DNA from: Octopus vulgaris | Lineage: Eukaryota | Reading direction: 5' to 3' | Assembly: GCA_951406725.2 (NCBI GenBank) | Contig: OX597833.1 | Span: 35,960,001-36,024,000 of the forward strand | Length of the DNA: 64,000 bases | Part shown: piece after piece, positions 1-64,000 of the stretch | Numbering within the stretch: the stretch's first letter is position 1 | Layout of the letters: every line of letters begins with the position of its first letter | Translations under genes and position numbers: made by a program | The notes under the pieces: generated by a model | The model's database searches: none | Told to the model about the DNA's origin: nothing | What the model saw: the letters and a program-made list of their open reading frames with translations, nothing else

Positions 1-241
1 AATACACATATAAAATTCACATGTTAAAGATTGTGCATATACTGCACAGTGCATCATGTGTCACTGAATATTTCCTTCGTTTGTGAACTCAGTTGCAATG
101 ATATAATCTTGCGACATTATATTTTGTCTACATTTTCATGCTAAAGTAAAAAGATCATTCATTGTAAAACTTTTTATGAAAAATCTGTTTCCAGTCAGAT
201 CTCTCTGACCATCACACTGTTAATGCTTAACCTCTTTCTAG

Positions 242-274
<33 letters not shown>

Positions 275-300
275 AAATATATATATTTATATATATATAT

Positions 301-1130
301 ATACACATACATGCATCCTACACACACATACATACACACTCACACATACATACACACACACACACACTCACTCACACACATGCACATACACACACTTCCA
401 CACACACGTACATACATACACACTCATACACATACACACACACACACACGGACATACATCTATACACACACATATACACACACATACTTACATACATTCA
501 TCGGACACACTGACACCCAGACTTACACACAGACACACTCACACATCCACACACATACATACTTACACACACACTCGCAGGCGCGCGCACATACACGCTT
601 GTGCACGTTCGCGCACGCATACACGCATGCATGCACCACGCTCGTGGGTACCGACTAGATCTCCTGTTCGTATCTGGGGCCGGCGCGTGTCTTTGGGTTC
701 TCCCACGCCTTGGGTTCTCCCACGCCTGTCGCCGCTGCAGTTTTTTTTCCTTAAACCCCCCCTTTTTGTACACACACGCACACACATACACACACCCACT
801 CACACACACACATTTGCATATATATATACATTACACTTACACACACTTCAAATTTACTTGCCATACACACAACTACGCACACTGGACACACACACACTAC
901 CACTCAACACACACACTGGCACGTTACATACGCCCCTACCCTTTCCCTCCTTCCCTCTTCCCTCCTTCCTCCTTTTTTTACCACTGACCACTCACTTGAG
1001 ACTTGCTATGTCATCTGTTCGCCCTGCACGCACTAACATATACATATTTTTTGTTTTTTTATCTCGCCTCACACACACATACACACACGCACACGCACAC
1101 ACTCACACATACATACACACGCACACACAC
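301..1130. repeat. Irregular (CA)-rich dispersed repeat with GC-rich core; second copy at 45276-46129
   Basis: Colinear with 45276-46129, including non-repetitive words (CATGCATCCTACACAC, TTCATCGGACACACTG, TTCCTTAAACCCCCC, TTATCTCGCCTCACAC). Confidence 0.85.
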
Positions 1131-1350
1131 AGGTGAGCACATAAGTGAAAACAAAGGGGAAAAAATAGTATTCGAATACCAAAAATAGGGTAATATGATT
1201 TTATTAAAGCAGCACAATTATAACAAAACTGTTATACAGACGTTCACGTTCCTGTCGTCGTGCGGTTTTTATCTCAACTGTCCGATGAACGGGATCGTGA
1301 AAGTCTGAGTAACAGTTTGTGTGATAATTTTGCAGCTTTAATAAAAGTAT
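1131..1350. mobile_element. Penelope-type pLTR-like element with inverted arms (1199-1346)
   Basis: Arms TTTTATTAAAGCAGCACAATTATAACAAAACTGTTA and TAACAGTTTGTGTGATAATTTTGCAGCTTTAATAAAA; opposite-orientation copy at 25214-25372; carries an HHR motif. Confidence 0.65.
1276..1317 (+). ncRNA. Minimal type I hammerhead ribozyme variant (CCGAUGA core)
   Basis: AACUGU-CCGAUGA-ACG(GGAU)CGU-GAAA-GUCUGA-GUA-ACAGUU; 6-bp stem I. One stem III mismatch relative to the sister copy (GAAACUCAGAGUA). Confidence 0.6.
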
Positions 1351-1444
1351 ATATATATATATATACTCTTTTATTTGTTTCAGTCATTTGACTGTGGCCA
1401 TGCTGGAGCACCACCTGTAGACTGAAACAAATAAAAGAATAAAA

Positions 1445-1504
<60 letters not shown>

Positions 1505-1505
<1 letters not shown>

Positions 1506-1818
1506 CGATAAACGTCGCCCTTTTCAAGCCTAGCCAGGCTCGTGGGCCCGGTTTCCCGGTTTCTGTGGCGTATGTGTTACTCCAACTGGACGGGACACCA
1601 GTTCATTGCACCGTTGCTCAAGAAACAGGGAGAGAGAGTGAGAGAAAGTTGTAGCGTAAGAGTACAACAGGGGTCGCCACCCCCGCCCCCTGCCGGAGCC
1701 TCGTGCAGCTTTTAGGTGTTTTCGTTCAATTAAAACACACATCGCCCGGTCTGCGAATCAAAACCGCGATCCTCCGACCGCGAGTCCGCTGCCCTAACCA
1801 CTGGGCCATTGCGCCTCC
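1505..1818 (-). mobile_element. tRNA-derived SINE, family C (tRNA-Arg-like head)
   Basis: Minus-strand head GGAGGCGCAATGGCCCAGTGGTTAGGGCAGCGGACTCGCGG with A and B boxes; related to 3368-3671 and 10591-10688. Confidence 0.85.
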
Positions 1819-1854
1819 ACACACACATACGCACAAACACACGCACACACACAC

Positions 1855-1887
<33 letters not shown>

Positions 1888-2400
1888 AAGAGAGAGAGGG
1901 AGAAAGCGATAAAGAACTTATAAAAGATAAAAATAATTGGCAATGTTGTTTATTTTCGCCCCTAAATGTTGAGCTCGAAGCCCTCTTTCTTAGTCCTATC
2001 ACCGAAGTACGGGATAAAAATATATAAAATATATATATAAATAAATAAGCGGACAGAAAAGAGATAAATATATACATATACACACAATCACATTGACTTA
2101 TACATACACATACACACACATGCATGCATGCGTACATACATACATACATACATACATACATACATACATACATACATACATACATACATACATACATACA
2201 TACATACATACATACATAAAGTTAATGTGAATAACCGGTGGTGCCCAAGCATGGCCACAGCTTTGAGATAAAACTGTTAAAATTTTTTTTTTTAATCTTA
2301 AACAGTCCATGTGCATAATCAACTTAAAATCTGTGTACTTCAACCAGTATAGAAAAAAACATATTTCTCTAGATGTGTACTTATATATGTATATATAGAT

Positions 2401-2587
2401 ACTCTCTTTTACTCTTTTATTTGTTTCAGTCATTTGATTGTGGCCATGCTGGAACATCGCCAGTAGTCGAGCAAATCTACCCCAGGACTTATTCTTTGTA
2501 AGCCTAGTACTGATTCTATCGGTCTCTTTTGCCGAACCGCTAAGTTACGGAGACGTAAACACACCAATGTTGTGGGGGGGGGGACAA

Positions 2588-2620
<33 letters not shown>

Positions 2621-2798
2621 CATATGCATATATACGACAGGCTTCTTTCAGTTCCCCTCTACCAAATCGACTCACAAGGCTTTGGTCGGCCCGAGGCTAT
2701 AGTAGAAGACACTTGCCCAAGGTGCCACGTAGTGGGACTGAACCCGGGACCATGAGGTTGGGAAGCAAGCTACTTACCACACAGCCACTCCACCGCCT
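2401..2798 (-). mobile_element. tRNA-derived SINE, family A
   Basis: Head GTGGCTGTGTGGTAAG...GGTTCAGTCCC, internal (CA/TA)n, (AAAAGAGT)n tail; more than 10 copies in window. Confidence 0.9.
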
Positions 2799-2869
2799 GT
2801 ATTTCGTAAATGTGCATATATCTATGAATATATGAATGTATGCATACATGATTTGAAATATGTATGCCA

Positions 2870-3340
2870 TGAATCAGTTCTGGATCTTATCAGAACTCCG
2901 CAGATTGAGGACAGATTACAAAAGGATGTTCTGCAAGCGATTTACACCCAAAAGACTATATAACGATTTAGTAGAGATTTGAGGTGGGAAATGTACATGG
3001 GTGTACAATTTCGGTCATATGGATAACTCTTGGATAACTCTTACGAGGCACAACGGCCCATGACCATATAATAAAGATCCTTTCCCCTGCGAAAGATTTG
3101 ATGGATTTTGTTTCATTGTGAGCTAGGGATGACAAATTAGAAATGAGAATACTGGCCAGATTAGATGAGCTAATGTCCTCACCTCTATCTCTTAACGATA
3201 GAGGTGGGGATATCAAAATTTAGAAAATGGTAGAGCATGGTCTCTTCAAGATCGATAAAATGCTACTCCCAGGCAAATTCAAATCAAGGTGTTTGCAATT
3301 TGATCTGACCTTGTATGCCAGACTGCAGTGAAAACTGATT
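2870..3340 (-). mobile_element. Highly decayed LINE (CR1/L2-like) remnant
   Basis: Minus-strand peptide PPLSLRDRGEDISSSNLASIL weakly resembles the linker preceding the RT in CR1/L2-type ORF2; stops present. Confidence 0.3.
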
Positions 3341-3367
3341 TTATATGAACATCTACTGACACGAGTT

Positions 3368-3671
3368 TGTTTGTTCCTTCTCGAGCCATGACTGGCTCAT
3401 AAGGGCCGGTTTCCCGGTTTCCTTCGCGTATAGGCTCCCCACCTGGACGGGACGCCGGTCCGTCGCAGGTGAGCTGCAAGATGCAGGAGGAAAGAGTGAG
3501 AGAAAGTTTTGGCGAAAGAGTCAGCAGAAGTTCGCCATTACCTTCTGCCGGAGCCGCGTGGATCTTAGGTGTTTCGCTCATAAACACACACATCGTCCGA
3601 TCTGAGATTCGAACCCGGGATCCCTCGACCGCGAGTCCGCTGCTCTGAGCACTAGGCCATGTGCTTGCACA
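3368..3671 (-). mobile_element. tRNA-derived SINE, family C, with 14-bp TSD
   Basis: TSD TACTGACACGAGTT at 3354-3367 and 3672-3685; tRNA-like head at right end. Confidence 0.9.
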
Positions 3672-3861
3672 TACTGACACGAGTTGCCACATCTGAACGG
3701 AAATGTAATGTCTATATTTACTAGTGGCTATTGAGTGCATGACTTGTAGGTCCCTTGGAGCCATATGAGATGTCATTAGCGATGGGGAGACCGAACGTCA
3801 AATTTTTCTTAAGAGTGAAATGGGTCTGACAAGTGATGTTACCCTGTCACAAGTCTACTTC

Positions 3862-4398
<537 letters not shown>

Positions 4399-4956
4399 CG
4401 CACCTGTCTAATTTCCTTACACAAATTTTAAAAAAAACTCTTCTAAACCGATCGCAACGTTGGAAAACTTTCCATATTGTCAGCAAGTCTCTCAGATACT
4501 CTAGGGTTTCACCCCTTATCCTGTATCACTTCTAAAAAACTGTTAGGTTCTAGCCCTAACCCTATGTTCGTAACCCTTCAGTATTAATGTTAGATGTTTC
4601 TATGTATTCTGCTCATGTATTTTATGGTGGATATGTCAGGAGAGAGTCTCAAAGGACTCAGTCCTGATGCATTTTTCCGGATTGAATTTAATAACTATGA
4701 ATAGAAAGATTTATGTAATCATAAACATATTACTGGTTGTTAGTTGAAAGAATAGAATGTAATGTCTGCCACCTCAAACAAAAAATAAATCAATGAATAA
4801 AAGAAGCTATTTGTGTAAATTGTTTTTAAGGCAACGTAATTTATTTTATGAATAATATCGAATATTTGCTTCAATTTTTGAAACGTGGCCGGCAAGTTTA
4901 CAGAAGTGGGTAAGTCGATTACATCGAGCCCAGTAATCAAATTATATCTATTTTAT

Positions 4957-5187
4957 AAGGCGGCAATCTGGCAGAATCGTTAGCACGCCGGGCAAAATGC
5001 CTAGCAGTATTTCGTCTGTCGTTACGTTCTGAGTTCAAATTCCGCCGAGGTTGACTTTGCCTTTCATCCTTTCGGGGTCGATAAATAAAGTACCAGTTTC
5101 GCACTGGGGTCGATGTAATCGACTTAATCCCTTTGTCTGTCCTTGTTTGTCCCCTCTGTGTTTAGCCCCTTGTGGGTAATAAAGAAA
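4957..5187 (+). mobile_element. tRNA-derived SINE, family B (Meta-like central domain), nested in an opposite-strand family B copy
   Basis: AAGGCGGC..GGCAGAATCGTTAGCAC head; GACTTTGCCTTTCATCCTTTCGGGGTCGATAAA core; TSD TATATCTATTTTAT on both sides. Confidence 0.9.
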
Positions 5188-5510
5188 ACATATATCTATT
5201 TTATCGAACTGAACACAGAAAAGACGGACAAAATGCCGCTAAGCATTCTACCCAGCGTGCTATTCGTTCCACCAGCTCACCGTCTTTGAATAATTTTTAA
5301 TACTGGTTTCAAAATTTGGCACAAGGTTACCAATTTTTCCAGGAGTGGGTATAAGCGATTTGTACCGACCCCAGTGCTTAACTGGTACTTATTTTATCGA
5401 TTTCGAAAATATGAAAGGCAAAGTCACCCTCGGTAGAATTCGGGGAAATTGACAACTGCGAGCACAACATATCTCATATATGCGCAGGATGTATGCATAC
5501 ACACAATCAT

Positions 5511-5546
<36 letters not shown>

Positions 5547-5679
5547 GTATATATATATGATATATATATATATATATATATATTCTTGACCCCATGTCGA
5601 TATATGGGAAACTTTTCAAAATTTTCTCGCGTTAGTATATGACATATAAGTTCATCAGATATATATGCCGTTTATATAG

Positions 5680-5684
<5 letters not shown>

Positions 5685-5742
<58 letters not shown>

Positions 5743-5783
5743 TATATATATATTCATATATATATATTCATATATATATATTA

Positions 5784-5814
<31 letters not shown>

Positions 5815-5856
5815 TTATATGTATATGTATATATATACATATATATATATATATAT

Positions 5857-5895
<39 letters not shown>

Positions 5896-5911
5896 CATAT
5901 GCATGCATCTT

Positions 5912-5944
<33 letters not shown>

Positions 5945-6010
5945 ATATATCACATATATATATATGAAACTCACATATACACACACACATATGTACGCGT
6001 GTATGTGTGT

Positions 6011-6081
<71 letters not shown>

Positions 6082-6095
6082 CGTGTGTGTGTGTA
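5685..6095. repeat. (TA)n and (TG)n microsatellites
   Basis: Directly visible. Confidence 0.95.
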
Positions 6096-6709
6096 TAGTT
6101 TTTCTGAAATAATATAAGTTAACGCTGACTGATGTTGCACAAATATATATGAATATCGCGTACCGCTACAGAAGAAAATGACACAATCCCCACCCTACAG
6201 TCACTTTACTGCATTTCTAACGCTTCTTGTTTCCTCACCGCCCCTTGTATTCCTCACCGCCCCCTATTTTCCTCGCCGCCCCCTTGGATCTTTCCCCCAC
6301 CCTGTGGGCGGTTGTACCGCCTACTTCGAGAATAACTGATTTATGCTTTATAGCAAGTATATGAACATTTTATTTCACTCATTAATAAAAAAAAAATGCG
6401 GTGTATGTTCTGTCATATAACACCTACTCCTATATAGTATGTATCTGATTCTGTTTCAGTTCTTGTCCATTTCTTAAAGTCTTTTGGAATATAGGAAACT
6501 TGAAAAAGAGGAAACACGGAAGAAGTGCTTCATATAAAAGCATTTTCCGTTTCTTTTATATTTTCTCCGGATGTAGGTGACAATATTCCTATACCCTTAA
6601 CAAGCTCTCCGAGACCGAGGATTTTGGCAAGGTTAATGTTTCATTTGAAAAAAACTGGAAACAGGTAAATATCGGCGGGAAAAAATTTTAGGGAAACAAC
6701 TTTGTAGAG

Positions 6710-7331
6710 AAGAAGTTCTCAATCAAAGGTGGCGAACTGGCAGAATCGGTAGCACACCGGGCGAAATGGTTAGTAGTATTTCATGTATTTCATTTGCCGT
6801 TACGTTCTGAGTTCAAATTCCGCCAAGGTCGACTTTGCCTTTCATCCTTTCGAGGTCGATAAATTAAGTACCAGTTACGCACTGAGTTCGATGTAATCGA
6901 CTTAATCCCTTTGCCTGTCCTTGTTTGTTCCCTCTATGTTTAGCTCCTTGTGAGCAATAAAGAAATAAAGAAGTTCTCAATCAGGATCCATATGAATGAC
7001 CCTTGTCGGTCCATGTCAGATCTGATGGGGATGTTCTCATTAACAACTGGGAAACTGGGAATCCATAGCAATATTTATATGTCCATGAAAACTATTGATT
7101 CAGATGCATTTATTGAAAGAAATAGCTCGCTTTTTCTAGCATTCATTTTTCAAAAATTTTAGATATAAGTTGTGCAACTCACACATGTTAATGTATGAAA
7201 AACAAAATAAGAATTTTGGAAGAGATATCTATGAAGTTAGTTTTTAAACATCAATTTCTTATAGGGACCCACTTGAATGAAATAGTAATCAAAGGTGTCC
7301 ATAGATTTTAAAAAATAGTTGGGAAGCACTG
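6710..7331. mobile_element. hAT (Charlie-like) non-autonomous element
   Basis: Ends AAGAAGTTCTCAATC and GTTGGGAAGCACTG resemble the CAGTGGTTCTCAACC TIR; 8-bp TSD TTGTAGAG (6702-6709) and TTCTAGAG (7332-7339) fits the NTCTAGAN target. Confidence 0.7.
6726..6967 (+). mobile_element. SINE family B, full length, 16-bp TSD
   Basis: TSD AAGAAGTTCTCAATCA at 6710-6725 and 6968-6983. Confidence 0.92.
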
Positions 7332-7561
7332 TTCTAGAGAAAAAAGGGATAGGCGAAATAGTCAGTGCAGGCGCTAAATACTCATAGGGTTGGTTTTTTT
7401 CTGTGTACACAACCGAAATAGCCTATCTGATATTTCGATTCTCACCAACCATAAGCCAGAACCACAGACATAACCCTACCTGGTGTATACCCTTTCAAGT
7501 ACCTGATTCTATCGGAATCCTTATCCTACTTCTTATATATATATATATATATATATATATA

Positions 7562-7642
7562 GGCCCCGATGAAGTTATAAGGTGTTACTCAGGCACTCAA
7601 TTATGAGTCCAATGCATCTTATACCAGAAACTGCTGTAAGCT
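7562..7642 (+). ncRNA. Degenerate hammerhead-like motif with long stem II
   Basis: CCGAUGA, long imperfect stem (UAUAAGGUGU/GCAUCUUAUA), GAAAC-UGCU-GUA; stem I weak. Confidence 0.4.
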
Positions 7643-7683
7643 AGAATATATATTTTTTTCTCTCCTTGTTTCTTTCTGTGTTC

Positions 7684-7719
7684 CTTTCTGTGGAAGAGCG
7701 TAGGCTCGAAACGTAAAAG
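7684..7719 (+). ncRNA. Minimal hammerhead variant (CUGUGGA core) in pLTR-like repeat (~7650-7815)
   Basis: CUUU-CUGUGGA-A-GAGC(GUAG)GCUC-GAAAC-GUA-AAAG; palindromic ACGU stem III typical of Penelope-associated HHRs. Confidence 0.55.
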
Positions 7720-7827
7720 ACTTTTTTCAATTCCCGAGCGTAATAGTAATACATCTGTTTGGTTTCTACACCACCTGTCGTCGTCTTTTGCTTTTTTCGT
7801 GAATTCTCCCCCTATTTTTGTGTGTGT

Positions 7828-7907
<80 letters not shown>

Positions 7908-8929
7908 ATGAAGCTCTATCACAGAATGGATTATTAGAAATCAGTTAGTAATTACTAAAGTAACATTCATATCGTTTTCAGTAGCTACATTCTATTTCCA
8001 GATCTTTATAATATAATTTCTGGATTTCACTGAGAGGTGCATTGTTGAGACTTATTAAAAGTATGGTGCAGTTTTTTTATGACACTTGACATTGATGTAC
8101 AGCAATTGGCCTCCTTTTCCCTCTCTGTACAGGTTTGTCATAATCTCTGAGTATGGTCATATTCCCATTCCTTGGGACTATCTCAAGTGAATGTTTATAT
8201 CACCTCTTTTCATATGACTATATGTGTATATAACCAACGATCTTTCTCCTGACTTCTTCAGGCTCTATCATACCTGCTAATGTATTCTCGGTTGGCTAAA
8301 ACTGAGAAGTCAGAAATAATGCAGTTAATTGTTTCTTTCCAAATTTCACATATACAGTTATGTAACATACACGTCTTTGTTATATATCTTTAAAGATTTT
8401 TGACGGTGCGGCTTAGAACCAGGCTCACAATCAAGAAGCCTTCTTTGTCTATTTATTTTCTTTTTAGTTCAGGTATTTTACATTTTTTGAAATGGTAAAC
8501 GTAATTATTAAACAACTATTTTTACAAACTTACGATGTCTCACCTTAGAAAAAAAATCTCTTCCTGTTACCAACAAATGGCTTCAGAACATTTGAACGCT
8601 TACTCCATTGATCTGAAGTAGAAAAAAGATTAATTTTATTAATTTTATTAATTTTATTCTACACGCATTTTTTTTTAATCAACAGTATTGGATTCTGTAA
8701 TAATGAATTTGTTATTATAACTGCAGAAGGAGGTACTAAAACAGTTTTTAAGAACAAACAGAAAATATAATACTGAAACCGATACTTATAAACACAGTCG
8801 ATTTATCATACTAAAATGTAAATTAATACATTAACACTATCAATATTAATACCGTTCAGACTAAGGCAAATACTAGGCATCAGTTTTCTCTAAACAAAGC
8901 AAGAAATATGTCAGGATGGAGTGTACCTC

Positions 8930-9660
8930 TTTCCCATGAATTATGTTTGTGAATGAGGAGCTGGGGGAAGCCTGAGCAATGTTTGGCAAAATTTGTGTTC
9001 AAGCGGATAAGAAAGTGTCTGTCCTGATCTGTAAAACCGAAGACGAGGTGGGAAAAGACATAGAGGGGTGATCTGCCCTTGACTGATCATAGTCTGGCGC
9101 AGAGGTACATGGGTTAAAAGAATGAGGGAATCACAGCCAGGAAATATAAAGAAATATTGGTACGGATGTTTATCCTTGACTTTCCATTACCTTTGAAGCA
9201 GAGCACAAGAAAGAAGTATGCGTGAAGATAACTTGCAATAATATGTGGTCGGTTGGGCCTTGAATGGACATCCAGGTTCGATAAACTCCAAAAAACACAA
9301 GGCTATTGCGAATCTTGGACCCATTGATGGAGTAGAGATGTCAATAACGTTGACAGTGCAAGAGATGTTGACCGGACTGTACACATGCAATTGTAGAGGT
9401 TACTGAAGATTCATCTCCCCAGATGAGGAGAAAAATGGGAAAAAAGTATTGATGAGAAATAGCAGTTGAGATAGCAGGAAAAGGAAGAGCAGGTCATAGA
9501 GGTGAAGAACATGGCCGTTGCTATCGCTCTTTCCAGAACATTAAAAGTTGCAGCTCGAAGAATAGATAGAAAAGAAACAAAGTCACTTGGATCACGATGA
9601 GATAGAGTCCTGAGAAACTGACGAAATTCCTCCTCGAGTACAGGACCGACTAGAGGCTAG
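8930..9660 (-). mobile_element. Decayed CR1/L2-like LINE remnant
   Basis: Minus-strand PFPAISTAISH resembles the PWF..AIS.R linker motif; multiple stops and frameshifts. Confidence 0.4.
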
Positions 9661-9739
9661 GCGCATCATCATCATTTCAAGAGAAATATTTTAAAGAAAT
9701 CAGCGTGAAAAATATTGACTACGGAACGACAACAATACT

Positions 9740-9953
9740 CTCTCTTTTTACTCTTTTACTTGTTTCAGTCATTTGAATGCGGCCAAGCTGAAGTACCGCC
9801 TTTAGTCGTGCAAATCGACCCCAGTACTTATACTTTGTAAACCTAGGACTTATTCTATCGGTCTCTTTTGTCGAACCGCTAAGTTACGGGGATGTAAACA
9901 AACCAGCATCGGTTGTCAAACGATGTTGGGGGGGGGGGGCAACACAGACACAC
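9740..9953 (-). mobile_element. SINE family A, 3' part
   Basis: Matches family A tail and body. Confidence 0.88.
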
Positions 9954-9954
9954 C

Positions 9955-10305
9955 AACTTCAGGTTTCGGAAATACTCCATCCTCAGTTGTTCTTTCATTT
10001 CCTTTTCCATTATCTCTTTAAACTCTAGTACACCAAGGTATTTGTATATTTCCGTTTCAATTTGTTTAATCAAGTCTCTACTCGGTAATTCGATCCCTGC
10101 TAGGGACTGTACTATGCGTCTTTTCAGGTAGATTATTCCGCACTTCTTGAGTCCAAATTCCATTTTAATATCAGTACAAAAACAGTGGACAGTGTTCACC
10201 AAGTAACTCACTTGTGTATCATCTTTGCCATACGGTTTCAAATCGTCCATTTGTTTGTAATTTTTTTCCTTTAGTTTTACCCCAGTTTAATTTTCCTAAG
10301 TATCA
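9955..10305 (-). mobile_element. R4/Dong-like LINE reverse transcriptase fragment
   Basis: MDDLKPYGKD...MEFGLKKC...YKYLGV; closely similar to 60730-61075. Confidence 0.88.
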
Positions 10306-10590
10306 AGGCATTTTGTCCGTCTATACGTTCTGGGCTCAAATACCACCGAGGTCGACTTTGCCTTTCAACCACTTCGTGTCGATGAAATAAGTAACAGTTA
10401 TCTACTAGGCTGTATGTAATTGACTTCTCCGTCCCCTCAAAGTCTGCTGGGCCTGTGCCAAAATTTGAAACCATTATTGTTAGGAATCGATTAATGCTTC
10501 AGACAATAACATTATTGTGAATTTTATGGATGTGATATTTGTGGTCGTAATTGTCGTGATTGTGCTAGTGATAGTGTGGAACCGAGACAG

Positions 10591-10688
10591 GTGGAGGCGC
10601 AATGGCCCAGTGGTTAGAGCAGCGGACTAGCAGTCGGAGGATCGCGGTTTCGATTCCCAGACCAGGCATTGTGAGTGTTTATTGAGCG
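10591..10688 (+). mobile_element. SINE family C head
   Basis: GGAGGCGCAATGGCCCAGTGGTTAGAGC...GGTTTCGATTCCC. Confidence 0.8.
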
Positions 10689-11906
10689 TGTTTATTGCTT
10701 TTGTGATTGTCATTGTGTCTGTCGTTGACCTTATTACAATTAGTGTGGTAATCCAAGAAATCTATTAGGAGTCTGTCCGCTAGAAGTCACAAATACAAGT
10801 AAAGATACAACTTAAAGCGTCTTTATTAATGGTTAGCTTTCTGTCTGACCTAAACTACAATATTTAAGGGTGAACACAGATTTGAACTGTTATCTCTCGT
10901 ATTAATGGGCATTCTTTGTGTAGGGAAATTTAATGCTGATGATTAAGCTATTTTACTTTTTATAAACTGTTTTATTAAATAATCTTTTGTCACCAAAGTG
11001 ATAATCGCTGTATAAAATATCATGCAACCATATTATTTAGAAAGAAATGCTTTTATTTTTCATTACCCCATACTGGTTTATGGCTGGTTATTAAATTGAA
11101 GAACATTACATTTTGTGTGCATTTTCTTTCTTTTTTCTTTGTCTTATTCTTTTTTTGCTCCTTGCACAAACCTCAATTTTAGCTAGAAAGAATCTTAGCA
11201 TATATGTTTGCGGTTGAGAAAATTATGGTGTTTAGGAAAGGATTTTGTCATATAAGCTATCATGTGATTTAGAGATAATAACTTTTATTGCTAAACCCAT
11301 TTTCCTTCTTTGCATGAAGGAGTACTTTGTATTACTATTTTTCATGACATTTATATATTGTTTATCTTATATATTGTGCACAAAATATAAGCCACATAAT
11401 CAAATTCAGGCGTAACCTTTGCGGATTAAAATGATTCCTTAAAAAAATTGAACATTGAATTCACAACACATACATACACACATCACACATACACACACAT
11501 ACATACATGCATACATGTATACATACATACACACACAGATACATATATATAAATAAATACACACACACACACACACACACAAGTACACACACACACAAGT
11601 ACACACACACACAAGTACACACACACACAAGTACACACACACACAAGTACACACACATATACATATATACACATGGATAGACAGAAAAACAGACAGACAG
11701 GCAGATAGATAGATATATAGATATGCTTGTTTCACAGTCTATAGATGGAAAAATATAAATTCATACTTACAAATGCACTCAAATGTATTTGTATACACGA
11801 GTATACGATACACACTATATGTACACAGCACTTGTAGACTTAGAGTGTGCATTATGCATACATATACACACAAACGTAGTATGCATGTGTGTGTGTATAT
11901 ATATAT

Positions 11907-12058
11907 AAAATTCCGCCGAGGTCGACTTTGCCTTTCATCCTTTCGGGGTCGATAAATTAAGTACCAGTTACGCACTGGAGTCGATGTAATCGACTCAATC
12001 CATTTGTCTATCCTTGTTTGTCCCCTCTATGTTTAGCCCCTTGTGGGCAATAAAAAAG
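11907..12058 (+). mobile_element. SINE family B, 5'-truncated
   Basis: Family B core and tail. Confidence 0.88.
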
Positions 12059-12076
12059 TATAGATAGATAGATAGA

Positions 12077-12228
12077 TAAGAGACACCACCACACTGGAAA
12101 TAGCTGTCAAAACTTGACTCTAAAACCACATTAGATGTTCATACAGCACCTCCTGGAGCTGTATGAACATTTAATGCGGTTTTAGAGTCAAGTTTTGACT
12201 GCTATTTCCAGCGTGGTGGTGTCTCTTA
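12077..12228. repeat. Near-perfect inverted repeat (71-bp arms, 10-nt loop)
   Basis: TAAGAGACACCACCAC...CATACAGC pairs with GCTGTATG...GTGGTGGTGTCTCTTA; about 4 mismatches. Confidence 0.95.
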
Positions 12229-12384
12229 GATACCCTAACTTATAATTTTAAATAATTATTACCTTTGAAAGGTTTTTATTTCCATGCTGGCCACCTTATA
12301 AGATCGGTATTTTAAATATCGATCTTATACTTATTTATATAAATTTAGATGGATGGATGGATGGACGGGCGAACGGACAGACGG

Positions 12385-12511
<127 letters not shown>

Positions 12512-12522
12512 CAGATAAATAA

Positions 12523-12860
12523 TAAGGGTGGCTTATTTGCAATTTAACAACCGAAAGGCAGAAATATATATGTCACTAGAGTGACTAAGGACGCTGGTCA
12601 GCACCAGAGTTAAAACAATGTATAGCCACGAGAAAGCATTTATCGTGATGACTGACAGGGGAGGTAAGCTCCCTACAGCATCCGAGTATAGCCAGATCAC
12701 CAGTGATTTCGCATTTTAATTAATGCTCGTCAGTGGCTCTCACCCAACGCCTAGGATTAAACTCAACTTGTCTTGTCAGTTAATAGACCACCATAGAAAT
12801 AACACGCTTGTTTCATAAATAGTAAAAGTGAAAATTATGAATATTAAGGGTGGGTTATTC
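12523..12860 (-). mobile_element. Candidate non-LTR retrozyme monomer 1 (~322-nt unit)
   Basis: Imperfect terminal direct repeat TAAGGGTGGCTTATTTGC (12523) and TAAGGGTGGGTTATTCGC (12845); contains a canonical HHR. Confidence 0.7.
12690..12738 (-). ncRNA. Type I hammerhead ribozyme, canonical core
   Basis: Minus strand AGCCA-CUGACGA-GCAUU(AAUUAA)AAUGC-GAAA-UCAC(UG)GUGA-UC^UGGCU; all three helices pair; predicted cut between 12695 and 12694. Confidence 0.9.
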
Positions 12861-12865
12861 GCTTA

Positions 12866-12969
12866 AATGTCTTGCTCAAGAACACAACACGCAGTTCGGT
12901 CTGGGAATCGAACTCACAACCTCATGATCGTAAGCTGGACGCTCTAACCACTGAGCCATGCGCCTTCAC
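12866..12969 (-). mobile_element. tRNA-derived SINE head fragment (family C-related)
   Basis: Minus strand GAAGGCGCATGGCTCAGTGGTTAGAGCG...GAGTTCGATTCCC. Confidence 0.8.
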
Positions 12970-12982
12970 TTTATATATACAT

Positions 12983-13016
<34 letters not shown>

Positions 13017-13021
<5 letters not shown>

Positions 13022-13431
13022 AAAAAGAAAATGGAAGGGATCAATAGGTGGTTCATCAACTTTTAGACGTTATATTATACCAACTTATTTATTTATTTAC
13101 TAAAATGACAATTACAGGAATATACATACATGTATAACATATTATGCTTTACATATATGATATAAAATATATCAATATATAAAGATACCAGTAATTATTA
13201 AAATACAGGAATATAAATTGGGAAATTTTCCAATTTATATTCCTGTATGTTATTTTTCAATAATTACTGGTATCTTTATATATTAATATATTTTATATCT
13301 AAAGCATAATATGTTATACATGTATGTATATTCCTGTAATTGTCATTTTAATAAATAAATAAATAAGTTAACATAATATGTCTAAAAGTTGATGAACCAC
13401 ATATTGATCCCCTTCATTTTCTTATTGCTCT
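13017..13431. repeat. ~415-bp foldback (inverted repeat, ~200-bp arms)
   Basis: Arms are reverse complementary with a few small indels; centre TTGGGAAATTTTCCAA near 13225. Confidence 0.95.
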
Positions 13432-13620
13432 ATAAGTTAATGGTAAAATATCTCTTTACCTTCACCCATTTAGTACACTCGGTAATGTAATTGCAATGCA
13501 ATAAAAAAAACACTTGCATGTTTATAATTGGGTATTCTACCAGCAGTATATTAGATAGATATTATCTCTTAGTTGGTTGGATTCACAGCCTATAACTTAT
13601 TTGGAAATATATATATATAT

Positions 13621-13994
13621 AACAATGATAAATATCAGAGTGAGTTATCAACAGTAGCAGAAACACATCGTGATGTAAATATGCCATTTGAATATGGCTA
13701 ACCCCTAAGGGTGGATGCTACTGTAGTTTTTAGCTCCAGGAAGACATCTCCTCCAGCGGACTATAGACACACACTTTCTGTGCCCTATCAGTATTTGCAA
13801 AGGGAAGCCATCCTTCCCGTCTTCAACTTATGATGCACACGGACCCGAGTTTCAAGGTATTGACCTATCATCAGCGTGTGACAATCACAGTTGTCGATAG
13901 GAAGGAGGTTCTCTTTACAAATACATATACTTTTTCCAGTTTTCAGTGACACTGATATTGAAAAAGTGAAATCAAACAATGATAAATATCAGAG
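13621..13994 (-). mobile_element. Candidate non-LTR retrozyme monomer 2 (354-nt unit)
   Basis: Exact 20-bp direct repeat AACAATGATAAATATCAGAG at 13621 and 13975; contains an HHR with long extended stem I (13791-13924). Confidence 0.78.
13836..13880 (-). ncRNA. Type I hammerhead ribozyme, canonical core
   Basis: Minus strand CACACG-CUGAUGA-UAGGU(CAAU)ACCUU-GAAAC-UCGG-GUC^CGUGUG; self-complementary stem III ACUCGGGU; predicted cut between 13842 and 13841. Confidence 0.9.
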
Positions 13995-14400
13995 AGGGGT
14001 TGCCCAAAAGAAACTGGAATTTTGCAATGTTATTTTTTTCGCTTAGCTTTACATATTTACACTTTTATCGCCTACAAAGTATTCTCCATTTGAAGCAATG
14101 CATCGGTCCAGACGCGTTTTCTACTGTTTGAAGCATGAAGACTGTTTCGGCCACATTTTTCCTCAGCAGAACACAAAATTTCACGCTGTTCCTTCGTTTC
14201 AGCCATCGCAAAAATTGACAAACATGGGAGAAGCGTACGAAATAAAGACGTACTACGTGGCTGTAGGACTACACCAGTTGATGCCGGTCGGCAGACTGAT
14301 GCCTAAGAGTCGCATCAAGTGGCTTCTAGCGGCGGAAGCTTGAACTACAACGGGTTTGTCCCACAGAGACCATACCCTGTTACTTTTGGGTAACCCATCG
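13992..14400. mobile_element. Internally deleted mariner-family element (MITE-like)
   Basis: TIRs GAGGGGTTGCCCAAAAGAAACTGG and CCCTGTTACTTTTGGGTAACCCATCG followed by TA. Confidence 0.7.
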
Positions 14401-14629
14401 TAGATATATATATATACATATCCGTTGAATAACGTTAAAACGTGGTATGTATTTCACGTTTTTTATTATGATATTTTTTAAAAATTAATTTTTACAATGC
14501 TGAAGTGTGATAAACATTAAAAAAATATCTTGTAACGTTCATGAAGTTCAATTAGCGCTTTCATACGTTCGTAGTAATCATCGGATTTTAAAATGTTTTT
14601 AAGTGGCTCTGCAGTAATCATTCTGGTTC

Positions 14630-14900
14630 TCAGTAGTCTGGGATCAAACTTTGCCTTTCATCCTTTCAGTAGCGATAAATATGATACTTTCCTCTATAGA
14701 CATAAGGCCAGAAATTTGGTGGTGGAAGTGGGAATAATCGATTACATCGACCCCCAGTACTTAACTTGTATTTACTTCATCGATACCAAAACGATGAAAG
14801 GTAAAGTCAACCTTGGCGGAATTTGAACTTTGAAGTCAAGAAGGACGATATACCGCTAAGCATTTCACCCGACGTGCTAACGATTCTGCCAGCTCGCCTC
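14630..14900 (-). mobile_element. SINE family B, diverged copies
   Basis: Reverse complement of family B head and core. Confidence 0.75.
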
Positions 14901-15179
14901 ATTGGGGACGATAAATATAATGATACTCCCTTACTGGGATTGATTGCCTTTTTCTATTGTTACTTTCATTTTCTGTCATGCTGGTTGTGTTTCAGGAAAA
15001 AATAGGTCATTGTCAAACTTGCGGTAGGATGTGTTCCACTAGATTTTTTAAATGCCCAAGAAGCTGCTTGACTACAAAAAGGGACTAAAAGGGACTTAGA
15101 GCCCAAAACAAGACATATCGGTCTGTGTGCGTGTGTGTGTGTGTGTTTGTGTATGTGTGTGTGTTATTAACTCATATAA

Positions 15180-15507
15180 CTAGCCCTCCGTCGGTTGCGG
15201 CGGCGAAGGTTTCAGTTGATCCATTCAACAGTACAGCTTGCTTGTGAAATTAACGTACAAGTGGTTGAGTACGCCACAGACACGCGTAACCATTTAATTA
15301 GTTCTCAAGGAGATACAAGGTAGCACAGAATGTGACAAGGTTGGCCCTTTGAAATACATGTACAACTTATTTTTGCCAGCTGAGTGGACTGGAGCAATGT
15401 GACATAAAGTATCTTACTCAAGGACATAGCGCGTCGCCGGGTAATTGAACTCAGGACTTTACGATCATGAGCTGAATGCCTCTAACCACTAAGCCATGCG
15501 CCTTCCA
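15180..15507 (-). mobile_element. tRNA-derived SINE (family C-like head, different body)
   Basis: Minus-strand head GGAAGGCGCATGGCTTAGTGGTTAGAGG...GAGTTCAATTACCC. Confidence 0.7.
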
Positions 15508-15564
15508 TTCATACATTAACGTATACATTTTTGTACACAAGCACACACACGATGTATATAGAAA

Positions 15565-15659
<95 letters not shown>

Positions 15660-16264
15660 GATGTCTTCCTTTTCAGAAATATCACGGAGCATTTACCAAA
15701 TTATGCTATAGTGTTATCTACGTATTTTAATAAAGACATTTTATTTGTTTAAACGATGATGGTTGTGAAGGAATCCTGTGAGAGAAAAATGTTTACTGTC
15801 TCCATGGAGAATTGACACCGCCAGTCAATGAGCTGTTACTAAATGTGTTGATATGGAAGATCATACAACCTGTAAAGCGATCTCATGGTATAGAGCATTG
15901 CGTTAATAGAGAGGTGGAGCACTATTTGTTAACGTCCTTACAGTTTGTGTTATTTAGTATCATCCCCATGTGGTGCTGGTCAAATATATGTTTTAAAATA
16001 TCCAGTTTAAAGTTAAGCTTATCCAATAAACAAATATTATGAGATTATTCCACAATACAAAAGATATGGAGTCTGTTTTGATCTTATTTTATTAATTGTA
16101 TATTTTTTTAAATGTAGTGAAGATATACAAGACCATAATAATGGTAAATATTTATCGTAGTAAGGTATTTTAACATGTTGCTATTGATAGGTTCTTACAC
16201 TATAGTAGTGGTATGTATATGTGTGTGTGTGTGTGTGTGTGTGCAAACATCTTGAGTTTGCCAA

Positions 16265-16720
16265 CGTTTACTCGATCGCTACAACAACGAGGGCAAAGAA
16301 ATGTTGAGCAGTATAGTCACAGGAAATGAAACATCATTATGAGATAGAATCCAAAGGACAGAGTATGAAGTAAAACATCCCGGCTCGCCGGCGACGAAGA
16401 AATTCAAGACTAAATCTTCCGCGGGAAAGGTAATGCTAACTCTTTTTGGGGACTTAAAAGGGTGTATATTGGAAGGCTACCTGGAAAAGTAGTGTAGGAT
16501 CAACAGTGCAAGATATAGTTCTTTGTTGGCCAACAAACTGAAGCCAGCAATGCGTACCAAACGCCGAAGCCCATTGTCGAACAAAGTTTTGTTGTTGCAT
16601 GACAGTGCACAGCCACACATAGCTGCCCAGACCGTTGAAACCTTTAACAAATTGGGTTTCGAGGTGCTGGTACAACATGCCTACAGGGCAGACCGCTGGA
16701 CCAAGTGCATCGAAAAGGAA
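16265..16720 (+). mobile_element. Decayed mariner transposase fragment
   Basis: HYEIESKGQSM..HPGSPATKKFKT..SAGKVMLTLF and LLHDSAQPH (HDNARPH motif); stops and frameshifts. Confidence 0.85.
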
Positions 16721-17437
16721 AGAGACAGAACTGATTTATCACTGACTGGATAATCAAATACTGGTGTCGATTTGTTCGGCTAATTCCTCCAAGGCTGCAA
16801 TCCAAAGACTGCGACTAGTAAAAGAGAGTAAAAAAATTATTTCTCTGACATAAATACTATATTTAATGTAAAATTTATTCTTGAACAACAGTTTCTGTCG
16901 AGGGATTCTGGTATGACACAATACTGAGTACTCTATATTCTGATGTTTATGTATAATTTTTATTGTATGAATTAATGACATTTCTTGAGACATTATTTGG
17001 TATGAATAACAATAAATTGGTAGATATTTTTTATATAAAGCAAATTATTTTGAGGAGATTAATATATTGAAAAGGTTGTGTTTAGCGATTTTATGGAATA
17101 ATCGAACCCTTTTAAATGAAACTTTATATACTTGATAAAGACATTTTACGGAACCAAATATACTTGATAAAGACATTTTACGGAACCAAATATACCGATA
17201 GAATAATGTTTGAGCTTGTACAGTCTTCTGTTTAAAAAAATTCATTGTATTTGTGCTAAAAGTTGCTGCATTTGAGGTAAATACAGAAGCAAAAGTTAAA
17301 CAGTTCCATCTGTGAACCAATGCAAAAGTATAGACAAAGGTTAGAAGAGTTTACATCAGCTTCTATCTGAATACAGCACCAATCATCCAACTATGGTATA
17401 TGAATTCAAAACAGACACGTCAAAACTGCTGCACTAT

Positions 17438-17823
17438 AGGTGTGGCTGTGTGGTAAGAAGCTTGCTTTTCAGCCACATGGTTCTGGGTTCAGTCCCACTG
17501 CGTGACATCTTGAGCAAGTGTCTTCTACTAAAACCTCGGGCCGACCAAAGCTTTGTAAGTGGATTTGATAGACGGAAACTGAAAGAAGCTCGTCGTACAT
17601 ACGTGTGTGACGGAAACTGAAAGTAGCTCGTTGTATATACGTGTGTGTGTGTGTGTGTGTGTCTTTGTGTTTGTCCCCCATCCTCATTTGACAACCGGTG
17701 TTGGTGTGTTTACGTCCCCATAACTTAGTGGTTCGGCAAAAGAGGCCGATGGAATAAGTACTAGGCTTAAGAAATAAGTCCCTGGGTCGATTTATTCTAC
17801 TAAAGCCTTCCAAGGCGGTGCTC
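17438..17823 (+). mobile_element. SINE family A
   Basis: Family A head and body. Confidence 0.9.
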
Positions 17824-18170
17824 TACAGCGAAATTAAAAATGAATGCACTGAAGACGTTGGAGTTATTCAACCAAATATTTAAAAAGATGCTTATCTGTG
17901 CATTTGGTTACACTCGAGAACAGTTTGAGGATTTTTTTTTGTTGAACAGTATTGTGGAGTGCTCGAAATCAACCTAACCAGTAACCATTCACGTTATATT
18001 TCTTTTAAATGTTTTACTGTGCATCTTATAGTACGTTTTTATATGATTCCGTGCAAATATGTATATGTGCGTATTTGTATGTATATGTACTTTCAAAATA
18101 GCAATACGTCATTCGTTATATTGTTTTCTGGACGTTGATGATCCCAAACATCTTATAATCCGTAGTAATT

Positions 18171-18290
18171 TGCGGCTATGCTGGAGCCTTTAGTCGAACA
18201 TTTTGAAGCCAGGATTTATTCTTTGTAAGCCTAGTACTTCTATTGGTCTCTTTTGCCGAACCGCTAAGTTACAGGGACATAAACACACCA

Positions 18291-18343
<53 letters not shown>

Positions 18344-18515
18344 CGACAGGCTTCTTTCAGTTTCCGTCTAGCAAATCCACTCACAAGGCTTTGGTCGGCT
18401 GGTCGGCCCGAGGTTATGGTAGAAGACACTTACTCAAGGTGTCCCGCAGTGGAACTGAACCCGGAACCATGTGGTTAGGAAGCAAACTTCTTACCACACA
18501 GCCACACTTGCGCCT
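18171..18515 (-). mobile_element. SINE family A
   Basis: Family A reverse complement. Confidence 0.9.
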
Positions 18516-19118
18516 GTAATATTTGTTCAATTTGCAGTGTGATCACTTCCTGAACGGAAGAAATAAGTAATCGAAAATGGATTTTGAGCCACACGTTCCG
18601 GAAAACCGATATTCCACTCGTACATGTTCTGTGAAAACACGAATTCATTTCGGGGGATGTTTAGATCAGAAGGGATAGAGATATATATCAAAGTACATAC
18701 ATTTCTGTTTATGCCATTGACAATTATATCTGAAAAATTTGCATTGATCCCCATGTCAGTTTTAACAGACGTAGACCTTATTATCTCAATGAAATGATTT
18801 TCACATACTGTTTTCTAATTGCTTATAATTTTATAGTTTCCACCGCTAAGTGTTGGCATATTACCCACTAAATATAGCTTCTGACTCAATATTTTCAGTA
18901 GATACATATCTGGTATATCTCTGTTGATCTTTATTATATTCCCTCTAGTAATAGTTTCTATTATTCATTACAGCCGTATAGACTTTTCATTATCTAATAT
19001 ATCTTTATTGTTTTTTGAACTCGCACTCGATGTAGATTCCCCCACGAGGTTTTTGTTGTTTCATTTTTTTTTTTAGTTTTATAAATTTTTTTTGCGTTCT
19101 TGCAACTCATAAAATTGG

Positions 19119-19159
19119 TATTATTATTATCATTATTATTATTATTATCATCATCATCA

Positions 19160-19190
<31 letters not shown>

Positions 19191-19240
19191 CATTATCATC
19201 ATCATCATCATCATCGTCATCATCATCATCATCATCATCA

Positions 19241-19302
<62 letters not shown>

Positions 19303-19431
19303 TTTATTAATATTATTATCATCATCATCATTATTATTATCATTATTATTATTATTATTATTATTATCATTATTATTATTATTATTATCATCATTATTAT
19401 TATTATTATTATTATTATCATTATTATTATT
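19119..19431. repeat. (TTA)n/(TCA)n trinucleotide microsatellite
   Basis: Directly visible. Confidence 0.97.
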
Positions 19432-20149
19432 TTGTGGTGTCAGATCCAAGCGTTGCTTCTAGCCTGTCGTGAGTTTTGTTTTATTTACACATTCTTTCAA
19501 AGATGTACGTTCATAAATTTCTGCTTTTTATGTATTACATAAAGTCCGAAAGGTTGTGAGCAACTGCTCAACTCTGTTGCACTTTTACCTTTCGAGGCGG
19601 AAATTGTGAACAAGCACGAAGAAAGAATATCTGTCTTTGTAGTTGTCCATGTTTTCTTTGATATTGTAGGTAACCCACTCTGTTGTGGTCGGTCATTTTA
19701 GCTCATCTTATTGATTGACTTTGTCGCAAACTTTCTCTTTTCCTTTGTCTATGTTCTTTCTTGTCCTTTGCTTGCATTGTCTCATTCTTTATTTAGTTGC
19801 TACAAACCTTCGATTTTGTTCCATAGTGAATATTGATTAAATGAGAAGTGCGAATAATATTTAATAAATCATAAGGAACCTGCATCCTTTCCTTGCTGTG
19901 TTATCTGTTGTCCCATTAAAGTGAAGTATTTACCGTAACAAAAGTGAAGGTGAGAGTATTTTCCTAGAAAATACAGTTATTAATAAGGGAGTATTTCGCA
20001 GAAAATGAATTTATAAAGGAGCGAAAGTATTCACTAACGTTAGTATTGTAAATTTTGCATAGCAGAGTGCTGGCTAAATAAACCTTTCTAGTAAGGGCAT
20101 CGAGATCTCTTACCTGATGCAACCAGTCTTCGAGGTGCCATTCTAGATA

Positions 20150-21240
20150 CTTTCGTAGTCAGCTGTTGCCACTGGCCTCTATTCTCTGTCATGCATTGCA
20201 AGTTCATTGTGTTGTGACCTGACCAGTCTTTGATGTTGTCAAACTAGGAGTTTCTCTTTCCACCTCACTTTCGGCCTACCTCAACTGTTACATGAAGAAT
20301 GGTTTTGTTCAAGGTGTTGTGATGGAGTAAATAACCATACCAGACAAGATTTCGTCTTTTTTACCAACGCAAGAAGTGGTTCCAGTCTGCCAGCCTAACA
20401 AAGCTTATTTCTGGACTGCTTACAAGGGGGTACACACAGAAGGGACACACAAGGACAGGCAAACAGATTAAGTCGATTATATCGACCCCAGTACGTACTG
20501 GTACTTCGGCCCCGAAAGGATGAAAGGCAAAGTCGATCTCGGCGGAATTTGAACTCAGAACGTAAAGACAGACGAAATACCTATTTCTTTACTACCCACA
20601 AGGGGCTACACACAGAGGGGACAAACAAGGACAAACAAACGGATTAAGTCGATTATATCAACCCCAGTGCGTAACTGGTACTCATTTAATCGACCCCAAA
20701 GGATGAACGTCAAAGTCGACCTCGGCGGAATTTGAACTCAGAACCTAGCGGCAGACGAAATAACGCTAAGCATTTCGCCCCGGCGTTCTAACGATTCTGC
20801 CAGCTCGCCACCTTAAAGCTCACTAGCCTGACAAAACTGTTCGTTTTGTGCTCTATGTACGGGATGAGGAGCAGCCTTCTGAAGCACTTGTGCTCAAATA
20901 CTTAGATTCTTCGCTCCATATCAGCTGTAAATGTCCAGGTCTCACAACCATAGAGAAGGACTGACGTCACCAGGGTCTTATAAACCCTTCTTGGAATCTT
21001 GTTGGAATACTAATAGAATTACTTTTCCTTACAGTGTTTAGCCTCCTCATGACAGCATGAGGCTAAACTGAGTCTTGTTATTTCCTTTTGAGATACGCCA
21101 TACTCTCATTTACCATTATGTTGGTTGCTGTGCTTTGATAGTTACCATTAACCAGGATCTGGCTCTTTTCTGGGCTACTCTCCAACTTGCATGCTCCTGA
21201 TACTATTTCCAGTCCCCTATGAACACAATGCCTGACATTT
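20150..21240 (-). mobile_element. RTE-clade LINE 3' ORF remnant, interrupted by SINEs
   Basis: Minus-strand YKTLVTSVLLYGCETWTFTADMERRI*VFEHKCFRRLL. Confidence 0.8.
20406..20814 (-). mobile_element. Tandem dimer of SINE family B
   Basis: Two head-to-tail reverse-complement copies. Confidence 0.9.
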
Positions 21241-21253
21241 TAGGAGACGGGAT

Positions 21254-21628
21254 ACTCTTTTACTCTTTTACTTGTTTCAGTCATGTGAATGTGGCCATAC
21301 TGGAGCACCGCCTTTGGTCGAGAAAATCGACCCATGGACTTATTCTCTGTAAGCCTAGTACTTATCCTATCGGTCTCTTTTGCCGAACCGCTAAGTTACG
21401 GGGACGTAAACACACCACCATCGGTTGTCAAGCGATGTTGGGGTAACAAACACAGACACACAAACATATACACACACATACATATATATACATATATACG
21501 ACGACTTCTTTCAGTTTCCGTCTACCAAATCCACTCACAAGGCTTTGGTTGGCCCGAGGCTACGCAGTGGGATTGAACCCGGAACCATGAGGCTGGTAAG
21601 CAAGCTACTTACCACACAGCCACTCCTA
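21254..21628 (-). mobile_element. SINE family A
   Basis: Family A reverse complement. Confidence 0.9.
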
Positions 21629-21964
21629 CGTGTTCAACTGGTATTTATTTCAGCGACACCGAAACAATGAAAGGCATAAATAATTTCGCGGAATTTGAAT
21701 TCAAGATGTAAAGATGGACAACATGTTGCTAAATATTTTTCCGGCATGTTAACAGTTCTTCCGACTTGTGCCGGCTAAATGATAAAAAGCAGCCAATGTG
21801 ACGAAAGCTTATTAAATTACTGTTGAATTCTCAAAAAGGAGAAATAAATAATGAGACATCAATGCTCATCCCAAACAACCCATTCCATCGATTTTCTGCA
21901 ACGTTATACACTTTTTAATGATGGATTTGTACAATTATTGAAAGCTATGGTGGTGGTGGTGGTG

Positions 21965-22023
<59 letters not shown>

Positions 22024-22024
<1 letters not shown>

Positions 22025-22220
22025 AGGCGACGAGTTGATAGAATCGGATGAAACTCTTGGCAGCATTTCGTCGGACTTTACGTTCTGAATTCAATTTCCG
22101 CAGAGGTCAACTTTGCTTTTCATCTTCTCTGGATCGAAGAAATAAGTGCCAGTGGATCACTGGGATCGATGTAATGGACTTAGCCTAAATTGCTGAACGT
22201 ATGCCTAAATATGAAACCAA
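22024..22220 (+). mobile_element. SINE family B, diverged
   Basis: AAGGCGACGAGTTG head and core. Confidence 0.75.
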
Positions 22221-22239
22221 TATTATTATCATTATTATT

Positions 22240-22510
22240 GAGTGAATTATTCAAACCCCAAAGAATTCCTTTCAATACATGGCTATGATGCTCCTCCACT
22301 ACTTCTGCTCGTGATCAGAGATGCACATATCGTCAGCTACTAAAGGACATGCTCAACTGTTTATAGTCAAGCAATAACAAGCAAATCTGTGGTATTGAGC
22401 AGAGTATTTGCTGTAGCCCATCTTTTTTACCAAGAGAAAACAATGTACATGATAACATTTCCAATCAGTTAAGATCAGAAACCATGAGAGCCACTGCCTG
22501 TATCAGGGCA
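22240..22510 (-). mobile_element. Family D (TAA)n-associated element, internally deleted
   Basis: Matches 50822-51099; flanked by (TTA)n on both sides. Confidence 0.85.
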
Positions 22511-22519
22511 TTTATTATT

Positions 22520-22670
<151 letters not shown>

Positions 22671-22674
22671 TATG

Positions 22675-22717
<43 letters not shown>

Positions 22718-22844
22718 TATGTTTGACTTTTGCTTTACATTTGCACAAGCTGGCTCCAAGTCTCACCCAGAGACCTTTATTATTATCATTATCATCATTA
22801 TTATTATTATTATCATTATTATTATTATTATTCATTTATTTATT

Positions 22845-24517
22845 TTTAATTTGCATGTTTGTTACAGTCATGTGCCTTACAGTCACTTACCGTGATACAC
22901 CTAGCATCCTGGGGCGAGTGAAAGATAAGACATGTTACATTATGACTGAAAGCTTGGGAAAGATAAGTAGCCAAATATTTTCATGTAATACAACACAGAC
23001 TTATAAATGGGTAGGGTTTTTTTCTAACGATGTGGTCAGTATTCTTTTGGATTTCTCTAATAGATGTAAGCGGGAACACTTACATCTATTAATCTACGAG
23101 TATTTTTTTCCCTGTCTTTAATAATTATGTCTGGTCGATTAGCCTGGATCTTTCTGTCGGTGTTCACTAGAAAATCTCTGCGAATAGTGACATTTTAACT
23201 TTCAGCCACTGGCTCAGGATGATGTTCATACCAGTAAGCAGGATTGCTGATTTTTTGTGTTAGCATATTTTCCAATGCAAATACTGTCCCACCCTATCGT
23301 AGTGATTTTTGTATTCATTTGGTGTCAGCACTGGACATCCCGAGACGAGATGGTCTTATGTGTCGTCAAATGTGTCGCAGAATCTGCAGTTAGGGTAAAA
23401 ACCGTTTTGAAGAACGTTAGCCTGGTAGTTTTTTGTGAACAAGTTTTGATCTTGTGCCGCCAATATGAAATCTACAGTCTCTTCTTTCAGTACTGAACTT
23501 CTCAGCCACTGAAGGGTTGTTGCCTGATCTATTATACATCAACATTTCAACTTCGAAGTATATACTGTCCATGCTGAGGCTTCTGGCTCCATCGCTCTTC
23601 AATTTTTTTTCTGCCCGTTCTTTTCTGCAGTCTGCTTGATCCATTTTGCTTCTTTTGTGGAAATGGTTTCATATTCTTCAACTATTTCAGGGCTAATGCC
23701 AAGTTCACTTGCGAATTTGCAAGCTTCTGTGACATTAGACTATGGCGCTTTGCTGCTTTCGTGTTTGCACACAAGTCGCAATGTCAAGTCCTCTTTACTA
23801 GGTAAATACTTGTTCATTACTACTGTGGAGGTCTTATAGCACAGTTCTACCTGCATCATACCTTTTCCCTCATTACTTCTAGGACAGACGATCAGCATCT
23901 ACTTTTGGGTGGTGCATGTTCTTCGAAGTTAGTAGTTTTCTTGTCTTCCTGTCCAGACATTGAAGCTCTGTAAGATTCCAGCTAATGATGTTAAATCTAT
24001 ATTGGACCACTGGAAGTGCCAGGGTGCTACTGGCTTCGATGCGATTTTTTGAGTGGAGCTCAGTTTTCAGGATGAGTTTTATTCTCCTCCTCGGATGGTA
24101 ATTGTCCTGATACGTGTTGTATACCATCTCCTTTGTTTATCCCCAGGTATTTGTAATTTTCTTGTGAGTCAAGCTCCTTGATGGTAGTGTCGGTATCTAC
24201 TTTAATGGAAGCTGTTTGCATGAGCTTGCCTCTTACAAAATTTGCTTTAGCACATTTATCAAAGCCAAAGTCCATCCCGATCTCATTACTGAATTCTTTA
24301 AGAGTTGCCTGTCGTCATTTCTTGCAAGCAACTTCAGATCGTCCATTAAAACAGATGGTTTATCGTATTGTAAATTTTTGAACTCATACCTGGTGTTATT
24401 TAGTTCGTTTTAGAGTGGAATCAATACCATGCAAAAGAGTAATGAGGAGAGGGAGTCACCTTGAAAGATGCATCGTTTGATGTTGATGTTGTTAGTTTGG
24501 CTCATCCCATTACAATG
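22845..24517 (-). mobile_element. R4/Dong-like LINE remnant (RT through RLE end)
   Basis: IFQGDSLSSLLFC, MDFGFDKCAK, YKYLGI, LDRKTRKLLT..HHPKVD; bounded by (TTA)n tracts. Confidence 0.88.
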
Positions 24518-24573
24518 GTTTATTATTATTATTGTTGTTGTTGTCGTCATCATCATCATCATCGTCATTATTG

Positions 24574-24605
<32 letters not shown>

Positions 24606-24735
24606 GTTGTTGTTGTTGTTGTTATTATTATTATTACTATTTGCAAAGAATGTGACAGGAGTGATTCTGAAGGACTAGTCTTTTGTGATACAACGTTACT
24701 CATAACAAGCAATGCATACACACACACACACACAC

Positions 24736-24778
<43 letters not shown>

Positions 24779-25169
24779 AATGTGTATGTGCCATCGAAAC
24801 TTACAATGTATGTGCCTTAGAATTCAATGCCGTGTGGTTTAAAATTTCCGGGCATTTAACTGTACTTCGCAAGGTTATGTTTTCGCATCAAAATGATAAG
24901 TGTAGTGGTTCATAAGGCTGAGTGCACGAAACGTCTAGCTCTTTTGCTTACATAAAAGAAACATACATTTGTCTCCACACTGTGTGTTTATTTAACATTG
25001 TACGTTTTGAGCCAAAACAAACAAAAGAGAATATATTTACGCTTATATATTTTCAGTGCATATTTTCTTTTCTATTTATTTCAGATACAAAATGTTCAGT
25101 ACTTTAAAGTTATTTCATGTATATGCATGGATATACTTGCAAAACACAATGAACACAAATACCAATATT

Positions 25170-25210
<41 letters not shown>

Positions 25211-25213
25211 TTT

Positions 25214-25372
25214 TTTTAAAAGCAACAGAAATATAACAAAAGCTGTTACTCTGAGTTTCACGTTCCCGTTCGTAACAGTTTTTGTTATATTTATGCTGCC
25301 TTTAAATAAAGCATATTACTCTACCTCTGGTAGTTGAGTACTCTTTTTTCCACATTTATGTGCTTACTCCGG
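25214..25372. mobile_element. Second copy of the palindromic pLTR-like element with partial HHR
   Basis: Reverse orientation of 1131-1346; minus strand keeps ACGAACGGGAACGUGAAACUCAGAGUAACAG; centre deleted. Confidence 0.7.
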
Positions 25373-25390
25373 TATATATATATATATCTT

Positions 25391-25455
<65 letters not shown>

Positions 25456-25534
25456 ATCTGTCTGTCTATCTATCTATCTCTATACACTCACACACAAACA
25501 CACATATACACACTTATATATCAGTTATCCAAGA

Positions 25535-25579
25535 CGCAGAACAGTGTTTCGATTGCTAACTCAATCTCATCAGTAGACG
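25535..25579 (-). ncRNA. Hammerhead ribozyme motif, degenerate stem I
   Basis: CUGAUGA-GAUUG(AGUUAG)CAAUC-GAAAC-ACU-GUU; perfect 5-bp stem II. Confidence 0.6.
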
Positions 25580-25930
25580 AAAGAGATGTATACAAACAAG
25601 AGATTAGATTTTAAACCGGTTGCGAACCTTCTCTATTAAACACATTGTACATGAGTTATGTACGTCTGCCACATTTCATACATGTTGCCGAAGAGATTCA
25701 ATTATCCAAAAGTAACAACAATGTTCATAACAGCCGCCGTATTACCTCAGTGCTGATACATTGGTATAGCCGAAATCTGTATTTAACATCTGCTCTATGT
25801 ACACTACACTTTTCTTCACTGACAGTAATCCCAACGCAATGCAGTTTTTGATTGAATAGATATTGTAATGCACCGAGCCAATTTCCTGGCAAGCTTGGAG
25901 GTTTCCCGGATTTCTGAATTCTCCGGCTTT
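25580..25930 (-). mobile_element. Possible Penelope GIY-YIG C-terminal remnant upstream of the HHR
   Basis: Minus-strand, frameshifted VHR/EQMLNTDF..VSA resembles the VHRQQI..S.H segment; position relative to the HHR fits Penelope layout. Confidence 0.35.
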
Positions 25931-25951
25931 CTTGAAACAGTCTAAATATAT

Positions 25952-26334
25952 CTTTTATCTTTTACTTGTTTCAGTCATTAAAGTGCGGCCATACTGTGGC
26001 ACTGCCTTGAAGGTTTTTAGTGGAGCAAATCGACCCCAGAAAATTTTTTTAAGCGCAGTCTCTATCGGTCACTTTTTGCCGAACCGGAGACGCAAACACA
26101 GCAAGCGGTGGAGGAGGACAAACACTGATATAAAGACACACACACAAATAGGTATATATATATGTGGGGGGGGGATGGCTTCTTTCAGTTTCCGTCTACT
26201 AAATCCACTTACAAGACTTTGGTTGGCCAGAGGATATAATAGATAATACTTGCCCAATATGCCACACAGTAGGACTGAAACAGAACCATGCGTTGGGGAA
26301 GGAAACTTCTTGCCACACAGCTACGCCTGCGCCT
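25952..26334 (-). mobile_element. SINE family A, diverged
   Basis: Family A reverse complement. Confidence 0.8.
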
Positions 26335-27214
26335 ACTTAAAATATATAATAAACTATGAAAAGTGAAAGGGTATTTAACAGATTCAAATTAGAGTCTATC
26401 TAATATTTACTAGCCCATTTAAGATCTTTAAATATATTACACTCTACCATGTATACACTATAATACTTAAAGGGTGAAAATGAAAGTAAAAGCTATTTTA
26501 TTAAAAGATACAGGTGCTATCTAACACTAATCTAAAGCAGAGTATGTTTAATCGTTATCAATCATCTTTTAAAGTAAGGAACAAAACTATTTGGGAACTC
26601 ATCTTATGCAAATTAACTAACATCAGAAACAAGATGTGTTTACTTCACATAGAGTACACTATATTGTATGCTATTTCATAATATTTCGGTATTTCTGGCA
26701 GCCGGATAAGAGGTCTGGTATTGTATGAATATTTGTAAAATGCAGTTTATTTTGCGAATATTAGATTGTATTATTATTTTTTTTTACTTATTTTACTGTA
26801 TTGAACCCTATGTCAATTACATCAATATATATGGAAGATACATTGAAAAATACGTGTATTAAGCTCATAGTTTTTTTAACTAGTGAAGTATTCTACGTTA
26901 CATATATATATTATACTCAAGTTGTGTGTTTATTGTGTAATCCATGCTTGTGTTCGACAGATTAAATTGCAAGTTACATCATTGGTAGATAAAACAACAA
27001 CTTTATTATCAGTTTACTATTATCATAAAACAGCCAAAAGCTTTATGTGAAAGATTTCTTTCCTTTATTAATGAGTTACAGTTTGCAATAAAAATAAAGC
27101 TCCATTGCAGGGGTAAATTATTATTTACCTTAATATTAATATTCGTACTTCTTAATGTATTTTGCGTTTATATTTGTGCTTATGTATGAGTGTATATTTA
27201 TAACAAGCTAAAGG

Positions 27215-27440
27215 CCTTACTGAGAGCGAGTCCGTTCACGGATCCATTGATTATTAATTGCTGAACTCAGATCTCCCGAGGCGTACTCTGTGCGCATGCG
27301 TATAAGTTCCGAACATATTTGGATGACGGTTACGTTGGTTCGCCGTAAATTGCGGTAACTGTGTGCGTGTGTGTGTATGTGTGTGTGTATGGTGTGGTTT
27401 TGGATAATGAAAATTTTCCGGTTTGCGTTCGATTCTAGTG
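27215..27440. promoter_or_regulatory. CpG-enriched unique segment with NRF1-like TGCGCATGCG motif
   Basis: Local CpG cluster in AT-rich flanks; TGCGCATGCG at 27291-27300. Confidence 0.35.
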
Positions 27441-27780
27441 TTAGTATGTATGTGTATGTGTATGTGAGATGTGTGCAGAAAGCAAGGAAAAAGAACCCAA
27501 AACAAACAGATAAACAAAGGAATGAAAGACCGAAGCTGAACACGTGAAATGAAAGATTTCACCGTAGAAACCATTCGCTCCTCATAAGTATATTCAGTCT
27601 GTCCAACACCTGTACTGAGCTCCTCGATTGAGCTATGGTCTTTCCACTTCCACACTGAGCATATTTAATGAATATGCGTTTATGAGCGTGTGTGTGCGAG
27701 CATGTGTGTACTGTGTGTGTGTCTGCATGTGTGTATGTGCTTGTATGTATGTATGTGTGTATATACATTCATAATTATAT

Positions 27781-28190
27781 ACTTTTTCACTCTTTTACTT
27801 GTTTCAGTCATTTGACTGCAGCCATGCTGGAACACCGCCCTTAGTCGAGCAAATCGACCCCAGGACTTATTCTTTGTAAACCTAGTACTTATTCTATCGG
27901 TCTCTTTTGTCGAACCGCTAGGTTACGGAGACGTAAACACAGCAGCATCGGTTGTCAAGCGATGTTGGGGGGGGGGGGACAAACACAAACACACAAACAT
28001 ACACACACACATACATATATATACACATATATACGACGGGCTTCTTTCAGTTTCGTGTACCAAATCCACTCACAAGGCTTTGGTCGGCCCGAGGCTATAG
28101 TAGAAGACACTTGCCCAAGGTGCCACGCAGTGGGACTGAACCCGGAACCATGTGGTTGGTAAGCAAGCTATTTACCACAGACCCACACCT
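27781..28190 (-). mobile_element. SINE family A, full length
   Basis: Close to family consensus. Confidence 0.92.
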
Positions 28191-28212
28191 ATGTGTGTGT
28201 ACATATCCATCC

Positions 28213-28305
<93 letters not shown>

Positions 28306-28390
28306 GAGACATGCATGTAGGTATATATATGTGTGTGTGTTTGTGTTAGCGACAGATGTCGTATTAATGTATTAATACGAAAAGAAATGC

Positions 28391-28578
28391 TTATCTCCAC
28401 TTAAACGTGGATGTTCTACAAGAACAAACTTTACTGCGGTACTTAACAAGAGAGACACTCTCATATTGGCTTATTGGTACAAAATGCTCCACCAAAAAGC
28501 CAGTATGAGAGTTTCTCTCTCGATAACCACCGCAGTAACGCTTGTTCTTGTAGAACTTCCACGTTTAAGTGGGGATAA
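28391..28578. repeat. Inverted repeat with ~85-bp arms
   Basis: TTATCTCCACTTAAACGTGGATGTTCTACAAGAACAA pairs with TTGTTCTTGTAGAACTTCCACGTTTAAGTGGGGATAA; pairing continues to a ~12-nt loop. Confidence 0.92.
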
Positions 28579-29289
28579 ATATACATATATAATGATGCCT
28601 TCTGTCAATATCGTTATATTTATAACTATTTCAATCTATCTCGCGCCCACTTACTCTCCTTTTTTTGTGTGCTTTTAATCAAACTCATTTCTTTATTGTA
28701 AGAACCGACTTTGAAGAACTGACTTCGAAATACTATCCAAATGAATCATGTGGGGTCTGTAGAGAGATACAAACATGCAGCCTTGCATACTCACACATAC
28801 ATATATACGAATATGGACATACTCACACATTGATACATGCACACATGTGTATACTTACCAACTTATATAGAAATACGGCTACGTACACACAATTGTTGTA
28901 TTGGCAACACCTCCCTGATAGTTCCAGCTGGTATCTTAACTGTCCAACGCCTTCGTCGATTGTCGATTGATGTCGCTTCTCTGATATTCGCTTCATATCA
29001 CCACTGAGCAACCATTTTATAGACCATCACAGAGTCCAGGATTTTAATTCAAATGGTGTTTTGCGATTTTTATCAGTCACATGACCATGATGAAATGTCT
29101 TCTAAGAAACTAAGCGGATCTAAAACAAAACAAAAATATAAATAAAATTAATAAACAGAATCGTGTGAAACAGAATCATCATCACCACCATCATCATAAC
29201 CATTACCACCACCACCACTACCACCGCCAACACCACGACCACGACGATCACCACCACCACCACCATTATCATCATCATCAACGTCATTA

Positions 29290-29620
29290 TCATGTTTTCA
29301 ATAGTTTCATACAAGTTTACTTTGCACATACGTGTTCCTGGGAGGTGTATGCAATATTGTCTATTGAGGATGTGTGAATGGTGTTTGAATAATACATTAG
29401 TTTTTGTGGGAATTTTTGTTGATTCTGGAGATATTTTAGTGTTTCGTCTATGGTGTATATAGAATATGTACAATGTGAGTTGTGGCTATTTTGGTTTGAT
29501 GGTATTTGTGCTTTGCATGTGATGTATGATTAGTGATGTGTGTTTTAATTTGACAAAGTGATTGTGTAGCGGGTGGGCTGTGCTGGTTGTGTTAATATAT
29601 GTTGTTCGAGTTGTTGCTGG
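29290..29620 (-). mobile_element. Possible Penelope GIY-YIG remnant
   Basis: Minus-strand ITNHTSHAKHKY and PGTRMCKVNLYETIE resemble Penelope endonuclease C-terminal motifs. Confidence 0.35.
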
Positions 29621-29639
29621 TATAGGGCAGAGTATCGAA

Positions 29640-30200
29640 ATTGTAAAATCGTGTTTGTGTACATATTCAAACTCGGATAGGACTGGGCAGCTGGAGATGA
29701 TGTGGTCAATTGTAACATTGTACTGTTTGCTTAGTTATTTGTGGTTAAACATTACTCTTGTCATGGTAAAATCAAACCTGTTTCTCTGTTTATTTCAGAG
29801 CTTTTGAACCATTGTTGGTTTCATACTGGTTTATTTTGCTGTTATCGAGTCTTACGGTATATTGGTCAGGGAGTAGTTTTTTCTTAAGTATAGTTTGGAA
29901 TCCTATTTTCATTTTGTTTTCATTTCTTTTTGAAGAGTGAGGTTACAGTTACTCTTGTTTTCTCTTTATTTAAATAATTTTTCCAATGCTGTTAGTTTCC
30001 AGTTAGTATTTTATTGTTCCCACGTATAAAGAAAAAGTTGCCTTTTTTTTTTATTTCCTTATCTTTCTTTCACACTAATCAATTTCCCTTTTGCTGCTTT
30101 TGAATATTTTTCTAGTGAGTGTTGTTACTTTGTAATACTTTTGTATTTGAGTCATATTCCTCATAGCTATCTACGGACAAGGGGGTATTCTGTCTGCAAC
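29640..30200 (-). mobile_element. Decayed R4/Dong-like LINE (CCHC region)
   Basis: WFKSSEINRETG and TIDHIISSCPVLSEFEYVHKHD. Confidence 0.7.
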
Positions 30201-30494
30201 AGCTTTGGTGTCGTGACTTTGAAATGCTGTCCGTAGTTTACTGGTTTTCTGTTTAAGGACTTTAATTCACTTCACTTTTACTTTATCATTCTAAAGCTAT
30301 GGTTTACAACTAAGCTAGCTAGTTAATTTATACCTACTACCGGGACCTATGAATCTTTCACGCTATTAATGGTAAACTTATTGGATTATTCCTGAAAATT
30401 TTTTCCCAAAATCTTGAAAGCATAGCCTATGTTGCATCTGTATCAAAAGATAGTCGCTCATCTGCTAATCATTGAAAATGAAGGAAATTTGAAT

Positions 30495-30657
30495 ACAATG
30501 ATAACACTTCCAATTAGTGAAGATCAGAAGTCATGAGAGCCACTGCCTGGTATTGCATCAGGGCATTATTATTATTATTGTTATTATTATTATTATTATT
30601 ATTATCATTATTATTATATTATTATTATTATTATCATTATTATTATTATTATTATTA

Positions 30658-30695
<38 letters not shown>

Positions 30696-31158
30696 GGGTG
30701 AGAGAGCAGTGCATGCCATCAAAGTGACACTCGATTACAGACATACGAAGCCCAATACACCCATCATGACTACCTGTCTGATTAGCGTAAACCAGGCACA
30801 TGCATCACAACCATACGTGCACGATATGATGACCTATCATAATTAATGATAAAGATAAACAGCTCATGACCCTGCAGGTGGGGCTCAGTTAAAATTTTCT
30901 TCTGGTTAAGTAGCCCATCCCGCCCAAAAGGAACCTGAATAAGGATTGTTTAAGGATGCTGAACGAACCACCCATGTTTCCAAAGGTGAATTATCCACAC
31001 CTCCAAGAATTATTTTCAACACACGGCTATCCTGCTCCCCACTACTTCTCCTCATGATCAGAGATGCACATATCGTCAGCCACTAAGGGACATAATCAAC
31101 TGGTTAAGGTCAAACAACTGAGAAGCAAATCTGTGGTATTGAGCAGAATATATGCTGT
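30495..31158 (-). mobile_element. Family D: end fragment (30495-30565), (TTA)n spacer, truncated copy (30696-31158)
   Basis: Matches 50545-51099. Confidence 0.88.
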
Positions 31159-31426
31159 TGAGCAGAATATTATTATTATTATTATTATTATTATTAAATG
31201 CATGGCGGCATTTCGTCATTATTATTATTATTATTATTATTATTAAATGCATGGCGGCATTTCGTCTTCCGTTACCTTCTAAGTTTTAATTCCAGCGGTG
31301 TCGCCTGTCTCTGTCATCCGTTCGGCGTCGATAAAATAAGTAGCATTTGAGTACTGGAGTTGATGTAATCCATTTATTCACTTCCTCAAAATTGCTGGCC
31401 CTGTGTAAAAAATTGAAATCATTATT

Positions 31427-31488
<62 letters not shown>

Positions 31489-31551
31489 TATTATTATTAT
31501 TATTATTAATAATAATAATAATAATAGTAGTAGTAGTAGTAGTTGTTGTAA

Positions 31552-31585
<34 letters not shown>

Positions 31586-31640
31586 TGTAGTAGTAGTAAT
31601 AGTAGTAGTAGTAATAATAATAATAACAACAATAATGTTC

Positions 31641-31817
31641 TATATTTAAGAGATGAGGAATTATGTACATTATTTGCATTGTTTACATTATTTACATTTG
31701 ACGGATATTTGTCCTCATCTTGTTTGTTGTTAACACAACATTTCGGCTGATATGCCCTCCAGCATTCATCAGGTGTCTTGGGGAAATTTCGAACCTGGGT
31801 TCTCATTCCAAAGATAT
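31641..31817 (-). mobile_element. Penelope-type pLTR fragment containing a minimal HHR (31733-31776)
   Basis: Minus strand ACAC-CUGAUGA-AUGCUG...CAGCC-GAAAU-GUU-GUGU; CpG-type decay of GAAACGUU. Confidence 0.65.
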
Positions 31818-32239
31818 TGCTTGTCAGTTGTTTGACCTTAACCAGTTGAGCTTGTCCATTGGTAGCTGACGATATATGTATTTCTGACCTTGAGCAGAAG
31901 TACAGGGGGAGCATCATGGCTGTGTGTTGAAGGGAATTATTAGAGGTTTGGATAATTCACCTTTGGAAACATTGGCGGTTCGTTCAACATCCTTAAACGA
32001 TCTTTATTCAGGTTCCTTTTGAACAGGATGGGCTACTCGACCAGACGAAAATTCTAACTGGGCCCCACCTGCAAGGTCATGCGCTGTTTATCTTGATATG
32101 AGATCACCATGTCACGCACACATGGTTGTGATGCATATGCCTGGTGTACCCTTATCAGACGAGTAGTCTTGATGGGTATACTGAGCTTCCTATATTTTAC
32201 CCCAGTGTCACTTTGATGGCATGCACTGCTCTCTCATTC
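31818..32239 (+). mobile_element. Family D, opposite orientation, truncated
   Basis: Reverse complement of 50545-50968; ends in (TAA)n. Confidence 0.88.
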
Positions 32240-32264
32240 TATAATAATAAAAATAATAATAATT

Positions 32265-32475
32265 CTTTCTACTGATAGCACAAGGCCTCAATTTTGGGGG
32301 AAGGGATTAATTTGATTACATCGACTCCAGTGCGAATATGGTACTTATTTAATCGAACCCGAAAGGATGAAAGGCAAAGTCTACCTCGGCAGAATTTGAA
32401 CTCAGTTTGTAGCGGCAGACGAAATACTGCTAAGTATTTCACCCGGTGTGCTAACGACTCAGCCAGCTCGTCGCC
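32265..32475 (-). mobile_element. SINE family B
   Basis: Reverse complement of head and core. Confidence 0.85.
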
Positions 32476-32501
32476 ATGATAATAACAACAACAACAATAA
32501 C

Positions 32502-32659
<158 letters not shown>

Positions 32660-32769
32660 CCTTTCTCGTATAGGCACAAGGTCTGAAATTTTGGGGGAGA
32701 GAGCTATTCGGTTTCATCAACCCAGTGCGTTACTAGTTCTTATTTAATTGACCCTGAAAGGATGAAATG

Positions 32770-33715
32770 CGCTCTTGCTTGTTCCTCCTAAAGGTTATTA
32801 TATCCGGTCTTCGGTATTCTAACACCTTGTCGTTCTGAAGTCAAAGTCACTGAGGAAGTCAAAGTCCCGCTCTCGTTCATTACCTTTCCTGGTGTATGCT
32901 GGCACCAAGCATCCGTTACCTCGTATCCTTACCAAACCCCAGTGAAGGTTTTGGGCTGCCTTGTCGTGTCTGCTTTTGTATTCTTTCTGCACAAGATTTT
33001 CACAAGGTCTAACAATGTGAATCATGTTTTCGACCTTCTTCCCACACATTCTGCTGATGTTCGTTGCTCTTGTGTGGTATATATCCCTTCTCACTGAGCT
33101 GGTATTCAATACCTGGATCTGGGCAGCGATGATTAGGTTTTCAGTCTTCTTTTTGGGGTCATCCTTGCTGAGTCACCTCCATAGTGCTTCCTGGTCTTTT
33201 TAAGTTGTTAGTTTCAGGGTGGAACTGACCACGTAATTTCATGCGGAGTAGAGTTTCTTTTCCCTTGTTGGCTATTCGTTATCGGTATTCATGAGCACTT
33301 TCAAGTCCATTGCTGGTAAATCCTTCTGCATTAGCAGTATACTGCAGCAGGTTTTGTTCGCTGTTTACCAAATACTCTGCCATGTTTCTTTTTTCACTGT
33401 CGATGCATGTGTACGTTCACCTTAGAGAGGAGAGCACCATGCATTGCAATGTTCTTTCGGGTTGTGTGATCGAGTTGGTCCATCTCCGCTCGTATCCATT
33501 TCAGAATGAGTGCACTATAGCGGGCTACAACCAAAAGCCCAAATGTTGATGACAGTCACAAGGTTCCTTGCGTTGAGTTTTGTCTTCAAGAGAAGTTTGA
33601 GGCGCTTCAAATATCCAGTGCAAGACACTGTCCAGCTTCAGAATCCTAAGGTGCTTGTACCTATTATCATCTGGGTCTCCCAATCGCTCTCCGTTTGGCA
33701 ATTCTATGCCCCTGT
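32770..33715 (-). mobile_element. R4/Dong-like LINE remnant
   Basis: RMCGKKVENMIHIVRPCENLVQKEYKSRHD (CCHC) and GIELPNGE..YKHL. Confidence 0.82.
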
Positions 33716-33759
33716 TATTATTATTATTGTTGTTGCTGCTGCTGCTGTTGTTGTTGTTG

Positions 33760-35105
33760 TTTTTATTATTCCAAAGCAATTACTTGCTAATGTAATTTAC
33801 AGGAATGCTACCTGGAGGTTTCGTGACAACAAGCCGCCTCAGATCTCAAGAATATTTCTTAAGGTTTTGCAGACTACAGAACTGAACTATTCTACAGGTC
33901 GGCAATGCGGGTCCAGTTCAAATACATTTCAGTTTCTTAGGTAGCAGTTTAGGTTTTATGCCAAGTGCATCAATTACCACAGATATAATTGTTGTCATAG
34001 TCTTCCACAATCTCTTCAGCTCTCTGGCTAGCCCCTGATATTTCTAATTTTTTGTTTCCAATTTCTTTGTCATCATCTCTTTTATGAAATGATTTTACTT
34101 TCGTTGTTTATTTTGTCACCTATAATCATATCAGTAATTCTTGTTCTCTACCATAGCCTCTGGGTCGTATTCGTACCATTTTCGTATTATTTCAAAGCCA
34201 TACACTCAACTAATATCCCAATGCACATTATTTTTCTTAAACAGTCATGCTTACACTTACACTCTTTTTCAGCTAGCTTACTGCGTTCATTCAAGAGATG
34301 ATAAATACTTTCATCTCCTTTTGTGCAGATTCTGCATTTGCTGCCCGACTGTGATTTATCAATCTTTCTGTTCATCAGATTCATCCTAATGGCTTTTTTC
34401 CCCTTGATTTAGCTATAGTTAGCGCTTCGGTCTCTCTTTTCAGTTTTCCTCCGTCAACCATAACCAGCGTTCTATGCATCCAGCGTTCTCGGTTTGCGGC
34501 ATGAATTGGCCATGTAATTCCATTTCTTTCCCCCTGCATGCCCTCTTGTTCTTCCCTTTATTCTTGAATTCTTCTGCTGTTTCAGTAACTTTTTGAACGT
34601 CTCTAACTACCGATAGTATTCTTTCTTCACTCGTACAGCATAATTTTTCAACTTTAATATTGTTGTACTAACGGTGTCATTTGCCTTCTTTCTTTTATTG
34701 GTAGGTAGACTATATCGGTCTTACTGTTAGAGTGGTGCACGTTATGAGCATCTACCTAGTCCTATAGCTCGATCTTTGTCCATTTTATGAAGGAAGCAGA
34801 GTATGTTAATAATGGTACAGCCCATGTGTTTATTGCTTTAATGATATTACCTCCATTTAATTTTGTTTCAAGCAACTTCCTAGTTATTCTTTTGTACACT
34901 TTGGAGATTTTCTCTCTCAGTTCTCCTTCCATTATCCTTTCGCCTTGCAGCACGCCTGAATATTTGTATCTTTCATTATTTCACAACGATCTAATGATGT
35001 TGCCCTATGGTAATTTTATGCCATCAGAAATTATCTTCTGATCTCTCTTCATAATTAGCACTACGCAGTTATTTACCCTAAACTGCATGCCAATATCCTT
35101 GCTTT
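33760..35105 (-). mobile_element. R4/Dong-like LINE remnant
   Basis: KLNGGNIIKAINTWAVPLLTYS and CRICTKGDESIYH; adjacent (TTA)n. Confidence 0.82.
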
Positions 35106-35115
35106 ATATTTATTA

Positions 35116-35194
<79 letters not shown>

Positions 35195-35488
35195 AGAGAG
35201 GGAGGTACTGCCTTCTAGTATGGTAATCAAAAGGTGGATGAGAATGCTAAGGTTGAATGGATTTACTCCGTGTGTGCTTTTCTAAACTGGAGGATGGCAC
35301 TTCCCACGCCTTGGAGATCGTAGAGTAAGCCGAGACGTTTTGTATGAGGTTTTCCCCCGAATTACCCAAGGTGGACTACCCAGCAATCGGAGACTCTATT
35401 TATTCATCATTTATTTCTCTTAATTCTATTTTTATATCCTTTAATTATATTCTTATTCTTGTAATGTGTCTTTCACATCAAACCACTC

Positions 35489-35546
<58 letters not shown>

Positions 35547-36187
35547 TTTATTTAAAATTAGCAGAAATATAACATTCGTCCTCATTGGCTTCGGTCCGTA
35601 TGGCTAATAAAAGAAATCATTATTATTGTAGTTGTTGTTGTTGGAAGTTACCATGACATGATGAGGTTCACAGTGTGTTTCGGGATTATTTTCTGTGATT
35701 TTTTTTTACAGAATTAGATGATTTTGTTTTGTCTATTCATTTGAACTGATTCCAAGAAGTGTAAAATGTTATCTATTAATATTTTCACTCAAATTAGGTA
35801 AAAAAGAAAAAAATACTCGAAACTGATAAAAATGAAGGTTACGTATTTCTTCCACGTCCTATTAGTATGAAATGTTAAAATGCCGCAAAATATTCATACA
35901 TACATATATTTCATGTGCAACTGTACACAATAATGCATCGTCATTGATACCCTGAATTCATCCTCCATTTGACAGTTTTTCTTTTTCATTTTGTTTTCTT
36001 TTTTATCAATTAGCTCATTAGCAAAAAGACTTGATGGGTTGCAAAATTTAGTCACCGACAACCCCACAACGAAATAGGTTGTACCCGGTTACAAGTTTCC
36101 ATTGACGCTCTTAAAAGACATGACAAAAAAATGTATCTATGTATGTATGCATGTATGTATGTGTGTATGTATGTATGTATGTATGTA

Positions 36188-36219
<32 letters not shown>

Positions 36220-36442
36220 CATGTACGTATGTATGCATGTAGTTAAAAGGGTACATGAATGTGCAATATGTTACCAAAAAGTTTAAGGGCAGTAAACCAT
36301 TCCCGAATTATTTTCAACATGTGTGTGCGTATGTCTCTCTCTTTCTTTCTCTCTCTCTCTCTCTCTCTGTATACATATATATATTTATATGTGTGTGTGC
36401 GTATGTCTCTCTCTTTCTTTCTCTCTCTCTCTCTCTGTATAC

Positions 36443-36514
<72 letters not shown>

Positions 36515-36519
36515 GAGTG

Positions 36520-37625
36520 TTTTGATGTGAAGGTGATGTATTTCAGTGGCTTTTTAACTTATACATGGACGGTGTGGTGAGAGAGGTAAATGCTGGAACT
36601 CTTGGTAGAGGACCCTAAATGGTAGGAGAAAATGGTGAGGAATAGCAAGTGAGTCAGCTGTTGTTTGCTGATGATACAACGCTGGTGGCGGACTCGGAAG
36701 AGCAACTGAAGGGATTGGTAGTAGACTTTGGAAGAGTGTTGTGTGAGTGGAGAAAACTGAAAGAGAATGTAGCTAAGAGTAAGGTGATGAGATGTTCGAG
36801 AGTTGGAATGGCCGGTAGGATGAATGTGAGTATAAATGGTGAGATGTTAGAAGGGGTGAGTGTTTTTAGGTATCTGGAATCACCAATGACGGCGGATGGG
36901 GTGTATGTGACTAAGGAGGTGAGATACAAAGTGAGGGAGGGGAGTAAGATACTTGGAGTTGTGAAAGGTATGCTGAGAGATAAATGGTTGAGTATGAAAG
37001 CGAAAAGAGTTGTGTATGAGTGCGTGATTGGGCCAACAATGCTACATGGTGCAGAGACGTGGGGTCTGTGAGATGCAGAAAGGAGGTGACTAGATGTGTT
37101 TGAGATGAGATGTTTGAGGGCTATTGTTGGTGTGACATGGATGGACAGGATAAGGAATGAGGAGGTGCGAAGAAGAACAGGAAAGAGAGGAAAACTACCA
37201 ACCAGATTGGGTAGACGAATATTGAGGTGGTTTGGCCAGTTGGAGAGGATGGATGAGGAACGAATGGTAAGGAGGGGGATGAAGGCGGAAGTAGTAGGCA
37301 GCAGAATCAGAGGCAGAACTCGGTTTGTGGGGATGGATGAAGTGAGGAAAGCTTTGGTGGTTAGGTGTTGGGGTGAGAGAAGCAAGAGTGTTTATAAATG
37401 ACAGGACAGTGTTTGTGGACGAATGAGTGAATTTGATGTTGCTCAAAGGGGTACGGAACCATCACGATGCGGCGGGGGTACACCAGCATATGCTGTCGGG
37501 CCCCGCTGCTGATATTGGGGTTTGCGTTCTATGCTTTGATCCGAGCAATCTAGAAAATGAATGGAATGCCTGGTGTGTCTTGTTGCGGCTACCCCCTCCT
37601 AAAAATGGGGAATAGGCCTGGGTAT
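36520..37625 (+). mobile_element. RTE-clade LINE, 5'-truncated and decayed
   Basis: QLLFADDTTLVADSEEQL, FRYL, LHGAETW, FEMRCLRAIVGVTWMDRIRNEEVR, LRWFG; in-frame stops. Confidence 0.92.
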
Positions 37626-37724
37626 ATATATATATATATATGTTTATAGTGTTAAATTATATGGTTATTGACAATTTGTCTATTTTCAGCATATTTGGCA
37701 TTAGAATTTTTTTCTTTTGCCCTT

Positions 37725-37795
<71 letters not shown>

Positions 37796-37929
37796 TAGAT
37801 AGAGATATTGATATACATACATACATACATGCATACTTACATACATAGATACATACATACATGTATACATGCATACATACATACATACATACATACATAC
37901 ATACATACATACATACATTCATACATACA

Positions 37930-38144
37930 TACATACATTCATTCTTTCCCAGCCCGAGGCCAGCAAATATGAGAGGATGAGTAAGTCGATTACATTGATA
38001 CCAGTACTTTACTAGTACTTATCTCATAGATCCCGGAAAGACGAATGACCAAGTCAACCTCATCGGAATTTGAACTCAGAACGCAAAGAGCGGACGGAAT
38101 GTAATTAATGATTTGGCCGAAGCACTAACGATCCTCGTCGCCTT
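37930..38144 (-). mobile_element. SINE family B, diverged
   Basis: Reverse-complement match. Confidence 0.75.
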
Positions 38145-38155
38145 ATATATATATA

Positions 38156-39435
38156 CGAGGGTGGGCTGATAAATTAATAGGCTGACTATGATCCAGTGAT
38201 GATAGAGCTGCTGTGAAATCTTGTCGGCATTAATTTCAAGTTTTCTTATTAATAACTGCATTGTTTCTTTTCAGCTAAGCCGAGATGTGATACTTCAAAG
38301 ATGACTTCAATTAGTAATTAGTAATTAGTAGCGACTTCTCTTCAAAGTCGACAAAATTTGGCATCGTAGTATTATTGTGTACCTTCAGAAAACGAGTTTT
38401 GTCCCCAAGGATATTCACACTGACGTGGTTGCTACATTAGGGGGTGATGCTCTAGCTTTATCAACAGAACAAAATTGGGCGGGTGAATTTAGAAGAAGGG
38501 ACAGTCATGAAGATAACCCAAAATTTGGGCTTCCTGCAACTGCCACCACCGAGGGAAAAGGGTGATCGTATTTACCACACAATGATGGGTGACAGGCGAT
38601 TGACCATAAATCAAATAGCACATCCCCAGAGCGAGTTGAGAAATCTCTGCTCAGTGAACTTGGCACGACGAAGGTTTTCTGTTCGGTGGGTGCCACGTCT
38701 TCTCACACCTGATCAAAAATGCACCAAGTCGATCAAATCACAGGAGAATCTAACTTTGATTGAGGCAGATCCAGGTGGTTTCCTTGAACATTTCCTAAGC
38801 CAGGATGAGTGTTAGGTTCATCACTTTGAACCAGAGACAAAGAGACAACCCACACATTGAAAACACCCCTACTCACCTGTCCCTAAAAAATCTAAGGTAC
38901 TTTCATTTGCAGGAAAGGTGATGACCTCATCTGAGGGTATTGGGGTGGGTGGGAGATGCCTGTTTTCAAAACGACCACACCATCAATGGAGTGCAATACG
39001 CCAGCTTACTGATGCAATTACGAAAGGCTGCCAAGATGAGAGGCCCTGAAAAACTGACGAAAAGGGTCTTGTTTCATCAGGACAATTCTCCAGCTCACAA
39101 GTCCTTGCTTTCAATAGCTGTTGTACGTGAATGTGGCTGTGAACTGGTTGATTACCGTCACCTACTCTCCTGATTTGGCTCCAGCTGACTATCCCCAACA
39201 CGAGAAACCATTTGACTGGGAACCGGTATCGTAATGACGATGACGTCATATGTACTGTTCGTGGCTTTTTTGAGCAACAGGATGAAAGCTTCTTCACCAA
39301 TGGTATTCAAGCTCTACAACACTGATAGAAAAAGTGTGTTGACCACAAGAGGGACTATGTTGAGAAATAAACCTAATTTCGTCACATTCAATTAGAGTAT
39401 TGTGGTCAGTCTGTGACCTTTTCAGTCGACACGAG
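38156..39435 (+). mobile_element. Full-length decayed mariner transposon (~1.28 kb)
   Basis: Diverged TIRs flanked by TA; WVPRLLT, LFHQDNSPAH, YSPDLAP motifs; frameshifted. Confidence 0.92.
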
Positions 39436-39484
39436 TATATATATATATACGTACATATACAAACGTAAACATGTGATGGTTCGT

Positions 39485-39754
39485 GGTGGTGGTGATCATG
39501 CTTGTTGTGATGACGACGATGACGACGACAAAGATGATGATAGTGATGGTGGTGATGATGGTGGTAATGATGATGGTGAAGATGATGATGATGACGACGA
39601 TGACGGACGTCGAATGATGGCGGCGGTGAAAGCGTAGGCAACGGCGAAGACCCATGACGCGGCGGCAGTGGCTGTGGTGGTCACCGTCGTGGCGGCGGCG
39701 GGGGTGGTGGTGGTGGAGTTAGGTGTAACGTTGGTTTATGTCGTCGTCGTCATC

Positions 39755-39786
<32 letters not shown>

Positions 39787-39802
39787 GGTGGTGGTGGTAG
39801 TG

Positions 39803-39855
<53 letters not shown>

Positions 39856-39898
39856 GGTGGTGGTAGTGGTAGTAGTAGTAGTGGTGGTGGTGGTGGTG

Positions 39899-39961
<63 letters not shown>

Positions 39962-40045
39962 ACGGTAGCGATCATAAATATGGTGGTTTGTAATATGCTT
40001 CAGAAGTCAGTCGGTGATGGCGACGACGACGACGACCATGATGAC
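39485..40045. repeat. (GAT/GAC/GTA/GTG)n trinucleotide tracts
   Basis: Directly visible. Confidence 0.95.
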
Positions 40046-40324
40046 CACTGTGTGTGCTTTGCATAAATGTAGAAAGTTAAGGGATTACTGTGTTCGTGTG
40101 TTCGCCTCACTGTGGCAGATATAGTCCACTTGACACACAGACAGACAGACACTGGGTTTTGTGTCTGTGTGTTTGTCCTGCAAAGGGAACAAACAGTTCC
40201 TCTTTCACAGGCACTGTCTACCATCCCTTTCGCAGACGCGCGCGCACACACACACACACTCGCACACGCACACACATACATAATATATACAGATATGTAA
40301 TAATATATATGTATACACACACAT

Positions 40325-40360
<36 letters not shown>

Positions 40361-40361
40361 T

Positions 40362-40549
40362 ATTGCATGATTGTGGCCATGCTTGAGCACCGTCTTAAAG
40401 GGTTTTTGGTCGAAGAAGTCGTCCCCAGGACCTATTTTTGCAACCCTGGTACTTCTTCTATTGGTGTTTTTTGCCAAACCGCTAAGTTACAGGGACATAA
40501 ACACCAAAACTGGATGCCAAGCGATGGTGGGGAGACAAACATGCACACA

Positions 40550-40641
<92 letters not shown>

Positions 40642-40828
40642 AGTAAACATATATATATCTGTACACGATGGGTTTCTTTCAGATTCCGTCTACCAAACCC
40701 ACTCACTAGGCTTTGGTCGACCTGCGACTATAGAGGAAGACTAGCCTCAGGTGTCACGCAATCGGATTGAACCCAGAACCATGTGGTTTAGGAGGCAAGC
40801 TTCTTACCACACAATCACGCCAGCGCCT
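40362..40828 (-). mobile_element. SINE family A, diverged, expanded internal (CA)n
   Basis: Family A reverse complement. Confidence 0.82.
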
Positions 40829-41099
40829 ACACACACACACACACACACATATATATTCACACATGCATACATATGCCTACATGTTATATATTATATATTA
40901 GTTAGTTTTAGCTCGGAATCCGTGGCCATGCTGGAGCAAATAATATTTTTATGTTTTCCTTTTCTCATATATGAATTTAGTACTTATCCTCTGTCACATG
41001 TGTTTCAATCCAGATTTACTACTTCAAATTATAAACTCCTTGCTGCTCATCAGACACTCACACACAAACGCACAAATCCGCAAACAAACTTACACACAC

Positions 41100-41108
41100 A
41101 TGTCTCAG

Positions 41109-41147
<39 letters not shown>

Positions 41148-41160
41148 GTATATATACATG

Positions 41161-41221
<61 letters not shown>

Positions 41222-41377
41222 GTGTGTGTGTATACATATGTATGTATGCGCTCAGAAACATAAACACACATATGCCCAAACAGTTTCTTCTAAGCAGAAA
41301 GGTGCACATCACAATCCCATTTACTTCCCTCTCTTTCTCTCTCCCTCTCGCTCTCCCCCTTCCTCTTTCTCTCTGTG

Positions 41378-41460
<83 letters not shown>

Positions 41461-41796
41461 TAGTCTGTCTGTCTATCTATCTCTATCAATCTCTTTAACT
41501 CTTTGTCTGTCTGTGTGTCTTTTTGTCTATCTATCAGTATATCTGTCTAATTTTCTAATTAGCTTTCTATGTAATACACCTATCAATCAAGATAACTATT
41601 ACTCAATTTTTTCTCGCCCCCTCTCTCAGTTTCTCTCTGTCTGTCTGTCTGGTTGTCTGTCTGTCTCTCTCACACACACGCACAAAAACACACAAACACA
41701 AACATGCATGCATTGATTATATGTAAGTGTGAATATATTCAATATATACATGTATATACCTCTATCTTTCTTTCGATCTGTCTATCTATCTGATAT

Positions 41797-41866
<70 letters not shown>

Positions 41867-42124
41867 GTCAGAGAGAAAAGAGAGAGAGAGAGAGAGACTG
41901 AAGGAGTCAGAGAGAAAGGGAGAGAGAGAGAGAGAGTATAAGATAGCCGGATAGATAGACAGATAGTTATATATATTTGTACATTATATCTATATGCACA
42001 GCCATTTTTTGGTCATACAAATTGTCCAATGTATCTATTTGCTGTATTTTTCCATCTCCCTCTCTTCATCGCTTTGTCTAGGTCTCTCTCTTTCCCTTTT
42101 CATTCTCCCCCCTCTTTCTCCGTA

Positions 42125-42175
<51 letters not shown>

Positions 42176-42437
42176 GTACATTTATATATTTATATGTGTG
42201 TGGGTATGCATATATATCCATAAACACACGCATATATACATTTATATAGATATATAGATAAATACACAGACATAGAGATAGACAAAAAGATAGATAGATA
42301 GATAGATAGATAGGTAGATAGATAGACAGACAGACAGACAGACTGACAGACTGACTGACAGACAGACAGACACACAGACACACAGACAGATAGATAGATA
42401 GATAGATAGATACATACATACATACATACATACATAC

Positions 42438-42522
<85 letters not shown>

Positions 42523-42971
42523 GGATATCTCAGCTGAAGCTAACTTCCATCACTAGTGTGGATTTCAGGTTTTTGTTTTCCAGTCCGATTATATAATTAT
42601 CTGCATCGTACATCCATACAATGTTTTCACTCGTACAACGCACATAGATACATTCGTTCATACGTACATACATGCATAAACGCACACATGCGTGAGTGCG
42701 TGTGCATGTTTAAATATTTGATCATATACAAACACACAAACACACACATATCTATATATATGTGTGTGTGTGTGTGCGCGCGCGTCCAAAACGCCTGTGG
42801 TCCAGCCTAAAAGAGCACAAACCAAATTTTCGCGAAAGTCCCACTAAAAGACTAATTAGTACAACTAATTAGTAGACCCGGATAGCCATAGCAAAATAAT
42901 TTTAGATAAATATATACCGTAAATCAGAAATATATAATATATACATACATACATATATCTATATCTGTACC

Positions 42972-43003
<32 letters not shown>

Positions 43004-43005
43004 TG

Positions 43006-43036
<31 letters not shown>

Positions 43037-43144
43037 GTATGTATGTATGTATGTACGTATGTATGTATGTATGCATTTATGTATATATGTATGCATGTAT
43101 CTGTCTGTCTGTCTATCTATCTATCTAGCTAGCTAGCTATCTAT

Positions 43145-43214
<70 letters not shown>

Positions 43215-43371
43215 GTCTTTCTCTCTCTCTATATATATATATAGATATAGATATATATACATACATATATATATATATATATACATGTATATATACATAC
43301 ATACATATACACATACATGCATATTTCTATGTATTTATATATATACATATGTGTGTATACACACACACACC

Positions 43372-43430
<59 letters not shown>
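41100..43430. repeat. Compound microsatellite field (TA, TCTA, GA, TAGA, TATG)
   Basis: Directly visible; short unique islands interspersed. Confidence 0.9.
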
Positions 43431-43433
<3 letters not shown>

Positions 43434-43705
43434 TATATTGTATCCTCTTCCTCCTTTTACACAGACATTTTACTTACTCCTACCACTGCGGCTACTGTGG
43501 AAGTCCTTGTCTCTCAGTCTCCCCACACGTTCACGCAACCACCAGCCACCATGACAGATATCTGCCAACCCTACATCGGCTTCCTGCTCAGAGATGTACG
43601 GAGACGTTTGCTACTGTCTCATCCACTGATTTTCTCCAGTGTTTACCCATCTACAACTGTTCAACCCTTTTTCTTTCTGTCTTTTTCCTCTATCTTTCTT
43701 TCTCC

Positions 43706-43736
<31 letters not shown>

Positions 43737-44304
43737 GCGCTTCCTATCTTCATCTCTTCGTTCTCTCAATACGTTATTTCTTGGATGTCAATGTAGTAAA
43801 CACGATCCATTGTATATTCCATAGTCTCAGAGATCCCTTCTCAGTACAACACAGCTCTTATTGCAAAAGCAAACATAAGCTTAGCAACGGGAGCAACCGT
43901 GCGATTTATCAGACAGCAGCAGGTCTGGATGTATTGGGCTCGGTTTACCTCACAAATCGCATCTAGCGTTTTGCAGGTGAACAAGCTAGGCACCGTTTGC
44001 AATGAGAAGAGAGTCGCCATCATCCGCCATTACATCATGCAGAGGTCAACCTGACCAGGAGAAGACTGTGACATTCGGACTATGTCAACTACTCTCTCTC
44101 TCCCTTCCCCTCTTTATCTCTCTCTCTCTCTCTCCCTCTCTTACTCACTTAATCTATTTCAAAATTTCCTATATCCCCCTCTCATTTTCTCTCAGGATGC
44201 ACACTCACACAAACACACACGCGCGCACTCACACAGACACACACACACACACACACACACACTATATATATATATGCAAATATATTTACACATATATATG
44301 TATG

Positions 44305-44394
<90 letters not shown>

Positions 44395-44532
44395 CATACA
44401 TATATATATACATATATATAGATATGTGCAGATGTATAATTCTTTATCTATTCGAAGCTGAGGCTGAGTATAATATACTTATACATTTTTACTTGTAGTA
44501 CTGAATGATACTTCTAGCAAATGTATACATAC

Positions 44533-44584
<52 letters not shown>

Positions 44585-46129
44585 TATACGCACATACATA
44601 CACACAGACATACACACATACACACTCACACAAACATACACACACACATACTTACACACACACTCACCTGCACGCGCACACACATGCATGACAAACACCC
44701 ATACACTCACACTCACATACGCACACACCAACATAAACACGCACACGCACACACACACCTACACTCCCACACACATACACACGCACCTACATACACACAC
44801 GCACGCATACACACGCACACACACGCATACACACATTCATTACACACGTACACACACACCTACATACACATGCATACACACACACACACAAACATGCACG
44901 GATACACCCAGACATACATACATACACCTATATACACACGCCCACACACCTACATACACACACATATACACACGCCCACACACCTACATATACACACATA
45001 CATACACACACATACACGGACACACCCATACATACTTACATACATACACCTATACACACACGCCTACACACCTACATACACACACATGCATACACACACA
45101 CACATGTACGCACATACACACACATATACGCACATACATATATACCCACACACATGCACACACACACACATACGCACATGCATGCATGCATGCACACGCG
45201 CACACCTACACGCATACACACACACACACGCACGTACACATACATACATACAAACACACACGCATACATACACCCATACACATACATGCATCCTACACAC
45301 ACATACATACACACTCACACATACATACACACACACACACTCACTCACACACCTGTATGTACGCGCACACACATGCACATACACACACTTCCCCACACCC
45401 ACACATACATACATACACACTCATACACATACACACACACACACACACACGGACATACATCTATGCACACACATATATACACACATACTCACATACATTC
45501 ATCGGACACACTGCCACCCAGACATACACACAGACACACTAACACATCCACACACATACATACTTACGCGCATACTCGCAGGCGCGCGCACACACGCGCT
45601 TGCGCCGGTTCGCGCACGCATATGCGCAGCATGCACCTCGCTCTTGGACCCGACGAGACCTCCCGCTCGTTCCTGGGACCGTCGCTTGTCGTTGGGTTTT
45701 CCCACGCCCGTCTCCGCGGGACCACTCTTCCATCTTCCCCTCAGCTGGAGTCCTTTTTCCTTAACCCCCCTTTTTTGTTACACACACGCGCACACATATA
45801 CACACATTGCTTAAATATATACATTACTCTTACACACATTCAATCTACTCGCCATTAATACCACCACGACACTGGACACACACACACACTACTACTCAAC
45901 ACACGCTGGCACGCTACATACGCCCCCACCCCTTCCCCTCCCTCCCTTCCTCCTTCCTTCTTTTTCTTACTACTGACCATTGTCTGCTATGCCGACCACT
46001 GTCTCGCGCTACCTCACACGCCTACACACAGACGCACACACTAACACATACATATATTTTTTGTTTTTTTATCTCGCCTCACACACACACATACACACAC
46101 GCACACGCACACACTCACACATACACACA
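44585..46129. repeat. Irregular (CA)-rich tract; 45276-46129 homologous to 301-1130
   Basis: Colinear shared non-repetitive words. Confidence 0.85.
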
Positions 46130-46432
46130 CATCTGTTGCGTTACCAACCTTGTCTCCACTCTTTTGCCTTTAAAAACCTACTTTGCTCTTGTTATCGTAA
46201 ACTTCCGCCTTTCACCATGTGTAACTCGTAAACACCAGTGGTTTTTTTTTCTCTATCCCTGTTGCCCGCTTTGGGATCTTTCTTTCCTCTCTCTTCCTTC
46301 TTTATGTTTCCGACGAAGAGCTCCGCTCGAAACGTCATACCCTCCTGCTTCCATTTCCTGAGCGCCTATTAATAATAATACTGTAATTGTTCCATTGTTG
46401 TTGTTTTTTTGTTTTCCCGTTTGGATTAAAAT
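46130..46432 (+). mobile_element. Penelope-type pLTR-like segment with HHR variant at 46306-46340
   Basis: GUUU-CCGACGA-A-GAGC(UCC)GCUC-GAAAC-GUC-AUAC; downstream TTCCTGAGCG..TAATAATAATAC resembles 7731-7752. Confidence 0.6.
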
Positions 46433-46513
46433 TATATATATATATATACAAGGGATTTTATATTTTATTATTGTATTATTATATCTATGCGTAAGTGTGA
46501 ATATTGACTATGT

Positions 46514-47480
46514 ACAGGATGCAGTGACTAAACTGTCGTCTAAATTACGCAAAACTGAAGATAACACTGACATCTCATTTTAACAGATATTTTTGCCAAA
46601 ATTACATTAAAATATCTTGAAATACTAAGCAGTATATTTTTTCAATAGAATAGCTTCATCCACGGCCTTCAGACGACTTCGGAATCTCCTGCAACTCTAC
46701 TGGGCGGTCTTCTTGATTAAGTTGGAGAATCCTGCTATAATGCTTGCCCTCAGTTCATCTTCGATGTTACAATGAGTTTTGTTGGTGTCTCGCTCAACTG
46801 TACCCCTCACATAATAATCAACGGGTTACAATCTGGGCAGTTAGGCGGTTAGATGTTAGGGGTGATGTGGTCGCAGAAATTGTCTGACAACCATGACTAG
46901 GTTCTCCTGCTTGTGTGGCATGGTGCAAAGTTATGTTGCCAGAGATAGGGTCTTCCAGCAGCCACCCTCTTGACCCAGGGCAGCACTACCTCCTCCAGAC
47001 ACTTGATGTAGGCCTGTGTGTTGAGTGTGATACGTATGAGAAGATGAATGGAGGTATAACGTCACCATCACTAGTGATCACTCCTGACACCATGATGTTG
47101 ACTGAATGTTTGATTGCTATCACTCTCGGAAAATGTCCTCAGATGTGTGTGTATGTATGTGTGTATATATACAGAGAGAGAGAGAGAGAGAGAGACATAC
47201 ATATATGTGTATGTATGTACCTATCAATTTATCTATCGATACATATATATTTATACATAAATAAATAGTTGTATATTTAACACCCAAACACTCAGAAATG
47301 ACCGTATGGAGTTTCCGGCGCGGATGCAGTACAACATGTCGTTTCAAAATTTCTGGCAGAGTGAATTGCGTCAAGATGTTTTACTCACAGACGGTTCCCA
47401 ACTGACCCTATTATAATATTACTATACAAAATGAAAAACAAAAAATGCACAAAAACAAACAATTTACCCATCGAACACTG
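46514..47480 (-). mobile_element. Tc1/mariner superfamily (maT/DD37D-like) decayed element
   Basis: Minus-strand WQHNFAPCHTSRRT..WLSDNFCDHITPNI*PPNCPDCNP; N-terminal MTQFTLPE; diverged CAG-starting TIRs. Confidence 0.75.
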
Positions 47481-47483
47481 CAT

Positions 47484-47597
<114 letters not shown>

Positions 47598-47601
47598 TGA
47601 C

Positions 47602-47665
<64 letters not shown>

Positions 47666-47669
47666 TGAT

Positions 47670-47764
<95 letters not shown>

Positions 47765-47853
47765 CATATATGTGTATGTATGTACCTATCAATTAATCTA
47801 TCGATACATATATATTTATACATAAATAAATAGTTGTATATATGCTATAAATG

Positions 47854-47893
<40 letters not shown>

Positions 47894-47896
<3 letters not shown>

Positions 47897-48425
47897 GTCA
47901 TCCCATAAGTTCTGTCTGAATTTTGAATAAAGAAAACAAGTGATCAAATGTTATATTTAATTGAAATCTAATCCTCAATATACTTTCCCTAATTATTTAT
48001 AACTTCCTTCCATCTATTAACAAGCTTTTTAATCCCATTAATTTAAAACTCTTTTGCTTTCAAAGCGAAGAACTCTGAAATGTCAGTTTCGACCTCCTCC
48101 TGGCTTGCAAAAGTTACGTCCCCCAAATGATTCTGTAAACTAAGAAACAAATGGTAGTCTGAAGGAGTAAAGTCGGGAAAATAAGGTGGATGAGGAATTT
48201 TTTCCCAACCAAGCTCTTCGATCTTCTGTTATGTGATCTTTGCAGCGTGGGACCACGCATTGTCCTGATGAAACATCACTCCTTTTCGATTCACTAAAGC
48301 GGGTCTTTTTTTTTTATTCAAAGCTTGGTTCAGACGCTCTAATTGCTGACAGTAGACTTGAACATTGATTGTTGCATTAGGTGGTAATAATTCAAAGTGA
48401 ATTACTCCTTTGCAATCCCACCATC
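47894..48425 (-). mobile_element. mariner transposase 3' half with TIR
   Basis: FHQDNAWSH, ELGWEKIPHPPYFPDFTPSDYHLF; terminal TCAGGTCATCCCATAAGT next to (TA)n. Confidence 0.88.
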
Positions 48426-48944
48426 AAAGTTTGCTTTCATTCTGTGGATTATATTTGTGTTGGATGATCGTAGGTAAGCCTAATTTACAACTTCACTGTT
48501 ACTGATTCACACTTCTCTTCTGTATTTCGCAGTCTCTTTCATTATGCAGAAGATTCTGTTGTTTTCATGGTCTTTTACTAATGACCATCACCCAATCTAT
48601 GTTTCTGTTTAAATTTGTTTCCTGGCCAATCATGGTTGTTTATAGGATAGTTCATGTTGGATTAGTCCTCTTCTATTTTTATTTCTCGACAGCTACAGAC
48701 ATTCAATACCTACCTTGGGGTTGTACATAAAGTCAACGTCAGAAGTTTTCATATATTTCCTTTCATTCTTTGAAAGTCAGATAGGTTCCAGTTGAAATTC
48801 AAACTACAGCTAAAGTATTTGATAACTTCGCTAATCTTTGCATGGACATACGTAAGTTTCTACAGTCTGGTGTGTATGCATGGGATGATAGTCGTTATCT
48901 ATCAATCTATTTATCTATTTATCTATCTATTTCTATTGAGATAG

Positions 48945-49256
48945 TGTTGAACGAAACACCCATGTTTCCAGAGGTGAATTATTCAAACCCCCAAAGTAAT
49001 CCTATCAACACATGGCTATAATGCTCTCCCACTACTTCTGCTCATGATCAGAGATGCACATATCGTCAACCACAAAGGGACATACTCAACTGATGAAGGT
49101 CAAACAACTGATAAGCAAATCTGTGGTATGGAGCAGAATATTTGTTGTAGCCCATAATGTACATGACAACACTTCCAATCATTTAAGATCAGAAGCCAGA
49201 AGCTATGAGAGGCAGTGCCTGGTATAGCATCATCATCATCATCATCATGATTATTG

Positions 49257-49318
<62 letters not shown>

Positions 49319-49430
49319 GAGTGAGACAGCAGTGCATGCCATCAAATTGACACCTGGGTACAAATATACGAAGCCCAATATACCCATGATGACTAGCCAT
49401 CTGACAAGGGTACAACAGGCACATGCATCA
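48945..49430 (-). mobile_element. Family D: two partial copies separated by (TTA)n
   Basis: 48945-49228 and 49319-49430 match 50545-51099. Confidence 0.85.
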
Positions 49431-49599
49431 GAAACATGTTATTGAGTTTGTTAAACAGTTTTGGAGTTTCAATGGAATTGAGCCCAGCGCTCCGATCACC
49501 ACTGGTATCACTTTTACATTACCATATCACGTTCCATACAGACTTGTATCTTCCAGATTATGTTTAGGCATGCTATGGGACGGTAGTTTCCCACAATAT

Positions 49600-49885
49600 T
49601 CCTCTTTCTTCTATCTTTCATTACAAGTGTTGTCCTCCCAGTCACCATCCACGCGGAGACTGTAGCTTTCTAGACACACTCATTCAGTTGGGCTGCTAGT
49701 ATTTTATGCACCGCGTGGCCTCTTCTTCATCCACAAGCCATGAATCCCATCGGATCCGGAGGCTTTCCAGTTAGGCGCTTTACTCATTTGTACTTTCACA
49801 TCACCCGTGCTTATGACAATATTCCTTTATTTCTTTCCTCTTTGTAATTCTGTCTTGATAGTTCCTATCAACATTGCATCCCTTT
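49600..49885 (-). mobile_element. R4/Dong-like RT N-terminal fragment
   Basis: KAPNWKASGSDGIHGLWMKK. Confidence 0.75.
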
Positions 49886-49887
49886 TA

Positions 49888-50012
<125 letters not shown>

Positions 50013-50013
50013 C

Positions 50014-50525
50014 TTTTAATCTGCATTTTAGTTACAGTCACCTGTCGAGACACTCAGCGTCCTGGGGCAAGTAAAGGATAAAATATGTCACAATATGACT
50101 GAACGCTTGGGGAGGGGATGTAGTGAAATATATTCATGTAATATAACACAGACATTTAAATAGATAGGGTTTTTCTAACGATGTGAGCAGTACTTGTCAG
50201 TACCATCTTTTGGATTTCTCTGAGACATGGTTCTCCTCGGATCTTATCTAGATGTTTCCGACATCCATTTCTTATCATACCTAGGGTACCTACAATAACA
50301 GAATCAATTCTCGTTTTAAGATACCAGAACTTTTGTATTTCAATTTCCAGTCCTTTTATTTATTTAGTTTGTCAAATTCCTTGACAGATATATTTTTATC
50401 AGTGAGAACACTTACATCTATTAGTGTACAATTATTTTCTTTCCTGTCTTTAATAATTATGTCTGGTCGATTAGCCTAGATCGTTCTGTCAGTGTTGACT
50501 GGAAAATCTTAGAGGATAGTGCCAT
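50014..50525 (-). mobile_element. R4/Dong-like LINE 3' end (RLE domain and 3' UTR)
   Basis: DFPVNTDRTI*ANRPDIIIKDRK..LIDVSV; 3' UTR homologous to 22845-23030. Confidence 0.82.
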
Positions 50526-50544
50526 TATCACTATTATTATTATT

Positions 50545-51097
50545 GAGTGAGAGAGCAATGCATGCCATCAAAGTGACACTGGGGTAAAATATACGAAGCC
50601 CAGTATACCCATCACGACTACCTGTCTAATAAAGGTACATTAGGCACATGCATCACAACCATATTTGCGTGACATGGTGATCTCATATCAAGATAAGCAG
50701 CACATGACCTTGCAGGTGCGACCCAGTTAGAATTTTTTTCTGGTCGAGTAATCCATCCCGCTCAGAAGGTCCCTGAATACGGGTTGTTTAAGGATGTTGA
50801 ACGAAACACCCATGATTCCAGTGGTGAATTATTCAAACCCAAAAGAATTCCTCTCAACACATGGCTATGATGCTCTCCCACTACTTCGGCTTGTTATCAG
50901 AGATGCACATATCGTCAGCCAATAAGGGATATGCTCAACTGGTTAAGGTCAAACAACTGACAAGCAAATCTGTGGTGTTGTGCAGAATATTTACTTTAGC
51001 CCATCTTTTATATCAAAACAAAACAATGTACATGATAACACTTCCAATCAATTAAGATCAGAAGCCATGAGAGCCACTGCCTGGTACTGCATCAGGG

Positions 51098-51099
<2 letters not shown>
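50545..51099 (-). mobile_element. Family D full-length copy (555 bp) in (TTA)n
   Basis: Ends GAGTGAGAGAGCA and GCATCAGGGCA, each abutting (TTA)n. Confidence 0.92.
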
Positions 51100-51178
<79 letters not shown>

Positions 51179-51202
51179 CATTATTATTATTATTATTACT
51201 TC

Positions 51203-51655
51203 AAGGCGGTGAACTACCAGAATCGTTAGCACGCCGGGCGAAATTTTTAGCAGTATTTTTCCGCCTTTACGTTCTGAGTTCAAATTCTACCGAGATCGAC
51301 ATTGCCTTTTATCCTTTCGGGGTCAATAAAAGTACCAGTGAAACACTGGGGTCAATGTAATCGACTAGTCCCTTCCCCAAAATTTCAGGCCTTGTGCCTT
51401 CAATAGAAAGGATTGTTATTATTGCTGTTGTTGTTGCGTTTGTTCTTATTCGTAAGGCCGTTATCGTGCCGTGCAAAATGCTTAGCAGCAATTTGTCCAT
51501 CTTACTTTCTGAGTCCAACTGCCGCCGGGGTCGGTTTTATCACTCATCCTTTTGGGGGTCGATAAAATAAGTACTAGTTGAACACTGAGATCAATATAAT
51601 CGAATTATCCCCTTCCCCGAAATTGCTGGCCTTGTACCAAAATTTGAAATCGATA
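51203..51655 (+). mobile_element. Two SINE family B copies
   Basis: Heads at about 51203 and 51454. Confidence 0.82.
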
Positions 51656-52774
51656 TTATATTTGTTCCTATCATTTTTTTTCTTCTTTTTTTCATAAACT
51701 CGAAATCTTCAGTCTGTTGACTATGTTTGATGTCAAGACATATCAATCAGAATTTTTTTCTTCTTTTTAAATTGAGTTTTATTCTCCTTCTCTGTTAGAA
51801 ATTTGGAAAATATTAAAAAAAAATTCAATATCTAGTAAATACAAAATTTTTGTTTCTAGTTTGTTTTTTTTTATTTTTCATATTCCGCATTATCATTTTT
51901 TCTCCTTTTTTTGCATTCATATCATTGTATCTCTTTTATTACGGATGAACGATTTTTCAGTTTAAATTCAATTCATTAATATAGTAAACTACAGTTTTTT
52001 TTTTTAGCTGTTTATAGAAAACTAAGATATTATTGTATGCTTTCAGCTAAGATCTCCAATTTCAAGATGAGCCTTGACTTGTGGTTTCTTCAATAAATTT
52101 TGGAGGTTTTACATAATGTCATTGGTCGATTCGTCTCCCTCTGACTAAGTCACTATCTTGGGAGCTTAGGTGCTGTTTCAAGTTCAAGACGAGGACACTT
52201 CCATTTTATTTTCGCTAAGCCATTGCAAAATGTCTGATTGTCAAACAATATGTGTAAAACATTTCATTACTTCTCATTCTACTCATTCTAATTCTTGCCC
52301 CTACAAAGTATTGCCCTTGTTCTTATTACATACAAGAAATTTTCGAAGCACTAAGTACATAAAAAATAAAACAATAAATCTGTATGATGTATGAAGAAGG
52401 AAAGAAAGCGACACTGAACTCATTTGACAGGAGTTACGTATATTATTTAATAACGACCTGACTCATGTAAAATTTTGATAGGTGTTTAGGATGAGCTCAT
52501 CTCATCAGAAATTAGAAGAGAATTGTAACGATAAGATATTTCTGTAAATTAGTCACCAGCGGAACGATTTGGTATCGAATTGAGTTTGACGGAAAGAACA
52601 CAAATTCCGTTGAGATTTTTGAAAGCAAAAATATTAATTTTTTCGTTAGCAAACTGTGTATATTCATTCAACGGGGAAAGGGAAGACGTTTGCGTCAAAT
52701 GAGATAGTTCTAAACGTATATGATATACTGCAGCCGAAATAATATACTATATCTCGCCTCTTAACAGATTACAC

Positions 52775-53058
52775 ATGATAACGGACCATACTCCACGCAG
52801 CAGCCGATTATACTTTACCTTATAACCAACTATACTTCCTTTAAAAGCCGCCATTACGGTACCTCAGGGGAGACCATACTCCTCGTCAGAACAGTTTATA
52901 ATTTACCTCACAACAAACTGTACCCCACAACAAACCATTCTCAACCTCTCAACAAACTATACTCTACTTTGCAGCCAACTATTATACTCCTCACAGCTGA
53001 CTATAATTCATCTCATAACTGACCACATTCCATCTTACAACAAACTGTGCTCCATACA
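52775..53058. repeat. Degenerate 22-bp minisatellite
   Basis: Units like CAACAAACTATACTCTACTTTG, CAGCCGATTATACTTTACCTTA, CAGCTGACTATAATTCATCTCA. Confidence 0.75.
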
Positions 53059-53329
53059 AAATATTTATGTCTTTGTACCAATGTAAGAAACAAGAATATT
53101 GTTGATAACTCACATGGTCGATATCTGACCCGGTATGGCGGAATCCAATAAGATTGTAGCAGTATTTAGAGACGTCTCATGTTCTGATTTTATATGTCAC
53201 TGAGGTCAAGTTTTCCTTCCTTCCATCCGAGGACCATAAAATGAACTATCCTTCATCTCCCTGAAAACATGTGAATTTGCTTCTATGTTAGAAATATAAT
53301 CCATTACTTTAACAAAATTCAGTGTAAGT

Positions 53330-53605
53330 CATTTCCACGAATTCATTACTGTCTTGGGAGTAAGTGACTGTAAGAGTCTTTCCTTAATTCTTAATAACTT
53401 TGTGAAAGATTCTTTCAGAATACGCAAGATGGCAATTTCCTCTAACTTCTCATTTTTTATTATGGCTCCTCTGTTTCCCAATATTTGTGTTAATGTTTTC
53501 AATGCTCCTATGATAATACGGGCAATTTTGCTCACGTTTCTCAAAGGTTTCTCAGTTTTCTTATCAAATCCTAAAATATTTTCAATCACTTTAGACAGAT
53601 TTTCC
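53330..53605 (-). mobile_element. Decayed R4-like LINE C-terminal fragment
   Basis: IIIGALKTL...AILRIL resembles the RLE tail PIIVGALG...ILR. Confidence 0.5.
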
Positions 53606-53802
53606 TTCTTCTTTGTAATAATAGGCGCAGTTATGGCTGTGTTAGAGGCGCAGATGTGGCTCTGAGATACGATTTTCGCTTTCCAACTACACGGTTCCAG
53701 GTTTGCTTCCATTGTGTGGAAACTTAAGCAAGAGTCTTTTACTATAGCCTCATGCTGACCGACGCCTTGAAAGTCGATTTGGTAGGGGAAAACTAAAAGA
53801 AG

Positions 53803-53869
<67 letters not shown>

Positions 53870-54201
53870 CATGTGTGTGTGTGTGTGTGTACAAGTACAT
53901 ATTTGTGTATGTATGAGTATATTTGAGTTCGTGTTTCCCCACTCCTTAGCGGGTCAGAAAAAACGCTTCAAAGCGGTGCACCAGGGTGATCGCCGTACAA
54001 TTACTGAAAAAAGTAAAGGATAAAATTCCCAGTATCGCATTCCAGCCATGAATTTTTCTTTATTTCGTACACCAGACTACATTATCCATTATGTCATAGC
54101 AAGCGCGAAGCGTGAGGGAAATTTGGTTGCTATTTCTAGCAAATTGTACGACCGCACAGAGGATCATTCGTTGGCTCTGCTTGATGACGGTGTCATTTTC
54201 T

Positions 54202-54368
54202 AGGAGTGGCTGTGTGGTAAGTAGCTTGCTTACGAACCGCATGGTCCCTGGTTCAGTCCCACTGCGTGACACCTTGGGCAAGTGTCTTCTACTATAGCCT
54301 CGGGCCCACCAAAGCCTTGTGAGTGGATTTGGTAGACGGAAACTGAAAGAAGTCCGTCGAATATATGT

Positions 54369-54435
<67 letters not shown>

Positions 54436-54656
54436 TGTGCGTGTATATGTTTGTGTGTCTATATTTGTCCGCACAACATCGCTTGACAACCGATGTTGGT
54501 GTGTTTACGTTCCCGTAACTTAGCGGTTCGGCAAAAGAGACCGATAGAATTAGTACTAGGCTTACAAAGAATAAGTCCTAGGGTCAATTTGCTCGACTAA
54601 AGGCGGTGCTCCAGCATAGCCAAAGTCAAATGACTGAAACAAGTAAAAGAGAGAGT
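54202..54656 (+). mobile_element. SINE family A, full length
   Basis: Near consensus with internal (TA)n. Confidence 0.92.
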
Positions 54657-55339
54657 ATAAACTGCGGACACAAATTGCTAGGCATATTACCTAAATCTCT
54701 GAAATTACAACATACTGTTGCAAAAAGAAAAAGAATAGGATACCTTACATAATGTAGTAGATATACTACGTCTGATAAAAAAAAAGTGGAATGGTCGTGA
54801 CAGGAATGATTTTCTGCGTGGGTGTCTGATCAATCAGGATTTAATTATTGCTAAATATGCAATATGTTGCAGATTGTTTTAATGGAACAGTCTAAGGGAG
54901 CGATAAAGGAAGAAATAGTGGTGGTGGTAAAGGAAAAGGATGAGAAGGAAGAAAGATTATGATGGAGCAGAATGAAGAAGAATAAACGGAAAAGAAGGAA
55001 AAGGAGAAAAGATTGAGAAACAAAAAGAATGGGAGGAGTAAGCGAAGTGGAAGAGCATGGTTTCAACATGTTTTAGCGAGTAATTAAATTCGCTTTATTC
55101 TACCCTTCTCCTAACCTGTGAGCTATTTCAAACGAAATTTAACCAAGTACAACATTTTGTATTGTTGTTGTTGTTATTGTTAAAGATTAAGAACAAAACA
55201 AAAATAATAATTGTAACTTCTAAAATTGGTACAAGGTCACAGATTGTGTAGGAGTCAAGATTTGAGTGGTAAGTGGTACTTATTTTAGCAATTTTGGAAC
55301 CGTTAAAAGTTACATAACGGGATTTTATATAAAGGGATG

Positions 55340-55660
55340 TAAGGTGGCGAGCCTGCAGAATCGTTAGCACGCCGGGCAAAATAATTAGCGGCAATTAGTC
55401 TGTCTTTACGTTCTGGGTTCAAATTCCGGCGAAGTCGACTTTGCCTTTCATCCTTTCGGAGTCGATAAATGAAGTACCAATTGCGTACAGGGGTCGATCT
55501 AATCGACTGCCCCCGCCAAAATGGGAGGGGGCTAGTCGATAACATCGATCCAAGTGCTTGACTGGTATTTATTTCATCAACTCTGAAATAACGGAAGGCT
55601 AAGTCAGTTTCGACGGAATTTGAACTCAGAACGTTAAGGCAAACGAAATAGCGCTTTGGA
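55340..55660. mobile_element. SINE family B, tail-to-tail pair
   Basis: Plus-strand copy followed by partial minus-strand copy. Confidence 0.82.
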
Positions 55661-55877
55661 TAATGTCAATGACATTGACATCTGTCTCACAGTCACCTTT
55701 GTAAAGCAATATGGTCAGGTTTTGAATGTAGAAGTAGCATAAAATTTATCAATGACCAGGAGAGAAAAAATTATGGTGATACAGTCCTAAGTGTCTTCGA
55801 TACCCCTTGTGGCTTTGTGTCCCTTCTTGGCCGCGGTAGCTGTAGCATTGTGATTGGTGGTGAGAGACAGAAATCTT

Positions 55878-56109
55878 ATTTCTATATTGCCCACAAGGGG
55901 CTAAACATAGAGGGAACAAATAAGGACAGACAGGGAGATTAAGTCGATTACATCGACCCTAGTGCGTAAACTGGTACTTAATTTATCGACCCCGAAAGGA
56001 TGAAAGGCAAAGTCGACCTCAGCGGAATTTGAACTCAGAACGTAACGGCAGACGAACTACTGCTAAGCATTTCGTCTGGCGTGCTAACGTCTCTGCCAGC
56101 TCGCCGCCG
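55878..56109 (-). mobile_element. SINE family B, full length with TSD
   Basis: TSD GACAGAAATCTT at 55866-55877 and 56115-56126. Confidence 0.92.
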
Positions 56110-56951
56110 TAAGGGACAGAAATCTTGATGTCATATTTGTAGTGTTGTGGAAGCAAGAAATGTAATACCTGCTTCAATAATTGAAAAAGCATTGTAGAAA
56201 CTGCAGCGGTACCAGCAGCAAAAAACAGCAGGTCCCAAGTGCTGCTGCTTCAGTAGCATTGCTAATCAAAGCACCAGAAATAATGAGTTAGATTACATTC
56301 TCCTTAGTTTCAGAATCCGATGAAACCAAAGGTCCTTCCCATTCCCAGAAATACCATTTTTTATCGTCATGCAAATAGAAACCGAAAAGCACTGACTGAT
56401 TTTCACGGAGAGTAGGAAAATGAAGACGAAACAGAAGGCAGAATATCTGTTGAATGGAATTTCGCAACTTCACTGTGATCCAACGCAAAGTAAAAAATGG
56501 ATTGTACAATTTGATATTTTATTTTGGAATAATAAAATAACTAAAAAAATTGATACAGCATGAGTTGAGATGCTGATACTAGGGGTGCATGTAGCACAAG
56601 ATTTCGACAAAAGAAACTGAAAAGATGTTAGCGCTCTACTATCACTTGAAGGTCTATTCCGAAGGGGGTTTGTGCACTACACTCTTCTGACGCCAAAAAT
56701 GTATGTAGGTGTATTTTAACGTATTCGTTCCCAATAAGAGTAATGCCAGGTTGACAGAGACATAGAGGATCATAATCCTACTTAGCTGCAAGTTCCCAAT
56801 AGTAATCCTTGGGGATTCCTCACATTCTTTAAATTGCTTTTCATGGGCTTTGTATTAATATAAAAGCATTTACCTGTTTCTTATGTTTAATTCATAACAA
56901 ATGTTTAGTACAATTTAGTATGTGTGTGTATGTGTGTGTGTATACATACAC

Positions 56952-57085
56952 AGGCGCGGGAGGGGATATGTAGTAAGAATTTTGTTTTCCAACCATATGG
57001 TTCCAGGTTCAGTCCCACTGCGTGACACCATGGGCCGACCAAATCTTTGTGTGTGGAATTTCGTAGACGGAATCTGACAGAAGCT

Positions 57086-57180
<95 letters not shown>

Positions 57181-57194
57181 GTATATGTATATAC

Positions 57195-57239
<45 letters not shown>

Positions 57240-57450
57240 TGTGTGTTTGCGTCTGTGTTTTCCATTACTTGACAACAGGTGTTGATGTGTTTACGTCTCC
57301 GTAAATTAGCGGTTCGGCTTAAAAAAACTGATAGAATAAGTAACAGACTTAAAAAAACGTACTGGGGTCGATTCATTCGACTAAAATTCCTCAAGGCGGT
57401 GCCCCAGCTTGGCCACAATCTAATGACTGAAACAAGTAAAAGATAAAAGA
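56952..57450 (+). mobile_element. SINE family A, diverged
   Basis: Head, internal microsatellite and tail recognisable. Confidence 0.82.
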
Positions 57451-58802
57451 TATATATATATGCTCCTAGGCATATGTCCGGGCAAGGTTGTTTATGGAAG
57501 ACCAGCAGTCGGCCATGCATACCAGCCTGTATGTGTGTATTTGTGTATGCATATGATCATGTATAGATGTATGTATATATACATCATTGTATTCACTGAT
57601 ACGAACATATCGAATGGCTTGAGAAGCTGTTTCTTCGCTATACAATGGTTAATATGCGAAATCAATCAATTAATAATCAATTATTCAATTAACCAATCTA
57701 TCAGTTAATCCCTAATCATTTTCTTCTAAGTTCAAATTTAATTGGTAGATTTTCAGACTGTGCTACAAACAAATTTGTACAAGTGGGATTGTCGATAACA
57801 GACATAGCTAATTATCTTTTTTGTTTGTTTTTTAATATATTATATACTTGGCAAATTCACAGTCCTTGGAGGTCAATATGTCATCAAGTGTGGGAGCATG
57901 TTACTGTGTGAGGACATAGCTCTGAGAAGATTACTACTAACAAATTTATTTTCTGGCCAATCTGCAGTAGGGTGATATATAAAGTAATAATAAGAGAGAA
58001 CGGGAGAAGGTCAACTGGGTACATAGTAGCTGTATAAGTTAATTATCTGCTTTTCTGTTTCGTATGAGGAATATCGGCTTTACTATGGTTAAAGCGAATT
58101 CAGTTAAATAAAATTAAACTGGTAGGTGCAAAAGTTAATGATTAGATTAAAGATTAAAAATTTGTTAGGGAAACAGTACTTGGTATATTAGATAGTAGAT
58201 AATTTAAGAAGGAAAATGAATAATAATTCCTAAAAAGACGATGTAGTCATTAAGTTTATTTACACCTAGGTAAGTTTATTATTTGGGATTTTTGCATGAA
58301 AATCTTTTCAAATATTTTGTTAAATAAATGAAAACAACTAATTAATAACACGCTGTTATTAGGTTAATTATGTTGGACATACAGTTAATTATGCCCCCAC
58401 CAAGTACAAATTACAGCTCACACCACATCCTCTGTAAGGAAGGGTGCTACCTGTAATAAACCATGAAGTACAGTAATCTATATTCCTACCTTTGAGTTCA
58501 GCCAACAAAGTGCAGTTCCGTTTTGTATTTAAAAGAATGAATATAGTTATGTAATCTTTGAATTTCAAAACGGTTGGGCACCAGGTAGGCTCAAGTAAAA
58601 TGACTATGCATAATAGTAAGGAGTTTAATAATTATTCACACATTTTCCGGGTCATTCAGAAGAAACTATAGAGTTGATTGGAAGATAATCTTTGTTACAC
58701 GCTATGTTGACTGTCTTGACTGTCTTCTTGGTTTTCTACTACTATCCATGTTACAAGCAATCACATTCTAATGGCCATTATTATAAGCCCCGGTGGTCTA
58801 TA

Positions 58803-58878
<76 letters not shown>

Positions 58879-58891
58879 GTTATTTATTATT

Positions 58892-59436
58892 GAGTGAGAC
58901 AGCAGTGAATGCTACCAAAGTGACACTGGGGTACAAATATACGAAGCCCAGTATACCCATCATGACTACCCTTCTCATAAGGGTATACTAGGCACATGCA
59001 TCACAACCATATATACGCGATATGGTGATCTCATATCAAGATAAACAGCACATAACCTTGCAGGTGGGACCCAGTTACAATTTTCTTCTGGTCGAATAAC
59101 CCATCCCGCCCAAAAGATCCCTGAATAAGAGTTGTTCAAGTATGTTGAACGAAACACCCATGTGTTTCTAGAGGTGAACAATTCAAACCCCAAAGAATCA
59201 TGGCTATGATGCCCCCAACTACTCCTGCTCGTGATCACAGATGCACATATCGTCAGCCACTAAGGGACATGCCCAACTTGTTAAGGTCAAACAATTGATA
59301 AGCAAATCTGTGGTATTGAGCAGAATATTTGCTGTAGCCATCTTTTATACCAAGAAAAAAACAATGTACATGATAACACTTCCAATCAGTTAAGATCAGA
59401 AGCCATGAGAGTCACTGGCTTGTACTGCATCAGGGC

Positions 59437-59437
<1 letters not shown>
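58892..59437 (-). mobile_element. Family D full-length copy in (TTA)n
   Basis: Same termini as 50545-51099. Confidence 0.92.
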
Positions 59438-59522
<85 letters not shown>

Positions 59523-59524
59523 TA

Positions 59525-61755
59525 TAATGTGATGAAAGCTCACAGTTTATTTTGTTGAGTAAGATGGAAAATGTCTGCTGTCCACAGCCAGCAGATTAAG
59601 GTGACATTTGTTTACTGGTCATGCTTCAAGAACTCACCGAAGAGTCTTGCAGTTCCAAGCAATGCTGATTTTTGTAGGTGTTCTGCCTTCACAATTGCAC
59701 CAGTCTTTTTTAGCCATGCTGGTCGTTGAGTGCTGATTCTTCCAAGTGCACCGATTGCTATTGGTCTACTCTCCTCATTGATCATAACCTTCGTATTTTC
59801 CACTTAAAACCGTCAAAGTTGTTTATTTTTTATTTTTCTTTCACATTGATCCTGTTCTCAGTGGGGCATGCTATGTCGATTATCATGCATGTTCTTTGTT
59901 TTTTATTCGCCATAACTATGTCCAGTTTCCGATGTCTAAGCAGGTGATCGCACTGGATCATTGCATCCCACATGATTTTTAAATTCTCATTCTCGGTGAT
60001 TCCTTCTGGGGTTTGCTCAGACCACGTCTTTGCTCTTTGTAGGTCGTGATTCCCACAAATATCCCAATGGATCAATCTTGCCACATTGTCATGGCGTCTT
60101 TTATATTCACGTTGTGAATTTCGGGCACTCGATAACGATGTGCCATACCGTTTCACCCCTTTCACCACACATTCTGCATTTGTTGCTGTCGGGTGTGTTG
60201 TCTATTCTGCACTTTACATAGTTGGTTCTTAACGCTTGTTCTTGAGCTGCGCATATGAGTGCTTCTGTCTCTATCTTCAGATCACTCCTCCTCATCCATA
60301 GCCACCGGTTCTTTGTTTCTGTCATGTTCCTTCCATGCTAGTTTTTTTCTTTTTTTGTTCATTTCTTGTTTAAGTTTTTCTTTAGTTACACAATTTTCAG
60401 TTTTGATGACGCCAGCCTTCTTCGTATGTTTCAACAATGGCTCCACGACTTTTTAGATACCACCCTAAGCATTTCTGCTCTGCTTCGATACAGTCCTGGC
60501 AACTGATGAGGCCTCTCCCACCTTTTCTTCTGGACAAGTACAGCCTATTGGTGTCACTCTTAGAGTGGAAGGCTCCATGTACTGTCAACATTTTTCTGGT
60601 CTTCGTATCCAATTTCTTCACTTCTCCCTTTTGCCATTTTATAATTTCCGCTTCATACCGAAATGATGCTGTCGCTTGGATTTTATTCCATCCAGTCAAT
60701 TTTGAACGCAACACCACCCTTAGTCTTCGTAAATACTCCACTCTCAGTTGCTCTTTCAATTCCTTCTGCATTATCCCATTGGACCCTATTACACCAAGGT
60801 ATTCGTAGCCTTTTGTTTCAATTTCTTTAATCAAGTCTCTATTCGGTAATTCTATCCCTGCTAGGACCTGTACCTTGCCTCTTTTTAGGTAGATTATTCC
60901 GCACTTCTTGAGTCCAAATTCCATTCTACTAACAGTACTAAAACAGTGGACCGTGTTCACCAAGGAACTCACTTGTGTCTCATCCTTGCCATAGATTTTC
61001 AATTCATCCATGAAGAGGCGGTTTATTGTTTTAGATTTTCCCTTTAGTTCGTACCCCAGCTTCATTTTCCCAAGTACCAAGGCCAGGGGTATCATGCAGA
61101 TAATAAAAGCAACAGAAATAAGTTATTACTCAGGGAAATCCCTCTTCTGATACCCAGAGTGCCGAAGCTTTTCCCGTAAGATGTCAGTTCAGTCTTCCAC
61201 CCCTCCATAATTCTCTTCAAGAAATACGTTACGTTCCACGCAATTCCAAACAGATCTAAGCACTTGATGATTCCCGAATGTGGAATAAGCTTTGCGATAG
61301 TCAACCCAGGCCATTCCTAAATGTGTTCTCCTTCGTTTACAATCTTGCGTTACCATTTTATCTATCAATAATCGATCTTTCGTACCTCTACAGCCTTTTT
61401 GTTCTGTTGGTAATATATCAATCTCATCAAGAAATGTGTACAGTTTTTCTGCAATTCCTCCTAATAGTAACTTTCACATTAATGGGAAGCAGGGAATTGG
61501 TCTGTAATTGTCAGCAGCATTTCCCTTTGATGCATCTTTCAGACACAACGCCATTCGTCCTTTTGTCAACCAACGCGAGATTTCTTCTTCTCCATTATTC
61601 AATGCATTAAATTGCCCTACGATCGATTTATGAGAGCTACTGAACTTTTTATCCAAAATGCCTATACACCAACAAGTCCTGCTACTTTCGAATTTCTTAT
61701 CTTTTTACTCATATTTCTGATGTCTTCTGTGAAGTGCGTAGCATCTTGCTGGGAT
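59525..61755 (-). mobile_element. R4/Dong-like non-LTR retrotransposon, 5'-truncated pseudogene (RT, CCHC, RLE)
   Basis: NYRPI, LFMDELKIY, MEFGLKKC, GGRGLI, ETEALICAAQEQAL, CRMCGERGETVWHIVIEC, RHDNVARLIHW, RKLDIV, IIDIACP, LQKSALLGTAR; frameshifts; (TAA)n on both flanks. Confidence 0.95.
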
Positions 61756-61765
61756 TCTTCTTCTT

Positions 61766-61987
<222 letters not shown>

Positions 61988-61989
61988 TA

Positions 61990-62300
61990 TTGTCTTTGCA
62001 CAGCTTCTCACACTGGAGATGTATTACAGTGTCAGCTGTTCACTACCAGTGAACTAAGGTAACACATTTTTTGAGCACCATCCGGAGAGTTCGAGCGGTT
62101 CCAAGCAGTACTGTTTTTCTGCAAGTGCTCCACCCTTATTGCATCCCCTATCGGTTCCATACCTTTCTCAAGATTTTTACTCACTGTTCCCAGGGCTCCG
62201 ACAATTATTGGTACTACTACCACCTTTTTCATCGCCCACAACTGCTTTACCTTCCAAGCTAACCTGTCATATCTATCGACATTTCTTTCTTTCTTATCGC
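61990..62300 (-). mobile_element. R4/Dong-like LINE 3' end
   Basis: WAMKKVVVVPIIVGALGTVSKNLEK..VEHLQK. Confidence 0.85.
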
Positions 62301-62537
62301 ATACCTTGTTATCAGCTGGGCATGTTTAAGCCGCAACGTCGGGGGTATAGGCAGGAGATAGATCTCTTGATTATTGGAACACATCCCTTCTACAGGAAAC
62401 TAAATAACTGACGCTCTAATCTGATCCAGCAGTAGTTGAGACAATCCATGGCGACTAGGCAATATGGGCATTCACCGCTTCTGCACGACTTTTCAGGAAC
62501 AGCTTCCTCTCTGCCCATTTCTGGGCAAGACTAGCCA

Positions 62538-62749
62538 CTCTCTTTTACTCTTTTACTCTTTTACTCTTTTACTTGTTTCAGTCATTTGACTGCGGCCATG
62601 CTGGAGCACCGCCTTTAATCGAGCAACTCGACCCCGGGACTTATTCTTTTGTAAGCCCAATACTTATTCTATCGGTCTCTTTTGCCGAACCGCTAGGTAA
62701 CCAGCATCGGTTGTCAAGCAATGCTAGGGGGACAAACACAAACACACAA

Positions 62750-62796
<47 letters not shown>

Positions 62797-62960
62797 CGAC
62801 GGGCCTCCTTCAGTTTCCGTCCACCAAATCCACTCACAATGCCTTGGTCGTCCCGAGGCTATAGTAGAAGACACTTCCCCAAGGTGCCACGCAGTGGGAC
62901 TGAACCCGGAACAATGTGGTTGGTAAACAAGCTACTTACCACACAGCCACTCCTGCGCCT
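62538..62960 (-). mobile_element. SINE family A, full length
   Basis: (ACTCTTTT)n tail and head complete. Confidence 0.92.
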
Positions 62961-63029
62961 GCTTATATTATAACTGACCAGTCAGTCTAGCATTCAACAA
63001 CGCTGTCCGATGGCATGAACCTGCCACTC

Positions 63030-63725
63030 CAGGTTCCCAGATACAAGTCAACCGACTTGTTGGCCCTGATTTTCACCACAGCCAACAACTTGTATTCCTT
63101 TAGAATACGAGTTGGTGGCAAAAATAACACTTGCTTTAACCATAGATCTCAACATTTGGTTCGAAGGCCAGCATTTCACTTCAGCGTACACTGATGACTG
63201 CAAACCCATTTTCCAGAAAATGTTCCAGTATAAGACTTTTTGTCTCACAAAAAACGGTTAGCATCAATATTCCTTCTGGAGGTTGAGTCCTGAATTTCTT
63301 TTTCCTTGGGATTCCGGGTGTTCCCTCCCGTTTTTTACCTTTTGGATTCTGGCTCATGGACCCTGGTCTCATCTGTGACTTTTCTCTCCCAAATAGCTTC
63401 GCCTTCATCATTGTAGCGGTCAAAAAAGTGTTAACAGAACTCCATGATTTCCAGCTCTTATACGCTTCGGTAAGCTTTCTTGGCATAAAACTCGTTCGGA
63501 CTTCACGGAATTGAAGTTTGTTGCAGAGGGTTCCGTATGCAGAGCCTTGACCAGTTTGCATATAAGATGCCACCTCATCAATGGTCATTCGTCGGTTTGC
63601 CAGAACCACCTCTCGAGCTTGTCAAGTCATCATACCAGTGGTAGCTTGATGGCCGTCATGCCCCCACAACGTGCTTCACGCTTGTTCGGACATTTTAAAA
63701 CAATTTGATCCACTCATACACACTT
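63030..63725 (-). mobile_element. Decayed mariner transposase
   Basis: ANRRMTIDEVA..FMPRKLT..KKKFRTQPPEGILMLTVF. Confidence 0.85.
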
Positions 63726-64000
63726 CAAAATGTGTGTGTGTATGTGTGTGTGTGTGTGTATGTGTGTGTGTATGCGTGCATGTGTTTGTTACTGGCAGTT
63801 AAGTCAAACCGTTTGTGTTTATGTACATAAACTTCTTAGTTACGTCTATTTCCTTCTTTTCCTTTTTCCTTTCTTTCTCCTACAACTTTCCTTCTTCGCC
63901 TTCTTCTTCCTCGTCGTACTCATCACCATCATCATTATCATCATCATCACCATCACTATTATCATCAACATCAGCATCGTATTACAGTAAAAAGAAAAAA

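Follow-up and report, generated by a model that had tools for sequence, protein, structure and literature searches.

Two hammerhead ribozymes flanking a long foldback in Octopus vulgaris: probably separate insertions rather than one self-excising cassette

Two hammerhead ribozymes on the same strand, with a 415-nt foldback between them, raise the question of whether a patch of Octopus vulgaris DNA encodes an RNA cassette able to cut itself out of a longer transcript. The DNA analysed, referred to here as the window, is a stretch of 64,000 nucleotides (contig OX597833.1, positions 35,960,001 to 36,024,000, assembly GCA_951406725.2). A preliminary description proposed such a cassette and held chance clustering of insertions in reserve. 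We consider the reserve explanation the better one: the locus is likely to consist of insertions that arrived independently and lie nested together, rather than of a single cassette.

The ribozymes were sought with a descriptor requiring an intact core and helices I to III, applied to both strands of the 64-kb window. It returned exactly two complete hammerheads, both type I and both on the minus strand, while in 100 block-wise dinucleotide shuffles type I matches averaged 0.03, with a maximum of 1.

13836 to 13880, minus strand: HHR1, type I hammerhead, predicted cut after GUC at 13842/13841 (descriptor and fold model)
12690 to 12738, minus strand: HHR2, type I hammerhead, predicted cut after AUC at 12695/12694 (descriptor and fold model)

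HHR1 has a 6-bp helix I, lengthened by a long bulged stem, a 4-bp helix II with a U.U pair at its base, and a helix III of 2 bp capped by a 4-nt loop. In HHR2, helix I has 5 bp, helix II has 4-5 bp and is closed by G-C, and the near-palindromic helix III has 4 bp, again with a 4-nt loop. The strand, type and cut sites of the preliminary description are borne out, but its term canonical is loose; it suits the 6/4/2-bp helices of HHR1 but not the U.U pair, and HHR2 has its own proportions (5-bp helix I, 4-bp helix III). In its 2-bp helix III with a tetraloop and in the U.U pair below helix II, HHR1 matches the axolotl ribozyme HHR_Amex2, whose monomer is reported to reach only 22% cleavage in 1 h (PMC7229834). 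Rfam at its gathering threshold gave 0 matches, and so no hammerhead, across the whole window, and at E<=10 over 12300-14500 none of its 15 matches was a hammerhead. The HHR1 and HHR2 calls therefore rest on the core and helix descriptor.

Relaxing the search to core plus helix II gave six motifs in the window versus 0.38 in shuffles: HHR1, HHR2, two others given below, and 9403 and 9986, which were set aside.

25530 to 25585, minus strand: hammerhead motif, core 25573, with a perfect 5-bp helix II, helices I and III being decayed; not repeated within the window
31720 to 31790, minus strand: minimal Penelope-type hammerhead, core 31772, with a 5-bp helix I and an extra base after the core

The 31772 hammerhead is probably decayed, because a U.C mismatch sits at the base of its helix II. 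Upstream of it lies sequence with five plus-strand relatives, which end short of the ribozyme. A hammerhead-like core within (TA)n at 5623-5658 (minus) has a broken helix II and was too decayed to count. Core-like matches at 9986 and 14166 fall inside transposon coding remnants and were discarded, as were those at 9403 (+), 8261, 51712 and 63191.

Whether the two ribozymes could act is a matter of folding. In a nearest-neighbour model the active fold of HHR1 is disfavoured by +7.1 kcal/mol, 4.8 of it spent freeing the core, which pairs with loop III, and that of HHR2 by +1.9 kcal/mol locally, +3.1 within its own unit (unit 2, below) and +3.5 in a transcript from 14000 to 12500, where its helix I has a probability of 0.04; these energies rank rather than measure, because the models omit tertiary contacts and Mg2+. 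By this modelling HHR2 comes closer to its active fold than HHR1 does. Pairing with a second copy could help either one, the predicted homodimer duplexes of helix III reaching -8.9 (HHR1) and -14.4 kcal/mol (HHR2). A mixed HHR1:HHR2 dimer was ruled out, with a cross duplex of only -2.9 kcal/mol for helix III and of -5.2 for helix I, compared to -13.3 and -12.7 kcal/mol with each ribozyme's own partner. Neither unit has a second copy within the 64-kb window, so dimer rescue in cis is unavailable. The suggestion that the second ribozyme may need a homodimer is reversed by the modelling, in which HHR1 (13842), not HHR2, most needs a partner copy.

Each ribozyme lies between direct repeats of its own, a feature absent from the preliminary description. 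Those around HHR1 define the following features.

13621 to 13994, minus strand: unit 1, solo retrozyme-like, period of 354 nt plus a 20-nt terminal repeat, 41% GC
13975 to 13994, minus strand: upstream 20-nt copy of the unit 1 terminal repeat, at the tip of a DNA-transposon inverted repeat
13621 to 13640, minus strand: downstream 20-nt copy of the unit 1 terminal repeat, with (AT)n immediately after
13995 to 14402, minus strand: DNA-transposon remnant of 408 nt, terminal inverted repeats 21/24, left end in (TA)n, right tip cut by unit 1

The two repeat copies are identical at 20/20 positions, at a spacing of 354. As a control, 200 random anchors were scored as for the real repeats; two of the 200 reached the unit 1 score, and the top eight fall at three places, where they resemble neighbouring copies of a dispersed repeat. 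Folded as a circle, unit 1 is strongly self-paired (z = -5.9 against 100 shuffles), and in its cut-to-cut monomer the ends are predicted to share 21.6 pairs, against 5.0 in the RNA that would run from one ribozyme to the other. With a circle stabler than shuffles and ends that pair far better with each other, the structure of unit 1 fits a 354-nt circle.

The neighbouring transposon helps to read the 20-nt repeat. When unit 1 and both repeat copies are removed, the transposon end runs into (AT)n, much as its other end does. Because that other end also lies in (TA)n, the simpler view is that the repeat came in with the unit and is not a target duplication, and the sequence favours redundancy derived from the element itself. 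The remnant has TA at its left end, is internally deleted and contains a frameshifted peptide remnant. We take it to be mariner-like, the peptide presumably resembling the N-terminus of a mariner transposase; Pfam gave no match for this peptide.

The unit that carries HHR2 is less sharply drawn.

12515 to 12862, minus strand: unit 2, retrozyme-like, period of 322 nt plus a degenerate terminal repeat of about 26 nt, 40% GC
12862-12837 and 12540-12515, minus strand: copies of the unit 2 terminal repeat, 22/26 identical

Its start coincides with the break in a SINE head and its end with a (TATC)n run. Nine of the 200 random anchors reached its repeat score, which is thus modestly above background; its circular fold is not clearly stabler than shuffles (z = -1.4), and its monomer has 8.6 predicted pairs between the ends. 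The unit 2 repeat has diverged by 15%, yet both ribozyme cores are intact. Units 1 and 2 are unrelated to each other (best E 0.67, longest exact match 10 nt). The pair as a whole is not bracketed by any direct or inverted repeat (best score 9), and 12515-13994 holds no open frame of at least 90 aa.

The sequence that separates the two cuts is a succession of further pieces, in the order unit 1 3' half, spacer, foldback, SINE head and unit 2 5' half.

12695 to 13841, minus strand: 1147-nt double-cleavage span, a hypothetical RNA, not a genomic element
13432 to 13620, no strand: (AT)n run plus a unique AT-rich spacer of about 175 nt, not repeated within the window
13017 to 13431, no strand: foldback, a 415-nt near-perfect palindrome, 22% GC (BLAST, arm alignment, folding)
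12968 to 13016, no strand: (CT)n microsatellite and short AT-rich linker (sequence reading)
12863 to 12967, minus strand: tRNA-like SINE 5' head, body absent, stopping where unit 2 begins

A foldback and a SINE head between the ribozymes had been described before, and both are confirmed. The foldback is 87% self-complementary by BLAST, its arms aligning with 187 matches, 11 mismatches and 19 gap columns. Its minus strand is predicted to form 192 pairs, with a longest unbroken helix of 80 bp, and its plus strand 189 pairs. Judged on sequence, it is a candidate MITE-like element or local inverted duplication. Each arm carries a degenerate internal repeat at 91-nt spacing (13233-13266, 13324-13357). 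Six of the eight transition mismatches give G.U on the minus strand; this bias was set aside as not significant (one-sided p 0.14), though its direction is that predicted by the cassette. Rfam miRNA matches over the foldback were likewise discarded, all being far below the gathering score and of a kind that any long hairpin gives. The SINE head aligns with four relatives within the window. It has motifs that we take to be A- and B-box-like; ARAGORN found 0 tRNAs. Runs of four T at 12834 and 12827 lie ahead of HHR2. In the spacer, a possible GIY-YIG-like peptide, interrupted by stops, was spotted by eye in a six-frame reading.

The geometry set out in the preliminary description is sound: a minus-strand read-through transcript cut at both sites would give an RNA of 1147 nt, the cut-to-cut span, containing about 190 bp of duplex and ending in 5'-OH and cyclic phosphate, termini of the kind that RtcB joins (PMC7229834). 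Because the two ribozymes belong to different families, this interval is a chimera, not a monomer. Its predicted fold is a mosaic in which most pairs stay inside the modules. Between its first 40 and last 60 nt, 5.0 pairs are predicted, and the ends come close in the predicted fold, with six unpaired exterior bases. The span lacks the homologous ribozymes and repeats of a retrozyme monomer and its ends cannot re-form helix I; it lacks the type III ribozymes and LTR-like repeat of a plant-type element; and its 5.0 predicted end pairs compare to the 18 bp of a Tornado-like junction stem.

Two known systems, one natural and one engineered, resemble such a device. Plant LTR retrozymes, as described in PMC7761336, also have two co-oriented hammerheads, 600-1000 nt apart, that release a structured non-coding RNA; theirs are type III ribozymes in identical LTRs of about 350 bp, with a 4-bp target duplication, PBS and PPT, whereas the octopus ribozymes are type I and their flanks unrelated. 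The Tornado design likewise places a ribozyme on each side and leaves 5'-OH and cyclic-phosphate ends for RtcB, but uses a strong promoter and a stem of at least 18 bp to join the ends (10.1101/2023.07.11.548538). The octopus locus, in contrast, has about five predicted pairs, disfavoured ribozyme folds and no known promoter, and the HHR2 core would remain within the product.

How surprising is it to find the two ribozymes side by side? With uniform placement, two random motifs fall co-oriented within 1147 nt in 1.8% of trials, which makes the pair mildly unusual if this window is taken by itself; counting four motifs (six pairs) gives a chance of about 10% by hand arithmetic. Assuming 5,000-85,000 hammerheads in 2.7 Gb, some 6-1,600 co-oriented pairs within 1.2 kb would be expected by chance; in the giant squid genome, 235 hammerhead matches are reported (PMC6962438). 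The window contains seven foldbacks of at least 110 nt, and 8-9% of 1147-nt stretches contain one. The 415-nt foldback is the longest, and it is flanked by the only two intact hammerheads. Two others, 12077-12228 (91%) and 28391-28578 (84%), are near-perfect and lie beside microsatellites or AT-rich runs; the rest are at 1193-1352, 1348-1463, 25205-25316 and 55387-55655.

The shared orientation is a property of the region, since all four retained hammerhead motifs and six of seven LINE-remnant loci are on the minus strand (pooled p 0.012, post hoc). In mammalian introns, retro-insertions show an antisense bias. The strand bias seen here may mark an unseen host gene on the plus strand.

Otherwise the window is 22% simple sequence and 26% dispersed self-matches, with LINE and transposase remnants. 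Two SINE-like families are split between the strands 28:11 and 10:9. Long (CA)-rich arrays at 231-1136 and 44474-46361 have frame translations with a common GC-rich core and are apparently copies of one repeat family. Decayed LINE reverse-transcriptase remnants lie at 59663-62325 (minus) and 36646-37401 (plus). A homologue search with a LINE remnant returned 69 matches, among which a beetle protein was the only one with an organism name. Pfam was run on 277 of the 386 open segments of at least 45 aa (150 at E<=0.05 and 127 at E<=0.01), a scan that short exons would escape. One match exceeded its curated cut-off, a transposase (PF01359, 48232-48423, minus, 54.7 bits), and the 277 segments held no host exon and no PLE (Penelope-like element) domain. 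The idea that the cassette truncates a host pre-mRNA thus finds no host exon to act on among the segments scanned.

What, then, are the two units? To judge from their sequence, they are most likely solo copies of the animal non-LTR-retrozyme or Penelope-derived kind. Non-LTR retrozymes are described as repeats of 150-450 bp that carry type I hammerheads, have a GC content under 50% and show target repeats of more than 4 bp, mussel units measuring 350-390 bp (PMC7229834). Units 1 and 2 share with the metazoan elements of that report and of bioRxiv 10.64898/2026.07.22.740005 a type I hammerhead with intact core, a non-coding unit of 322-354 nt, a GC content of about 40%, long flanking direct repeats well over 4 bp and, for unit 1, a self-paired circle. 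They differ in that neither is tandem and each occurs once in the window. An active element is said to need two tandem units, solo monomers being common and evenly distributed, and cleavage was reported for only one of nine predicted elements (bioRxiv 10.64898/2026.07.22.740005); the window has no array of at least two tandem hammerhead units. Retrozyme membership is therefore not established, the tandem arrangement being absent and each unit known here from a single copy. Searching the literature on octopus and cephalopod hammerheads and retrozymes, with most subscription journals outside its scope, we found no octopus retrozyme unit described.

By analogy with the published model, we propose that a tandem source copy at another genomic site would be transcribed, that its hammerheads would cut the transcript to unit length and that a host ligase would close the unit-length RNA into a circle. 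A Penelope-like reverse transcriptase/endonuclease would then copy the circle slightly past one round and insert the product, one unit plus a terminal repeat of about 20-26 nt; reverse transcription of circles beyond one unit has been put forward in PMC4209133, which also distinguishes canonical from minimal hammerhead forms. Units 1 and 2 would have inserted separately at microsatellite-rich junctions, and the foldback, SINE head and DNA-transposon remnant would be further insertions into this patch that have since decayed. As each copy has a single ribozyme, neither unit would regenerate its own circle, and both would be dead-end solo copies. The sequence anatomy, the repeats, the lack of homology between the units and the fold models are results of the analysis; the origin of the units, the order of events and the lack of function we infer. 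Chance clustering, the fallback of the preliminary description, is favoured because each ribozyme has its own bracketing repeat, the units are unrelated and nothing brackets the pair. Counterpoints are the modest repeat of unit 2 and its z of -1.4, the fact that neither unit recurs in the window or is tandem, and the 1.8% placement chance.

The alternative closest to this explanation would make the units the 3' pseudo-LTR ends of 5'-truncated PLEs, their terminal repeats being 'tails' or target duplications. The source element is all that distinguishes it, and it does away with the cassette just as well. PLE insertions are reported to be often truncated, with hammerheads in pseudo-LTRs, tails of 30-40 bp and a preference for microsatellites (PMC8557442); retrozymes have been tied to these pseudo-LTRs (bioRxiv 10.64898/2026.07.22.740005), and in Octopus vulgaris PLEs are reported to cover 6.83% of the genome (PMC13282606 supplement). 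The octopus units share with pseudo-LTR hammerheads (PMC4209133; PMC8557442) the type I form, a near-palindromic helix III, adjacent microsatellites and a short terminal extension. Still, no reverse-transcriptase or GIY-YIG match adjoins either unit: none was found in 12500-14450 by six-frame reading and Pfam of open segments, which heavily decayed remnants could escape. Nor do HHR1 and HHR2, unlike motif 31772, have the minimal PLE form, described as a long helix II, an extra base after A9 and no helix III (PMC4209133). We therefore hold truncated PLEs to be an unlikely source. A further possibility joins the SINE head to unit 2 in one chimeric element, whose Pol III promoter would drive an RNA of about 270 nt ending at the HHR2 cut, independently of HHR1 and the foldback. 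The SINE head does end exactly at the start of the unit 2 repeat, its body does not resume beyond unit 2, the box-like motifs are present and HHR2 is nearer its active fold in the model. Against this, the two T4 runs precede the ribozyme, the terminal repeat sets the 322-nt period without the SINE head, and none of the four other SINE heads in the window precedes unit 2 sequence, so that such a chimera has, in our judgement, very little chance of being real.

The cassette itself could be real in two ways. Independent insertions might by accident form a working one, in which minus-strand read-through and cleavage at both sites would free the 1147-nt RNA and RtcB would circularise part of it. 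Such a circle would not re-cleave, because helix I cannot be rebuilt where its ends are joined. The two ribozymes point the same way and keep intact cores, RtcB circularised 30-80% of retrozyme monomers in vitro (PMC7229834), engineered ribozyme-flanked RNAs, with an 18-bp junction stem, circularise in cells (10.1101/2023.07.11.548538), and in the octopus RNA cross helix I is weak and the predicted ends lie close. On the other side are the unfavourable energies in the long transcript (+7.1 for HHR1, +3.5 kcal/mol for HHR2, whose helix I has a probability of 0.04), the lack in the window of a partner copy for dimer cleavage, and about five end pairs in place of an 18-bp stem; the strand bias of LINEs (6/7) and hammerheads (4/4) would, if the antisense bias holds, fit a host transcript on the plus strand. 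We rate an accidental cassette as improbable, and doubt to much the same degree that any double cleavage takes place at the locus. Of the self-excising cassette, then, the geometry survives, while unrelated and separately bracketed units, a mosaic interior, disfavoured folds and the missing ligation stem speak against the rest. The other way, a single composite element moved or kept whole as a two-ribozyme capture vehicle, is hardly credible. Proximity and co-orientation (1.8% by uniform placement) are in its favour, but the parts have no common terminal repeat or target duplication and have decayed unequally (20/20, 22/26, 187/198), microsatellites and a truncated SINE lie inside, and the structure of unit 1 fits a circle of its own.

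The likely reading, independent insertions, adds two probable retrozyme-like families, which is of use to transposon annotators and not surprising. Unit 1 offers a clean case of the footprint, one unit and 20 nt more, that reverse transcription of a circular template should leave. It is tempting to speculate further that two retrozyme families with no relation to each other happen to have assembled a natural excision device with two ribozymes, yielding an RtcB-closed 1147-nt circle, although we think this very improbable; a targeted literature search of titles and abstract starts found no report of unrelated ribozyme insertions cooperating in this way. If true, the product would be a non-recleaving circle with an AU-rich duplex of about 190 bp, open to A-to-I editing by ADAR or to Dicer and small-RNA production. 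Hammerhead-dense genomes would hold tens to thousands of heterologous pairs. In a broader context, unrelated ribozyme-bearing insertions would cooperate to circularise whatever separates them, an unrecognised, splicing-independent source of circular RNA that would capture host or transposon sequence.

What the first reader, a model, noticed from the sequence alone, without database searches (positions are those of the whole stretch)
13621..13994. Candidate retrozyme 2: 354-nt unit with exact 20-nt terminal redundancy and a hammerhead capping a long rod
Seen: AACAATGATAAATATCAGAG occurs at 13621 and 13975. The minus-strand HHR is CACACG CUGAUGA UAGGU-CAAU-ACCUU GAAAC UCGG GUC^CGUGUG. Stem III ACUCGGGU is self-complementary with G-U pairs, the signature of dimeric cleavage. 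Stem I extends through a small internal loop into ~45 further mostly paired positions (13791-13924). The sequence looks unrelated to unit 1. Inference: a second, independent viroid-like circRNA retroelement family, plausibly mobilised by Penelope-like RTs whose remnants occur in this window.
Basis: partly seen in the sequence, partly recalled or inferred. Interest (0 to 1): 0.88.

Follow-up and report, generated by a model that had tools for sequence, protein, structure and literature searches.

The report
Penelope-mobilised hammerhead retrozyme, 352-base family
This is one copy of a widely scattered, protein-free jumping repeat that carries a predicted self-cutting RNA motif; it belongs to a known kind (animal retrozymes), and the shape of its copies suggests that a Penelope-type retrotransposon enzyme likely pastes it into TA repeats by copying one small RNA, probably a circle, from two fixed start points.

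Summary
The 20-mer repeat, the type I hammerhead motif and the long rod are all present as described. The element is one of at least 576 dispersed hammerhead-bearing copies of a 352-354-nt family. The 20-nt redundancy is not a target duplication and not a fixed feature. It is where this copy stopped after 1.06 rounds of the unit; other arms overrun by 2-2814 nt. Copies begin at two fixed points about 43 nt apart, next to (TA)n. Two-armed inverted insertions use one start each (68 of 71). This is the Penelope 'tail' footprint, also seen in open-framed Neptune-type elements of this genome. Arms read through the predicted cut site, and rare variants recur in every pass, which fits repeated copying of one RNA circle. 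A linear uncut multimer template is not excluded. Cleavage, dimer dependence, expression and circularity are untested. No Penelope remnant was found in the window; its RT remnants are LINE-type. The family is homologous to a 360-nt family elsewhere in the genome. This scan already reported the same kind of element on other DNA of this genome. Verdict: a new member of the known non-LTR retrozymes.

The parts
13621..13994 (-). Whole insertion, 374 nt = 1.06 units; RNA sense is the minus strand
   Evidence: family match covers exactly this span; right flank is unrelated sequence
13621..13974 (-). One unit, 354 nt (most relatives 352-353; this copy has a 2-nt insertion); 41% GC, 66% paired as a predicted circle
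13621..13640 (.). First copy of the 20-mer; the insertion begins at the first fixed start (unit positions 1-5)
13975..13994 (.). Second copy of the 20-mer: the first 20 nt of a second round, where this copy stopped
13607..13620 (.). (AT)7 target microsatellite next to the fixed end
   Evidence: 99 of 108 fixed-start arms abut TA repeats
13624..13666 (-). 43-nt optional 'tail' between the two fixed starts (unit position 4 = 13624, position 47 = 13667)
13836..13880 (-). Type I hammerhead motif; predicted cut between 13842 and 13841
13843..13850 (-). Stem III plus loop; self-complementary octamer (2 bp + tetraloop as monomer, 8 bp as dimer)
13791..13924 (-). Long rod continuing stem I (predicted)

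Best explanation
This is a single-hammerhead copy of a 352-354-nt non-coding repeat family with fixed starts at TA microsatellites, likely a non-autonomous retrozyme written into the genome by a Penelope-like (Neptune-type) RT and GIY-YIG enzyme from a small RNA that is probably a circle. Shown: the family, the two fixed starts, the TA targets, the inverted two-arm copies, read-through of the predicted cut site and variants shared by all passes of one insertion. Inferred steps: (1) a multimeric locus is transcribed; (2) two hammerheads cut, possibly helped by pairing of the palindromic stems III, and a host ligase closes the unit; (3) the borrowed Penelope protein nicks (TA)n on one or both strands and starts reverse transcription inside the RNA at unit position 1-5 or 47; (4) it runs round the template and stops at variable points. 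When both strands are extended, the two arms start at different sites and meet as an inversion. The window copy is a one-arm product that ran 374 nt, and on its own it would be a dead end.
For: Family size: 576 hits to a 27-nt hammerhead pattern with up to 1 mismatch, control 0; 997 exact hits to a 22-nt stem I pattern. In a start-selected sample of 67 insertions, 108 of 116 segments begin at one of two sites and 99 of those 108 abut TA repeats. 68 of 71 two-arm insertions pair one start of each kind, 3 use site 47 twice, 0 use site 4 twice (binomial p about 2e-17 against independent choice). A 30-40-bp tail and inverted 5'-truncated arms are described Penelope features (PMC8557442, passages), and the tail equals the stretch between two internal RT starts in vitro, with both strands cut and extended (PMC11167929, parts 1-2 of 4 read). 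The genome has near-identical RT + GIY-YIG elements with 781-codon open frames that end in (TA)n at two points about 38 nt apart. 42 of 48 arms that reach the cut site read through it. 42 of 261 rare variants in multi-pass regions are shared by two or more passes, for example 9/9, 6/6 and 5/5; 10 strictly private variants in 8 insertions are shared by both opposite arms. Stem II shows an A-U to G-C double change between subfamilies, and stem III is self-complementary in the five representatives folded. One insertion has both arms ending exactly at the predicted 5' end of the cut RNA, with stuttered terminal repeats (L187).
Against: No test of cleavage, circularity or expression was possible. 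In vitro a Penelope protein used uncut RNA and did not need hammerhead cleavage (PMC11167929), so a linear multimer transcript could be the template; 18 of 150 insertions hold two or more hammerheads in one arm. 61 of 114 hammerhead-covering insertions carry the U4C core change, described as considerably lowering activity in vitro (PMC3088659, passage). The catalytic fold lies 5-6 kcal/mol above the minimum-energy fold in five representatives. Core positions are not clearly more conserved than the rest: 1.4% against 2.0% within subfamilies, and 2 of 13 core sites among the 52 of 354 sites that differ between them. Stops exactly at the cut site are not enriched: 3 arms of about 1016, against 2 at a control position. 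No sequence link to a particular Penelope family was found in 38 loci, so the partner is unidentified. Covariation counts rest on a few subfamily events, not independent ones.
Confidence: 0.7

Rival explanations
1. Same Penelope mobilisation, but the template is an uncut linear transcript of a multimeric locus; the hammerhead is slow or vestigial and no circle is needed.
For: Uncut RNA was the dominant substrate in vitro for an anole Penelope protein (PMC11167929). Multimers up to 9 units exist. U4C subfamilies spread well. Units within a young multimer are near-identical, so shared variants would also arise.
Against: Variants shared by all passes were rare or private in the 150 insertions sampled, with no parent array seen. 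Long arrays are scarce: 6 of 150 insertions have three or more hammerheads in one arm. One insertion ends exactly at the cut site on both arms. Related animal retrozymes do form circles (PMC7229834, results parts 1-2 of 3). My sample is only a fraction of about 1000 copies, so parents could be unseen.
Confidence: 0.25
2. The 20-mer is a target-site duplication around a 334-nt insert, or a chance or local duplication.
For: An exact 20-nt direct repeat bounds the element in this one copy.
Against: The 20-mer is internal family sequence in copies on many contigs, and other arms overrun by 2-2814 nt.
Confidence: 0.01
3. The element is a LINE-mobilised SINE or a satellite spread by DNA recombination, and the hammerhead is incidental.
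For: LINE remnants lie in the window; one 9-unit array has no TA flank.
Against: Two fixed internal starts, TA targets, head-to-tail overrun and inverted arms with different starts match the genome's Penelope-type elements. From established knowledge, LINE priming starts at the RNA's 3' end.
Confidence: 0.04

Closest known systems
Metazoan non-LTR retrozymes (Cervera and de la Pena 2020, PMC7229834; mussel 350-390 bp, axolotl Rtz_353 with HHR_Amex2)
   Same: Unit of about 350 nt, GC under 50%, no coding, one type I hammerhead per unit, highly paired predicted circle, head-to-tail copies. Hammerhead build as described for HHR_Amex2: 2-bp stem III with tetraloop and a U.U mismatch at the base of stem II.
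   Different: Mostly dispersed 0.1-2-unit copies with inverted arms rather than long arrays; two fixed starts at (TA)n; over half of the sampled hammerheads have U4C. Circles and cleavage are shown there and untested here.
Non-LTR retrozymes as non-autonomous Penelope derivatives (Li, Clavereau and Pollet 2026, 10.64898/2026.07.22.740005, parts 1-3 of 5 read)
   Same: Co-occurs with open-framed EN+ Penelope-like elements; solo monomers and multimers both present.
   Different: That work rests on co-occurrence and pLTR homology, mainly in vertebrates. Here the link is the insertion footprint, and no pLTR homology was found in the loci tested. The window copy fails their 'active' criterion of two hammerheads.
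EN+ Penelope-like elements, Neptune type (PMC8557442; PAc in vitro, PMC11167929)
   Same: Tail between two internal starts, inverted 5'-truncated arm, partial tandems, AT-rich or (TA)n targets, hammerhead.
   Different: No ORF; the tail is 43-46 nt rather than 30-40; the two arms nearly always use different starts, whereas PAc in vitro showed no strand difference in start site.
Other hammerhead repeat families in this genome noted by this scan (359, 360, 485, 491 nt)
   Same: Same reported architecture; a 360-nt repeat in locus L123 is homologous along its length.

Membership tests
Metazoan non-LTR retrozyme | Type I hammerhead with canonical core in each unit | tested here: met
   Motif complete in the window copy; 0 hits in 100 shuffled windows. 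No Rfam model matched.
Metazoan non-LTR retrozyme | Non-coding unit of 150-450 nt, GC under 50%, no long terminal repeats | tested here: met
   352-354 nt, 41% GC; no ORF of 90 aa or more in the span.
Metazoan non-LTR retrozyme | Head-to-tail repeats with two or more hammerheads | tested here: met
   Met for the family (18 of 150 insertions, up to 9 units); not met for the window copy, which has one.
Metazoan non-LTR retrozyme | Highly self-paired unit structure | tested here: met
   Predicted only: z -5.5 as circle; 94.6% of cells paired across 36 copies, 7 pairs with double changes.
Metazoan non-LTR retrozyme | Self-cleavage at the predicted site | not testable with these tools
   Only an indirect hint: one insertion ends at the site on both arms.
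Metazoan non-LTR retrozyme | Expressed as unit-length linear and circular RNA | tested here: inconclusive
   Only contigs of runs not on record as RNA were available.
Non-autonomous Penelope-like element | Optional tail from two fixed internal starts | tested here: met
   108 of 116 segments start at two sites 43-46 nt apart.
Non-autonomous Penelope-like element | Partial tandems and inverted 5'-truncated arm | tested here: met
   71 two-arm insertions and 83 arms longer than one unit among 150 insertions.
Non-autonomous Penelope-like element | Autonomous RT + GIY-YIG partner with the same target in the genome | tested here: met
   781-codon open frames, (TA)n ends at two points. Clade named from motifs, no tree built.
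Non-autonomous Penelope-like element | Sequence homology to the partner's pLTR | tested here: inconclusive
   None found in 38 GIY-YIG loci covering three protein types, out of 6136 first-look candidates.
Obligate dimeric hammerhead (newt, axolotl HHR_Amex1 type) | Stem III too weak for monomer cleavage; palindromic loop | tested here: inconclusive
   Palindrome present, but stem III has 2 bp like the less dimer-dependent HHR_Amex2 (22% monomer cleavage in 1 h, more as dimer; PMC7229834).
Viroid-like self-replicating RNA | RNA-to-RNA replication, opposite-polarity strand or ribozyme | tested here: inconclusive
   No plus-strand type I hammerhead in the window; no stranded RNA data.

The most novel reading that the evidence does not exclude
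A dimeric Penelope-type protein binds one 352-nt RNA circle and primes both nicked DNA strands, each at its own fixed site 43 nt apart. This strand-to-site assignment (68 of 71 two-arm insertions) was not seen in vitro for the one Penelope protein tested. The genome would then record rolling-circle reverse transcription of a ribozyme-made circle, and, in one insertion, the cut linear RNA itself.
Probability: 0.4. Interest if true: 0.62.

Novelty: new member of a known kind. Interest (0 to 1): 0.38.

Why it matters
As a family it is ordinary: animal non-LTR retrozymes and their proposed Penelope link are published, and this scan has noted sister families in this genome. Its value is as a test system. 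How retrozymes get back into genomes, and what the hammerhead does in the Penelope cycle, are open questions. A 352-nt RNA with mapped start sites, natural core variants (U4 or C4, paired or mismatched stem II base) and candidate partner proteins with open frames makes both questions testable in vitro.

Tried and rejected
Target-site duplication: rejected. Rfam: no hammerhead match in the window or in 13780-13940. Penelope remnants in the window: none by Pfam on 150 of 289 complex reading frames, by motif scan, or by tblastn with the genome's Penelope-type proteins; short or very old remnants could be missed. A 19-nt match between the unit and the 781-codon element lies inside that element, not at its ends, and was set aside as chance. 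The family copy in L121 is a separate insertion about 600 nt past that element's end. Excess of arms stopping at the cut site: a hint (6 of 48 within 12 nt) did not hold in the genome-wide test (3 arms in 2 insertions, control 2). RNA-editing signature: none, 8 T>C against 7 A>G among shared variants. Core conservation: no clear signal. Expression: no RNA holder listed. Contigs of 5 guessed-RNA runs cover most or all of the unit, but the silent-flank control was empty in the large comparison run of unstated kind too, so nothing is concluded. The first repeat scan was swamped by microsatellites. Literature: a search for 'octopus' with 'hammerhead ribozyme' gave 5 papers (4 listed), none by title or abstract start on such elements (listing only). 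A cephalopod repeat-annotation paper has 0 occurrences of 'ribozyme' or 'retrozyme' in its main text (PMC13282606, passages). Supplements of PMC7229834 were not read and those of the 2026 preprint are closed; either may list this family.

Full report
Observation. The 20-mer is exact at 13621 and 13975 and cannot be extended. The minus strand carries a complete type I hammerhead motif at 13880-13836, with the predicted cut between 13842 and 13841. A descriptor that allows one mismatch at the base of stem II finds only this motif and unit 1 in the window, and none in 100 shuffled windows. The rod 13791-13924 is part of the minimum-energy fold (z -6.1 linear; z -5.5 circular). Rfam has no matching model. 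The window lies on contig C20 of a 2.8-Gb genome. I take the host to be a cephalopod from its sequence character and recall; no call names it.

The family. A genome search gave 2984 first-look candidates, 40 scored, 83 matches at 86-100% identity. Pattern counts give 576 hammerhead hits with up to 1 mismatch, 527 exact hits near the start and 997 exact hits in stem I; reversed controls gave 0. I mapped 150 insertions, distinct by their longest arm. They came from best BLAST hits, hammerhead-pattern hits, start-pattern hits on C1 and C2, and 20 loci chosen mostly for multimers, so only the 67-insertion start-selected set is close to unbiased. Four subfamilies differ at 52 of 354 sites and diverge 1.3-2.8% internally. 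The window copy is in the CUGAUGA subfamily, 1.7% from its nearest sampled relative. Contigs from four organism labels hold parts of it.

What the 20-mer is. Other copies contain the same 20-mer internally and overrun the unit by 2-2814 nt (83 arms). It is neither a target duplication nor a defined terminal repeat. The window copy began at the first fixed start, ran 374 nt and stopped. It has one hammerhead, as do 94 of 150 insertions; 18 have two or more in one arm and 38 have none.

The Penelope footprint. In the start-selected set 108 of 116 segments begin at unit positions near 4 (47) or near 47 (61), and 99 of these 108 abut TA repeats. Among 71 two-arm inverted insertions, 68 use one start of each kind, 3 use 47 twice and none uses 4 twice. 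Craig et al. describe partial tandems, an inverted 5'-truncated copy and a 30-40-bp tail as Penelope features (PMC8557442, passages). Frangieh et al. show in vitro that a Penelope protein cuts and extends both strands of AT-rich DNA and starts at two internal sites that bound the tail. They saw no strand difference in start site, and hammerhead cleavage was not needed (PMC11167929, parts 1-2 of 4). This genome has many GIY-YIG loci (148 matches among 150 scored of 6136 candidates), including near-identical 781-codon RT + GIY-YIG frames. One family ends in (TA)n at two points about 38 nt apart: 22 short and 6 long ends among 33 classified in 38 partly overlapping loci. I call them Neptune-type from the cysteine linker before a C-terminal nuclease; no tree was built. 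No terminal homology to the unit was found, so the partner is unknown. The window itself showed only LINE-type RT remnants.

Circle or linear template. Arms cross the predicted cut site: 42 of 48 that reach it. Genome-wide, of 19 hits with another letter after the site, 15 are point changes that run on, 1 stops 6 nt later and 3 arms in 2 insertions stop exactly there; a control position gave 2 stops in 6 hits. So cut linear monomers are rarely the template. One insertion is the exception: both arms end at the first base of the predicted cut product. Of 261 rare variants in multi-pass regions, 42 recur in two or more passes, often in all, and 10 private variants in 8 insertions recur in both opposite arms. 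This shows one template sequence per insertion. It fits a circle copied repeatedly, but also a transcript of a young uniform multimer. The RNA-editing idea of e1-8662707 found no support here (8 T>C against 7 A>G).

The ribozyme. Stem II changes between subfamilies keep or improve pairing (A-U to G-C; U.U to G-C), and stem III is self-complementary in the representatives tested. Across 36 copies 94.6% of cells in the named structure pair and 7 of 79 pairs show double changes, above 499 of 500 shuffles; these are related sequences and few events. Against activity: 61 of 114 hammerhead-covering insertions have U4C, a slow but tolerated variant in a viroid (PMC3088659, passage); the catalytic fold is 5-6 kcal/mol above the most stable fold; the core is not clearly more conserved than the rest. 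The build matches axolotl HHR_Amex2, which cut 22% as monomer in an hour and better as dimer (PMC7229834, results parts 1-2 of 3). Dimer help is plausible, not shown.

Relatives. The unit aligns along its length with a 360-nt hammerhead repeat in L123 (score 186; 200 shuffles 59 +/- 9, maximum 90.5) but not with unit 1 (43.5; shuffles 44.5 +/- 7.3). Earlier notes of this scan describe 359-, 360-, 485- and 491-nt families with the same architecture; none matched this sequence. They are unchecked notes, not support.

Verdict. A real, young non-LTR retrozyme family with a clear Penelope insertion footprint; new member of a known kind (PMC7229834; 10.64898/2026.07.22.740005, parts 1-3 of 5). Confidence is about 0.95 for Penelope-type mobilisation and 0.7 for the full model with a circular template. 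Interest 0.38. The boldest reading, a dimeric enzyme priming both strands at assigned sites on one circle, has probability about 0.4 and would deserve about 0.62.

Noticed in passing
window 13021-13427: Long AT-rich fold-back palindrome, 368 of 390 aligned positions self-complementary; MITE-like or an inverted duplication.
   Followed up: partly
window about 12515-12860: Unit 1: an older hammerhead repeat (copies 73-83% alike, period about 325 nt) with two apparent starts near 12515 and 12563 beside TA repeats. It shares one short motif with this family at the first start (25 of 31 identical, E 0.038), with no overall homology.
   Followed up: partly
window 36500-37600, 34190-34408, 60110-60337: Weak RT and zf-RVT matches of LINE type, not Penelope; the LINE label rests on recalled motifs.
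   Followed up: partly
L187:812-1236 (G000 C2): Both arms end exactly at the predicted 5' end of the cut RNA and are joined by three short imperfect repeats of the terminal sequence, like repeated re-priming at an RNA end.
   Followed up: partly
L215-L230: A 353-nt subfamily with fully paired stem II and CUGACGA core is the most uniform (1.3% mean divergence) and often multimeric; my sample of it was chosen for multimers, so the rate is not measured.
   Followed up: partly
L232:610-700 and 1045-1130: The host flank is duplicated in inverted orientation on both sides of a one-arm insertion.
   Followed up: no
L111, L114: The young Neptune-type element has a separate upstream frame of 346-466 codons before the 781-codon RT + GIY-YIG frame; an intron, frameshift or second ORF is possible.
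   Followed up: partly
unit positions 277-296 (window 13897-13916): The most variable stretch between subfamilies lies in the middle of the predicted rod, where pairing is weakest across copies.
   Followed up: no
L159:1900-5050: A 9-unit array without TA flanks, with three variants shared by all 9 units; a possible source locus or local expansion.
   Followed up: partly
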